Origin: Eledone cirrhosa
Taxonomy: Eukaryota
Length of the DNA: 64,000 nucleotides
NCBI GenBank assembly: GCA_964016885.1
Contig: OZ024742.1
Coordinates: forward strand, 239,754,001-239,818,000
Direction: 5' to 3'
Below are positions 1-64,000 of this stretch, one piece after another. Both the position numbers and the translations under genes were made by a program. How positions within the stretch are numbered: the stretch's first letter is position 1; the number at the start of each line of letters is the position of its first letter. Below the pieces are notes generated by a model that was not told the DNA's origin, did not search any database, and was given only the letters and a program-made list of their open reading frames with translations.

Positions 1-345
1 GCAAAGCTAACCTTGGCAGAATTTGAATTCAGATCGTAAAGGGATGTAACCCTAAGCTATAAGGCATGTTGTCCGACACTCTAATGACACTACTAATCCA
101 CCACCCTTCTGCCAATAATAATAATGGTTTCTGATAGAGGCACAAGGCCAGAAATTAGGTGTAGAAGGGTGTTGAGTACATCAACTCCTGTACTTGACTG
201 TTACTTTATTTTATTAAACTTGAAAGGATGAAAGACAAAGTTGACCTTGGCACGATTTGAACTGAGAATGTAGAAAGTGTTAACTAAATGCTGCAAAGCA
301 TTTTGTCCAATGCTCTACAGATACTGAAAATCCACCACTCTCAAT
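1..345 (-). mobile_element. Two tandem SINE family A copies (further copies near 1490, 1660, 8070, 11285, 11495, 16170, 17920, 18180, 52030, 55440, 59880)
   Basis: Recurrent ggatgaaaggcaaagttgacc...ggatttgaactc motif. Confidence 0.85.
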
Positions 346-768
346 AATAATAATAATATTAATAATAATGATGATAATAATAATACTATATAACAGACAA
401 ATAACTATATCAAAAATAATTTTCAGGCTCTCCTGTCTAAGGTGTGTTCCATATTAAAAAAATGGAACATAGTTGAAGTGCCAAATATATTTTTAAAAAA
501 AACAAGACAAAATAAAAAATAAAAAAACAAATGGAGAGGTAGACTAAAACCTATCTATTTATCTATCTATAATAGATGTCGAAATTAGCAGCTAGCTAAA
601 AGAAACACACATATCTTATCTGATGTGTTGAAATCAATGTAGTAGGATTTTACAAGCACATATACTCAAGACGGGAAGATGTTGTTTCAGTTTGAAGCAT
701 TGAAGCAGATATTACAGGAAGTAGGTTCTCTTCCTTTTATGACTTACTTGAAAGGATGAGGGGTAAAA

Positions 769-770
<2 letters not shown>

Positions 771-819
<49 letters not shown>

Positions 820-915
820 TGTGTGGGTGTATATATATATACACACATATATATATAATGTATTTATCTATCTATCCATATATATATATATATATATATG
901 CATGTGTGGGCGTGC

Positions 916-952
<37 letters not shown>

Positions 953-1105
953 CATATGTAATGTATTTATCTATCTATCCACATATATGTGTGGGTGTGT
1001 GTGTATATATATATATATGCATATATGTATATATATATATATACACACATATATATACGCATACACACACCTACATATATGTATATACACACACACACAT
1101 ATACA
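771..1105. repeat. Compound (TA)n/(CA)n/(TG)n microsatellite; similar tracts at about 5655-5940, 7700-7750, 11760-11888, 12245-12390, 12778-12950, 26045-26150, 29340-29640
   Basis: Directly visible dinucleotide repeats. Confidence 0.98.
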
Positions 1106-1404
1106 TGTCATGTTTTTTTTAAAACAAGTAACTCAGTATAGATGAAAATGCAAGTGTACATCTCCCTATCAGAGCTGTTGAAGGAGGAGCAGGAGGATAA
1201 AATATTGATTCAATAATCCATTATTGCAACAGGTTCTGTTTTAGAAATATTTAATCATACACAAAATGTAGAAACCAAAGAAACGCCCCCCCCCCCCCCC
1301 CCAATCCACACACACACATTATCATTTTGTCTACATATTTTGGATAGAAGTTAAACATCTATATACAGATTTTCTACCCTAAGTGACGCTCAAAGCCAGT
1401 CACT

Positions 1405-1466
<62 letters not shown>

Positions 1467-4396
1467 TAGAGGGAGGGAGGAACTCAATTTCATTATTTCA
1501 CTGGTCTTTTATTTTATTGACCCCCAGAAGGGTGAAAGGCAAAGTTGACCACAGCAGTATTTGAACTCAAAATGTAAAGTACTGGAACAAATACCACACA
1601 GTGTTTTGTCTGATGCTCTAACCATTCTGTCAATTCAATTCAATAATAATATAATAATACTGATTTCTACCATAGGCACAAGGTTAGCAATTTCAGGGGA
1701 TGGGAAAGTCAGTTAAATGGATTCCAGTACAAGGCTGGTACTTTATTTTTTCAACCGTAGAAAGGTGAAAGGCAAAGTAGCTTTCAGTGGGATTTGAAGT
1801 CTGATTTAGGCACAAGGCCAGCGATTTGAGAATGTAGAGAGTGAGAGCAAATACTGCAAATCATTTCACCTGACACTAATGATTCTGCTAATCCACCTCC
1901 CTAATATAAGATATAAAAAAAAAAGAGAATTATTCCACACAAAAATTTTACAGCTACTCTTAAAACATATCAGTAAAACTATCAGCTAAGTTAAAGCTAT
2001 ATCTATTAATCCTTTTGTTGCCATATTTCTAATGACAGGTACTGCCTATGTGTTTCAATTAAATTTTGAAAATAATAAAAATTTAGAGAAATTTAATGAA
2101 ATAAGCAACTTCATTAGCAAGCTGTTGGGAATATTACTTGATAAAAATTCTCTAAAGAAAATTATGACGGAAGGCTTTAAATGAGCAGTTTTGTATCATA
2201 AAACCAGGGCAGTTTCAGGTAGGGTTTGTTTCAAAAGGAGTTAAGCACAATAAAATCTGTTTAATAGTTTCCTATAAAGAACAGTTCATTAGTAATATTA
2301 GAAAGTCAATATGTTTCCTCATTTGATAACATCATTCAAACAAGATAGAATTTGCCATAATATCAGGGAAAGATAACACACACACAACAAGAAACAGTAA
2401 ACATAAATAAATTCCATAATATGAACAGCAAGACAAATCAGAGGAAATCATTATTAACACGTTCTGCATAAAAGTAAAATATTTCTTAACTGATTTCATA
2501 CAGAATAATAATGAAAGAATATTATGGAAAAAATGTTAAAGAGAAATATTACACACACACATTTCTACACGTAATGGAAACCTCAAAGATCCCTAATTGT
2601 TAACTCTGAAAATTAGCAGTAAAACTATCACTTAAGTTAAAGCAACATCTATTAAGCAGGCAACATGTTGGCAGAGTCATTAAGGTGTTATCAGTTCACC
2701 TTCTGCAGAGGTTGATAAAGTACCAGTCTGGTATTGGGGCCAAATTCTCTATCACTTTCTCTTGCTCTCTCTGTCTTCATCTCTAAAAGTATTGGCTGTG
2801 TTACAACCTGGAGAGTGATGAGCCCTGCCAGCTTTTATAATGCCCAAAACATGCCTCGTAAGACACCATCAAAAGTTAAGGACCCCTTTCCTTTTTTTTC
2901 TTCTTTTATTAAGCACAATAAAAGTTTTCTATAAAGGACAGTTCATTAATAAGATTAGAAAGCCAATACTGCTCATTTGATAGCATGGAATTTTCCATAA
3001 TATTAGTAAAAGAGAACACAGACACACACATGCACAATTAACAATTACAACATGAAACACTAAAGATATATATCTTGCATAACCAGAACAGCAATAAAAG
3101 CTGAAGAAACCATTTGTTTGTGTGTTAAATGCTGCATCAGTTAGTAACACCATCACTGCATGCCTGTATGTACACCCAGCACACATATATGTGGTTGTAT
3201 ATAGACTATATGAACATATATGTGTAGGACCTCTGTGAGATTCAACAACAAGTGTTCCAGTTGTTTGAAAAACAGAACAGCCTGTTCCCGAAATTAACAA
3301 GGGGCTGAACTTTTCACAGGCATGTGTACCCTAAACATAGTTCTTAAAGAGATTCAGCATAAGGTAGTCCTTTGAATTTTTGGGAACAACTCACTTTTGC
3401 CAACTGAGTGAGCTGAAGCAATGTGAAATAAAATTTCTTGCTCCAGGACAACACATTGATGGAACTTGAACTTATGCCCTTATAAGTGCATGTCGAATAC
3501 CCTACCAACTAAACCACATGCCCTCACAGTGAACATGTGTGTACATGTTGAACCTCCATTAGTCGACCATGAGTGTTCCAGTTGTTCAAACAGAACAGAC
3601 TCCTTGTGAAATTAACAATGAGAAGGTGGCTAAGAACTCCCCAAACGTGCACCCATAACATAGCACTCAGGGAGATTCAGCATGACACAGTGTATATGTG
3701 TGACAAAGCTGGTCCTTTGAATTTACAGGAACAACTAATTTCTGTTTAGCTGAGTGGACTGGAGCAAGATGAATTAAAGTATATTTCTCAAGGACACAAC
3801 GTGCTGATGAGAATTGAATGCATGACATTATGATTGCAAGTCAAACACCTTAACAACTAAGCCATGTGCCTTCCCAGTGAACATACATATGCATACACAC
3901 ACTAACACACAGAATATGCAAGTAGTGAAAAATGATAAACACAATATTCCATGTCATGCGGCACTTAACTCTCAAAGTATTTGAATTCAGAGGGCAGGGA
4001 GCCAGAAACCAGAAACATTACAATCACTGCCATTTTACTGTATTACACAATATTTTAAGAGCTATGAAACTTAGAGTATGAGATGTTTTTTTAACATTAA
4101 AAATTCTACTCTATACTCAGAAAGATCTAGAAGCAATTGAGGATATCTTTTTTCAGTTAATTTGTTTTCCATTTTTTTTTCACTTAAAAATTTCTTTTTT
4201 TTTAATTGTACAGTCCAAAAGATGGAGAGCTTCAGAGATTTGTGGGAGAAGGGTGGAATGTAGCCCAAGTCCAGATGCTTGCAATGATTTAACAGAAAAT
4301 ATCTAAAGACAGGTTTGTCAATTCAAATGTTTATAATATCTTTCCTAGTGGATAGATTGTTGTAAAAATTTACAGTAAACTAAAGTAAAAGCTTCA

Positions 4397-5110
4397 ATGT
4401 TTAATCTCGAGGGTGTGGACCTGGAGGATGTGGAGTCCTTCGTTTACCTGGGCTCAACAGTGGTTCCAACGAGACAGAGCGCAACCGAGGTCAAGCGTCG
4501 CATAGGTGCTGTCAGATCCGCTTTTGGGCGCCTCCAACAGTGTCTGTGGGACAGAAGAGAGATCACCTCGGCGACCAAAGGGCGAATCTACCAGGCCGTC
4601 ATTTGCACTATCCTCCTCTATGGCTGTGAAACATGGCCTATGAGGGTAGTCGATCAACGGCGGCTGGAGGTCTTCGACAATGACTGTCTCCGCCGGATTC
4701 TTCGCTGCCGACGCATTGATCGAGTACCTACCACCAGTCCTCGTCTTCGCCTGAATCTTCAACCCCTTCAGTGCTTCTGCAACGGCGCTTGAGATGGTTT
4801 GGTCACGCAGCCCAGCACCCTGAGGATGAGCTGATCCATGATATTCTCCTCCCACCTCCACTCTCTAACTGGCGCAAGCGTGTTGGCGGGGAGCTGAAGA
4901 CCTGGGCAACGACGATCAAGGAGGACCTCTCCGAACTCTCAGGTCCGCAGGTGGTCGGCCTGCGCTGATGAAACCGTGACTGGCTCGCTATCTCCAGTGA
5001 CCTGGCCCGGGACCGTCGTGCATGGGCTGCCATGGTTCGGGATGCCGTCAGGACAAGGGAAGAAGCCGGCTCAACCGTCCAGGGTGAATGTCGACACAAG
5101 TACAAGTAAG
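4397..5110 (+). mobile_element. 5'-truncated RTE-clade LINE, 3' end (frameshifted)
   Basis: VESFVYLGS, EVKRRIG, LLYGCETW, RRLRWFGH, RKRVGGELKTW motifs; ends in acaagtacaagtaagt tandem tail; GC/CpG-rich. Confidence 0.9.
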
Positions 5111-6138
5111 TGATGCAATCATAACGTTTTGTACTTAAAGTCTTTACTCTATCTAATAATGCACATTTTCAGTGTTTCTGTCCACCACAATCCCATTTTT
5201 CGATATTTCCAGCTAAATCACTATAGTATGTCATGAGTTAATTAGTGATAACCAATAAAGACTGCAGGGTTATAGAGGACGAAGCAGAGAGAACAGCAAA
5301 TGGAAATGTATATATTGTTCTAATAAAAAGAAATGATGGATAAGCTAAATGGAAGAAAGAGAGAGAAATTATTGATGTAGAATTAAAGGGGAAAAAATGT
5401 TCAAATGTATTCGGGGCTGGGGCTGGGGGGGCTGGTAGAGAGAAGAAAAAAAGGAAAAAAGAACCAGAAGCCTACATTGCAATATAAATAATTGATGTGT
5501 ACAAATAATGGAAATTACTCATTATTGTATTCTAAACAGAAGATTTTTTTTTTATAAGAAAATAAAAAAAATGATAGTATTCAGATTTGTCTTTCATTTA
5601 ACATAATCAATAAAGATGAAGAGTAGAAATAATTGTTATTGCTATTATTATCATACATGTGTACACAAACACACACGTGTACAGATATATACATGCATAC
5701 ATATATTATGTGTAAATATATATAATTGCATATATATATATATACATACACGTGTACATCCATATATATATATATATATATACATACACGTGTACATGCA
5801 TATATATATATACATATACGTACATAAATATATATATATATATACATATACATACACATATATATACATGTGCACATATATATATATGTGTGTGTGCATA
5901 TGTACATACACACACACACACATCTATACATACATACAAAAATTGATAACACCAAGCGAAAATGAGCAATTAAGTTGTTTGACCATTCTAAATTGTTAGT
6001 GGCTTAGAGGGAGAACTTTTCAGAGGCTGAAGCAGAATTTCATGTACAAAGCTTAGTCTTTGGTCATATCAATGAACACACACACACACACAAACATATA
6101 TACAAATGTGTGTGTGTAATTTGTACACATGATATTGT

Positions 6139-6570
6139 GAAGGTGCGTGGCATAGTGACTAGAGAGTTAGATTCACAGTCACGAGATTGTGAGTTCAATT
6201 GCTGGACAAGGTGATGCTTTATGTCGTTGAGCAAGGCATTTTATTTCACATTGCTCCAATTCACTCAGCAGTAGAAATGAGTTGTGACATCACAGGAGCC
6301 AAGCAGTATCAGTCTTTGCCTTTCTCTTGGACAGCATCATACATAGTGTAAATATACTGTATACATATATATAATGTATATATGAGTTGCAACATGCATT
6401 AGCCTTTGCCTTTCCTTTGCATGCCATTGGTGGTGTGAAGAAGGGAGAGTGGTATGCATGGGAGACTGCTGGTCTTTCATAAAAACACCTTGTCCAAGCT
6501 TATGCCTCAGAGGGGAACTTTCTAGGTGCAAATCCTATGGACATTCTTGACCAAAAAGGGTCTTTACACC
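6139..6570 (+). mobile_element. tRNA-derived SINE (family B-related head, different tail); relatives near 3200-3880, 13540, 19700-20190, 21170, 22925-23400, 34080, 39630, 43570, 47690
   Basis: gaaggtgcgtggcatagtg...gagttcaatt head; gagcaag.cactttatttcac.ttgctcca core; ggaactttctaggtgcaa tail. Confidence 0.75.
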
Positions 6571-7693
6571 TGATATTACACAATCAGCTACCAATGGTTT
6601 TGAGGTCTAAAATAACTTTACCTGGTGGCAACTCCTAAGGCAAACACATAGATCCAATGAAGGACCAGTGGTCAAAACTTAAATATTATATAAGCTTTGT
6701 TGGGCCACCAAACCATTGATAGCTGATGATGGTGTAATATTGTGTATTAAACATATTAACAAATATTAGTTTACTGGGTATAGAGAACTCTTTGTTCTTG
6801 TTGACCATTATGCTACACACACACACACAAATTAGTTACTTGGCATGACTATGACATTTAGTTACACTGAATGAAGAAACACACAGTATAGTTCTAGAAA
6901 AGAAAGAAAAATTGAAAATATAGCTACAACAATGCAGATAAACTATAAATAATTATTGAGAAAATCAGGTAGAGTACTCCTGGAAAACGAAAATAGAGGA
7001 CAGGAATGCCTACTTTTTCCATCTCCTATGGCAATTTGATATATTCAACTACTATTATAGTTATCTGCACTGTGGCAATTATATTCTTAAATTTCAAATT
7101 TTTTAATGCTTCCAAATGTGAAATGTAAGTATATGTACAACTATATATGTATATATATACACATACACACACATACAAATACATATATGTAGGCACATAC
7201 ACATATATTTATACATTTATAAAACGACAACAGAAGGCTGGACTGGAAGATATATATACATATACACACACACATCAACATACAGCAAAATTCAAGTCAG
7301 TAGTTTCTGTGCATCACCAGATGTAGAACTCAATGTAATTTTCCATTTTGCATGGCACAAAAAAAGAGGAAATCCAGATATTTTCTCCCTTGTCTGTATA
7401 CACACAGCCAAAGTCAATATTCAATGTATATAAATGAAGCATGAATATAGGCTGCCATCGTGATAAGAACAAATAAGGTTTTAGTACATATATTTAATTA
7501 TTTTAATTATTCAGTTTTACAAATGAATAATTAAATAAATACAATAAAACCTCATCTGTTATTGTTATTATATATATATATAAGATGACAACAATAAGTG
7601 AAGGAAAGCTGTGTTGGAGAGACCCATCCAACTCATGCAAGCATGAAAAGACAGACAAAACGGTGATGATGATGATGATGATGATGATGATTA

Positions 7694-7754
<61 letters not shown>

Positions 7755-10700
7755 AAACATTCAAGAAGCAACAGCACTCAATGCTGCATTGTGGTGTTAA
7801 ATTTAATCAGGAGAAAAGTTTATTACATGATGTTCATGATACAGTCTGTTTCATACATAAGTTATTTTACATTACTGCAAAGTAGGCTATGATACAGTAC
7901 AGTCCTCTAACTCCCGATGGAATCATAGGGGCACTATAGTGACGTACAGCATTTCTAGGACATTTTAAGCCTGACAGAGCCCATCATTTTCTAGGCCAGA
8001 GTATAACCAATTCCTTCGTGAGAAGGTTTGAGAGAGAAAGTGAGAAAGAGACAGACGAAGAATAGACCCCAGTACTGGACTAGTACTTTTTTTATTGACC
8101 TCAAAAGGATGAAAAGCAAAGTTGACCTCGGAGTAGATAGCCAGAATGAATACCAGAAAGCACTCTATCTGATGTTCTAACAACACTGCCAATTCGCTGA
8201 CTTGAAGTAAGCTGTATTCTAGAGCAAAGCAGGGGATATAATGGAAGAATGCAGTTTGCTTTAGAGTCATGCAAAATAACCTATTTATGAAACAGTCTGT
8301 ATAATGAAGATCATGTAATATATTTTTTTCTCAATTAAATTATATACACATAGAACCTGTCAAATATGAAGGTGTATTATATATATATATAAATGTGAGG
8401 GTGTATCATATATATACATATATATATAAACAATTTCATAATTATTACTGCACAAATGGCTGCTGTTTTAATAAAAACTCCCAACCATCAGGGTCTCAGA
8501 TATTTTCCGTTACCAAAAGTTACCCACTTTACCACAGTTTACCTGTTGTTTTCTGCTGTTTTCTTGTAAAAGAAAAAAAAGTGAAGAAGAACCAAAACCC
8601 GAAAAGAAAGGGGATTTAAGGAAAAGAAAAGGAAAAATAGAAACACAGTAAAATAAGAAGCATTTGTATAATTGTCAGCTAGAGAGTTCTTAGTTGATCC
8701 CTACAGAGTGTCACCATTTTCCATCTATTTGTGGCTTCTCCCTAACCCCTAACCAACAAACATCAGAATGAAAGAAAACAACTCAAAGAGTGAAAGAGAG
8801 GCAGGAACTAAACATATTACCTAGAAAAGACAGACTTTGAGTTTGGTACCTAATGAATGGAAAAGGTGGGGAAACAAGATCATTATTGATAATGATAATA
8901 ATATCAATGATTTCTATTTTAGGCCCAATGCCATTATTTTGGGGATAGGGAAAGTCGATTATAATGACCCCAGTAGTTGAAAATACCAATCAAGTGCTGA
9001 GGTTGTTATAATTGACTTTCATCTCTCATCAAATTGTTGACCTTGTGCATAAATTAGAAATCATTATTGTTAATATTGTAAGTGATAGAAAAAAAAGAAC
9101 GATTAGTGTTAACTCTTAACACCCTGTAATGATTTAGCAGGAAATAACTGAAAACAGGTTTGTTAATTCAAATAATTGTAGTCAAATCGTCGAAACTGCA
9201 GGAGGTCTGAAAGTTGATGAGTGTATTTAAATGTTTGTGATCTATCATCCATTCTATCTATTCTTCCTTCCTATCTATTCTTGCTGCTGATTTCTATCCT
9301 TCGAGGTAATTTAACCCAACGCCATTTCGACAGCATTTGGCTGTTTTAACAGCTTCCTTACACTAAGGTTTTCCATTTTCCTATGAATTCTAATACACTT
9401 GCATTTTCAAGATTCGATATTCGAGTTAATTTTGTTTAATTGTAGTATCTTTGCAAATGGATAGACCATTGTGTAAATTAGCAGTATTAGGGTAAACACT
9501 TTAATTTTTATTTAGTGTGGTGCAGTCAGTGGTATTTTTAGTTCTCAAGAATGTCTTGTTAAAGAGGATAGTTAATTCAAATGTTTATAGTATGATGCAG
9601 TTATAGTGCTGCTTTATACTTTTCAAGAATGTCTTGCTAATGCAGTTTCATGTAGTACAGGATGTTTAGAGTTAAATAATGAAAAAAACAAAAAAATAAA
9701 ACAATGTTCTGGTGGTGGTGGAGGAACAACTACAACATAAGTTGAAATAATTAAATCTTCAGTATTGTGTGTTTGAACTCCACAGGATACAGCTATATAT
9801 CCAGAAGCTAAGATAGTTTAGTACAACACAAACAACAAGCATTTTAAGGCCAGATGTTACCCTTGTGGGCCCTCATAACAAGTTTCCTATTGATCTTGGG
9901 GTTCATTTTGAGGCAATGTTTTACAGCTGGATGCCCTTCTTGGTGCCAGCCCTATTAGTGCCTCTAGTTAGTACACTGAAGCAGATAACAAATATTGATC
10001 TGAAATTTTTGATAAATAGTAATATATTAAACTAATAAAACAAAATACACATACACAAAATTCTTTCATCAAATTTAGACACTCCATTATCATAATGAAT
10101 CAAGTAAAATCTGCAAACAAAAATGAAAAGTGAAATTTACAGTTCACACCGATGTAGGTTCAGCCTCCTATGAAGTTGCATTGTGTTGGAGGTTTCTCAG
10201 GTGTTTTAATGATATGGGTCTCAGTCCTACCATGAGATTTTAAATTGAGACCCAGCCTCATCTGAGAGGTCAGTATCCTCACTTGAGTACTGATTTGTAT
10301 TACTAAATTCCTTCAAATTTTTATATATTTTAAAAATTAACTGGAAGTCATAGGCAGTCTTTTAAAAGAGAAAATATGATAAATTGGTTTACTGTATAAA
10401 GTTGTTAGAGATAGGAAAGGCATCAGGCATAGAATTCCTGCCAAAACTGGAGCGCATGTAAGCAACACATACACCCTTGACCTGTTTAGGATGCAGTAGC
10501 CCTAATTAAGCACTGCCGTGACAACCTATTCAGCATATGACAGCATGGAAAATAAGTTAAATGATGATGATGATCATCATCATCATGGTAATGAACTAAG
10601 CCTTGTTGCGGAACACAGAATGAAACAAAATATGAATAACCGATGATTAAACCATAAAATCATACAATGCCAGATGGAATCGGATAGATTGCTGATAAGG

Positions 10701-11834
10701 AGAAAACAGTAAAAACTAATTAATTTAATGTAAATTAATTTAACAAACAAAAAATGCAAGAATATGTTGAATGGATATATTGAGTTAAATTAAAATAGAA
10801 TGGTTTGGATGGAATGAGAAGAGAAATATGGAGAAAATATCAACTAAAAACAAAATACATTATATATATATATATATATATATATTAATCTAAAAAGGTA
10901 ATGAAAAAATATTAGGTATGAAACATTATATGGTAGGAAGAAAGAAAAGATTAAAGAAATGAAAGGAAAAAAAAGGTTATTAATAATGTTGGTGTCACAC
11001 CATAGACACTCTGTAAAATGGTTGGTGATAGAAAAGGCATCCAGCCAGAGAAGTTTTGCTAAACAAAACATTGAGATAGTTCTTTAGTTGTGTCAAAACC
11101 ATAAAAACTTCTCTAGTGCTGACGCCATGATAAAATGCACCCAGTGTACTCTCTAGAGTGTTGAAACATATGTAAGTGGGATGGAACCCCCTTGGCCATC
11201 TGAGATGTCAGTAGCTCCAATTGACTAGGTCTGTGACAAGTTGCCTAACCTTTGTTAGCAAGGAAAATGGACGGTGAATAATAATAATGGTTTCATTTAG
11301 GCACAAGGTCAACAATTTTGAGGGAAGGGAAAATCGATTAAATCTACCCCAGCGCATTACTGGTACTTTATTTTATCAACCCCATCAGAAGGATGAAAGG
11401 CAAAGTTGACTTTGGAGGGATTTGAACTCAGAAGGTAAAGAGCCAGAATACAGTATTTCTTCTGACGTCATAATAATTGTACCATAATTTTTAATAATGG
11501 TTTCTACTTTTGGCACAGGGCCAGCAATTTGAAGGAAGGGGAATGTCAATTAAATCGACCCCAGTGCATTATTGGTGCTTTACTTTATCAACCCAGTAAG
11601 AGTGAAAGGCAAAGCTAACCTTGGCAGGAATTGAATGCAGAATGTTAAAATCCTGACATGGTTAGCTTTGCCTTTTATCAATAATAACAATCTTTGAAAG
11701 GAAGTTTAAATTGCTAGCAACGAATACAAAAATAATGATTAAAGACAAAACTTGGGGACTATATACATATATATATTTATATATATATACATATATACAC
11801 ACATACATATATACATATACACACACATATATAT

Positions 11835-11888
<54 letters not shown>

Positions 11889-11890
<2 letters not shown>

Positions 11891-12245
11891 TGGCTGCCAA
11901 CTCGTTTTCGAGTATGGGCACTACTTTATATCCATGTAGGAAAACCCCTACTGATGCGCTGAACAAGTGTGACTTTTTAGTCCAGCCAGCAACTTGAAAA
12001 TTCTGGTACAAACACTACACTTGTGACAATTACTGACACATAGTGCTGGGCCCATTGTACCCTGTGATGACAAGTGCAGAGAGATCTCCAGATATAAAGC
12101 AATGCCTGTGCCGTGAAGCTTTTATAGTGAGCAAAGGCACTGCACAAAGCCAGTCCCACTCTCTTAACCAAGATGATATTTACCAAAAAGAAGAATAAGT
12201 CAACATCATTGGATACCATCAGGGTTGCAGGTGTTATATCAGAGT
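11889..12245 (-). mobile_element. Inverted near-identical partial copy of the 35.8-36.1 kb element
   Basis: Reverse complement matches 35765-36091 with few differences (see paired ORFs MVSNDVDLFFFLVNII...); sits in a TA microsatellite. Confidence 0.85.
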
Positions 12246-12357
12246 ATATATGTAGGTATGTATGTGTGTGTATATATATATATATACATATATATATATA
12301 CACACACATATATATATATATACACACACATATATATACACACACACACACACACAT

Positions 12358-12388
<31 letters not shown>

Positions 12389-12851
12389 TGTAGAATGAAA
12401 GAGATAGAGTTAGAGAGTGACAAAGAGAGCTGTCACCTTATAACACCATTAACCTATGTAACAGTGAAAACACAATGGTATAGGAGGAAATACTAACAAG
12501 ATTTATCAGAGAGAAAAGGAATTAAAAATCAAAAAGTTCTTCTTATTGGCATTATTGATCACTAATAGATGCTGCAGGTGTTATCAATTGACTGATCAAC
12601 TCACAATACAGCTGTAGCAGCAGAAATGGAACAAGGAATATTTCTTGTCTCTTCAAGTTGCTGGCTTCCTTCATAACAAGACTCCATCTTCTCACATTAT
12701 AGAAATGTTTTTTTTTGTTGTTGTATTTTTCTCTCCTCTACAATGTATTTTTTAATGTTATTCTCTCTCTTTCTCATATGTGTGTGTGTGTGTACATATA
12801 TATATATATACACACGTGTGTGTGTGTATATATATATACACACACACACAC

Positions 12852-12942
<91 letters not shown>

Positions 12943-13980
12943 CACATACACACAAATATTCCAAGTTTTTGGAATTTAATTATAAACTAACAGCTGGAAC
13001 CTAAAGGAAATGTAATTAGTTAAGCAGGCTGCAAGGATTTCTTTGAATTATTAAAAAAAAGTATTAAAAAAAATATATTTTATTTTAACACAAACTAACC
13101 TGAACTACACTATTAGGAGAAACAGGAAGGAAAGAAGGGAGAAAGAAAGTTGAAATTATTTCATTTGAGAGAATAGATTGCACATTGTAGAGTTTAACCT
13201 AATGTGTTAAATTTTAAGGTACTAGCTCTGGTTAGAGGGCTGTCCTTCCTTATCATTCAGTAAGACACATTCTCTATGCCAACAGAGGTTAATTAGAAGG
13301 ATTAATCTAATGAGTATTAATTTGGTTCCAGCAGAGAATATTTCTTGTCTATCAGTCTTTACCTTCTGCCAACACACACACAAATATATTTAGAGCCTCT
13401 TGACACCAATGATAGTTACTGTTTATATCCAGTTCAGAATAAATGGTATACCATGTCGCTGCATGTCATAAAATGTGATTAAATAAAAAGTGGTTGGCAT
13501 CAGGAAGGGCATATAGTCATAAAATATTACCTCAAAAGGAAGTGTGTGGCCTAGTGGTTAGTGTGTTGGACTTACGATCATAACATCATGGGTTTGATTC
13601 TTCGACTGGGTTGCGTCTCGTATTCTTGAATACTTCATTTCACGTTGCTCCAGTATACTCAGCTCAAAGTGAGTACCAGCAGTAGCTAGAGGTTTAACCC
13701 TGTAATAGACTGGCGTCCTGTCCAGGTGGTAGTGCCAGTGTCACAATAAAATGCACCCAATATACTTTGTAAAAGTTAATGCTAGTGCTACAATAAAATA
13801 CCCCCAGTACACTCTGTAAAGTGGTAGTGCCAGTGAACCAGTTCAATCTGTAAAGTGGCTGGTGTTAGGGAGAACATCTGGCCATAGAAACCATGCCAAG
13901 ATATGGCTATCTGACCTGTCTCGTATTGGACCATGATAAGTTCAACCCATACTAGTATTGAAAACAGACATAAAATAATT

Positions 13981-14165
13981 GTTTCTACTTTAGGCACAAG
14001 GCCAGCAATTACCCAGTGCATTACTGGTACTTTATTTTATCGACCCCGTAAGGATGAAAGGCAAAGTCAACCTCGGCGGGATTTGAACTCAGATCGTAAA
14101 GGGACGTAACTATGCTGGAAAGCATGGCGTCCGACCCTCTACCGATACTGCCAATCCACCGCCCT
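13981..14165 (-). mobile_element. Young tRNA-derived SINE (family A) with 15-bp TSD
   Basis: Minus-strand A box TGGCAGTATCGG and B box GTTCAAATC; core gcctttcatccttacggggtcgataaaataaagtaccag; TSD cagacataaaataat. Confidence 0.9.
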
Positions 14166-14844
14166 CAGACATAAAATAATGATTATGAAGTAGATTATTG
14201 GACAGAGAAGAAAAAATAGTCTTGTGTTGATGAGTTAAGATACTGAAGAAGCCACTTATTATGTATTGAACTGATGCCAAACATCTGTCTTAAAATATAT
14301 CTTAAGAGAAATATCTAGTGGTGATGTTGATGTTGAGCTAAACTGTTAATCCCTTAACACAGGATCTATTTTCTTTTACTCTTTCCTTGTCTGAGATTTG
14401 CAATGATGAAAGTTTGTCAAAACAAAATACTTTTTCAATTACTTGAGAAAGCAAAAACAAACACAAAAAAGGACAATGAAATGAAGTCTGTCAAAGATTG
14501 AGATGGCTGTTGGCCAATATGTTTTATTGTATGGTCTAAAGTAGAAAGAAGGGAGACAAGGAAAATTGAACCATAACCTTTTCATTACCATATTACTAAT
14601 TGAAAAACACTGCCTATAATTTTCAAATAATTCTGAAAATTATTTTTTAAAAAATTAGAAGGATTTAATAATAGAACTAACTTCCACATTATCAAGCTGA
14701 TGTTTGAAACATAATAAAGGTTCTTATATTAAATTACAATGGAAAGATTTTTTTATCATAGCTGTCTTTGACAGCATTTAGCTGTTTTGATGGCTGTTCT
14801 AGCAATGAGTTTTCTCATTTGTAAATGTATTCAATAAATCTGTA

Positions 14845-15200
14845 GAGTGGTCATCTTAGTGACTCAACAAAAAGCATCCAATCCACACTGTAAGGTGGTC
14901 GCGTCAGTGACACAACAAAATGCATCCAGTCCACACTGTAAGGCAGTCGCGTCAGTGACACAACAAAAAGCACTCAGTCCACACTGTAAAGTGGTTGTTT
15001 TGGTGCCACAATAAAAAACACCCAGTCCACACTGTAAATGCGGTCAGTATTATAAAAGGTATCTAGCCGTAGAAACCAAGTCAGAAATAGTTCTATATGA
15101 GCAAGACGCAGTCATCTGATCTGACTTGTCTCACAATTGGAAAACTCGTCTAACCCATGCTAGTATGGAAAAATGAACATTAAATGATGATTATGATGAA
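14845..15200 (+). repeat. RTE 3'UTR-derived element with tandem 44-bp units; relatives near 10990-11280, 13730-13965, 33790-34075, 61240-61585
   Basis: Repeated gtgacacaacaaaaagcatccagtccacactgtaa(a/g)gtgg, followed by cccatgctagtatggaaaa...gatgat. Confidence 0.75.
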
Positions 15201-18200
15201 CATTTTAAAACAAACAGCTTTCTATCATAGAATTGTTTGGTATTAAAAGGGTTAACTGTTAGCCATCACTGACCTTATGGTCAGAAGAAATCTCTTCTCT
15301 AAGATATACCTATAACTATTCTCATTATTTCAGTTTTAAACCTTTTGATACCAAATTGCCTGAACCACCCTTAGTTCTACTATACAAAACTGCATACATT
15401 TATCTAAAAAGCTTACATCATAATTTTATGTGAGAACTTTTGTTAAGTTATGCATCAAACACCAGCTTAATAATGAGGAAGTTAGTTATATTTCTAAATT
15501 CCTTCAAACTCTTGATTATTTTTTAAATGATTTGACAACCACAGGCAGTATCTTTTGTAAGAAATATGGTAATGAAAGAATAATGTACTATCTATTCACA
15601 ATGTTCCTATTTCTATTTGATAGATTTTAAAAGCCATGTTCACTGTGTGTTTGTGTGTCTGCCTCTGTATTTGTAGCTGAAGGGAAAGCATGTATGAGGG
15701 AGGAGAAAGGCTCCACAGTGGAATTGCAGGACAAAAATAAGTTGATAATTAAGCTGATACATTTGAGGAGACAACGAAGAAAAAAAGAAGACGAAAAGGA
15801 AACAAAGCCAATAATAGCTTTTAATTATTTCTAAATTTGTCCAATTTCTTCATCTATTACTCCTCATTAGAGTTAAACTAATGAAGCTGTTACAAACTAC
15901 AATTCTTACACATATCTAGACATAAAGGAAAGCAAACATAAACTCAAGAAAATATATATCAATAATTATGGCCAGTGTTTAGTTATCTACCACATGTACA
16001 TATATAGTCATACTCTGCTTTAACCCTTTTGATACTAAACCACTGCTAGGTTTTATTATACAAAGCCGTGTATTTTAGAGTGATTATATTTACTTTAAAA
16101 AAAAAACCCTTTCATCATAATATTATGAAGGAACTTTTAAGTTATGTTCCAAACACCAACTAGATAATGTGTTCTAACATAGGCACAAAGCCAGAAATTT
16201 TGTTGATTAAATTGACCCCAGTACTTGACTGGTACTTGATTATATCGACCCCAGAAGGATGAAAGACGAAGTTGACCATGGCAGGATTTGAAACTATTTA
16301 ACCTGACACACGAATGATTCTTGCCATTTCACCATCCTAAACATGAACTTAACAATGAGAGCATTTGTTATATTAATAAATCTCTCCAAATTCTTGATAA
16401 TTTCCAAAATTATTTGAAAACAAGAGGCAATGTTTTTCATTAGAAACAGCAATGAAAGGGTGGTATTGTAAGCATAAAGTTATCACTGTTGATTATCTTT
16501 CTATGGAAGGTTATCTAATAAATGAATCCAAAGTAGATTCTTGACTACAAACAGGACATTAATTTTGTGAAAATGGAATAGAATTTTCAGATCAGGTCAG
16601 ACTTCTGCCTGCTATTGGTTATCATGTAACCCAGTACAACTTGCTTCATGGTTGAGTGGTCAGTGACTAAACCAGCTCCCCCACCAGAGCCTGGTATTGA
16701 GAGGAAGATAAGTGGAACCCCAGCAAAATAAAAAAACAAGAGCTGTTAAATGGGCGGATGAACTCCCCAGAGTCAACGACCATCCACCCCAACTATGAGT
16801 TAAATAGCCTCACTAACCAGCAATTGGCTACACCCCTGACATGACCAAAACCAAACAGAAAGTGGTGGAGGTCAACCATGGAGGAGTTTCTCCAACAGAA
16901 GTGAGAAGGTTCTGGATTGATTGGAATAGAATTTGGAGTTCAAAAATGTTGAATATTGAGATTGATATATTACTGAGTTCATCTAAATTCTTGATTATAT
17001 TCAAAATAATTTGAAATTCATAGACAGCATCTTTCATCAGAAATATAATAAAATGGTTAACTCTGTTGATACCAAACTGCCTGAAATTGCCCTAGTTCTA
17101 TGTTACAGTATTGTGCAGTGTCTTTTATTAGAAATAGGGTAAAGAAAGAGTTAAAGACAGCTGATGAACCAACAGGATTAACCTAGCTCATGCTCAATAT
17201 CCAACAAACCAATAAAAGAATCTATACTTAGTTGCTCAATCTGCTAGAAATGAATATTTAATTAGAAGTATAGTAACAAAATAGTTAATAATGAGAAAGT
17301 TAATTACTAAATCCCTCCAAATACTTGATTAATTTCAAAATAATCTGAAAATTATCAGCAGTGTTTTTACAAGTAACAAAAGGGCTAATAATATAAAGTG
17401 GTACTACAACTACAATCACCTACACTCTACTCCATCCCACCCCAAAACCATATAAGAAATAAAAAATTTGGTTTATTTCTGTCAGACAATAACTAGAGTA
17501 ATAATCACAATCTAAGATTCAACCATATTTTATTTCTATGTCCACACTTAGTCTTTGAATCAAAAATAAACAAAAAAATCTGTCAAAGTGTAGAAAGACA
17601 TAATTTAAAAAAAGTATATTAAAGGGAAAAAAAAACAAAATATTAATAAAACCTGTAAATTGAGTTAATTAAAGAAATTAGAGAAGAAACAAAAACAAAA
17701 AACAAACAATAGAAATTTTTTTATGTAAAATGATAACTGTTATATACTCATGTAAAAGCTGACCCTATATTTTTTACCCCCAAAATTTGTGGGTTTTTTC
17801 CATGTATCTAATGTAAAGGTCAACCTAGTTCAACAGACCAACATTTGTAAATCAAATTATTATTACTAGGAGGATGAGAAGGGAAGAAGAGAAAAAAAGA
17901 AAGGACCTCAAAAAGATGAACGGCAAAGTGGACCATGGCAGGATTTGAACTTAGAATGCTAATACCCAGAACAAATATCCAACACTTTTATAAGTCTGCC
18001 AAATTGATGGATTTAATATACATGAACATGCATGTATGGTCCCATAACTCCTGATGGAGTTGTAGGGGTGCTGTAGTGGCATACAGCGTTTCTTGGGCAT
18101 ATTAAGCCTGTTGAAGTCCATCTCTTCTCCAGGTATGAACACAGCAGATTTCTTCCAGAGAAAAGAGATATAGAGGAAAAAGAATCAACCCCAGTACTTG

Positions 18201-18977
18201 ACTTGTGCTTTTTTTTTTATTGACCTAGAAAGGATGAAAGGCAAATTTAATCTTGGTGAGATTTGAACTCAGAGAGTAGCGAGCCAAAACGAATACTGCA
18301 AAGCATTCTATCCAATTCGTTGCCTACAAAATAAAGGTTTTACTCTATAAAACAAACAAAAAATCGACTTTTACATGAGTATATATGATAATTGGCTAGA
18401 AAAAAAAAAAAAAAAGAATTTATAAACATATTTTGTTTTTTTCGAATGAATATATATTGTTCGAAGGTTGCATGCACTAAGTTTGTTTTAAACTTTAGAA
18501 AATAAGGATTTTTAAAAAAAACAAAGAAGATAAATATTAGTGTTTACTATAGATGTATAGAAAGAAGTTGAGTGAGATAGAGTTGGTTCTTTAAGAGATC
18601 AAATACTGGAATAAACGGTGACTGAAACACAAGTTAGTGAACCAGCAGATAACTAGAGGCAGAGAAATAAAAATCAATAAAAAATATATTCAAAAATAAA
18701 ACAAAAATGTGAATTAATAATTTTTTAAAAATCCAATAAAGGAAACAAAATATGAACACGGGGGGGGGGGGGGGGGGAATATAAAGATATGGCTGGCATA
18801 TGTATGACATGTTGGCAAATTCAAGTAGATGTATTTTCATATATTACTGCATCATGGTAAAAATCAAAAGGATATTAATTATTATTTATACAAGCCAAAA
18901 TGCAAGGTAAAAAGTGAGTGGAGAATGAGAGATGAGAGGGAAATAGAGAAGTTTCTAGTGATGTGGACAGTAATTAC

Positions 18978-19067
18978 CTGCGATGCAGAGGAGTCGGTCC
19001 CAGTAGCTAGCTGTGGACTAGAGGACGAGTAGGTGTGCATATGTGCTGCAGACATACCTGCAGGTGC
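18978..19067 (-). CDS. PPFIA: Probable liprin-alpha linker exon (90 nt, symmetric phase 0-0): APAGMSAAHMHTYSSSSPQLATGTDSSASQ
   Basis: ttctttcatttcag|GCA...CAG|gtaatt; GC-richer island in AT-rich intron, open and in phase with the upstream exon. Confidence 0.72.
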
Positions 19068-20439
19068 CTGAAATGAAAGAACAGATATGCAAATTTGTAT
19101 GACATTCTGGCCGGCATGCTGACTTTGGAAGACAGAAAATAAGTGGTGAGCAAAGCAGTGAAGGGAGAGAGAAAGTATATGCATTATTCTATTCTTTAAT
19201 CCTTTAATACCAATCCGTCCAAAACCAGCTCTGGTTCTATGAAAAAAAAAACACACCCAATTTAAAGGGTTCCTATTTAGAACATAATTTTATATAAAAA
19301 AAAACTTTCATTACACCTATTATCTGAATAATGAAATAAGTTTATAATTTTAATAAATCCTTCCAAATTCTATGTTAATTAATCAAAATATAGTGTATTT
19401 CATTAGAGATCATCATCATCATCATCATCATCGTTTAACGTCTATCTTCCATGCTAGCATGGGTTTAGATATAGTAACAAAAAGGTTGAAGACTTGCAAA
19501 ATTAGCAAGCAAGCATAACATGTGTGCTGAATTAATCATGACACTGGGCATGTGTTTGTGGTTGCTGCATAGCTAACTGGTTAAGAAGTTTGCATCACAA
19601 CCATAAGGTTCCAGTTTCAATCTTACTGTGTAGCATCTTGGGCAAGTCATTTCACATAGCCTTAAGTTGACTCAAAGCCTTGTGAGAGAAATTGTTTGGA
19701 AGCCTATAGGATAGTCTGTACCTGTAATTCAAAAGGCCAGCCTTGTCACTCACTACTAAGAATTATGTTCATACATCTTTGGAATGTTCAGCGACTTACA
19801 CCACAATATAAAATGGCTTGCACCTATAATTCAAAAGACCAGCCTTGTCACTCACTATCACATGTTGAATCTAACTAAAAATTATGTTATGGGTTCATGT
19901 ATGCTCAGCTATTTACACTATACTTTAATTCAAAAGGTCAGCCTTGTAACTTATTGTGTCATGCTGAATCTCCCTGGGAATTAAGTTATGGTTTCACATG
20001 TCTGTGGAACACTCAACCACTTATACATTAATTTCATGAGCAAGTTGATTAAACAACTGGAACACTCATCGTTGAAACCAATGAAGATCTATTCCATTCC
20101 ATGTATAGAATGCTCAGTCACTTACAATTTCTCAAACAGGCTGTTCCGTTGATTGAACAATTGGAACACTCATCATTAAAACCAACATATTTAATCCTTA
20201 ATGGCCTGTATCACATGAAACTGCATCAGTGAGACATTATTGAAAATCTGACTGCATTACATTAAGAATTAATGAATTAAAGAATATCTCAAATGTTCAT
20301 AATAATCTGTCCACTAATAAAGACACTAAACATTTGAATTAACAAGTACATTGAGATATTTTCAGCTAAATCCGAAAGGCCCTTAGAATAATGTTACTTG
20401 ACAGAGTGTGTAGCTAGATCAGGAAGTTGCTCCAGGTAG

Positions 20440-20700
20440 AGCTGCTACTTCTCTGAATTAGGAGATCACAGCTCCAATATTATGGGCAAAACCAACTGGC
20501 AGGAGACCAGGGGATAGACACTGAGCAATGCTAGGATAACATCCAAGAGCTCAGCTGGTCTCGTTTGGGCATCCAACTGGATTAATTGGAGATGGTTGCT
20601 TCTTACAAGACCAACTGGAAAGAATGTTTCAGGACTCTTTCCCCATGACCCTCTCACAATAAGTGGGGAAATAAGTGGGAAAAGAAGAATCATTTCAGGA
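20440..20700 (+). mobile_element. Highly degenerate LINE 3' fragment
   Basis: GRRPGD...DNIQELSWSRLGI-like remnant of an RTE C-terminus. Confidence 0.5.
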
Positions 20701-21789
20701 TGCTAAGAGCTAATTAATGCATTTCAAGTGAACATGACAGATTGTAATCTCCACACATTGTTTTATGAGGCAGTGACAGGAAAGGCCACTAAACATGGAT
20801 ATTAACATCAAAGTCTGCTTGAATCAGCATTAAACTGTCTCTTTAAAAAATCCCAGCAAACAGCATCATTAAGAAGTCTTAAGTACTTCAAACACCCTCC
20901 TCCTTCGGGAGAAGAGCAGCATTGTATATGCTGATTAAGAGAATGTGGTGGCAGGTTAATTTATGCTTCACATACATTATGTATTCTCTTTCACAACAAT
21001 AAAATTATCTAAACACACACTGTCTCTCTTTTCTTTTATGCATATATGTATACATAAAATGCATGTGTATGTATGTGTGTGTGTATAGAGAGGGTGTCCA
21101 TATAAATACACACACACACAGATATATAATTGTGGGTGTGTGTGCACGCTTGCTTATTCTGTTAGGGTGTCAGGCTTAGTGGTTAAAGTGTTCAGCTTAC
21201 AATTGTGATGTGGCATGTGTCCTTGAGTATGACACTTTATTTCACGTTGCTCCAGTCTACACAGCTGGCAAAAGATGAGTTATATTTGTATTTCAAAAGG
21301 CCAACCTTGTCCCAAGGTAGCCATGCTCAAAGAGTGAGAATGGATGTAAGGAAGGTGGCAAGTCATACACACAACTGTTTTTTCCTGAGTCCAGTTAGAA
21401 GGGCCTGTGGCCAAGCAGGAAGAGAGGAAGGTGAGCAGATATTGACATGAAAACATATTTTTATTTATAGCTTTAAAGAATATGTTCAGTGAGAGATTTC
21501 ATTTGAAAAAAGTTGAAACACTATATATTTTAGTGAAATCTCATCTAGCATTTATCAAACCCACACACACACCATTTCTATCTATTTGATTCATTCTTTC
21601 TCACAGTATTTCTCCAAGATGTTCTTATTTTGTGTGTCTGTGCATATGCACACACATGCAAGACAGGTCATTTCTCTCTTAAATTATTATATACATCTTA
21701 GTGCCATAATGTTATATACACAGATACAACATTTATATATATATATATATAACCAACTTTTCACTATCTTATTAATTTATTGATTTAGA

Positions 21790-22260
21790 CATGTTGGCTG
21801 ACAGCTTATGATGGGAGCAGAACTATTTGATTTCTAATCTCCTGCCATCACCTAAATTTATAAACCGGTGGCTGGTCAGGGGACAGCATTGTATCAGATC
21901 CCAGTTGCTAATCACTTTACTGTGTCAGCCGTCACAAGTAGTCTTAGCCGGCATGGACTGGAGTCGAATTCTGTCAATCGATTGGTTATTGATTAGGCGA
22001 TACCCGCTGATGAAGCCACATGCGCCGATTATGCACTGTTGCATAATATATGCAGACAGAGGGTGTGGTGCACCCTACTGCTGAATTAAGTGTGGCCGAA
22101 ACTCGAGTTCGGGAACTACTATAGGTACCCGTTTACGTGTGTTGTATTGAAGTGAATAACTATGTGTATACTTTGAGAGTGTACTTTACATTACTTATTG
22201 AGTACGCTGAGATGCAACCAGTCCTAGCATTGATACATATGCTGGGTCCGTCAACTTCTT
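21790..22260 (+). mobile_element. CpG-rich, about 470-bp non-coding element carrying the hammerhead (putative Penelope-like pLTR or retrozyme)
   Basis: GC/CpG-richer island between TA microsatellites, containing the hammerhead; no recognisable coding motif; boundaries approximate. Confidence 0.5.
22003..22113 (+). ncRNA. Type I hammerhead ribozyme motif (Penelope-like/retrozyme style)
   Basis: Stem I CCCG(22003)/CGGG(22110); core CTGATGA 22007-22013; stem II GCCACA/TGTGGC; GAAA 22098-22101; palindromic stem III ACTCGAGT; triplet GUU. Confidence 0.72.
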
Positions 22261-23878
22261 ATATATATATATATATTTAGAGAGATAGGCAGAGAGGAGT
22301 ATATGGAAGTATTTATATTTTTATATAGGATAAACATACATAATTCTTCTCACTGTGTGAATTTTATGTAAGCTGTGATAATCTCACAGATACCTCAGTA
22401 ACCGTGTAAGGATGCTAAAAACTAGTATTTCGGGACCTTTGTCCATCATCAATACTGAGATAGATAAGCTGATAGATTATATGTAGAATTTTGTACACAT
22501 GAGCGTGTGCATCCCATGTTCAATCAAGGATAGTTACAGTTAGTAAGGTACTCAATTTCCTGTAGAAGCCATTTCTATATTAAATATATATATAGATATA
22601 CACACACATACAAGTAAATTAATTTTCCAATTTACCTCTGAATCAACTAAGAAAATAGCAGTTAGTGAAGTTAGCTGAAGATTGAAGCAGTTACTTAATG
22701 CTTCCAAGAGTTTTTAATGTTAAATATAGTTAAGGTAGTGCTCAAATAGCTGGTGATATATAAGATGCAGAAGTGCAATATCTATAGACATTAGAAATTG
22801 GAGTTGATCTTATTGAAAGCAGTATTGCTTTGACATATTGACAATAAATTAGTCATAAGCTATGCCATTCTCACATTGTTTAATTGGAATATTATCTTTT
22901 TAAGACAGTTAAGCTATTTGGATAAATGGTTAGGTGTTTAGAACAGTATCATAAGCGTGTGAGTTTGATTCCTGGTTACATGTTGTGTCCTTCAGCAAGA
23001 CATTTTATTTCATATCGCTGGCAAAAATTAGTTGTACCTGTAATTCAAAAGGCTAGCTTTGTCACAATCCCTCTGAGAATTACGTTAAGGGTACACATGT
23101 CTATAAAATGCTCAACCACTTTTATGTTAATTTCATGAGCTGCTCAAATGTTTGGTGCACAACCGTAAGGTTGTGAGTTTGATTCCTGGCAATGTACTGT
23201 GTGTGTCCTTGAGGCTGCTCCAGAATACTCAGCTGGCAAAAAATAAGCTATACCTTTATTTCCAAAAGCCAGCCATGTTTCACATACTGTGTCACACTGG
23301 AATCTTCCTGAGAATTATGTTAAGCATGCACATGTTAATTCAATGAGCAATGTGTTCTATAGATTAAATAGCTAGAAAACTGATCATCGGAAGCAATGAA
23401 GATCCGACAGTCTCAAAGACAAACTTTGATTTATAGTAAACTATTGTCTGTGTTTGTGCCAGTGCATGCACAAGTGTGAATATGTACACATGCATCTATG
23501 TGTATGTCTGTGTACCTAAATAAATGTAAGAACCAAATGATGATAGATGAGAATGTGACAGAATACATTTAAGAATATTAATAATAGAATGTTGTTCAAA
23601 CATATAAAAAGTATTTCATTAAAAAGAAAATTGTATTTACTGAAAACTGAAGTTTTTCTGATTCCATCCAGTATTAAATAGTTAGAGAAGAAAATATAGA
23701 TAGGAGTTATTCCTGAAAGACTAGCAATAATGTGTGTGTGGGCCTTTCTCATTCAATATATATATATATAAAACATCATCATCGTTTAATGTCTATCTTC
23801 CATGCTAGTATGGGTTAGACGGGTTTGTCCCATTAGAGGCAAGTTGGGTTGGGTAACCATGCCTTGCTCATATAGGAC

Positions 23879-23914
<36 letters not shown>

Positions 23915-25159
23915 TATATATATTGAATTGGATTACTAACTTTTGCCAAATTTTTTAACAGAGCATATAAGCCAAATAAATGGGCATCAGCATGCATGGG
24001 AATCAACCCGCACCTCTTATTTTCGATTCCCACTGAAACTGATGCATACTTTTTCCATTCTGGGCTCTTATACACCTTATTTTCTGTAGTAAAAAAAATA
24101 ATGCCAAAGTTACTAATCCAATCACCATCTTCTAAACATGTGAATTATACATACACACATATTGAATTATTTCATTCTATATTAAATAAAATTGTTATAG
24201 AAGGTATTTTACACCATTATATCTTCATTGTGCTGCTATTGGTCTTCTCATGTTTCACTAGCCAGCCAACACTAAATGTGTATGTATTATTAGAAGATAT
24301 GGCAAGCCCGGACAGGCATTTCCAGTCAAGTGGTGTGCATGGCTCATGAAGTATATTGTTAGCTTAGCATCCAGGCATTGTCAAAATATGTTAACCTTTA
24401 GATATCAAATTGCCCGAAACCACATCTGTTTCTCTAACACAAGACCATTTATTTTAAAGAATTTATATTTATCATCATTATTTTATCCCGCCGGGGTTAA
24501 TTTTGCCTTTCATCCTTACGGGTCGATAAAATAAAGTACCAGTAATACACTGGAATAATTGCTGGCCTTGTGCCAAAAGTAGAAACAGTTATTTTATGTA
24601 AGGAAGTTTTGTTAAGCTATGTTCTAAACCCCTAGTTTAATAATGAGAAAATTAGTTATTTGAAAATCACAGGCAGTGTCTTTCATGAAAAATATGGCAT
24701 GGAAAGTGTTAAGTTCTTATCATTCTATCAGGGTAACTAAAAGGGTTGCTATCAGAAAGGGAATCTGGGTTTAATGCATTGCTTCAAAAACACCCCAACT
24801 GTCTTGTTTTAAAGACAGTAAGCTGGTCTGTGTACTGCAATTTACATCCATCCTACACCAAAACAGAAATGCTAGTTTTAACCCTTTTAATACTAACCTG
24901 CCCCAAATCATTTCTATTTCTACGAAACAAAACCATCCATTTCAAAATTTCCAATATAATTTTATATAAGAATATTATGTTATGTCACCAATGCCATCTT
25001 AATAAAACTTACCATTAGGATATTGCTTTAGTTTTTTTTATCAGATAACACTTATCATTTAATTCTCTCTAACTATATAAAGTGGATATGAATGGAAAGT
25101 GCAGACAGTTTGTTAAAGAATGGCAGAAGATAAATATAGACAAGAATTATATATATATA

Positions 25160-26044
25160 CCGGGTGCGGACGATATTTGTTCGCAATTTTCAACTGCTAA
25201 TTTTATGCAATTTTTTTTTCCTTCCGTTGTCACTCTTGTCTTCATAAAAAGAGTGACTATATTTCCATTATTTATTTTCAAAATAATTGATTATGAATAA
25301 TTTTGAACCTCCAAATTTGTGGAAGAGACAAGGAGTCCTTCTTGGAATCCGCGCCGGGAGGACAAATAAGGAAATTTCAGACTTTCCCAGAACAACAGGT
25401 GGCTCGCTGTCTCATCCAAAGACATGCCCAGAGTCATGCAGACAAAGTTTCCAGCGACAACATTGGTCTTAGGTGTCGTCAGCAGTCAAGGTGACGTCAC
25501 GCCACCTCACTTCTTCCCTGAGGGCCTCAAGCTGAACACCGATGGCTACATCCGCGTTCTGAGCGAGATAGTAAAGCCCTGGATCGACCAGGTAGCTGCA
25601 GGTAGGCCGTACGTGTGGCAGCAAGACTCAGCGCCCTGCCATACCAGCCGAAAGACCCAAGCCTGGCTGTCAGAGAACTTCGTCGACCACACTTCACCTG
25701 ACATCTGGCCTCCCAGCTTGCTTGACTGCAACCCCCTCGACTTCTTTATGTGGGGCGCAGTGGAACGAGACACCAACAGATCTAGCTGCAATACGAAAGA
25801 CGATCTGAAGGCCAGGATCACAAGTGCCTTTAGGGCCCTAAGACAGTGACGCAGGCCTGTAGCCGGTTCCGAGGCCGCCTTGGGGCCGTCATCAAAGCCA
25901 ATGATGGGTTTATCGAGTGAGATCGAAAGAATAAGTCATGAAGACAAACTGACCCAAGTTTGATAAATAAATCTTAAAAAATAAAACTACTGTGTTATTT
26001 TTTCCTAGACAGTAATCTTGCGAACAAATATCGTCCGCACCCTG
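25160..26044 (+). mobile_element. Internally deleted Tc1/mariner DD37D (maT) transposon, copy 1
   Basis: TIRs c(c/a)gggtgcggacgatatttgttcgcaa and ttgcgaacaaatatcgtccgcaccctg, TA flanks; WQQDSAPCH...WPPS..DCNPLD with 37 residues between the last two Asp. Confidence 0.93.
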
Positions 26045-26156
<112 letters not shown>

Positions 26157-27964
26157 CACCAAAAGAGAAAAAAAAATAGAATATATAAAAAATATTAAGA
26201 TAAAATTAAGTACCAAGTAACACAGAAAAAAAAATTCAAAGGAAAAATAAAAAAAAATAGGAAATGGACAAAGGATAAATCCATTAAAGTTGGCATGCTG
26301 CTTTACTGAAATAAAGGATTCCATGAAAAAAAAAAGGAAACATTTGGAAGAACAATGCATATACAGACAGGTCTTGGAACACAGCAGGTGTTACAAAATA
26401 ATAATAATAATAAATATATACACTGTTGGGAATCTTTAACGATGGGAGCAAATATTAAACAAGGAAGGAATACAAAAGTAAGGAAAGGAAAGCAGACGAC
26501 TGTCAGATCGAACCAAGGAAACTTTGTCTTGTTTTCATTGGTTGTTCACAACTCCTGGCAGAAGGAGCAATGTGAAATAAAATATTTTGATCAAGAACAC
26601 ATGTGGGCCTGGTGCAGGAATTGAACCCACAAGTTTATAACTGTTGGTTCAACATCCTTACCACAAGGCCACATGCTTTCACAAAAAAATAAAAAAATAA
26701 AAATAAAAATAAATGAATAAATAAATAAACATCTAGATTTTTGGGAACCTTTAAAGACAGAAGGAAATAATAAACAAGACAGGATTATAAAGCTTCTAAA
26801 ATATATCCATTCCAAACCAATTCAAATTATTAAAACATAAATAGAGGGGAGGAAATAGGCAATTATAAAATAAAATAAAAATTAAAATAGGAAAGAAATC
26901 TATATTAATTAACTAAAAAATAAAAAAGGATAAAAAACTAAAAAAAAATTAAATTAAAATAAAATAAAATAAAAAAAAGGATAAAATAAGATAGGATAAA
27001 ATCAAACAAAATGCAATTTGCAATAATGAAAATATATACACATGCTTCATTAGGGTTTACAATCTATATAAATTAAAAAGGTAATTAATGGTGAAACAAA
27101 AAAAAGAAAAAGAAAACCTCAGATAAAAAGCCAGAGGATGTGAAAATCTGATGTAACAAGTACAAATGAAGAATTTAAATTATTAAATAATGAGTAAGTA
27201 GAATGATCATTGAGAGAAGGAGGGGTATCAGAAAAAAAAAAATCAATGAAAATGCTAGCTGTCAAGGACATCCATTATATATAGGAAACTCAGGGTAGAG
27301 GATCTACATGAGTTGCCATTGATATTTGTAATCAAGGTAGTTTTTTCCTAAAGTCAACCCTTCTGATACCAACTCACTTTCAGAACCGCTTAACCCTATA
27401 GTTTCCAATCTGCCTGAAACTGTTACTGGTTCTATGATATGACGCTATTTATTTTAAAAACCTTCCATCATAATTTCATGTAAGAACTTTCGCTAAAGCA
27501 TGTTCCAAACACCAGCTTCATAATAAGAAAGATATTTATACGACTAAATCTCTTCAAATTCTTGTTTATTTTCAAAATTATTTGAAAATTATAGGCAGTG
27601 CTGTTCATTAGAAGTATAGTGGGTTAACAAGGGTTTTGTCCAAAGGGACCAACATTTTCTTTCTCATAATGAAATTCTGTAGATGTTTAAAAGCTACAGT
27701 AAATTCTAATTTATTCATATTTGAGATATAGTAATAATGAACACATGTATACAGAGACATGTGTGTATAATACATATATATTTATCCTAGCTTTGTTGTT
27801 GACCATAAATACTATTTACATAAATGAGGTTGAAGGCATATTTATCAAACATATATTCAAATTTTATCCACACACACATACATACAAACATACTCTTTCT
27901 CTGCTAATGAGAAAACTTGGTGCTGTATCTAGAGACATTCTAATACACATACATACATACATAC

Positions 27965-28002
<38 letters not shown>

Positions 28003-29373
28003 AGTAGCACTAACATGGCATAGTTCATAATAGAATTGTATATGAAGGCAAATACAGTATGTTTATGTATAATAAACATACAAGAACTTCACTATGAATA
28101 TTATAAAACTGTGATCATGTCACAGCTATCTCAGTGGCCATGTGAAAATGTCAAACGTATTTTAGATGTTCATCCATCATCAGTGACATTTACTCATTTG
28201 GTAATGAGAGAAGAATAAGCTATAGCATATACACAAGAGTCCAGCTACGAATATTTTAGCTGCATGAAAACGGCAGAAATGGCCAAAACCAGTTCCGCTT
28301 CTATGAAATACACCTATTTCAAATGGTTCCTATTTCAATTAAAATCTCCCAACATAATTTTATATCCAAACAATATGGTAAGTAATGAAATAAGTAATAA
28401 TTTTAATAAATCCCTCAAAATTATTCATAAATGCTTTTGCTACCAAGTTACTTGAAGCTATATCTGGTTCTAAAATAATAAACTATTTGTTTTAAAGTAT
28501 TTTATATTTATCTAAAAAACCATCCATTATAATTTTATGGAAAATATTTGGTAAGATATGCCCCTCATACCAACTTAATAATGAGAAAGCTGGTTATATT
28601 ACGAAATCCTTGTTGATCATTTTCAAAATTCTTTGAAAAATGTAGACAGTCATCATTAGAAATATGGTTTATACTTACAGTTTACAAAAATTTGCCTAAC
28701 ACTAATGTTGGAGAAAATAATCCTACCACCCAAAATTCAGGATTATATAAATATGGCATTTCTTTTTTTAGACTAACATTATTTTGAGAGGAATTGAAAA
28801 GAGATCAGTGTTTCACATGAGAAATGAAGAAAAATAGATAAATAAATTTTAAAAAACAATCAATACATATATATATAATATATATGTATTGTTAAAGACA
28901 ACTATTTTTGAGTTTCAGTTTCTTCTGGTATTTTCTAACAAGACCTCAAAAGTGTTTGTTTAGAACCATTGAGTTCCTACGTCCATAATTTAATCAACAT
29001 TTCCAGAACCTCACAACCTCATCATGAAGAGTGTTGTGGGTTTATTCTTACTACAGAGAGACCCTATTAGAAAACATGAGAAGTATCTAATGAAGGAATT
29101 GAAACGTAAAAATAGTTGTGCCTTTAATAACACATGTATAAAAGAAAAGCTGTTCCCCATATATATAACCCACATATCATAAAACAATGGTGCCAACAAC
29201 AGCTAACAACAAATAGATGGCAGATGGTGACAAGGAGGCAGTGTAGAATTTACCAGAATTGATATATCATGTGATGGGATATATAAATGTGCATATTTAT
29301 ATATACACACAAACATATAAGCTTATACACACACACATGTGCATGCATGTATGTATGTATGTATGTATGTATG

Positions 29374-29430
<57 letters not shown>

Positions 29431-29564
29431 AGAAAGAGAGAGAGATTTTGAAGGTGGGGCTTCAGTGTCGCCTTAGTTGATGTCTAAAACTTACTAATGT
29501 ACACACTCATGCTCACATACACACACAATTATATAGATAAACAATTGTATGCATATGTATATAT

Positions 29565-29634
<70 letters not shown>

Positions 29635-32232
29635 ATGTGTGTTATCCCATACAGACACACACTACAATCACACTAATATATAACCCCTCCTCCTAAATTC
29701 TTTGCATTGCAGGGGCAGTAGGTAACAAAAGTGATAGAGAATAAGTTTTCTAGTCAGACAAAATATTGGATAGAAAATAATACAAAAAATAACAAAAGCC
29801 TGTTAAATGTGTGTTACAACACAATTACATAAAGGCTGAACAGGTCCACCTCCCATTTTTTTTCCTTGGTGAAAGAACAGAAACTCAATGCTGGAATCAA
29901 AAGGCATCTTAGTATACAATAGGATTGTAAAATTTAACACAACTCTATTTTTCTGAGAATTTACTTTATACTATTTTCAGACCAAGCTGCTTGAAACAAC
30001 TTCTGGTTTTAAGATACAACACTGTTTATATTATAATTTGTAACAGCATGAAACAGGCATTACCAAGCCATTCTTAAAAAGTACAAAGCATTACATTAAA
30101 AATTGAAGTCTTTAATGCAATACTGCATATTTTTGCAATAATCTATCCTCCAGTATAAGATACTATAAATATTTGAATTAACAAACTAATTTTGTAGATA
30201 TTTTCAGTTAAACCATTACAGTATGTTAAGAGTTTATATTCATTAAAAACATTCCATCATGTAAGAATCTTAAGTTATATTCCAAACACCTGCTTCATGA
30301 TGACAATGTTATATTATTGCTAAATCCTACTAAAGTTTGGATTACTTAAAAATCATAGAAATTTAATAATTGAAAGGTTAAAAATATTGGATTATTTAGA
30401 TTATTTGTAATAAAAAAAAAAAACTAAAAATACTGAGAAACCTTTATATAGTATCAAGAAAGGAAATATAAGGATTAACTTCATAGATTCTAGAGAGATT
30501 AAAAAACACACGATGTTCTAAAATGATAGATTGATGACAGATAATATATATCTTTACTGATTTTAGTGCAAAACACATGTACTTGAAAGTATCATCCAAA
30601 CTGATGTAAACTTCAATATTATAGATTGTTGAAAATATTAATTCAACAATTTTTTTCTCCAGCAGATAGCAAACAGCAAATATTTTAACATTTTTTGATA
30701 CTACTACTACTACTACTACTACTACTAATCATCATAGCCTACAAAACCCAGGATTCACTGTAGAACATTGATCAATATTTCAAGTCTGATTATAAACTAG
30801 CATCTATCAATCTATCTATCTACAGAGCTAGTATTTCTTGTTTGTAATTTGAAAGTTTCCATATAAGAACATTTAAAATTAGTTTTGTTTATGAAAGTAA
30901 TTGAAGATTAATAAATACATAGATCATTTATATCTGGGGCAACTATATGTAAAAAAATGTACAATGTATGTCTTATTAAGATGCACATAATCATTTAAAG
31001 TCTGTTTGCAGGGGTCATCACAGAACAAATCAGTATTTCACTGACATTTCAAACAGTCAGTTTCACTTACATACATTCCTACTCTATGAAGTGTATTGGG
31101 TGTGTTTTATCATGGCCCCTGTCCTAGAGAGGTTGTCAGGTCTTTGACACAAATGAAGAGTCCTCTCAACTTGTTGTTTGGCAAGGTTTCTATGGATGGA
31201 TGCCCTTCCTATCACTAACTACTTCAAGGAATGTACGGCGTGCATTTTATCATCCAACCCATGCCAGCATGAAACGGGCATACAATGGAGATGATTATGG
31301 TGATGATGGTCCACATTTTCAAAATAATTAAAACCAACAGTGGAAAAAAAACAAAATTCAAGTAGCTAAGAGAAGCAATATTATCTAAATACAATCTTAA
31401 AGAGGAAAACCTCTTTGCATTTTAATCAATCAATCAATAAATGAAAGATCAGTTTGAAAAATTAAGGAAATAAATGTGGTTTTAGGTGTTAAATTTGTTT
31501 ACAAAATTACATAGAAATTTAATTATTATTGTTAAGTAGAACAAATGAGTAAAAGGTAGCAGCAACATATAGGAGACTTAACTGAATGAGATATTTATAA
31601 AATTGTCAACAACCCAAATTATCACCATTTATAACTAATGAGATATTTCTTATGTGGCATTTAACTCTTAACATCCTGTAATGATTTAGCCGAAAATGTC
31701 TAACAGGTTTGTTAATTAAAATACTTATAGTATCTTTACTACAGAGTGTTGTGAACAATTTGCAGTATTATCTCTTAACATCCTGTAAACATTTAGCAGA
31801 AAATATCTAAAAACAGGTTTGTTAATTCAAATATTTGTAGTAACTTTACTAGAGGATAGATTATTGCAAAAGTTTGCAGTATTAAAGTTTTCATTTTTAA
31901 TGTGATGCAGTCATAGTGCTGTCTTGTACTTTTCAACAATGTCTTACTAATGCAGTCTCATGCGGCACAAGCCATTAATAGTTGGATTTCTCTATATGCA
32001 TTTGATATTCTTAATCCCAGCATGAGTTTGTGCAAAGCAGCAACAAGCATAAATATTTCTCAACAATTCTACAAATACTTATAGCAAGAAGATGGACATA
32101 GTGAAAGAAGAGGCAGTGGGGGTGTTAGGTGTGTCTAAGGGGAAAGTAAGACCATAGCAACAAGAAAACAACAGGTACAACAAAAACTATGGCAATGTGG
32201 TTTTTTTCAGAGTCTGGCATATCCAGACTTAC

Positions 32233-32428
32233 TGTATGATATTTTTGAAGATAATCTCTGGACTGATATGATCTTGGAGTAGGCGTTGATCGCCCGCTAA
32301 GTGGTGGAGACGATCGCTCATAACCCGAGCGCCATCTGTTGGCTATTGCATCAAGACTTCCACTCCCTACCCTGCTTTCCAGTTCTTCTGCTCGCTGTTC
32401 GGTACTTTCTTTTTCCTCTTGTATCAAC
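32233..32428 (-). CDS. PPFIA: Liprin-alpha exon (196 nt, phase 2-0): [25 protein letters not shown]...[10 protein letters not shown]...DYLQKYHT
   Basis: tttccag|G...ACA|gtaagt; conserved [23 protein letters not shown] and SPP.SGRSTP. Confidence 0.96.
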
Positions 32429-32539
32429 CTGGAAAAATATTTAAAAAAAGATAATCAGTGAAGTGAGATAGTTAATCAAAGTCAACCCATTCAGTACACA
32501 ATTACAACAAGTGTTAAGGTTATTTTCCCTACTAAAGAA

Positions 32540-33065
32540 GGGGCTAGCCATGTGGGCCCCATAACAAGCTTCTCCATTTTACTCTATTAATTGCATCCTC
32601 CACCTCACAACCTCAAGGCTTTCATTTGCTCTGCCATTATCGACAGCCATGTCTTCTTGGTCTTCCCCTTCCTCTACTTCCTTCCACATTAATTTCCTTT
32701 GCTCCTCTCATCCAGTCACTTTCATCCTTCCTCAACACATGACCCAACCATCTGATTTCATTTCTTTTCACAACATTCATCACCGACTCTATTCCCATCA
32801 CCCAGTCACTATCATCCCTCCTCAGCACATGACCAAACCATATCATTCCATTTCTCATCACAACATTCATCACCGACTATCCCATCACTCCTCTCACCAA
32901 GTCCCTTTCATCCTTCCTCAACACATGGCCCAACCATCTCATTCCATTTCTCTTAACAACATTCACCATTGGCTCTATTCCCAACATCCTGTCATTTCCA
33001 TCCTTCCTCAACACATGACCCAGTCTCTCATTCCATTTCTTTTCACAACATTCATCGTTGGTTCT
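32540..33065 (-). mobile_element. RTE LINE 3' fragment with tandemly amplified RW(L/F)GHVLRKD segment
   Basis: ORFs 32637-32873 and 32877-33137 repeat NVVKRNGMRWLGHVLRKDE about 5 times, followed by GSRGRGRPR. Confidence 0.8.
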
Positions 33066-34571
33066 ATTCTCATAAATTTTCTGCAATTCATTGTTTATCT
33101 TCCTCCTGTTTACTGATATAAAAACAAAAACAAACAAAAACTTTCATAATTACATCTGTTCTACCACCATCATATGGCTAACATCTGTTTTAGACACGTA
33201 TGAATTAGGAGGTTATCAATACTCCACAATTAATGACAACATCAAATACACCATGAAGCCATGCTGTTATTAATTCTTTTAAGACCAAATCTACTGAAAT
33301 AGCCCCTAGTTCTATGATATGAAACGACTTGCTTTAAAGTGTTTACATTTATCTAAAACACTCCATCATAATTTTATGTAAGAACCTTTGTTAAGCTATG
33401 CCCCAAAACATAATATAAATATTAATAATAAGTTAGCTATATTACTAAATCATCTCAGAATTCTTGATTATTTTAGGCAGTCTTTGAAGATGAATATTAT
33501 AAGGTTAATATAAGCATCAATGGCATTCTGGAGGCATTCCTCATCATGACATATTTTTCTTTCCCAAAACAAACACGCACGCACATGCGCGCGCACACGC
33601 ACACGCACACACACACACACACACACACAAAAGGCTTCCTTACAATTTCTATCTACCAAATTCACTCCTAAAGTATTATTTGGTCCAGGGCTATAGTGGA
33701 AGACATTTGTCCAAGGTGCCATGGAGCAGAGCTGAACTTGAAACTTTGTGATGGTTCTGGAGTGAACTTCATAACCACACAGTGATGTCTGGTGTCTATA
33801 TAAAATGCATTCAGTAAACTCTGTAAAGTGATAGTGCTAGAGCCATGATAAAATGGACCCAGTATATTCTGTAATGGATAGTGTTGATGTCACAATAAAA
33901 TGTACCCAGTATAATTTGAAAAGTGACTAGTATTAAGAATGACAATTAGCTGTAGAAACCTGGCCAAAATTTGATGCATATGAGCAAGACAAGGGCTCCT
34001 GACAACTCTAGACTCTTGACTGTGTCAACCAATCCATGCTAGCATGGAGCACAGAAAACAGAATGATGATGATAAAGGGTAAAGATGCTCGTTGATCCCA
34101 AGTGACAATGGGATTTGCACCTAGAAAGTTCCCCTATGAGGCACAAGCTTGGGCAAGGTGTTAAGACCAGCAGTTGCCCATGCATACCACACTCCCTCTT
34201 CATGTCACTGATGTTGTCCAAGAGAAAGGCAAAGGGCAATACAGCTTGGCACAGTGATGTCACAATTCAGTGGAGCAGTGTGAATTAAAGAGTCTTGCTC
34301 AAAGACACAACACATCACATGGTCCAGGAATCACAACCTTACAATTGCAGATATATGTGTGTATGTGTGTCACATATACATGTACATGAGCAGAGAGATT
34401 CTCTATGAAATAAAAGACAAGTATACCATTATATAGATGAAATAGATGGCTGGTTAGTCAATAACTTGTAGAAGAGAGGAGATAACAAGCTATGCCAACA
34501 ACAAGAATACCTATTATAAGAGGTGAGGGAAGGGGCAGTTCAAGATTTAAAGAATTATATATATATTTATT

Positions 34572-34896
34572 TTAGTGGTTAGAGCATTGGCCTTGCAATT
34601 GAAAGGTTGTGAGTTCAATTCTCAGACCGGGTGATGTGTTGTTTCCTTGAGCAAGACACTTTATTTCACATTGCTCCAGTTTACTCAGCTGTAGAAATGA
34701 GATGTTAGGGACTGGGTTCCCTATCATTCCACTGCAAAGTGGTCGTGGAGGTGCCACGGCAAAAAAGCACCCAGCACTCACTGTAAATGAGGTTGGTGTT
34801 AGGAAGGGCATCCAGCTGTAGAAATCAAGCCAGAATCAGTTCCCGTCCCACCCTTGCAAGCAGGGAAAAAGCGGACGTAAAATGAAATGATGATGA
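34572..34896 (+). mobile_element. tRNA-head SINE (family B) with RTE-derived 3' tail
   Basis: tagtggttagagc...gagttcaattc head; ttccttgagcaagacactttatttcac core; tail matches LINE 3'UTR 46672-46862. Confidence 0.85.
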
Positions 34897-34901
34897 ACTG
34901 T

Positions 34902-35104
34902 TTAACCCTTTTGCTACCATATTTCTAATGAAAGACACTGCCTATCACTTTCAAATAGATTTTTAAATAATCAAGAATCTGGAGGAGTTTAGTAATAACT
35001 AATGTCCGTATTTATCTGATGATAGGAAGGTAACCTGATATAAGTTCCTACATAAAATTGTCATGGAAATTTTCTTTTATTTATTTATTAATTAATTAAT
35101 TAAT

Positions 35105-35143
<39 letters not shown>

Positions 35144-35233
35144 TGTTGTTGTTTTTTTTAAAGAGAAATATCATCACAAACAATTTTGTAGAACCAATGG
35201 CAGTTTCAGACAGTTTTGTATCAAAAGAGTTAA
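34902..35233. mobile_element. TTAA-flanked MITE family 1 (piggyBac-like ends); many copies (e.g. 2006-2244, about 14575-15255, 15335, 16020, 19200, 24400, 27350, 33270, 61800, 62900-63422)
   Basis: ttaacccttttg(a/c)tacc...tatcaaaag(a/g)gttaa termini; no coding capacity. Confidence 0.7.
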
Positions 35234-35511
35234 TCAAAGAAAGTTAATGCCAGAGGAGAAATGCAAGTTATTTTATAGAATGGCTGCCATCTAAAAATTA
35301 ATGAGTCATGTTGTCTTTCTGCTGGTGATCATGGTGAGTTCGCAGTTTAGAGCTTTTAACTTCACATACAACTTCATTACCAAAGAATTTTAATATACTT
35401 TCTGTACTTGGCTTTACACCAATGTACTAGTAGTAAAATCAAACAATAATGTGCCATATATGTTTCTGTATATATGTATATATGTAATATATATATATAC
35501 ATATATATTAT

Positions 35512-36086
35512 TGTCAGGTCACCAGTTGGTGCTACTGGTAACATGTATCCCAGTACAACCTGTCCCATGGTCGGGTCGTTGGCGACTAAACTGGCAACCC
35601 CACCAAGGTTTCTTGGTGAGGAGGGTGACTTTGGACATCCTGCAGGACTAAAAACAAAACCTGTCAAAGGGCAAAGGAGCTCTTAAGAGTCAATGGCCAT
35701 CCAAAATCACCGGGAGAGATGACCCCATTAGCCTTTGTCAAGGCAGAATTCTAGGAGAAGGAAAACTCTGATATAACACCTGCAACCCTGATGGTTTCCA
35801 ATGATGTTGACTTGTTCTTCTTTTTGGTAAATATCATCTTGGTTAAGAGAGTGGGACTGGCTTTGTGCAGTGCCTTTGCTCACTATAAAAGCTTCACAGC
35901 ACAGGCATTGCTTTATTTCTGGAGATCTCTCTGCACTTGTCGTCACATGGTACCATGGGCCCAGCACTATGTGTCAATAATTGTCACAAGTGTAGTGTTT
36001 GTACCAGAGTTTTCAAGTTGCTGGCTGGACTAAAAAGTCACACTCGTCCAGCGCATCGGTAGGGGTTCTCCTACATGGATATAAAG

Positions 36087-36091
<5 letters not shown>
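35512..36091 (+). mobile_element. LINE 5'-end-like fragment (RTE-type 5'UTR)
   Basis: Contains ctaggagaaggaaaactctgat, which I associate with RTE 5'UTRs; diverged copy at about 16595-16900 and near-identical inverted partial copy at 11919-12245. Confidence 0.55.
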
Positions 36092-36137
<46 letters not shown>

Positions 36138-37120
36138 CGCGTCTGCAGTTCTCTGAAATTTACTCAAACAAACAAATACATACACACAATGCATTTCCTA
36201 TCAATCATGTTGCCACCATAAGAAGTATGCTTTCCAATCAGGAGTCATAGTTCCTAAACCTGCATAGTTATTTCTCTTAAGTTATCCATATTTTAATCCT
36301 GTATATCAACCATAACAATATGCATATGTTTTTATATACTTTATATGTATGTGTGTGTGTGTGCGTGCCTCAGTCATCTTAATGTCTGCTTTCTCTGCAA
36401 GCAAGGGTTGGGCGAGCCCATACAGACCAAGCCAGTGCTGAAGCAGAACCAGTGATCTCCCATGCAAGTCAAGGATCTATGTCATGCTTATGTACAGTCT
36501 CACACTCCACTGAATTCTCAGGAGAGATTGTCATGCCTTTCATACAACTAAACCCTTTGTTTGGTAAGATTTCTATGGTTGATACACATCTTATCACCAA
36601 CCACTTTACAGCATGTACGAGATGTGTTTATCATGTAAATTACCAACACTAAAGAGGGTGTCATGTCCTTGACATGACTAAAGGGTCCTCCCAACCTTTC
36701 TATGGCTGGATGCCCTTCCTGTCATCCAACCACATTACAATGTGTACTGGGTGCATTTATCGAGTAGATCAACACTAGGGAGACTATCATTCCTCAGAGG
36801 ATAGAGACCAGAGCCAGTGGTCGGCAGAGAGACAATCGACAAGGTGGCTGACATCATCATCATCATCGTCGTCGTTTAACGTCTATCTTCCACGCTAGCA
36901 TGGGTTAGACGGTCCAGGCAGATGAAATATAGAAAAGATTGAAAGAGGAAGAGGACAAGGGGGAGCGCGTTGGCACATAGAAGTGGCTGGAAGAAGTAGA
37001 TAAAGAAATAAAGAAAGGTGATGTACAAGACAAATTCATACACACACATCTTCACCCTCATCAGCTCTCAAACCAGTAAGTTTAATATAGAAATAGCTTC
37101 TTCAGGACTAGAACTCACAC

Positions 37121-37158
<38 letters not shown>

Positions 37159-38559
37159 TGTAGCTGAGTAAAATTTAAACATACAAAGATACAATGCATT
37201 CTGTATCTCAGTCATGTTGCTACTATAAGTTCACCTCAAATGACCAGGTCATAGGTTCTAGCCCTACATTTATCTCTGTAAATTTCTATTGTATGTCATT
37301 TGTACATATATGTTGAACATTTATGTAATTATATCCTAGAAAGAAATTAAAATATCATTTTCATCTTTAATCACTTCCACATCTCAGTAATTAACATAAA
37401 CTAGAAGGTTTCTCTTATGCAAACCATTACTTTATCAAAATGTAAATCTCCCGGTTTGCATGATTATTCATCCTAGACGCCAATAATTAGATACATTCAA
37501 CACTAGTGCTGTCAGTAACGAAAATAATGAATAAAACTAATCCAATCTGGCTAAATGAGAAAAATGGGTACTAGAAGTTTTCTAACCATGAGTCATCATC
37601 ATGACCATTGTTTAAAGTCTATTTTTTCACCCTTGCATGGTTTAGACAGGTTGTCATGTTATGTGATAAGTCAGGTCAGGTGATCATGCCTTGCTCATAC
37701 AGATCTGTATTTTGGCTTGGTTTCTACAGCTGGATTCCCTTCCTCATGCCAACCACATTACAATGTGGACTGCGTACTTTTTATTGTGTATAACCACCAT
37801 AGAGCATGAACTGGTTGCTTATTTCCCAGTGTCACAATTACCAGAAATGCATCAAAGAAATCTATCTATAGCAATTACACCATGAAAGAGTCATTTTAAC
37901 CATTTCAAAACATATAAAAACTATTAATTTTACTTTATATTTATCATTTATTTCTTGGTGTCAAAATTTTTGTCAGTGTCTTTAACCTTTTAGCATTCAC
38001 ATTACTCTGTATTTACTATTGTATTTTCATGGTAAAGGGTTCATCTCACATAATATCAAAGCTATGAGATTCCGATATTTATTTAATAGAGAACAATACC
38101 TTAACATAAGTATAAGCAGCCAGTTATGGCCTGTTTGAACAGAAAGAGGTGAGAGAATTCTGGCTAGATATGGCCAGTTTAATGACTGGTTAAAATGACT
38201 GCCACATTGTAACTACTTTAGTTTCAACACAGTCTCAGATTAAGTCACTTGCTAGACAAGTACAACTCTGAAATATCTATGTAGCTATCTATTTTATCAT
38301 ATATATCTATCTATCTGTCTATTCTACTGACCTGTTTGTATATACCATTGTTGTAGTATTACTGTGGCAACAGGCCTCTGGTCATTTTGTTCATGTTGTC
38401 ACTATTCCTTAACTTTTTGTATTCATTCCGAGGAGAAATTTATCAATTACTCACTCATTTAGTGCTTTGTGACAATCTCCGATAATTCAATTGTTCATCT
38501 GCTATTGTGCAGATGCAACTGCGATTATACTCATTATGATTATTATATATATATATATA

Positions 38560-38560
38560 T

Positions 38561-38592
<32 letters not shown>

Positions 38593-38907
38593 TTTACGTC
38601 TGCTTTTCCCTGCTTGCAAGGGTGGGACAGGAATTGGTTCTGGCTTGATTTCTACAGCCAGATGCCCTTCCTAACACCAACCTCATTTACAGTGAGTGTT
38701 GGGTGCTTTTTTTTTCCATGGTGCCTACACGTCCACTTTACAGTGGAATGATAGGGACCCCAGTCCCTATGATCTCATTTCTACAGCTGAGTAAACTGGA
38801 GCAATGTGAAATAAAGTGTCTTGCTCAACACATCACCCGGTCTGAGAATTGAACTCACAACTTTTCGACTGCAAGGCCAATGCTCTAACCACTAAGCCAT
38901 GTGCCTC
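38560..38907 (-). mobile_element. SINE family B copy, inverted relative to 34572-34896
   Basis: Near-colinear reverse complement, with (CAT)n tail at 38560-38592. Confidence 0.85.
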
Positions 38908-39331
38908 CATATATATATCTTGCTATCAATCTGTCTATCTTGCTATGTATCTGTTTATTCTACTATATCTATCTGTCTGTTTGTGTCTGTCTATCTACCC
39001 TATTAAATCTGTCTATCTTAATATCTATTATTGACACAAAGAAATGTCTGGAATAAGGTTTCTTTATTTTTATTTGGTAGATCAAGAAGGAAGGGTAGTA
39101 CTGATGGCTTTCATAAATCCTCCAAGACTGGACTAATAATGTTGGTAATGGTAGTGGTGGCAATGGTGATGATAATAGTGATAGAAATGATGATGATGAT
39201 CATGATCATGACATGGAAAATATGGAAAAGAAAACAAAAATTACACACATACATACATACATGCATGCATACATATACACACAGATATATATAAATAACA
39301 ATATATAAAAATAAGTGTTAAAGTTATTAAC

Positions 39332-39549
39332 CTAATTTCGTTATTGATTGCATCCAACTGTTCTTGGATCATCAAGGCCAATGTTTGTGCATCAGTATGG
39401 CCAGAGGGTGAAAGTAAGTCAACAGCGCCAAATATGGACTCCGTGTCGTCAGTCCCTTCAGTGTCACTGGTATCAAAAGCTTGTTGAACATTAGCCAACA
39501 CATGTGCTTGTTGTATTTTCTCCCACTCCTGCTCATTCAGTGTGTTCAC
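39332..39549 (-). CDS. PPFIA: Liprin-alpha exon (218 nt, phase 0-2): [26 protein letters not shown]...[28 protein letters not shown](R)
   Basis: ttgcag|GTG...AG|gttaat; diagnostic motif [24 protein letters not shown]. Confidence 0.96.
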
Positions 39550-40825
39550 CTGCAATAGAAAAAAACAAAATATAATATGCCATGATATGTCATACGTGTT
39601 TGATTATTTATTTACATTTAATCTGTCTGCTTAGTGGTTAGAGAGTTAGATTCACAATCGCGAGGTCATGCATTTGATTTCTGGACCAGATGATGCATAG
39701 TGTCTTTGAACAAGACACTTTATTTCACGTTATTCTAGTTCACTCAGGTGTAGAAATGAGTTGCGATGTCACTTGGTGTCAAGCTGTATCGGTCTTTGCC
39801 TTTCTCTTGGTAAGCATTGCCTGGGCTTGTATCTTGGAAGGGAACTTTCTAGGTGCAAAACCCATAATCATTCATGACCAAAGGGGATTTTTTATTTTTT
39901 TTATCTCCATCTGTAACTCCCTAATACACAGCCAATGCGTTCTGTAAAGTGATGAGAATGGTATCAAACAAAGGATCAAGTGGACTCTTCAGTTGAATCA
40001 AAGATATAACAAACTCTCTACTGCTGGTGCCACTATAAAATGCACCCAGTACACTCAATAGAGTGTGGAAATGTATGTCCTCCCCCTCCACGAGTCTGTG
40101 ACAATCAATCCATCCAGCTCATACGAGCAGGGAAAAATGGAGGTTAAATAATGATGATTTTGATAATGTGAGCTGCTGTTGATTTTGACGGTATGGGATC
40201 ACTAGTGACAGTGGGAAGTTTGATTCCATGAGAAGAAGGAAAGAAAAAACAACAACAAATCATCTAATTACTTATAGAAAGCAAACAGAATGGCTGGCTT
40301 ATGAAGAGAACAGTTATTGATTTCTATATACTTATTTCTTGCCTATCTAGTATATCACAGGTAGAACAGTGAAACAATAGCTATTACCTGCACCCAGAAA
40401 ACTGAATAAACACTAAATGTCACCCACAGTAGAAGTTACTAAAAATAAAAACCACCTCTTTATATAATTGATTTCAATGGCATTTCTTTTGGTTTTCTTT
40501 TTAATGTACAATCTTGTCTGGGAGAAAGTAAAAAGAATTTTCAGAGAAACAGAGAAGTTGCAGATAGGTATGGGGAGAGGTTGGGAGAGTTCATTGTATA
40601 ATAACTAATCAATGGATTTTCTGTTATATCCTGACAAGAATTTAAATTAAATAGATAATTAGTTAAGGTCCGGCTAGATATATCGACAATAAAACAGGAA
40701 ATTAATCAGATGACTGAATTCATGTCAGTAAAGTTAGTTCAGTATTAAAATATATTTCAAAACTAATGCCAGCTAATGTAAATAATCTTTGTTAACCAGT
40801 GAAACCTATTTAATGTGACACATAC

Positions 40826-41160
40826 ATCTTCATCATTTTTGCGTCAACTTTTCCATGCCTGCATGGGTTGGACAGATCCCCTTAAGCACAGCATCTCTCC
40901 ACACATTGAGTTCCTTCATCATCTCCTCTGTGGGTTTCAGCAATTTGAGATCAGCTCTCACCACCTCTGCCCAGGTCCTCCTTGGTCTTCCTCTACTGCA
41001 GCTTCCTTACACTCACATCTCCTGGCACTTCTTCATCTGGCTATCAACATCCATGTACATCACATGTCCAAACCAACATCTTTCTTGATCACTTCATCTG
41101 ATTCTTCTTATACCCAGTTTTTCTCTTAGATCATCCAGGTTACATCATTCTCGCAGCCAA
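40826..41160 (-). mobile_element. RTE LINE 3' fragment
   Basis: Minus strand ...WFGHVM...RPRRTWAEVV-type sequence plus the ccatgcaggcatggaaaa tail. Confidence 0.7.
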
Positions 41161-41367
41161 ACCCATAGATGTTTATACAACACACATACACCACTGCCAT
41201 ATATACAGAAGTATATAAGCTCATACATCACTGCCATATGGTGTTTACTAATACATCTTTACCATATGTGTATACAAACACTTATACCACTGACATTATA
41301 TATATATATATAATGTGTGTTTGTGTATACACATATATCAGTGCCATATATATATATAAAGACTTGT

Positions 41368-43396
41368 TCTAAATAGAACTACTGTGACAGTAATATCTGC
41401 ATACGCGCCCCAATCCGGACTGCCTGGCGCTATAAAAGACAGATTCTATGAGACACTGATGCTCACTACCTCCCAAATAACCGACAGTGACTATATAATT
41501 ATTGCTGGCGACCTAAATGGCCACGTTGGACAACATTGTGACGGCTATGACGGAATCCACGGAGGCTATGGGTTTGGTACTAGAAACGAGGAAGGCTCCA
41601 GAATCCTGGAATTCTGTGATGCAAATAACCTAACTATCTGTAACACTAACTTCAAAAAACGAGACAATCACTTGATCACCTACAGATCAGGGGAACATAC
41701 CAGCCAGGTAGATTATATCCTTACCAGAAGACGTGACAGAGTGTCTGTTGTAAACACTATATCCCTCCCCCATGAAGAATGCACCTCCCAACATAGACTG
41801 ATAATTAGCGACCTCATAGTCAGGACGAGACGTACTAGACAGCAGAAGAGGACTATCCTCAGGAGAAAAATATGGAAGCTAAAGGACTCCACAGCCAGAA
41901 ATAAATTTAAAAGCATATTACTTGATGCTTTCGACAGTAAGGAAGAGCAATTAGAGTCGTACAATATAGAGGAACAGTGGGAATTCCTGAAAGCAAACCT
42001 GCTGATGGCGGCGGACAAAGTCTGTGGCTGGAGCAGGCCTGTAGGCAGGAGGAGAATAACATGGTGGTGGAACAGTAAGGTGGAGGAGTCAATTAAGGCC
42101 AAAAAGCAGGCTTGGAAAGTATGGCGGGATGGGGGAAGTAGAGAAGACTATCAAGTGGCCAGGAGGGAAGCTAGGAGACAAGTGTACTTAGCAAGAAGGG
42201 AAGCAGAGGAAAGAAAGTTCAAGCATGTTCTACAACGCGAGGACCAAAAACGTGAGGTGTTCAGGATTGCTAGGCAATGTGTCAAGGAAAACCGTGATAT
42301 TGTCGGGGAGAAGTGTGTATTTAATGATGATGGCATACTTGCCATCACTGACGCTGATAAGAAGGTAGCTTGGAAGTGTCACTACGAAAGGCTACTAAAT
42401 GAGGAGAATAAATGGGAGAAAGACAGTCTCCCCCACATCGACCCAATAGAGGGACCAGCAGTGTTAGTCGTTCCATTATCTGATGGGCTCTTAGAAAACT
42501 AGGTGTTGATGAATGGCTTGTGAGAGCTATACAAGCCATGTATAAAGAAACAGTCAGCAAGGTTAGAATTAACAACGAATATAGTGAAGAGTTTAGCGTA
42601 GAAGTTGGTGTTCATCAGGGCTCTGTTCTTAGCCCCCTACTATTTATTATTGCCCTTCAGGCTATAACAGTGGAGTTCAAGACCGGCTGCCCATGGGAAC
42701 TCCTATACGCAGATGATCTAACGCTCATAGCTGAATCAATGGCCGAGCTAGAGAAGGAATTCCAAACATGGAAGCATGGCCTAGAATCAAAAGGCCTTAA
42801 AATTAACCTGGCTAAGACTAAAGTTCTAGTTTGTAGGAAAGAAAATAAGGCGCCGGTCCCTTCCGGGAAATGGCCATGCTCGGTGTGTAGGAAAGGCGTA
42901 GGTAGAAACTCCATTTTATGTCCCAAAAGCAAAGTATGGGTGCATAAAAGATGTAGTGGGATCACAGGTAAGCTAACTAAGAACATAGATTTTACATGTG
43001 GCCGGTGCTCTGGTGCAATAAGTAGCAGCAAGTGCCCACAAATACTAGCTCTTTCAATTGCGCAGATGGTTCTATAGAAATAGTGGACAGCTTCCGTTAC
43101 CTGGGTGACAAAATCAGCAGTGGGGGAGGGTGCTCTGAAAGTACAGTAGCTAGAGTCAGAACTGGATGGAAAAAGTTCAGAGAGCTTATACCACTATTAG
43201 CCGCTAAAGGGTTCTCCCTAAAAATGAAAGGCAGGCTGTATGATGCCTGCATACGAACAGCCATGTTGCATGGCAGTGAGACCTGGGCATTGTGTGCAGA
43301 GGATATACGCAGACTAGAGTGGGAAAACTCCCGTCCAAACCATGCAAGCATGGAACATTGACGTTAAACGATGATGATGATGATGATGATGATGAT
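41368..43396 (+). mobile_element. RTE-clade LINE, internally deleted (APE endonuclease C-terminus, partial RT, PHD-like finger, 3' tail)
   Basis: ISAYAPQ, GDLNGHVG, SQVDYIL, SQHRL (APE); GVHQGSVLSPLLF, YADD, FRYLG (RT); deletions near 42477 and 43320; catgcaagcatgg...(GAT)n tail. Confidence 0.93.
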
Positions 43397-44335
43397 ACAT
43401 TCACCACTGCCATATACATAGATGTGTATATAGGTACATACAGCTCTGCCATATATATAGCTGTTTTTATATACAGATACATCACTATCATATATATATA
43501 TATATAATGTATGTATGTATGTATATAAACACATACATCAGTCATATACACATATCAGTGTATGTCCATTTGTTCTGACAATGAGTTTTCTAGTTGTTTG
43601 ATCAATGGAATATTCAGCTTGTGAAATTTACATGCAAGTGGCTGTGCATTTAACAGGCATGTGTACCCTTCATACCAGGAGTGGTGACTAGGAGATAGTA
43701 TTGTTTCCTAGGTCTGATTTGACAAGTTTCCCCCCACTCAGTAAGCAAATGAAATCAGGGAACTTTATTGATACTTTATGTAATTCTCTGGAGGATTAAG
43801 CATGATACAGTGTGTGACAAAAATGGCCCCTTGAATGACAGGTGCAGAATGGGCTAGAGCAACGTTAAATTAAGTGCCTTGCTCAAGGACACAATGTGCT
43901 GCTGGGCATCAAACTCACAACCTTACAATCATGAATAATAATGTTTGTATAAACACAAATACATGCTGCTTTTTAGTTATTTCATCAGATGAAAAAGTTT
44001 TTAGGAGAGTTTCATGTTTTTTTGTATTTTTTTTCAAAAGTAAGAATACAATAATACATTGAACTAATAAAAACACAAAATTGTAAGAAATACATTTTAA
44101 AATGATAATAAATAAATATAATATATATATATATATAAGGTAATAAATTGGAAGTAAATTTAGAGAGATGAGGTAGAAAGCAAAATGTGGGAGGAGGAAG
44201 AAAAGAAAAGAAACTTTCCCACATTTTGCTTTCTACTTCATATCTCTCTCAATTCCTGTCCAACTCATTAACCTGGTAATTCTAATCCACTTGCATTGTA
44301 CAGCATTCTAAACATACACACTTTTCATTTTCATA

Positions 44336-46965
44336 TTCCACAATGCTTCAAGCAAACAATCACAAAGTCTTGTCAATGACCTCACGGTCAGAACTAGACG
44401 AACCTGGAAACAGAAGCCAACCTGGAGAAGAAAGCTCTGGTAGCTGAAAGACCCCTCAGCCAGTAACAGATTTAAAGATATTTTAATCAACGCCTATGAC
44501 AGTAAAGAAGAACAGATAGAGACATTCAATGTAGAAGAGCACTGAGAGTTCCTAAAAAATAACTTACTAAAGGCGACGGAAGAGATCTGTGGCTGGAGTA
44601 AGACCACAGGCAGGAGGAGAGTGACTTGGTGGTGGAACAATAAGGTAGATGAGGCAGTTAAGGCCAAGAGACAGGCATGGAAAGAATGGAAGAACGGGAG
44701 AAGCAGGGTACATTACATAGAGACCAGGAGGGAAGCTAGGCGACCAGTATACTTAGCTAGGAGGGAAGCAGAGGATAGAAAACTCAAGCATGTTTTGCAA
44801 CGTGGGGACCAGAAACAGGAGGTGTTCAAGATTGCGAGGCAGTATGTCAGAGAGAATTGTGATGTCATTGGAGAGAAGTGTATCCGGAATGATAAAAGTG
44901 AGCTTGCCCTCACAAGTGCTGAGAAGAAAGATGCGTGGAAGAGCTATTATGATAGATTACTAAATCAGGAGAATGCATGGGAAGAAGAGACTCTACTCCA
45001 AGTAGACCCTATAGATGGGCCAGCAGTACAAGTCAGCAGCAGCGTAGTAAGTAAAGCAATCAAAGATATAAAGACGGGGAAGGCAACCGGTCCATCAAGT
45101 ATAGCTGCCGAGATGCTGAAGGCATCTGGGTCGGTAGGTCATGCCATAACCACATGTATTGTTAACCATGTAATACTAGAAGGTGTCATACCAAAGGATT
45201 GGTGCAGTAGCATCAACAAAGGTAAAGGTGATGCACTAGATAGAGGAAACTATAGAGGTATAAAGCTGATGGACCAGGTCATGAAAGTAACAGAAAGAGT
45301 TATAGCACAGTTGATTAGGGACCGAGTGAAACTAGATGAGATGCAATTTGGGTTTGTGCCAGGAAGAGGCACCACTGATGCCCTCTTCCTTATGAGGCAG
45401 TTACAGGAAAAGTACCTAGCTAAAAGTAAGCCATTCTATCTGGCATTCATCGATCTCGAGAAAGCCTTTGAGTCGGCTCTTAGAAAACTAGGAGTAGATG
45501 AATGGCTTGTGAAAGCTGTACAAGCCATGTATAGGGGAGCAGTCAGCAAAGTTAGGATTAGCAATGAGTATAGCAAGGAATTTAGCGTACAGGTCGGTGT
45601 CCACCAGGGCTCTGTTCTTAGCCCTCTCCTGTTCATCATAGTCCTGCAGGCAATAACGGAGGAGTTTAAGACCGGATGCCCATGGGAACTCCTGTATGCT
45701 GATGACCTCACACTTATAGCTGAATCTATGGTAGAACTAGAGAAGAAATTCCAAACTTGGAAGCAGGGACTAGAAAGAAAGGGTCTCAAAGTCAACCTGA
45801 CAAAGACTAAGGTCCTTGTAAGTAGACGAGAAAACAGAACCCAGATCCCCTCAGGGAAATGGCCTTGCTCAGTATATAGGAAAGTTGTAGGTAGGAACTC
45901 CATTCTCTGCCCCAGATGCAAACAATGGGTACACAAGAGATGTAGCGGGATCTCAGGAAGCTTAACTAAGAATGTAGGCTTCACATGTAGCAGCTGTGCT
46001 GGGACAGCTAGTAGCAAACAGCCACAGGAAACAAGTACCACCAAACTCTGGGAGGGCTCTGTAGAAACAGTAGACAGCTTCTGCTACCTAGGTGACCGAA
46101 TTAGCAGCGGAGGTGCGTGTTCGGAAAGTACAATAATTAGGGTAAGAACGGAATGGAAGAAGTTCAGAGAGCTACTGTCACTGCTAGCTGCAAAAGGCTT
46201 TTCCCTCAAAATGAAAGGCAGACTGTACGATGCGTGTATACGAACAGCAATGTTACTTGGTAGTGACACCTGGGCGCTGTCTGTGGAAGACTTGCGTAGA
46301 TTAGAAAGAAACGAAGCCTGCATGCTCCGATGGATGTGTAATAGTAATATACGCGAATGGCAAAGCATAAATGAATTGAGAGAGAGACTGAGCATAAGAG
46401 GAATCAAATGATGTGTGCAGGAGAGGCGGTTGCATTGGTATGGACATGTGATGTGTATGAAGGATGACAGCTGTATAAAAAGGTGCAGAGCACTAGAAAC
46501 CGCGGAGTGGGGAGACCCAAGAAGACCTGGGATGAGGTGATAAAAGCCGACCTTACCCAATTACACCTCTCAAAGGCGATGACACATGCCGTGACTTCTG
46601 GCGTCACACAGTAATACAGAGTATTACATGGTTACAAGCTGAAGCATATAGACAATATGCCCCCACACCCTCCCACTGCAAGGTGGTCGTGGAAGTGCCA
46701 CGGCAAAAAAGCACCCAGCCCACACTGTAAAGTGGACATGTAGGCGCCACGGAAAAAGCACTTGAAGTGCCACGGCAAAAAAGCACCCAACACTCACTGT
46801 AAATGAGGTTGGTGTTAGAAAGGGCATCCAGCTGTAGAAATCAAGCCAGAATCAGTTCCCGTATGAGCAAGACAAGGTCAGCCGACTGGACACTGCCCAC
46901 AACAGGATAACACGTCTAACGCATGCTAGCGTGGAAGAACGGACGTAAAACAGTGATGATGATGA
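44336..46965 (+). mobile_element. RTE-clade LINE, 5'-truncated; 596-aa RT ORF with small deletions, 3'UTR and (GAT)n tail
   Basis: NYRGIKL, QFGFVPGRGTTDA, FIDLEKAF, QGSVLSP, YADD, FCYLG; 3'UTR with tandem gtgccacggcaaaaaagcaccca units. Confidence 0.95.
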
Positions 46966-47045
46966 TTACATATTAGTTTAACAATGATAATAACGAAGGC
47001 AAGTTATTTTACGTATTTCATTCATTGTTTTTTTATTTATATATA

Positions 47046-47456
47046 TAGGCTTTAAAGAAGAATTACAAAAGATTTCACTCAATTCAAAACATATTTTTCT
47101 ACGATCGTTTCAATTTGTGGTTTCTCTTCGGAATGTTTTAACTGAAACATATTTTTCTTAAGGTGTAATCTAGTTTGTTGTATTATGAAGGAATCCACTG
47201 TTTGTTTTATTCATATTCCTTTACTTATATTTTCATTAACTCCTTTTTTTATATAAAGGGACTTTTTAACTTTTTTAATCAATTGATTTTCTTGGTGTGA
47301 TTTTTAAGGATGAATTTATCTGTAATCTTTATGATTATAATAGCATTAATATATCTAATTAACCATATAATTTTGAATTAATTATAAATTTAACTTCAAA
47401 AAAAATAAATATTTTGAATTGGGTGAAATCTTTGGTTATTTTTCTTTAAAGCCTAT
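47046..47456 (-). mobile_element. About 410-bp element with about 50-bp terminal inverted repeats and a degenerate hammerhead (Penelope-like remnant)
   Basis: taggctttaaagaa...ttcaaaacatattt versus aaatattttgaa...ttctttaaagccta; minus strand CCGAAGA...GAAACGATCGTA near 47098-47135. Confidence 0.45.
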
Positions 47457-47985
47457 TCTATGCTTTGTAGCACTACCTATCTCCAATGGTTCAGATCTTA
47501 CCCCTTGGATTTTAACCTTGGATTCATTTGACTGATATGATTACTGATAATAACAATAATACATTGAGCTTCAATTCATTTGAGTAAATATAACTAAAGT
47601 GGATATCTCCATTTATAAAAATTCCTTTTTGTGTGTATGTGTATGTATATGTGTGCGCATGTGTTTATATATATATATATATATATATAAAGGGTAAAGA
47701 CCCCCTTCAGTCATTAATGACCATGGGATTTGCACCTAGAAAGTTCTCTTTCAAGGTAAACATCCAGGCAAGGTTGTTTTATGGAAGACCAGCAGTCGCC
47801 CATCCATACCAATCTCCCCTCCCCACACCACTGATGTTGCCCAAGGAAAGGCAATGGCCAATACAGCTTGGCACCAGTGATGTCACAACTCATTTCTACA
47901 GCTAAGTAAGCTGGAGCAACATGAAATAAAGTGTCTTGCCCAAGAACACAACCTCACAATTGCAAGCCCAATGCTCTAACTACTA

Positions 47986-48846
47986 CAGGGTGCGGACAAT
48001 ATTTGTTCGAAATTTTCAACTGCTAATTTTATGCAATTTTTTTTTTACTTCCGTTGTCACTTTTGTCTTCATAAAAACAGTGACTATATTTCCATTATTT
48101 ATTTTCAGAATAATTGATTATGAATAATTTTGAACCTCCAAATTTGTGGAAGAGACACGGAGTTCTTCTTGGAATCCGCGCCGGGAGGACAAATAAGGAA
48201 ATTTCAGACTTTCTCAGTATCATCCAAAGACAAGCCCAGCGTCATGCAGACAAAGTTTCCAGTTGGTCTTAGGTGTCGTCAGCAGTCAAGGTGACGTCAT
48301 GCCACCTCACTTCTTTCCTGAGGGCCTCAAGCTGAACACCGATGGCTACATCCGCGTTCTGAGTGAGGTAGTAAAGCCCTGGATCAACCAGGTAGCTGCA
48401 GGTAGGCCGTACGTGTGGCAGCAAGACTCAGCCCTGCCATACTAGTCCAAAGACCCAAGCCTGGCTGTCAGAGAACTTCGTCGACCACACTTCACCTGAC
48501 ATCTGGCCTCCCAACTCGCTTGACTGCAACCCCCTCGACTTCTTTGTGTGGGGCGCAGTGGAACGAGACACCAACAGATTTAGCTGCAATACGAAAGACG
48601 ATCTGAAGGCCAGGATCACAAGTGCCTTTAGGGACCTAAGTCGGGGGACTGACGAAGGCCTGTAGCCAGTTCCGAGGCTGCCTTGAGGCTGTCATCAAAG
48701 CCAATGGCGGGTTTATCGAGTGAGATCAAAAGAACAAGTCATGAAGACAAACTGAACCAAGTTTGATAAATATATCTTAAAAATAAAACTACTGTGTTAT
48801 TTTTTCCTAGACAGTAATCTTGCGAACAAATATCGTTCGCACCCTG
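47986..48846 (+). mobile_element. Internally deleted DD37D (maT) transposon, copy 2
   Basis: Same TIRs and TA flanks, high similarity to copy 1, frameshifted; abuts a SINE fragment on the left. Confidence 0.93.
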
Positions 48847-49059
48847 TATATATGCTGCAAACTCACAACTGACACACTCATCAATAACAGAAAATATGAA
48901 GCAGTTTTCTGAAGAGAAAGGAAAAAAACAGCAGTCATTTTCTTCTTTACCATGAATATCTTAATAACAAGTGAAACCTGTAGATTTTAAAGTTTCATGA
49001 GGAATGTGAACAGTGTCCTTTTTTTTAAAATGAGGATCCAATATTTTCTCCTCCTCCGC

Positions 49060-49880
49060 ATCATCATTTTTACGTCCGTTCATCCATGCTTGCATGGGTT
49101 GGACTGGTCCTTCCCAGCACAGCATCATTCCACTTGCCATCTTTCTTTGTTATCTCCTCTGTGAGTCTCAGCGATTTGAGGTCAGCTCACCTCTATTCTC
49201 ACTTTGCTGACAGCTCTTCTGTACAGCTCTCACAACCTAATTTCCTTAAGGATCACCAGATAATGGATCAAGGTACTCTGTCAAAGGCCTTTTCTAGATC
49301 AACAAAAGCTAAATATAGTGGCTCATTCTTGGCTAGGAATTTCTCTTGCAGTTGCCTCATTAGGAAAAAAAGCATCTGTAGTATTTTTTCTAGGTGCGAA
49401 ACCAAACTGCAACTTGTCTAATTTGATTTTTCCATCATTTTCATAACTTGGTCCATTAGTTTTATTCCTCTATAGTTGCTCCTCTCTAGGGCATCCCCTT
49501 TGCACTTGTAGCAATTTATAATTGTACTGCTACACCAGTCATTGGGTATGACTCTGTCCTGTATTACCGGATTGACTATGTAGGTTACTAGTTTGACTAC
49601 TACTTCTCTTGATACTTTTAGCATCTCAGCAACTATCTCAGATGGTCCCTGCAGCTTTATCATTCTTCATCATTTTGGTTGCATCTTGGACCCTATAACT
49701 GTCAACTTCAGTAGCTGGTCCTTCTGTTGGGTAAGTTGTGGGTAGTCTCTCTCTCTTCCTCCCATTCATTCTCTACATTCAATCTCTCATAGTAACATTT
49801 CCAGGCCACTTTCTTTTGGGCATCAATGGTGCTAAATACATCAGCATCATTTCTAACACATGTCCCCCCAACATCTTGTT
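49060..49880 (-). mobile_element. Degenerate copy of the same RTE LINE family in opposite orientation
   Basis: Minus strand IVAEMLK...DWCSSTIINCYKCKGDALERSNYRGIKLMDQVMK; catgcttgcatgg/gatgat tail near 49060-49100. Confidence 0.85.
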
Positions 49881-49965
49881 TGTTTTTAATATATGTTGAC
49901 TCATGTAGAAATTCAGACCTTTTCTAAATAATTAGGTACATGCCATCAATGTCAAATATTTTTTA

Positions 49966-50823
49966 TACCAAGGTTTGTCAAAAAAGAATCCCGCCCTAAG
50001 CTGGATGGAAAAAAAACCCCTATTTAATAGGGTTCAGTTGCTAGTCTCCTTCAAAGTACCCCTTGTACCTTCACACTTAGCCCAGCGATACTTCCACTAT
50101 TCAAAGCATGCCTAGAATGTGTCTTCCTGAATGGTTCATCAGCCTCATGATATCCTCTCAGCTCTCAAAGCAGGTGCCTTTCAGTGGCATCTACATCTTT
50201 GGGAACAATCAGGTGCCAGAAAGAGCATGTCTGGAGAGTAGGAAGCCTGACAAATGAACAAGATACCTTTCTTTGCCAAGAAACCTTGGATCAGCTACAG
50301 CAAATGTGCCATGGTGTTGTCATGGTGCAGTTACTAGTTTTGTGAAGCCAAACTGTATCACAAAGAGTTCTTGATAATACACCTTTGTAATTGCTTGTCC
50401 TTCTCATGTGTAATCATGATGCACAATACCTTCCTTGGTAGTCAAAGAAAACAGTCAGCATCACTTTTTACTCCACACCCGACATGCTTTTTGGAGCCTT
50501 AACAACATTGAATGCTTCCACTGTGATGATTGAGCATTGTTTTCCAGGTCATACCTGTCCATTTGTATCTTATCTCCAGTTATCACAATATTCAAGAACT
50601 CAAGATCCTTGCAGGCAGTATCAGGCAAAATATAGATGAAACAACTAAGTAGTATAGTGCCTTACACACATAGTGCCTTACACACTGGCTGCCTGACAGC
50701 AAACTTGCCCCCCATATCTGTATAAATGTGTGCAGCTTCACTCTACACACTTTATCTCCCTAACATCTTTATTTCCAACAAGAAAAAAAGGTAGATTCGT
50801 TTTTTTTTTTAATAGACCTCATA
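49966..50823 (-). mobile_element. Degenerate mariner-type transposon remnant
   Basis: Minus strand ...WKYRWAKCEG...YFEGD-like C-terminus near 50045-50110; imperfect TIRs taccaaggtttgtcaaaaaag and tttttaatagacctcata. Confidence 0.65.
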
Positions 50824-50857
50824 TTTTACACAATGGTAAACAAAAGCTTTTTCTTAC

Positions 50858-50984
50858 CTTAGTGGGATCCTCTACAAGGGCCTGCTCCCTTCCACGTTGT
50901 TGCCTCCGTGAGACAGTGTCCTCCCCGGTTCCCTGAATTACAACATTTGGGGGCATAGGAGGATATTGACTGCCAATGGCTGCC
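50858..50984 (-). CDS. PPFIA: Liprin-alpha exon (127 nt, phase 2-0): AAIGSQYPPMPPNVVIQGTGEDTVSRRQQRGREQALVEDPTK
   Basis: ttaacag|G...AAG|gtaag; the end resembles vertebrate RRPQKGRLAALRDEPSK, which precedes VQTLNEQDWE. Confidence 0.88.
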
Positions 50985-51589
50985 CTGTTAAAAAACACAA
51001 ATAGAATCCAATTAAGAAATACATATATTCTAAAGCTACACCAACAACTGTTTTAACACTTAACATACTGTAATGACCAAATCATGAATATCTAAAATGA
51101 AATGTTTATAGTGTCTTTATTTAAAGACAGATTGCTGAAAAAATATCCTGTGTTAGAGTAAAGACTTTGATTTTTAGTGTGCTGCAGTCATAGTGATGTT
51201 TTCCTAATGCAGTTTCACATGGTTTGTTATTTGAAATGTTTATAGTATCTTTATTAGTGGACAGATTGTTGTGGAAATGTGCAGTGTAAAGACTTTGATT
51301 TGTAATGTGATGCAGTCATAGTGTTGTTTTGTACTTTTCAACTGTTTTCCTAATGCAGTTTCATGTGGTTTGTTATTTCAAATGTTTATAGTATCTTTAT
51401 TAGTGGACAGATAGTTTTGAAAATATGCAGTATATTCTAAAGCTGAAATGGCATTTTAAATCTAATTCTCTAATGGCCATCAATATAATGAAGGAAACCG
51501 CATGAAAATAAGGGGAAGAGGAGATATAAATACAAGAGATAAGAAAACTAGGAATCAGCTCCTTTTTAAAAACTGTTTAGTTTAAAAAG

Positions 51590-51950
51590 GAGCTGATCAT
51601 CAGATCAGACCAAGAAACAACACTTCCATTGGTTTTTCCAATGCTGATACTATCTGTTAGTCACAACTCCTGGCAGAAGAAAGGAGCCAGTCATCAGATC
51701 AGATCAAGGAAACAATGTTTCTATTGTTTTTTTTTTCATTGCTGATACTATTTGCCAGTCACAACACCTGGTAGAAGAAGTTGATCATAAGATCAGACCA
51801 AGGAAACAATGTTTCCATTGGTGATACTATCTGTCAGTCACAACTCCTGGTAAGGAGCCGATCATCAGTTCAGACCAAGGAAACAATGTTTCCATTGTTT
51901 TTTTTCATTTCTGACACTATCTGCTGGTTACAATTCTTGCCAGAAGGAGG
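51590..51950 (+). repeat. Tandem array of about 4 diverged 75-100-bp units
   Basis: Repeated gatcatcagatcagaccaaggaaacaatgtttccattg...gatactatctgtcagtcacaactcctgg; dispersed monomers at about 26500 and (inverted) 63065-63145. Confidence 0.8.
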
Positions 51951-52626
51951 TGGAATTCTCCCAGTGACAGATAAAATAGCACAACACATCCCATCTGACT
52001 CTACTCTTTAACAATACCTCCAATCTTCCACTCTTAGATGAAAGGATGAAGGATAAGTTGACTTCAATGGCATTTAAACTCAGAGGAGTACAAGTGCCAA
52101 GTTAAATCTGATTCCCTAACAACTCTGCTAATAGGTTAGTAAAATGTCAATTACTGGATTATTTATTAAAATTGTAGTTCAGAAAGGGTTTGAAACACCC
52201 AAAATAATAAACTAAAATAAAAAACAAAGATAAAGGACCATTAACTCCTAATGGAGATATAGGGGTTCTATTCAGACACATGGTGCATTTTGGGCATTTA
52301 AAATCTGGTAGAGCCTATCCCTTTCCCAGTCGAAATATAACCAATTATGAGATGGGTAGAGGGAAGGAGAGAAAGTGATAAAGAGGTATACAAAAACCAA
52401 TTTCAGTATTGAACAGTTGCTAAATTTTATAGACCTCTCAAAAGTATGAAAGCAATGTTGACCTTGGTGGGATTTTAACAAATACCAAGGCATTTTTAAT
52501 CTGATGCCCATAATAACTCTGCCAAATTCCTTCCTTCTCAAAATAACAATAATGCAATACACACAAACAGGGAGATCAAAGCCAACTGACTGGATATTTA
52601 GGTCAAACACCACAAAGAAAAATAAT

Positions 52627-52801
52627 TGTTTCTACGTTTGGCATAAGGCCAGCAATTACCCAGTGCATTACTGGTACTTTATTTTATCGACCCCGTAAGG
52701 ATGAAAGACAAAGTTAACCTAGGCGAGATTTGAACTCAGAATGGCAAGGGCCCTAACTCTATACGTCAAAGCATGGCGTCCGACCCTCTACCGATACTGC
52801 C
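52627..52801 (-). mobile_element. SINE family A copy
   Basis: Same body; TSD caaagaaaaataat. Confidence 0.88.
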
Positions 52802-53990
52802 AAAGAAAAATAATGTCTTCTAATTGATGTATCAATCCCCACAACAATATATCTACCAAAGAAATGGAGAAATTATCCAAATATAAAGATCTAGAGATAG
52901 ATATAAACTGAATGGAGATGATCAAAACAAAAAACAATACCTATAATAATTATTGTGCTGTGGGAATAATAATAAAAAACACACAGATACATAAAGAAAA
53001 ACCCGAGGGCTTACAAATATATAGAGTATGCAAAAAAATAGCACTACTAGGCACAGCACACATATTACAACAAGTACTCTCAATATAATAGAAACAACAC
53101 TACCAAAAAATAAACTGCACATACACTGTGCTTGGTAATGTAATGAAGATGCACAATAAAAATAAGACTAATAATAATGATAATAATAATTGTGGCCAAT
53201 AAACAAATTATTATTATTATTATTATTATAAAAATGTTTCTGTCTAAGGCCTTTTAATAGGATAATGATGTCAATGATGTATACACTTGGTAATAAGATT
53301 AGTAGTCAGAGAGTAAACAGCAAAGTAATGATGCCAGTCAACATTTGTTTGGGAATGGCAAATGAATTAGAGAATATGAGAAATTGGTTGTTGTTGGATC
53401 CCTGTCATTTCCTTCAAATGTCCATGTTGTTCGACCAATGGAATAGCTTGCTCATGAAATTACATTCCACAGACATGTACCTTAACCTTTTAGTATTTAA
53501 ACCAGCTGTATCCGGCTTGAATTTTCTCACCTCTTTCTGTTCAAAACCAGCTGTAACCGGCTGCTCACACTGATGTTAAGGTTTTGTTCTCAAAATGAAT
53601 AATATCAAAATCTCATAGATTCGATATTATGGGAGATATTTATGTGAGGTGATGCCTTTACCACAAAAATATAATAGTATATATAGAGCAATGTAAATGA
53701 AACAGGGTTAAATGTCATCGTCAGGGAGACGATGCATTATACAGTGTGTAATAAGGCTTATCTATTGAATTACTGGGGCAACTCGTCTTCATCCAAATGG
53801 ACTAGAGCAATGTGATATAAAGAGAATTGAATTCATGACCTTACAATTGCGAGCAAAACACTGTAACCATTAAACCTCACACCTTCATGCATTGAAGGTA
53901 CAGTAGTAAAGTCTTCCAGGTAAAATAAATGGAACATTGTTGGTTTTGGTGATGTATAACCAGAGATGTAACAATTGGACAGAATCAGTG

Positions 53991-54830
53991 TTACACAATT
54001 GCCATCTACCACAGCTGTGGTAAACAATACTTCCACAGTTGCTATCTAACACAGCTGTGGTAAGAGAGACTTTCACAGTTGCTATCTACGGCAGCTATAG
54101 TAAACCATACTTCTATAGTTGCTATCTACCAAGGCTATGGTAAAACATACTTCTACAGTTGCTATCTACCCCAGCTATGGTAAACAATACTTCTACAGTT
54201 GCTATCTAACACAGCTGTGGTAAGAGATACTTCCACAGTTGCTATCTACGACAGCTATGGTAAGAGATACTTCCACAGTTGCCATTTACTACAGTTATGG
54301 TAAGAGATACTTCCACGATTGCCATCTACCACAGCTATGGTAAGAGATACTTCCACAGTTGCCATCTACCACAGCTGTGGTAAGAGATACTTCCACAGTT
54401 GCCATTTACTACAGCTATGGTAAACAATACTTCCACAGTTACCATCTACCCCAACTATGGTAAGAGATACTTCTACAGTTGCCATCTACCACAGCTGTGG
54501 TAAGAGACACTTCTACAGTTGCTATCTAACACAGCTGTGGTAAGAGATACTTCCACAGTTGCCATCTACCACAGCTGTGGTAAGATATATTTCCACAGTT
54601 ACCATCTACCCCAACTATGGTAAGAGATACTTCCACAGTTGCCATCTACCACAGCTGTGGTAAGAGATACTTCCAGTTGCCATCTACCACAGCTGTGGTA
54701 AGAGATACTTCCACAGTTGCCATCTACCACAGCTGTGGTAAGAGATACTTCCACAGTTGCTATCTACCACAGCTGTGGTAAGAGATACTTCCACAGTTTG
54801 CCATTTACTACAGTTATGGTAAACCATACT
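53991..54830. repeat. 40-bp minisatellite, about 21 copies, with internal 16-bp palindrome
   Basis: Unit ttccacagttgccatctaccacagctgtggtaagagatac, in register for about 840 bp. Confidence 0.97.
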
Positions 54831-55554
54831 TGGTTTTACATTATGAAAAATATTCTTATAGCAACTTTCATTGAGAGGAAGAAAAACAAAACATGTATGG
54901 CTAAAATAATGTTGGATCTAATACAATAGAAGCTGAAACAATGAGATATAATCCTATATAGCCACAGAAGTGATATACAATTAAAGCAGTCTGGAGCCAA
55001 TATGTACTATACTAGTATAAAATCAATATGTTATTGAACTAATAAAGTATCTTTTTATTATTATTATTTTATTTTTATTTTTTTTTGCTCTTATTAACAC
55101 TTAATATCCTGCAACGATTTAGCAATTTAGCAGAAAATATCTAAAAATGGGTTTGTTAATTCAAATGTTTACAATAGATCATAGTGAAAAATTGTAATAT
55201 AGTTAAGACTTGAATTTTTAATATGATGCAACCATGGTACTGTTTCGTACTTTTCAAGAATGTCTTACTAATGTGGTTTCATGCAGTGACTTAGTAGTAT
55301 GCCCCAAGCTTTTGTTAAGGGTTTTAGGTACCCATGCAAATGCAGTTGCAAGCAGGCACAGATACTCTCTCGGCCATCTCTTTTATCCAGCAGAACATAC
55401 AGAATGTGACAGTTGGAAGGAGAGAGGACAGCATCAACAATGGGCTGGTACTTTCTTTATTGACCCTGAAGGGATGAAAATCAAAATGGACCTCGACAGG
55501 ATTTGAACTCAAGACACTGAGGACTGGAACAAAAATCCAAGCATTTTCACATCA

Positions 55555-56225
55555 TTTCCCTGCTAAAGCAGGAGTTAGCCGTGTAAGTCATGTGATAAGC
55601 TTCTCCATTTTGTCACATTTGCATCCTATTCACCAACCCACTAGCTTTCATTTCCTCCTCCATCACCTCATCCATGTCTTTCTTGGTCTTTCCTCTTCCT
55701 GTACTTCCTTCCACATTTATAGCAATCATCCCTCTCACCCAGTCATTTTCATCCTTCCTCAAAACATGACCCAACCATCTCATTCTATTTCTCTACACAA
55801 CACCCACCACTGGCTCCATCTATTTCCCTCACTCTTCTCACCCAGTTACTTTCATTCTGCCTCAACCATCTCATTATATTTCTCATCACAACAGTCATCA
55901 CTGAATCTATTCCTCTCACCAAGTCATTTTCATCCTTCCTCAACACATGACCCAACCGTCCCATTCTATTTCTCTTCACAACATTCATTACTGATTCTAT
56001 TGCTCTCCTTCAGTCACTTCCATTCTTCCTCAACACATGGCCCAACCATCTCATTCTATTTCTCTTCACAACACCCACTACTGGCTCTATCTATTTCTCT
56101 TCACAACACCCACCACTGGCTCTATCTATTTCTCTTCACAACACCCACCACTGGTTCTATCTATTTCTATCACCCTCTCATCCAGTCACATTCCCCAACC
56201 ATCTCATTCCATTTCTTTTCCATCT
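55555..56225 (-). mobile_element. Second RTE 3' fragment with tandem amplification, including a 34-bp sub-repeat
   Basis: Repeated catccttcctcaacacatgacccaaccatctcattc; repeated ctatttctcttcacaacacccaccactggctctat at about 56055-56170. Confidence 0.75.
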
Positions 56226-56986
56226 ACTCAATTTCACTCACAAGGTATGAGTCAACCCAAAGCTATGGTAAATGACACTTGCCAAAGATGCTATGTCTAA
56301 TATCTAAAGTCTGTCTTGAGCGCAGAGGCTCATGAGTACATGACTGTCCCCTGGACATGATGCCAGTCCATTACAGGGTTAAACCCTCAGCTATTACTGG
56401 TACTCATTTTCAACTGAGTATAATGGAGCAACATGAAATGATGTATTTTGCTCAAGATAACAAAACACATCCCAGTCCAGGAATCAAACACGACATTATG
56501 ATTTCAAATCCAACACCCTTACCACTAGGCCGTGTGTCTCCACAAAGATGCCATGTAGTGAGATGAAACCCAGGACTTTGTGATTGTGACGTGAACTTCT
56601 TTCTTTATATATTGTATTCTAACTCAAAATATGTAGCTATGAAAACTAACTTCAATATACATGCATTGTAACATGAGTGGATTAATCACCTCAGGGTGAA
56701 AGAAACCCTTGGAGTTCTTTGTTTTTCTATAAAATATTGATTTGTGTTAGTTTTGTTTTTGTTTTGTTTTTTTTATTTTTTCCTCCTGTTATTTTCAAAA
56801 AGTCTGTGCAAAACAAATATGGAGTGAGTAGCAACACAATGCAAAATGTGAGATTAACTAAGAGATAACATCAGTTTTTGTACTGGTGTTATCAGGAAAT
56901 TCTATACAGCAGTAATATTATAAACTCAGTAAATAGAAAACAATTTTCCTCTTCTCTTACTCTTTAGTTAGATAGGTGAGACAATA

Positions 56987-56996
56987 TGAGAGAGGG

Positions 56997-57075
<79 letters not shown>
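56987..57075. repeat. (GA)n microsatellite
   Basis: Directly visible. Confidence 0.98.
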
Positions 57076-57079
<4 letters not shown>

Positions 57080-57467
57080 CACAACCACACACAATGATAT
57101 TATAGGTGTATCAAGTAAATTAATTTAGACCTACTTCAACAGGTTTGTCACCTGCAGATACTGGATATTAAATTAATATTTCTCATTCAATTTATGGGCT
57201 AGGTATATCTTCAAATCTTAATGTATTTGTATACAATATAAGCAATCAAACTCTGGCAGGTGATTTCTTTCTCCCTCCTCAATAATATTAAAGTCTTAAT
57301 TAGCAGTAGCAATAACTCAACATGATACAGCATGAATATTCTAATCTATGATCATAAAATACCCACAGCAAGGCATATGTATGTTTATTATACACAAACA
57401 TATTGGATACGCTTTCATATATGCTTCTATTATGAATCTCACTGTGTTAGTGTTACTGATAAGTAAC

Positions 57468-57646
57468 TGTTTCTACTTTTGGCACAAGGCCAGCAATTAC
57501 CCAGTGCATTACTGGTACTTTATTTTATCGACCCCGTAAGGATGAAAGGCAAAGTCAACCTCGGCGGGATTTGAACTCAGATCGTAAAGGGACGTAACTA
57601 TGCTGGAAAGCATGGCGTCCGACCCTCTACCGATACTGCCAATCCA
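57468..57646 (-). mobile_element. Young SINE family A copy
   Basis: Nearly identical to 13981-14165; TSD gataagtaac. Confidence 0.9.
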
Positions 57647-58213
57647 GATAAGTAACACCAGTTAATCAAGCCCACACTATATGCAAATGAGTATTATTCA
57701 ATAATATATTATCTGCAAAAATATATAAAAGCTATCAGCTTATTTTGCCTCAGTATTGGGTGAGTAAATTGCACTGAAGATGTGATAAAAATCCTGAAAT
57801 ATTAATATTTGGCATTCTCAATAATTGAGCTTTAAATAAGCTCAATTATTGAGAATCATACCTAGCTCACAGAATATACATGACCAAATAGTTTCTTTCC
57901 TTAAATACCTTAGTAATGCAGTCTCAACCTCTCTCTCTCTCTCTGTCTCACACACTCAAATTAGATAAAATAATTTTGCACACACACACATATATATACT
58001 AAGAGTACTTAAATTATTAACACACCATTGACACTTAAAGATTAGCATAGATCCTCCTACATCTTACATTTAAGGAAATCTCCATTTTGGTGCTAATTTC
58101 ATCAGATTGTTACAATATATTTCACATATATTGTTTTACATCACAGCTTTGATAAAACAATTAAAACATGAAATCCAATAAAAATTAGAACCAAAAGGCA
58201 TATATAACTCAAT

Positions 58214-58502
58214 TTAACTCTTAACATCCTCTAATGATTTAGTAGAAAATGTTTAGAGTAAATACTTCAATATTTACTGTGATAGTCATAGAGCTGTTTA
58301 GTAATTTTCAAGAAAGTTTTGCTAATGTGGTTTGTTGATTCAAATATCTTTCTAGTGGAGAGATCATGAACATTTGCAACATTAGAATAAAGGCTTCAAA
58401 TATTAATGTGATGAAACCATAGTCATAGTGTTGTTTTGTAATTTTCAAGAAAGTCTTGCTATGTTAATGTTATTTCATGTGGTACAGAATGTTAAGAGTT
58501 AA
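58214..58502. mobile_element. TTAA-flanked MITE family 2; other copies 9109-9675, about 31660-31985, 51050-51430, 55095-55290
   Basis: TIR ttaactcttaacatcct / gaatgttaagagttaa. Confidence 0.72.
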
Positions 58503-58567
58503 ACAATGAACAACAACACACATAGATATGCCAAAAGATTGGATTGAATATTTTCAGTAGAGATTAC

Positions 58568-58644
58568 CTTGAGAGTTGATCAAGTTGAACTCTCATGACT
58601 TCCAGCTCTTTCTTTGCTCTAGTTAAATCATCATAAATTCTTTC
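58568..58644 (-). CDS. PPFIA: Liprin-alpha exon (77 nt, phase 0-2): ERIYDDLTRAKKELEVMRVQLDQLS(R)
   Basis: ttttag|GAA...AG|gtaat; open frame, coiled-coil-like; phase 2 matches the next exon. Confidence 0.82.
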
Positions 58645-58839
58645 CTAAAAGGCAGAAAATAAAGAAAATAATAACAAAATAATGGTGGTGGTGGTGCTGA
58701 TTCATTTATTTATTTATAAGCAATGGAATTATAAAAGAGTATCAGGAAAGCTTTAATACAGAAAATAGTTTGTCAGGAAAAAATGTAATCTTTTAACAGA
58801 AAATGCATTGTTGTACACTATAAATACATTCACTGACAT

Positions 58840-58895
<56 letters not shown>

Positions 58896-58913
58896 CAAAC
58901 AAACAAACAAACA

Positions 58914-58965
<52 letters not shown>
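58840..58965. repeat. Compound (GCAC)n-(AAAC)n-(CA)n microsatellite about 200 nt upstream of the 77-nt exon acceptor
   Basis: Directly visible. Confidence 0.97.
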
Positions 58966-58968
<3 letters not shown>

Positions 58969-59251
58969 AAATAAATCCATTTAAATTTTTTCAAAATTAC
59001 CATTGGAGGAATGACAAAGTTCAATGACATTTAGATTTCCAAAATCAACAAAAAATGATTAAGATTATTTTACATTAAATAATGGTTTCTAATTTAGGCA
59101 CATGGCCAGAAATTTCAGTAGGTGAGGAAAGTTGGTTATATTGACCCCAGTACTTGATTAGTACTTTATTTCAACGATGCCAGGAGGATGAAAGGCAAAA
59201 TTTACACAGATGGGATTTGTAACCACAACATAGAGTGCTGTAGTGAAATAA

Positions 59252-59427
59252 TTGTTTCTACTTTTGGCACAAGGCCAGCAATTATCTGGTACTTTATTTT
59301 ATCGACTCCATAAGGATGAAAAGCAAAGTTAACCTTGGCGGGATTTGAACTCAGATTGTAAAGGCCCGAACTCCATGCTGCAAAGCATGGTGTCCGACCC
59401 TCTAACAAACCTGCTAATCTACCGCCC
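59252..59427 (-). mobile_element. SINE family A copy nested in an older family A copy
   Basis: TSD tagtgaaataat; the older copy runs 59080-59240 and resumes after 59440. Confidence 0.82.
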
Positions 59428-59499
59428 TAGTGAAATAATGCAATGTATTTCATCCAATGCTCCGATGATTCTGTCAATCTACAGCCCTCCTTATCATGT

Positions 59500-59870
59500 T
59501 CCCAGAACTGCTGCAGCCAGTCAGTGGGGTGCTACTCTAGACGTTGTCATAATCAGCTGTCACCAGTAGTCTCTAGTCTCTGTCATGTACACAAGAGTCT
59601 CAGTATTGTAACCAGTCAAGTCTTTGATATTGTCATAACGGGATTTTCTTTGTTTGCCTCTCTTTTTCCCTCCCTTGACTGTGCCCTGTAGATGGTTTTA
59701 GACAAGGAGATGTAGTGGGATATATAACCATACCAGGCAAGCTTCTGTCTTTTCACCATCACAAGGATTGGTTCCTGTCTGCCAGCATATTTGTTAACTT
59801 GCTGCCTGACAAAGTTGTTTGTTTTGTGCTCAATGATGAGAAGTGCTTGAATGACTACTGCCCTCATTTC
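59500..59870 (-). mobile_element. Degenerate LINE 3' fragment
   Basis: Minus ORF ...KTNNFVRQQV...GRQEPILVMVKRQKLAWYGYI...LSKTI, typical of RTE-like C-termini. Confidence 0.7.
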
Positions 59871-60258
59871 TTATTAAATAATGGTTTCTGATTTAGGCAC
59901 AAAGCCAACAATTTTGGGCGAGGAGAAAGTCAATAAATCGACCCCAGTGCATTACTGGTACTTTATTTTATCGAGCCTGTAAGGATGAAAGGCAAAGCTA
60001 ACCTCGGTGGAATTTGAACTCAGAACGTAAAGGGTCGTAACTCTATGCTACTAAGCATGTTGTCCTATGTTCAGTCCAGGTTAACTTTGCCTTTCATCCT
60101 TACGGGGTCGATAAAATAAAGTATCAGTCACGCACTGGGATCAATTTCATCGACTTTTCCCTCCCCCATTATTAAATAACAACAAAAAATTATGAAGGAA
60201 TATGCCCAAAGACACATACACACACACAAATTTAACCAAAGTAGAAAGAAATTCTAAC

Positions 60259-60453
60259 CTTTTCACTTTGAGTTTCATCAAGTAATTTTCTGGTGCGTTC
60301 TAATTCTTGTGTCAATTGATTCTTTTCCTCTAAAGCTTGCATTCGTTCTTTAAGGTGGAGCTGCAAACGCTCACTTGATTCTGTCAACAGTTTATCAACT
60401 GTGGCAGAAAGACGAGCATTATGGTCCTCATTCATTTTTTCTCTCTGACGTGC
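60259..60453 (-). CDS. PPFIA: Liprin-alpha coiled-coil exon (195 nt, phase 0-0): [46 protein letters not shown]...QSEK
   Basis: ttcacag|GCA...AAG|gttaga; highly conserved liprin-alpha motif [39 protein letters not shown]. Confidence 0.96.
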
Positions 60454-60668
60454 CTGTGAAAATGAAATTAGAGTGTTTAGTTCTACAATTATTATATCAG
60501 TTCAAAAACATGATCATCATTTTTACGTCCACTTACCCCCATCACCACCATGCCCCAATGGGTTGGATGAGATCTTTTCCTAGCAAGTCCTTCACAGCCA
60601 GATACCCTTCCTGACAGCAATGTATACCTTATTCTAAGTATGGTGTAGGTGCTTATATATATATATAT

Positions 60669-60721
<53 letters not shown>

Positions 60722-61584
60722 TTAACATCCACCTACCCTGCTAGCAAGGGTTGGATGGGTTTTCACAGACTGAGTCTTTACTGAAGTAGGGTCACTGACC
60801 TCCCAGACAGACTGGGGTTTGCATCTTACTTACATATGGTTCTGTATTCTACCAAATGCATCTTATCATGGCACCAACACCAGAGTTGTCATGTCTCTGA
60901 CACATCTGGAGCATCCTCCCAACAATTTGATTGGCAAGCTTGATGCACTTCGTAATAAACGACTTTAGAGCATGTACTGGGTGCTTTTATTTTGTAGATT
61001 ACCAGCACTAGGAAGGTTATCGTGGCCTTGACATAACTGGAGGGTCCTCCCAACCCTTTGTATATAAATACATATAATACAGAAGATTTGCCTTCCTATG
61101 AGCACAGGCTGAAGCATACATTGGGTATGCACCACCTTCACCTCCCACATCCTAAAACTCTTCCCCCCTCATACATGCCTATATACCCACCTCCCTACTC
61201 CTCACACACCCTTCCCATTAAAACTCCCAGCCCACTTTGGAAAGTGGGCATGATGGCGACACAACAAAAAGCGCCCAGCCCACACTGTAAAGTGGTCATG
61301 ATGAAAAGCATCCAACCCACACTGTAAAATGGTCATGTAGGTGTCATGACAAAAAGTACCTAGCCCTCACTGTAAGGTGGTCGTGTAGGTGTCACAACAA
61401 AAAGCAACCAGTATTCACTGTAAATGTGGTTGGCGTTAAGAAGGCATCCAGTTGTAGAAACCAAGAAGCCCAAATCAGTTCTGTATGAGCAAGACATGGT
61501 CATCTGACCCAACTTGCCTCAAATAGGACACCCTATCTAGACCATGCTAGCGTGGAAAATGGACGTTAAACGGTGATGATGATG

Positions 61585-61632
<48 letters not shown>

Positions 61633-62274
61633 TGTTAATGGTTTGTCAAACTGCAATGCTGCAGGCTTTGCAAACAATATTGAGCAGAGAAAAATAAATA
61701 CCACATATGGCAAACAGATTTCCATATGGACAGCAGAAAAATATATATCAATGGAATTCACAAATTCTTTACATTATTAAGTTGTTGATATACTTTTTTG
61801 TTACCAAAACCACTTAAAACAGCCCCTGGTGCTACGAGGCAAAACTGTTGTTTTGAAGTGTTTATATTTATCTAAAATCTTCTATCATAATTTTATGTAA
61901 GAATATTAATTTATGCTCCAAACATCAGCTTAGTAATGAGAAAGTTAATTTCTATTACTAAATGTTCAGAACTTTGAGCTGAACACCCTAACCATATAGC
62001 TACACCACTTAGCCATACACCTTCAAATTATCTCAGTAGTAGACTAGAAAGCAAAAACGATCAACACACTTTGCTAAAATACTCACAATAAACTGACATT
62101 GGCAATAGTATTGAAGTAGTTTTGAAGAGAACTTTTCAGAGAAATATTAATTATAAAATAGAAACATTTGCAGAAAAAATATTGGAATTCAGGGAGAATA
62201 ACCAAGTTATATATGCATTAAGAGCAAACGAGGCAGTTGGTTCCTATTCAACATATGAGTAATATATATATAGA

Positions 62275-62319
<45 letters not shown>

Positions 62320-63494
62320 TATATATATAAGCACCAACACCATACTTAGAATAAGGTATGCATTGCTGTGTATATATATATATAGGTTTGCCAACATAGT
62401 TAAAACAATGAAATCTCCTGTGGGTGCATGTTCCAAGAAGAATTAATCGTGCTTACGTTAATATTACAAATGCAAATCAAAGAGATTCTTAACACTGTGC
62501 ATGTATTTTTAACTGAACTGGAAACTAAGATATAAAAAAATAAAAATAAAAGAAGTGAAAATTACTTGTAGAATAAAAATACTATGAGAAAATTACCTCC
62601 ATAAATACAACGAGAAACGATATTGTCTAAGTGAAGACTGACGCCTACTTTTATACTATTAACATGTCGGCAAAGCTTTAAAGAGGAAGGTCTCCAGAGT
62701 AGTGGAAAGATGATTCAGGTTTAGCTAACATTTAACTATATCCATCTACCAGTAGCAGCATGAAAGGAAAGCAAATACACTACCAAAATTGCAAAGATTA
62801 GCATCAGTTTGGTATTCCATTTATGAGAAACTATTGGCAAATCTAAACTGATTTTATTACTTCCAAGTCAGCTATTCAAAGGTGAACAAATATAGAAATT
62901 AATGCTTTCGATACCAAACTGCCTGAAAGTGGCCCTAGTTCTACAAAACAAAACTGTCACTTAGGGTTAGAGAACTGAATTTGCAATTGTTAGGTTACGA
63001 GATTGATTCCCGGACCAGGCGATGCATTATGTCCATGAGCAAGACACTTTATTTAATGTCGCTCTTACTGCCAGAACTTGCGACAGTAGATAGTATCAGC
63101 TATGGAAAGACCAATGGAAACATTGTTTCCTTGGTCTGACTTGACGAGTTCCACCCCAATCGGTAAGTGAGTAAGATCTGAGATCTTGTTGATTGATTAA
63201 TATCTAAGAAAACCTTCCATCATATTTTCATGTAAGAACTTTTTTTAAATTATATTCCAAACATAAGATTTATAATGAGAAAGTTAGTTATTTTAGAATG
63301 ATTTGAAAATCTTTTTGCTGACATAGATTGAACGGGTTGTTTTGTTTCAAAACTAGACAGGTTAAGGAACCACATCTTGTTCACACATTCCATATTTGGG
63401 CATAGCATCTATGAAAGGGTTAATTGTAAGCTATATATTTTATTTATTTATTTATTTTCCAAATTAAACTTTTTCAATGAAGGCAGTCACTTAC

Positions 63495-63578
63495 CCTCTG
63501 TAACTCATTAGTTTGGTCAGTGAGACTCTGTTCAAGAGATAATAATTTCTCCTGGGCATTACCATGTTGCTGCTCAGC
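63495..63578 (-). CDS. PPFIA: Liprin-alpha exon (84 nt, phase 0-0): AEQQHGNAQEKLLSLEQSLTDQTNELQR
   Basis: Minus strand tatttctag|GCT...AGG|gtaagt. Resembles the vertebrate liprin-alpha segment AEERHGNIEERLRQ...NQELQR that precedes ARQREKMNE. Not in the ORF track. Confidence 0.9.
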
Positions 63579-63912
63579 CTAGAAATAATAAAGAAGACAA
63601 AGAAAGAAAATTTGAGATACATCAAAATACAATACACATCTCACATTTGTTTTTTATCACAAGGGTAAAAATATATCAATAAAAATTCCAATATGTTTTG
63701 TGTCTTTTAGCAAAGGAAAAAAAAGTGTCTTCTATAAAAAGGTCAAAATATCCGATATATTTTTAACTGTTCCTAATACAAAAAATATTGAAGCCAATCT
63801 AAGTTAGAAAATAGTGTTAAAACAAGAGTTAAGTGTTGTGTCTTTTAGAAAAAATTAAATGTTGTGTTATGCCCTGATATTATAGATGATATTGAAAGAA
63901 AAGATTACAGAT

Positions 63913-63952
<40 letters not shown>

Positions 63953-64000
63953 CTGTAAGCTACTTAATTTAAGGGACCAGGAACATAAATTTGATTAACT

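Follow-up and report, generated by a model that had tools for sequence, protein, structure and literature searches.

A type I hammerhead fold with a branched stem II in a dispersed non-coding repeat, probably a non-autonomous Penelope-like element, of Eledone cirrhosa

A type I hammerhead fold lies in a truncated copy of a protein-free repeat within the stretch of 64,000 nucleotides of Eledone cirrhosa DNA analyzed here (the window). The explanation that we favor, and consider reasonably probable, is that the repeat is a non-autonomous Penelope-like element (PLE) moved by a Neptune-type reverse transcriptase (RT), and that its ribozyme is off during copying. The branched 84-nt stem II is a variant architecture of the type I hammerhead. 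The family itself has no earlier match, and is of a known kind.

The copy in the liprin-alpha intron

The features of the window copy are as follows.

19068..32205, minus strand: liprin-alpha intron hosting the copy, between homology-defined exons; further small exons within it are possible
21734..21750: (TA)n at the 5′ junction, the target microsatellite
21749..22261 (about), plus strand: 5′-truncated copy, positions ~344-859 of a ~860-bp non-coding, probably non-autonomous Penelope-like unit, subfamily A
21980..21994, plus strand: conserved GATTGGTTATTGATT segment, candidate promoter element of the pLTR from pattern counts and subfamily comparison
22003..22113, plus strand: type I hammerhead fold, with CCCG/CGGG as stem I and CUGAUGA and GAAA as core; cleavage predicted 3′ of the GUU, after 22109
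22014..22097, plus strand: 84-nt stem II domain; a 7-bp stem with an A.C (or A.A) mismatch at its base, opening into two arms at a three-way junction
22028-22047, plus strand: stem II arm 1
about 22050-22086, plus strand: stem II arm 2, with C>A at 22084 in the window copy
22101..22108, plus strand: palindromic stem III ACUCGAGU, able to pair in a dimer (self-duplex -10.7 kcal/mol)
22110..22131, plus strand: competing hairpin CGGG...CCCG, predicted to sequester the 3′ strand of stem I
22223..22246, plus strand: 3′-terminal hairpin just 5′ of the fixed 3′ end, candidate start signal for RT
22260..22277: (TA)n at the fixed 3′ end

The GATTGGTTATTGATT segment is what we take to be a reverse CCAAT-like motif. 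Minus-strand exons of liprin-alpha lie on either side of the hammerhead, at 32430-32206 and 19067-18981, which places it in an intron and antisense to its host, as a first-pass annotation of this DNA had proposed; the best named full-length matches are from molluscs. That annotation also described a CpG-rich island between TA repeats; the composition is as it said, with 4-5 CpG per 100 bp compared with 1.0 window-wide, but the island is the repeat copy itself.

The liprin-alpha intron is merely the insertion site. There is no partner hammerhead and no second copy of the element in the 64-kb window, and the window copy is probably inert, a lone, decayed, antisense intronic insertion with no evident importance for liprin-alpha. 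Its intact core inside the intron could suggest co-option for regulation of the gene, by antisense RNA or by intronic cleavage. We regard this as very improbable, since the copy is one among thousands of dispersed copies, differs by 8-13% from the copies closest to it, lacks another hammerhead in the vicinity and carries a private change (C>A at 22084) that breaks arm 2. Being antisense, the ribozyme would moreover be unable to cut the liprin-alpha pre-mRNA.

Other repeats are present in the window. Two decayed LINE-like endonuclease/RT frames of 380 and 621 codons, presumably RTE-like, lie antisense in liprin-alpha introns (41360-43361 and 44546-46411, plus strand). A fragment at 25370-25849 (plus strand) resembles a Tc1/mariner-type DDE transposase, and 53994-54822 is a 40-bp minisatellite of about 21 copies.

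The repeat family

A genome search with 21780-22262 gave 3,238 first-look candidates, so the sequence is not single-copy; the 40 that were scored (the window itself aside) are 87-92% identical. Exact patterns, whose counts are lower bounds, gave at least 621 matches for the hammerhead and at least 1,354 for the 3′ end (0 and 1, respectively, in controls), and at least 1,042 for the GATTGGTTATTGATT segment upstream of CTGANGA (0 in the control). Here 2/40 positions differ between subfamilies. There are three of these (A, B and C), 20-30% apart, each 4-9% decayed from its own majority.

The full unit is ~860 bp and non-coding. Its longest stop-free frame is 108 codons, and comparison with 550 translated frames from PLE loci gave no match to PLE protein. 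A short Cys-rich frame runs through the motif; a coding role for it was rejected, as neither its length nor its sequence is kept across subfamilies. Copies have a sharp common 3′ end and scattered 5′ ends, indicating random 5′ truncation, and contigs of one sample echo a higher depth at the 3′ part of the unit. (TA)4 is found at the 3′ end of 95/112 distinct copies and at the 5′ end of 54/112. The terminal hairpin has undergone a compensatory change from C-G to A-U in 19/26 subfamily B copies.

A full unit is often preceded by a 5′-truncated copy of its own end, joined via (TTA)n. There are 99 such head-to-tail junctions (1 in the control), and an upstream partial repeat precedes 15 of 90 insertions in a sample drawn by 3′ end. 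In 32 or more of these partial tandems two hammerheads lie ~860 nt apart. No long tandem arrays were found in stretches of 2.5-3 kb, with at most two junctions per locus, and the inverted 5′ pieces that are typical of many PLEs occur at only 2/88 junction loci.

Near the start of the unit a GTAAGT donor, a pyrimidine tract and an AG acceptor are kept in subfamilies A, B and C. Donor and acceptor are both present in 62/293 loci (duplicates included), and none of the 293 has a clean junction. As a putative intron, this segment would agree with the introns that some PLEs retain. In loci L003, L008 and L012 a common deletion of unit positions ~19-124 has removed the putative donor and kept the acceptor.

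The family thus has a pLTR-plus-unit partial tandem, a fixed 3′ end, variable 5′ truncation, a hammerhead inside the terminal repeat, AT-rich microsatellite targets and no RT or endonuclease reading frame. The first-pass annotation had suggested a non-autonomous Penelope-type retroelement, and we think it very probable that the element works in this way.

The hammerhead motif

The motif comprises CCCG (22003-06), CUGAUGA (22007-13), A22014, C22097, GAAA (22098-101), the palindrome ACUCGAGU (22101-08), the GUU triplet (22107-09) and CGGG (22110-13), with GCCACAU (22015-21) pairing with GUGUGGC (22090-96) in stem II. All the letters named in the first-pass annotation are in place. With a type I descriptor that tolerates a long stem II, one match was obtained in the window and none in 100 doublet shuffles. 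The sequence has the CUGANGA and GAAA core, NUH triplet, three stems and open stem I of a type I hammerhead. By contrast, the covariance-model check that had been proposed was negative, as Rfam models gave no hammerhead at E<=10 in the window.

The pair 10.1-11.1 at the base of stem II is absent, and is replaced by A.C or A.A in all subfamilies. The A.C mismatch noted in the first-pass annotation is present, but is not special, because other PLE-type hammerheads of the same genome have U.U or A.A at this place, and U.U has been reported here for active ribozymes (PMC3088659, PMC7229834; these and the papers cited below are drawn on for the portions available).

Conservation of the core was compared between subfamilies A and B, which were retrieved by BLAST only; core counts for C are biased, because C was retrieved with a pattern that contains it. 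Between A and B the core and stems I and III differ at 1/28 positions compared with 115/741 elsewhere, which is not significant (Fisher p=0.10), and the whole motif at 9/111 (p=0.043). The single core difference is N17, which is U or C in A and A in B. N17 is U, C or A in 79 of the 81 copies with a letter there, and G in the other two. Self-cleavage of the family's hammerhead after the NUH triplet is predicted.

The branched stem II

The branching of stem II described in the first-pass annotation is borne out by comparison of copies, and the hairpins that it placed at 22028-47 and 22060-76 are both present. For 48 copies, hand-picked from at least 88 extracted, 91.6% of cells are paired in the fold. 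Changes on both sides of a pair occur in 36 cells, compared with 15.6 in shuffles (0/500 reach this value), while the number of pairs with such changes is not above shuffles (7 compared with 5.6; 115/500). The compensatory changes trace to about three events that arose independently. Stem II of subfamily C has G-C in place of A-U, a branch of C has A-U in place of C-G, and arm 2 of subfamily B has A-U in place of G-C.

We found no report of a branched natural stem II, or of this family, in the literature searched; Repbase, Dfam and supplements lay outside the search and may list the family. In the available portions of three papers (PMC6765202, PMC13725137, PMC7761336) stem II has lengths up to about 8 bp, and no branched form is described. 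Motifs with a long branched stem II may be undercounted, because Rfam and short-loop descriptors miss them.

Folding of the monomer and dimer

The active monomer is calculated to lie 5.5 kcal/mol above the best fold if the RNA ends at 22114, and 9.8 kcal/mol above it once the downstream hairpin is included. The probability of stem I exceeds 0.3 in only 2/48 copies. Two molecules of 22000-22114, allowed to cofold freely, give a double-hammerhead topology (-89.1 compared with 2 x -38.3), in agreement with the earlier suggestion that the palindromic stem III suits dimers. Double hammerhead is the best dimer fold in 11/48 copies without the 3′ hairpin and 0/48 with it; in the longer 5′ context of this test the window copy does not form it.

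The second UACCCG (22126-31) noted in the first-pass annotation is present, and the hairpin that it forms had been put forward as an on/off switch. Three G-C pairs of this hairpin are kept in all subfamilies while the loop varies, but covariation of the competing hairpins is not above shuffles (394/500), and it is one of three competitors. Given the folding of monomer and dimer, and a hairpin that is kept without covariation, a switch is plausible as a prediction. Overall, the calculated folding favors inactive hairpins.

Copy ends and the predicted cut site

If the transposed RNA were cut by the hammerhead, copies might be expected to end at the cut site. Taken in positional order, 90 insertions were sampled by their 3′ end. 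The terminal cut site is reached by 59 of them, and all 59 cross it, which places the 95% upper bound for a cut template at about 5%; this sample includes two likely duplicates and one rearranged insertion. Besides the 59, the copy at L283 starts about 6 nt past the terminal cut, by inspection.

The upstream repeat could be measured at 76 loci (among 88 of the 99 junction loci). It stops short of the cut site in 40, crosses it in 32, and starts at unit positions 700-710 in 4, so the upstream site is crossed in 32/36 cases. The 4/36 starts compare with about 2 expected by our own estimate (p~0.14); two of these keep some sequence 5′ of the cut, and the others begin 1 and 3 nt past it. Neither terminal nor upstream repeats thus show a pile-up of ends at the cut site above expectation. 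The five TA-joined starts near the site all retain GTY before the cut. Starts near unit positions 559-563 may be breaks in the alignment of C with the A reference, which leave the crossing counts unaffected. Upstream repeats reach back to unit position 201, beyond the candidate promoter segment, and show no sharp 5′ boundary.

The cDNAs cross the predicted cut sites, and the transposed RNA was therefore either uncut or re-ligated. The first matches the Anolis PLE, for which an internal RT start, an uncut RNA substrate and protein-assisted cleavage are reported (PMC11167929). The second fits the read-through equally well, which counts against our favored explanation, and comparison of pLTRs with their own units did not separate a circular from a tandem template. 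A retrozyme would work in this second way: tandem transcripts would self-cleave, the ~860-nt monomer would be circularized, and RT starting internally would round the circle to give partial tandems of more than unit length. Passage through both cut sites without a stop, and upstream repeats running past the candidate promoter to position 201 without a hard limit, are as expected for this. A circle has been proposed for PLEs (PMC4209133) and circles have been shown for mussel retrozymes (PMC7229834). We nevertheless consider this explanation unlikely, though the most serious competitor, in view of the lack of long arrays in the stretches read, a monomer predicted to fold inactively, and the Anolis PLE, where cleavage is dispensable and no reads ending at the site are reported (PMC11167929).

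The lack of cut-site ends could also mean that the hammerhead is catalytically dead, its fold being retained for binding or packaging by a borrowed PLE protein or through overlap with the promoter. The 10.1/11.1 mismatch, the short stem I of 4-5 bp, the several competing hairpins and the lack of an obvious contact between loops I and II point the same way, and 8/9 dimers of Xenopus retrozymes were uncleaved in vitro (bioRxiv 10.64898/2026.07.22.740005). Against this, the catalytic letters are unchanged over subfamilies that are 20-30% apart, N17 has moved only among cleavable letters, and the 22000-22114 dimer is predicted to adopt the double-hammerhead topology spontaneously. A vestigial ribozyme therefore seems improbable to us.

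The search for an autonomous partner

The first-pass annotation suggested looking for linkage to RT and GIY-YIG reading frames, and none was found among the loci sampled. The search covered 30 GIY-YIG loci and 20 long-ORF regions (one overlapping), 50 being sampled of at least 150 loci. Neither these nor the 88 junction loci contain an autonomous element sharing sequence with the unit; the best shared stretch at the GIY-YIG loci is 66 bp at 71%, in reverse orientation (E=0.002). Two other searches were also negative. A short-stem-II pattern gave 8 matches that are deletion copies or unrelated, and no alternative body is common to the fifteen junction loci with interrupted bodies.

Elements that combine RT with GIY-YIG and have the Neptune CX2-5CxxC linker are numerous in the genome. 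At 2/88 junction loci the repeat is joined in the sense orientation to a Neptune element represented by its truncated 3′ part, from a different Neptune family in each case, and the remainder of the unit is absent over 7-8 kb. These chimeras are a weak hint of template switching by a Neptune RT, later deletion being the alternative.

Loci L121, L123, L124, L125 and L133 (G000) hold Neptune-type PLEs with RT plus GIY-YIG frames of up to 938-1096 codons, and hammerheads near them often have U.U or A.A at 10.1/11.1. A repeat family of ~460 bp, unrelated to the present one, also carries a type I hammerhead (L122:8010-8919; G000:C5:100722009-100722918). The 50-nt stem II domain of that hammerhead does not branch and has U.U at the base; by eye, the L121/L122 family apparently has a UUGAAAA core variant. 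The L122 family is young (93-97% identical; 2,364 first-look candidates), forms tandems and inverted truncated copies that all end at one position, and would suit a cleavage assay better than the window copy. A short tandem repeat with a period of ~510 bp at L131:9068 and 9579 carries a minimal type I hammerhead.

Discussion

An earlier suggestion that the element might be undescribed may hold for the family, for which no report was found, but not for its kind, which is already described (PMC7229834; bioRxiv 10.64898/2026.07.22.740005). Animal retrozymes of 51-972 bp have been argued to be non-autonomous PLE derivatives (bioRxiv 10.64898/2026.07.22.740005), and the ~860-bp unit lies within that range. 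Like the metazoan non-LTR retrozymes, the family has a non-coding unit containing a single type I hammerhead, whose stem III is a weak palindrome, and it co-occurs with Neptune PLEs. It differs in consisting of dispersed 5′-truncated copies and pLTR-plus-unit partial tandems rather than arrays, in its branched 84-nt stem II and intron-like segment, and in unit length (860 bp compared with 170-400 nt for the retrozyme circles shown).

The hammerheads of PLE pLTRs are reported to have a short stem I, a stem II of 7-8 bp, an extra nucleotide after position 9, a palindromic stem III and low activity (PMC4209133). The present motif shares with these and with PAc (PMC11167929) a stem I of 4-5 bp, a 7-bp stem II, the extra nucleotide after A9 and the palindrome, together with a place in the terminal repeat, upstream of where RT has its fixed start, and insertion into AT-rich targets. 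Unlike them it has A.C or A.A where a G10.1-C11.1 pair would lie flush with GAAA, a two-arm junction replaces loop 2, and the element has no RT/GIY-YIG ORF. The terminal hairpin before the fixed end resembles the stem-loop at which RT starts on the Anolis PLE (PMC11167929).

Non-autonomous pLTR elements and microsatellite targeting have also been reported (PMC8557442). The Chlamys elements (e.g. MRC1) and Neptune PLE targeting resemble what is seen here in pLTRs, head-to-tail insertions and microsatellite bias. The Chlamys elements are, however, mostly without hammerheads, and their 3′ ends are common to a known autonomous family (PMC8557442), whereas no partner sharing the 3′ end was found among our 50 GIY-YIG loci.

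In our favored explanation, a partial tandem would be transcribed from its upstream repeat, and a borrowed RT/GIY-YIG protein would nick (TA)n. Copying would begin at the (UUA)n run that follows the terminal hairpin of the uncleaved RNA. The competing hairpins would hold the monomer inactive, and cleavage would be slow, needing dimer pairing via ACUCGAGU or the help of a protein.

A more speculative reading, which we think doubtful, is that of an intron-bearing ~860-nt Penelope-dependent retrozyme. The branched stem II would dock the borrowed RT, and RT binding or dimer pairing would switch on the ribozyme, in opposition to the conserved competing hairpins, to generate an RNA circle. Such a circle would explain cDNAs that cross both cut sites. 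If true, the hammerhead would be a natural example of switching by a protein, and the element would belong to a broader group of mini-PLEs with long stem II in this genome.

For the role of hammerheads in PLEs, where two models stand, the family provides a natural test. Across hundreds of copies the transposed RNA was uncut or re-ligated, yet the catalytic letters are fixed across three subfamilies.
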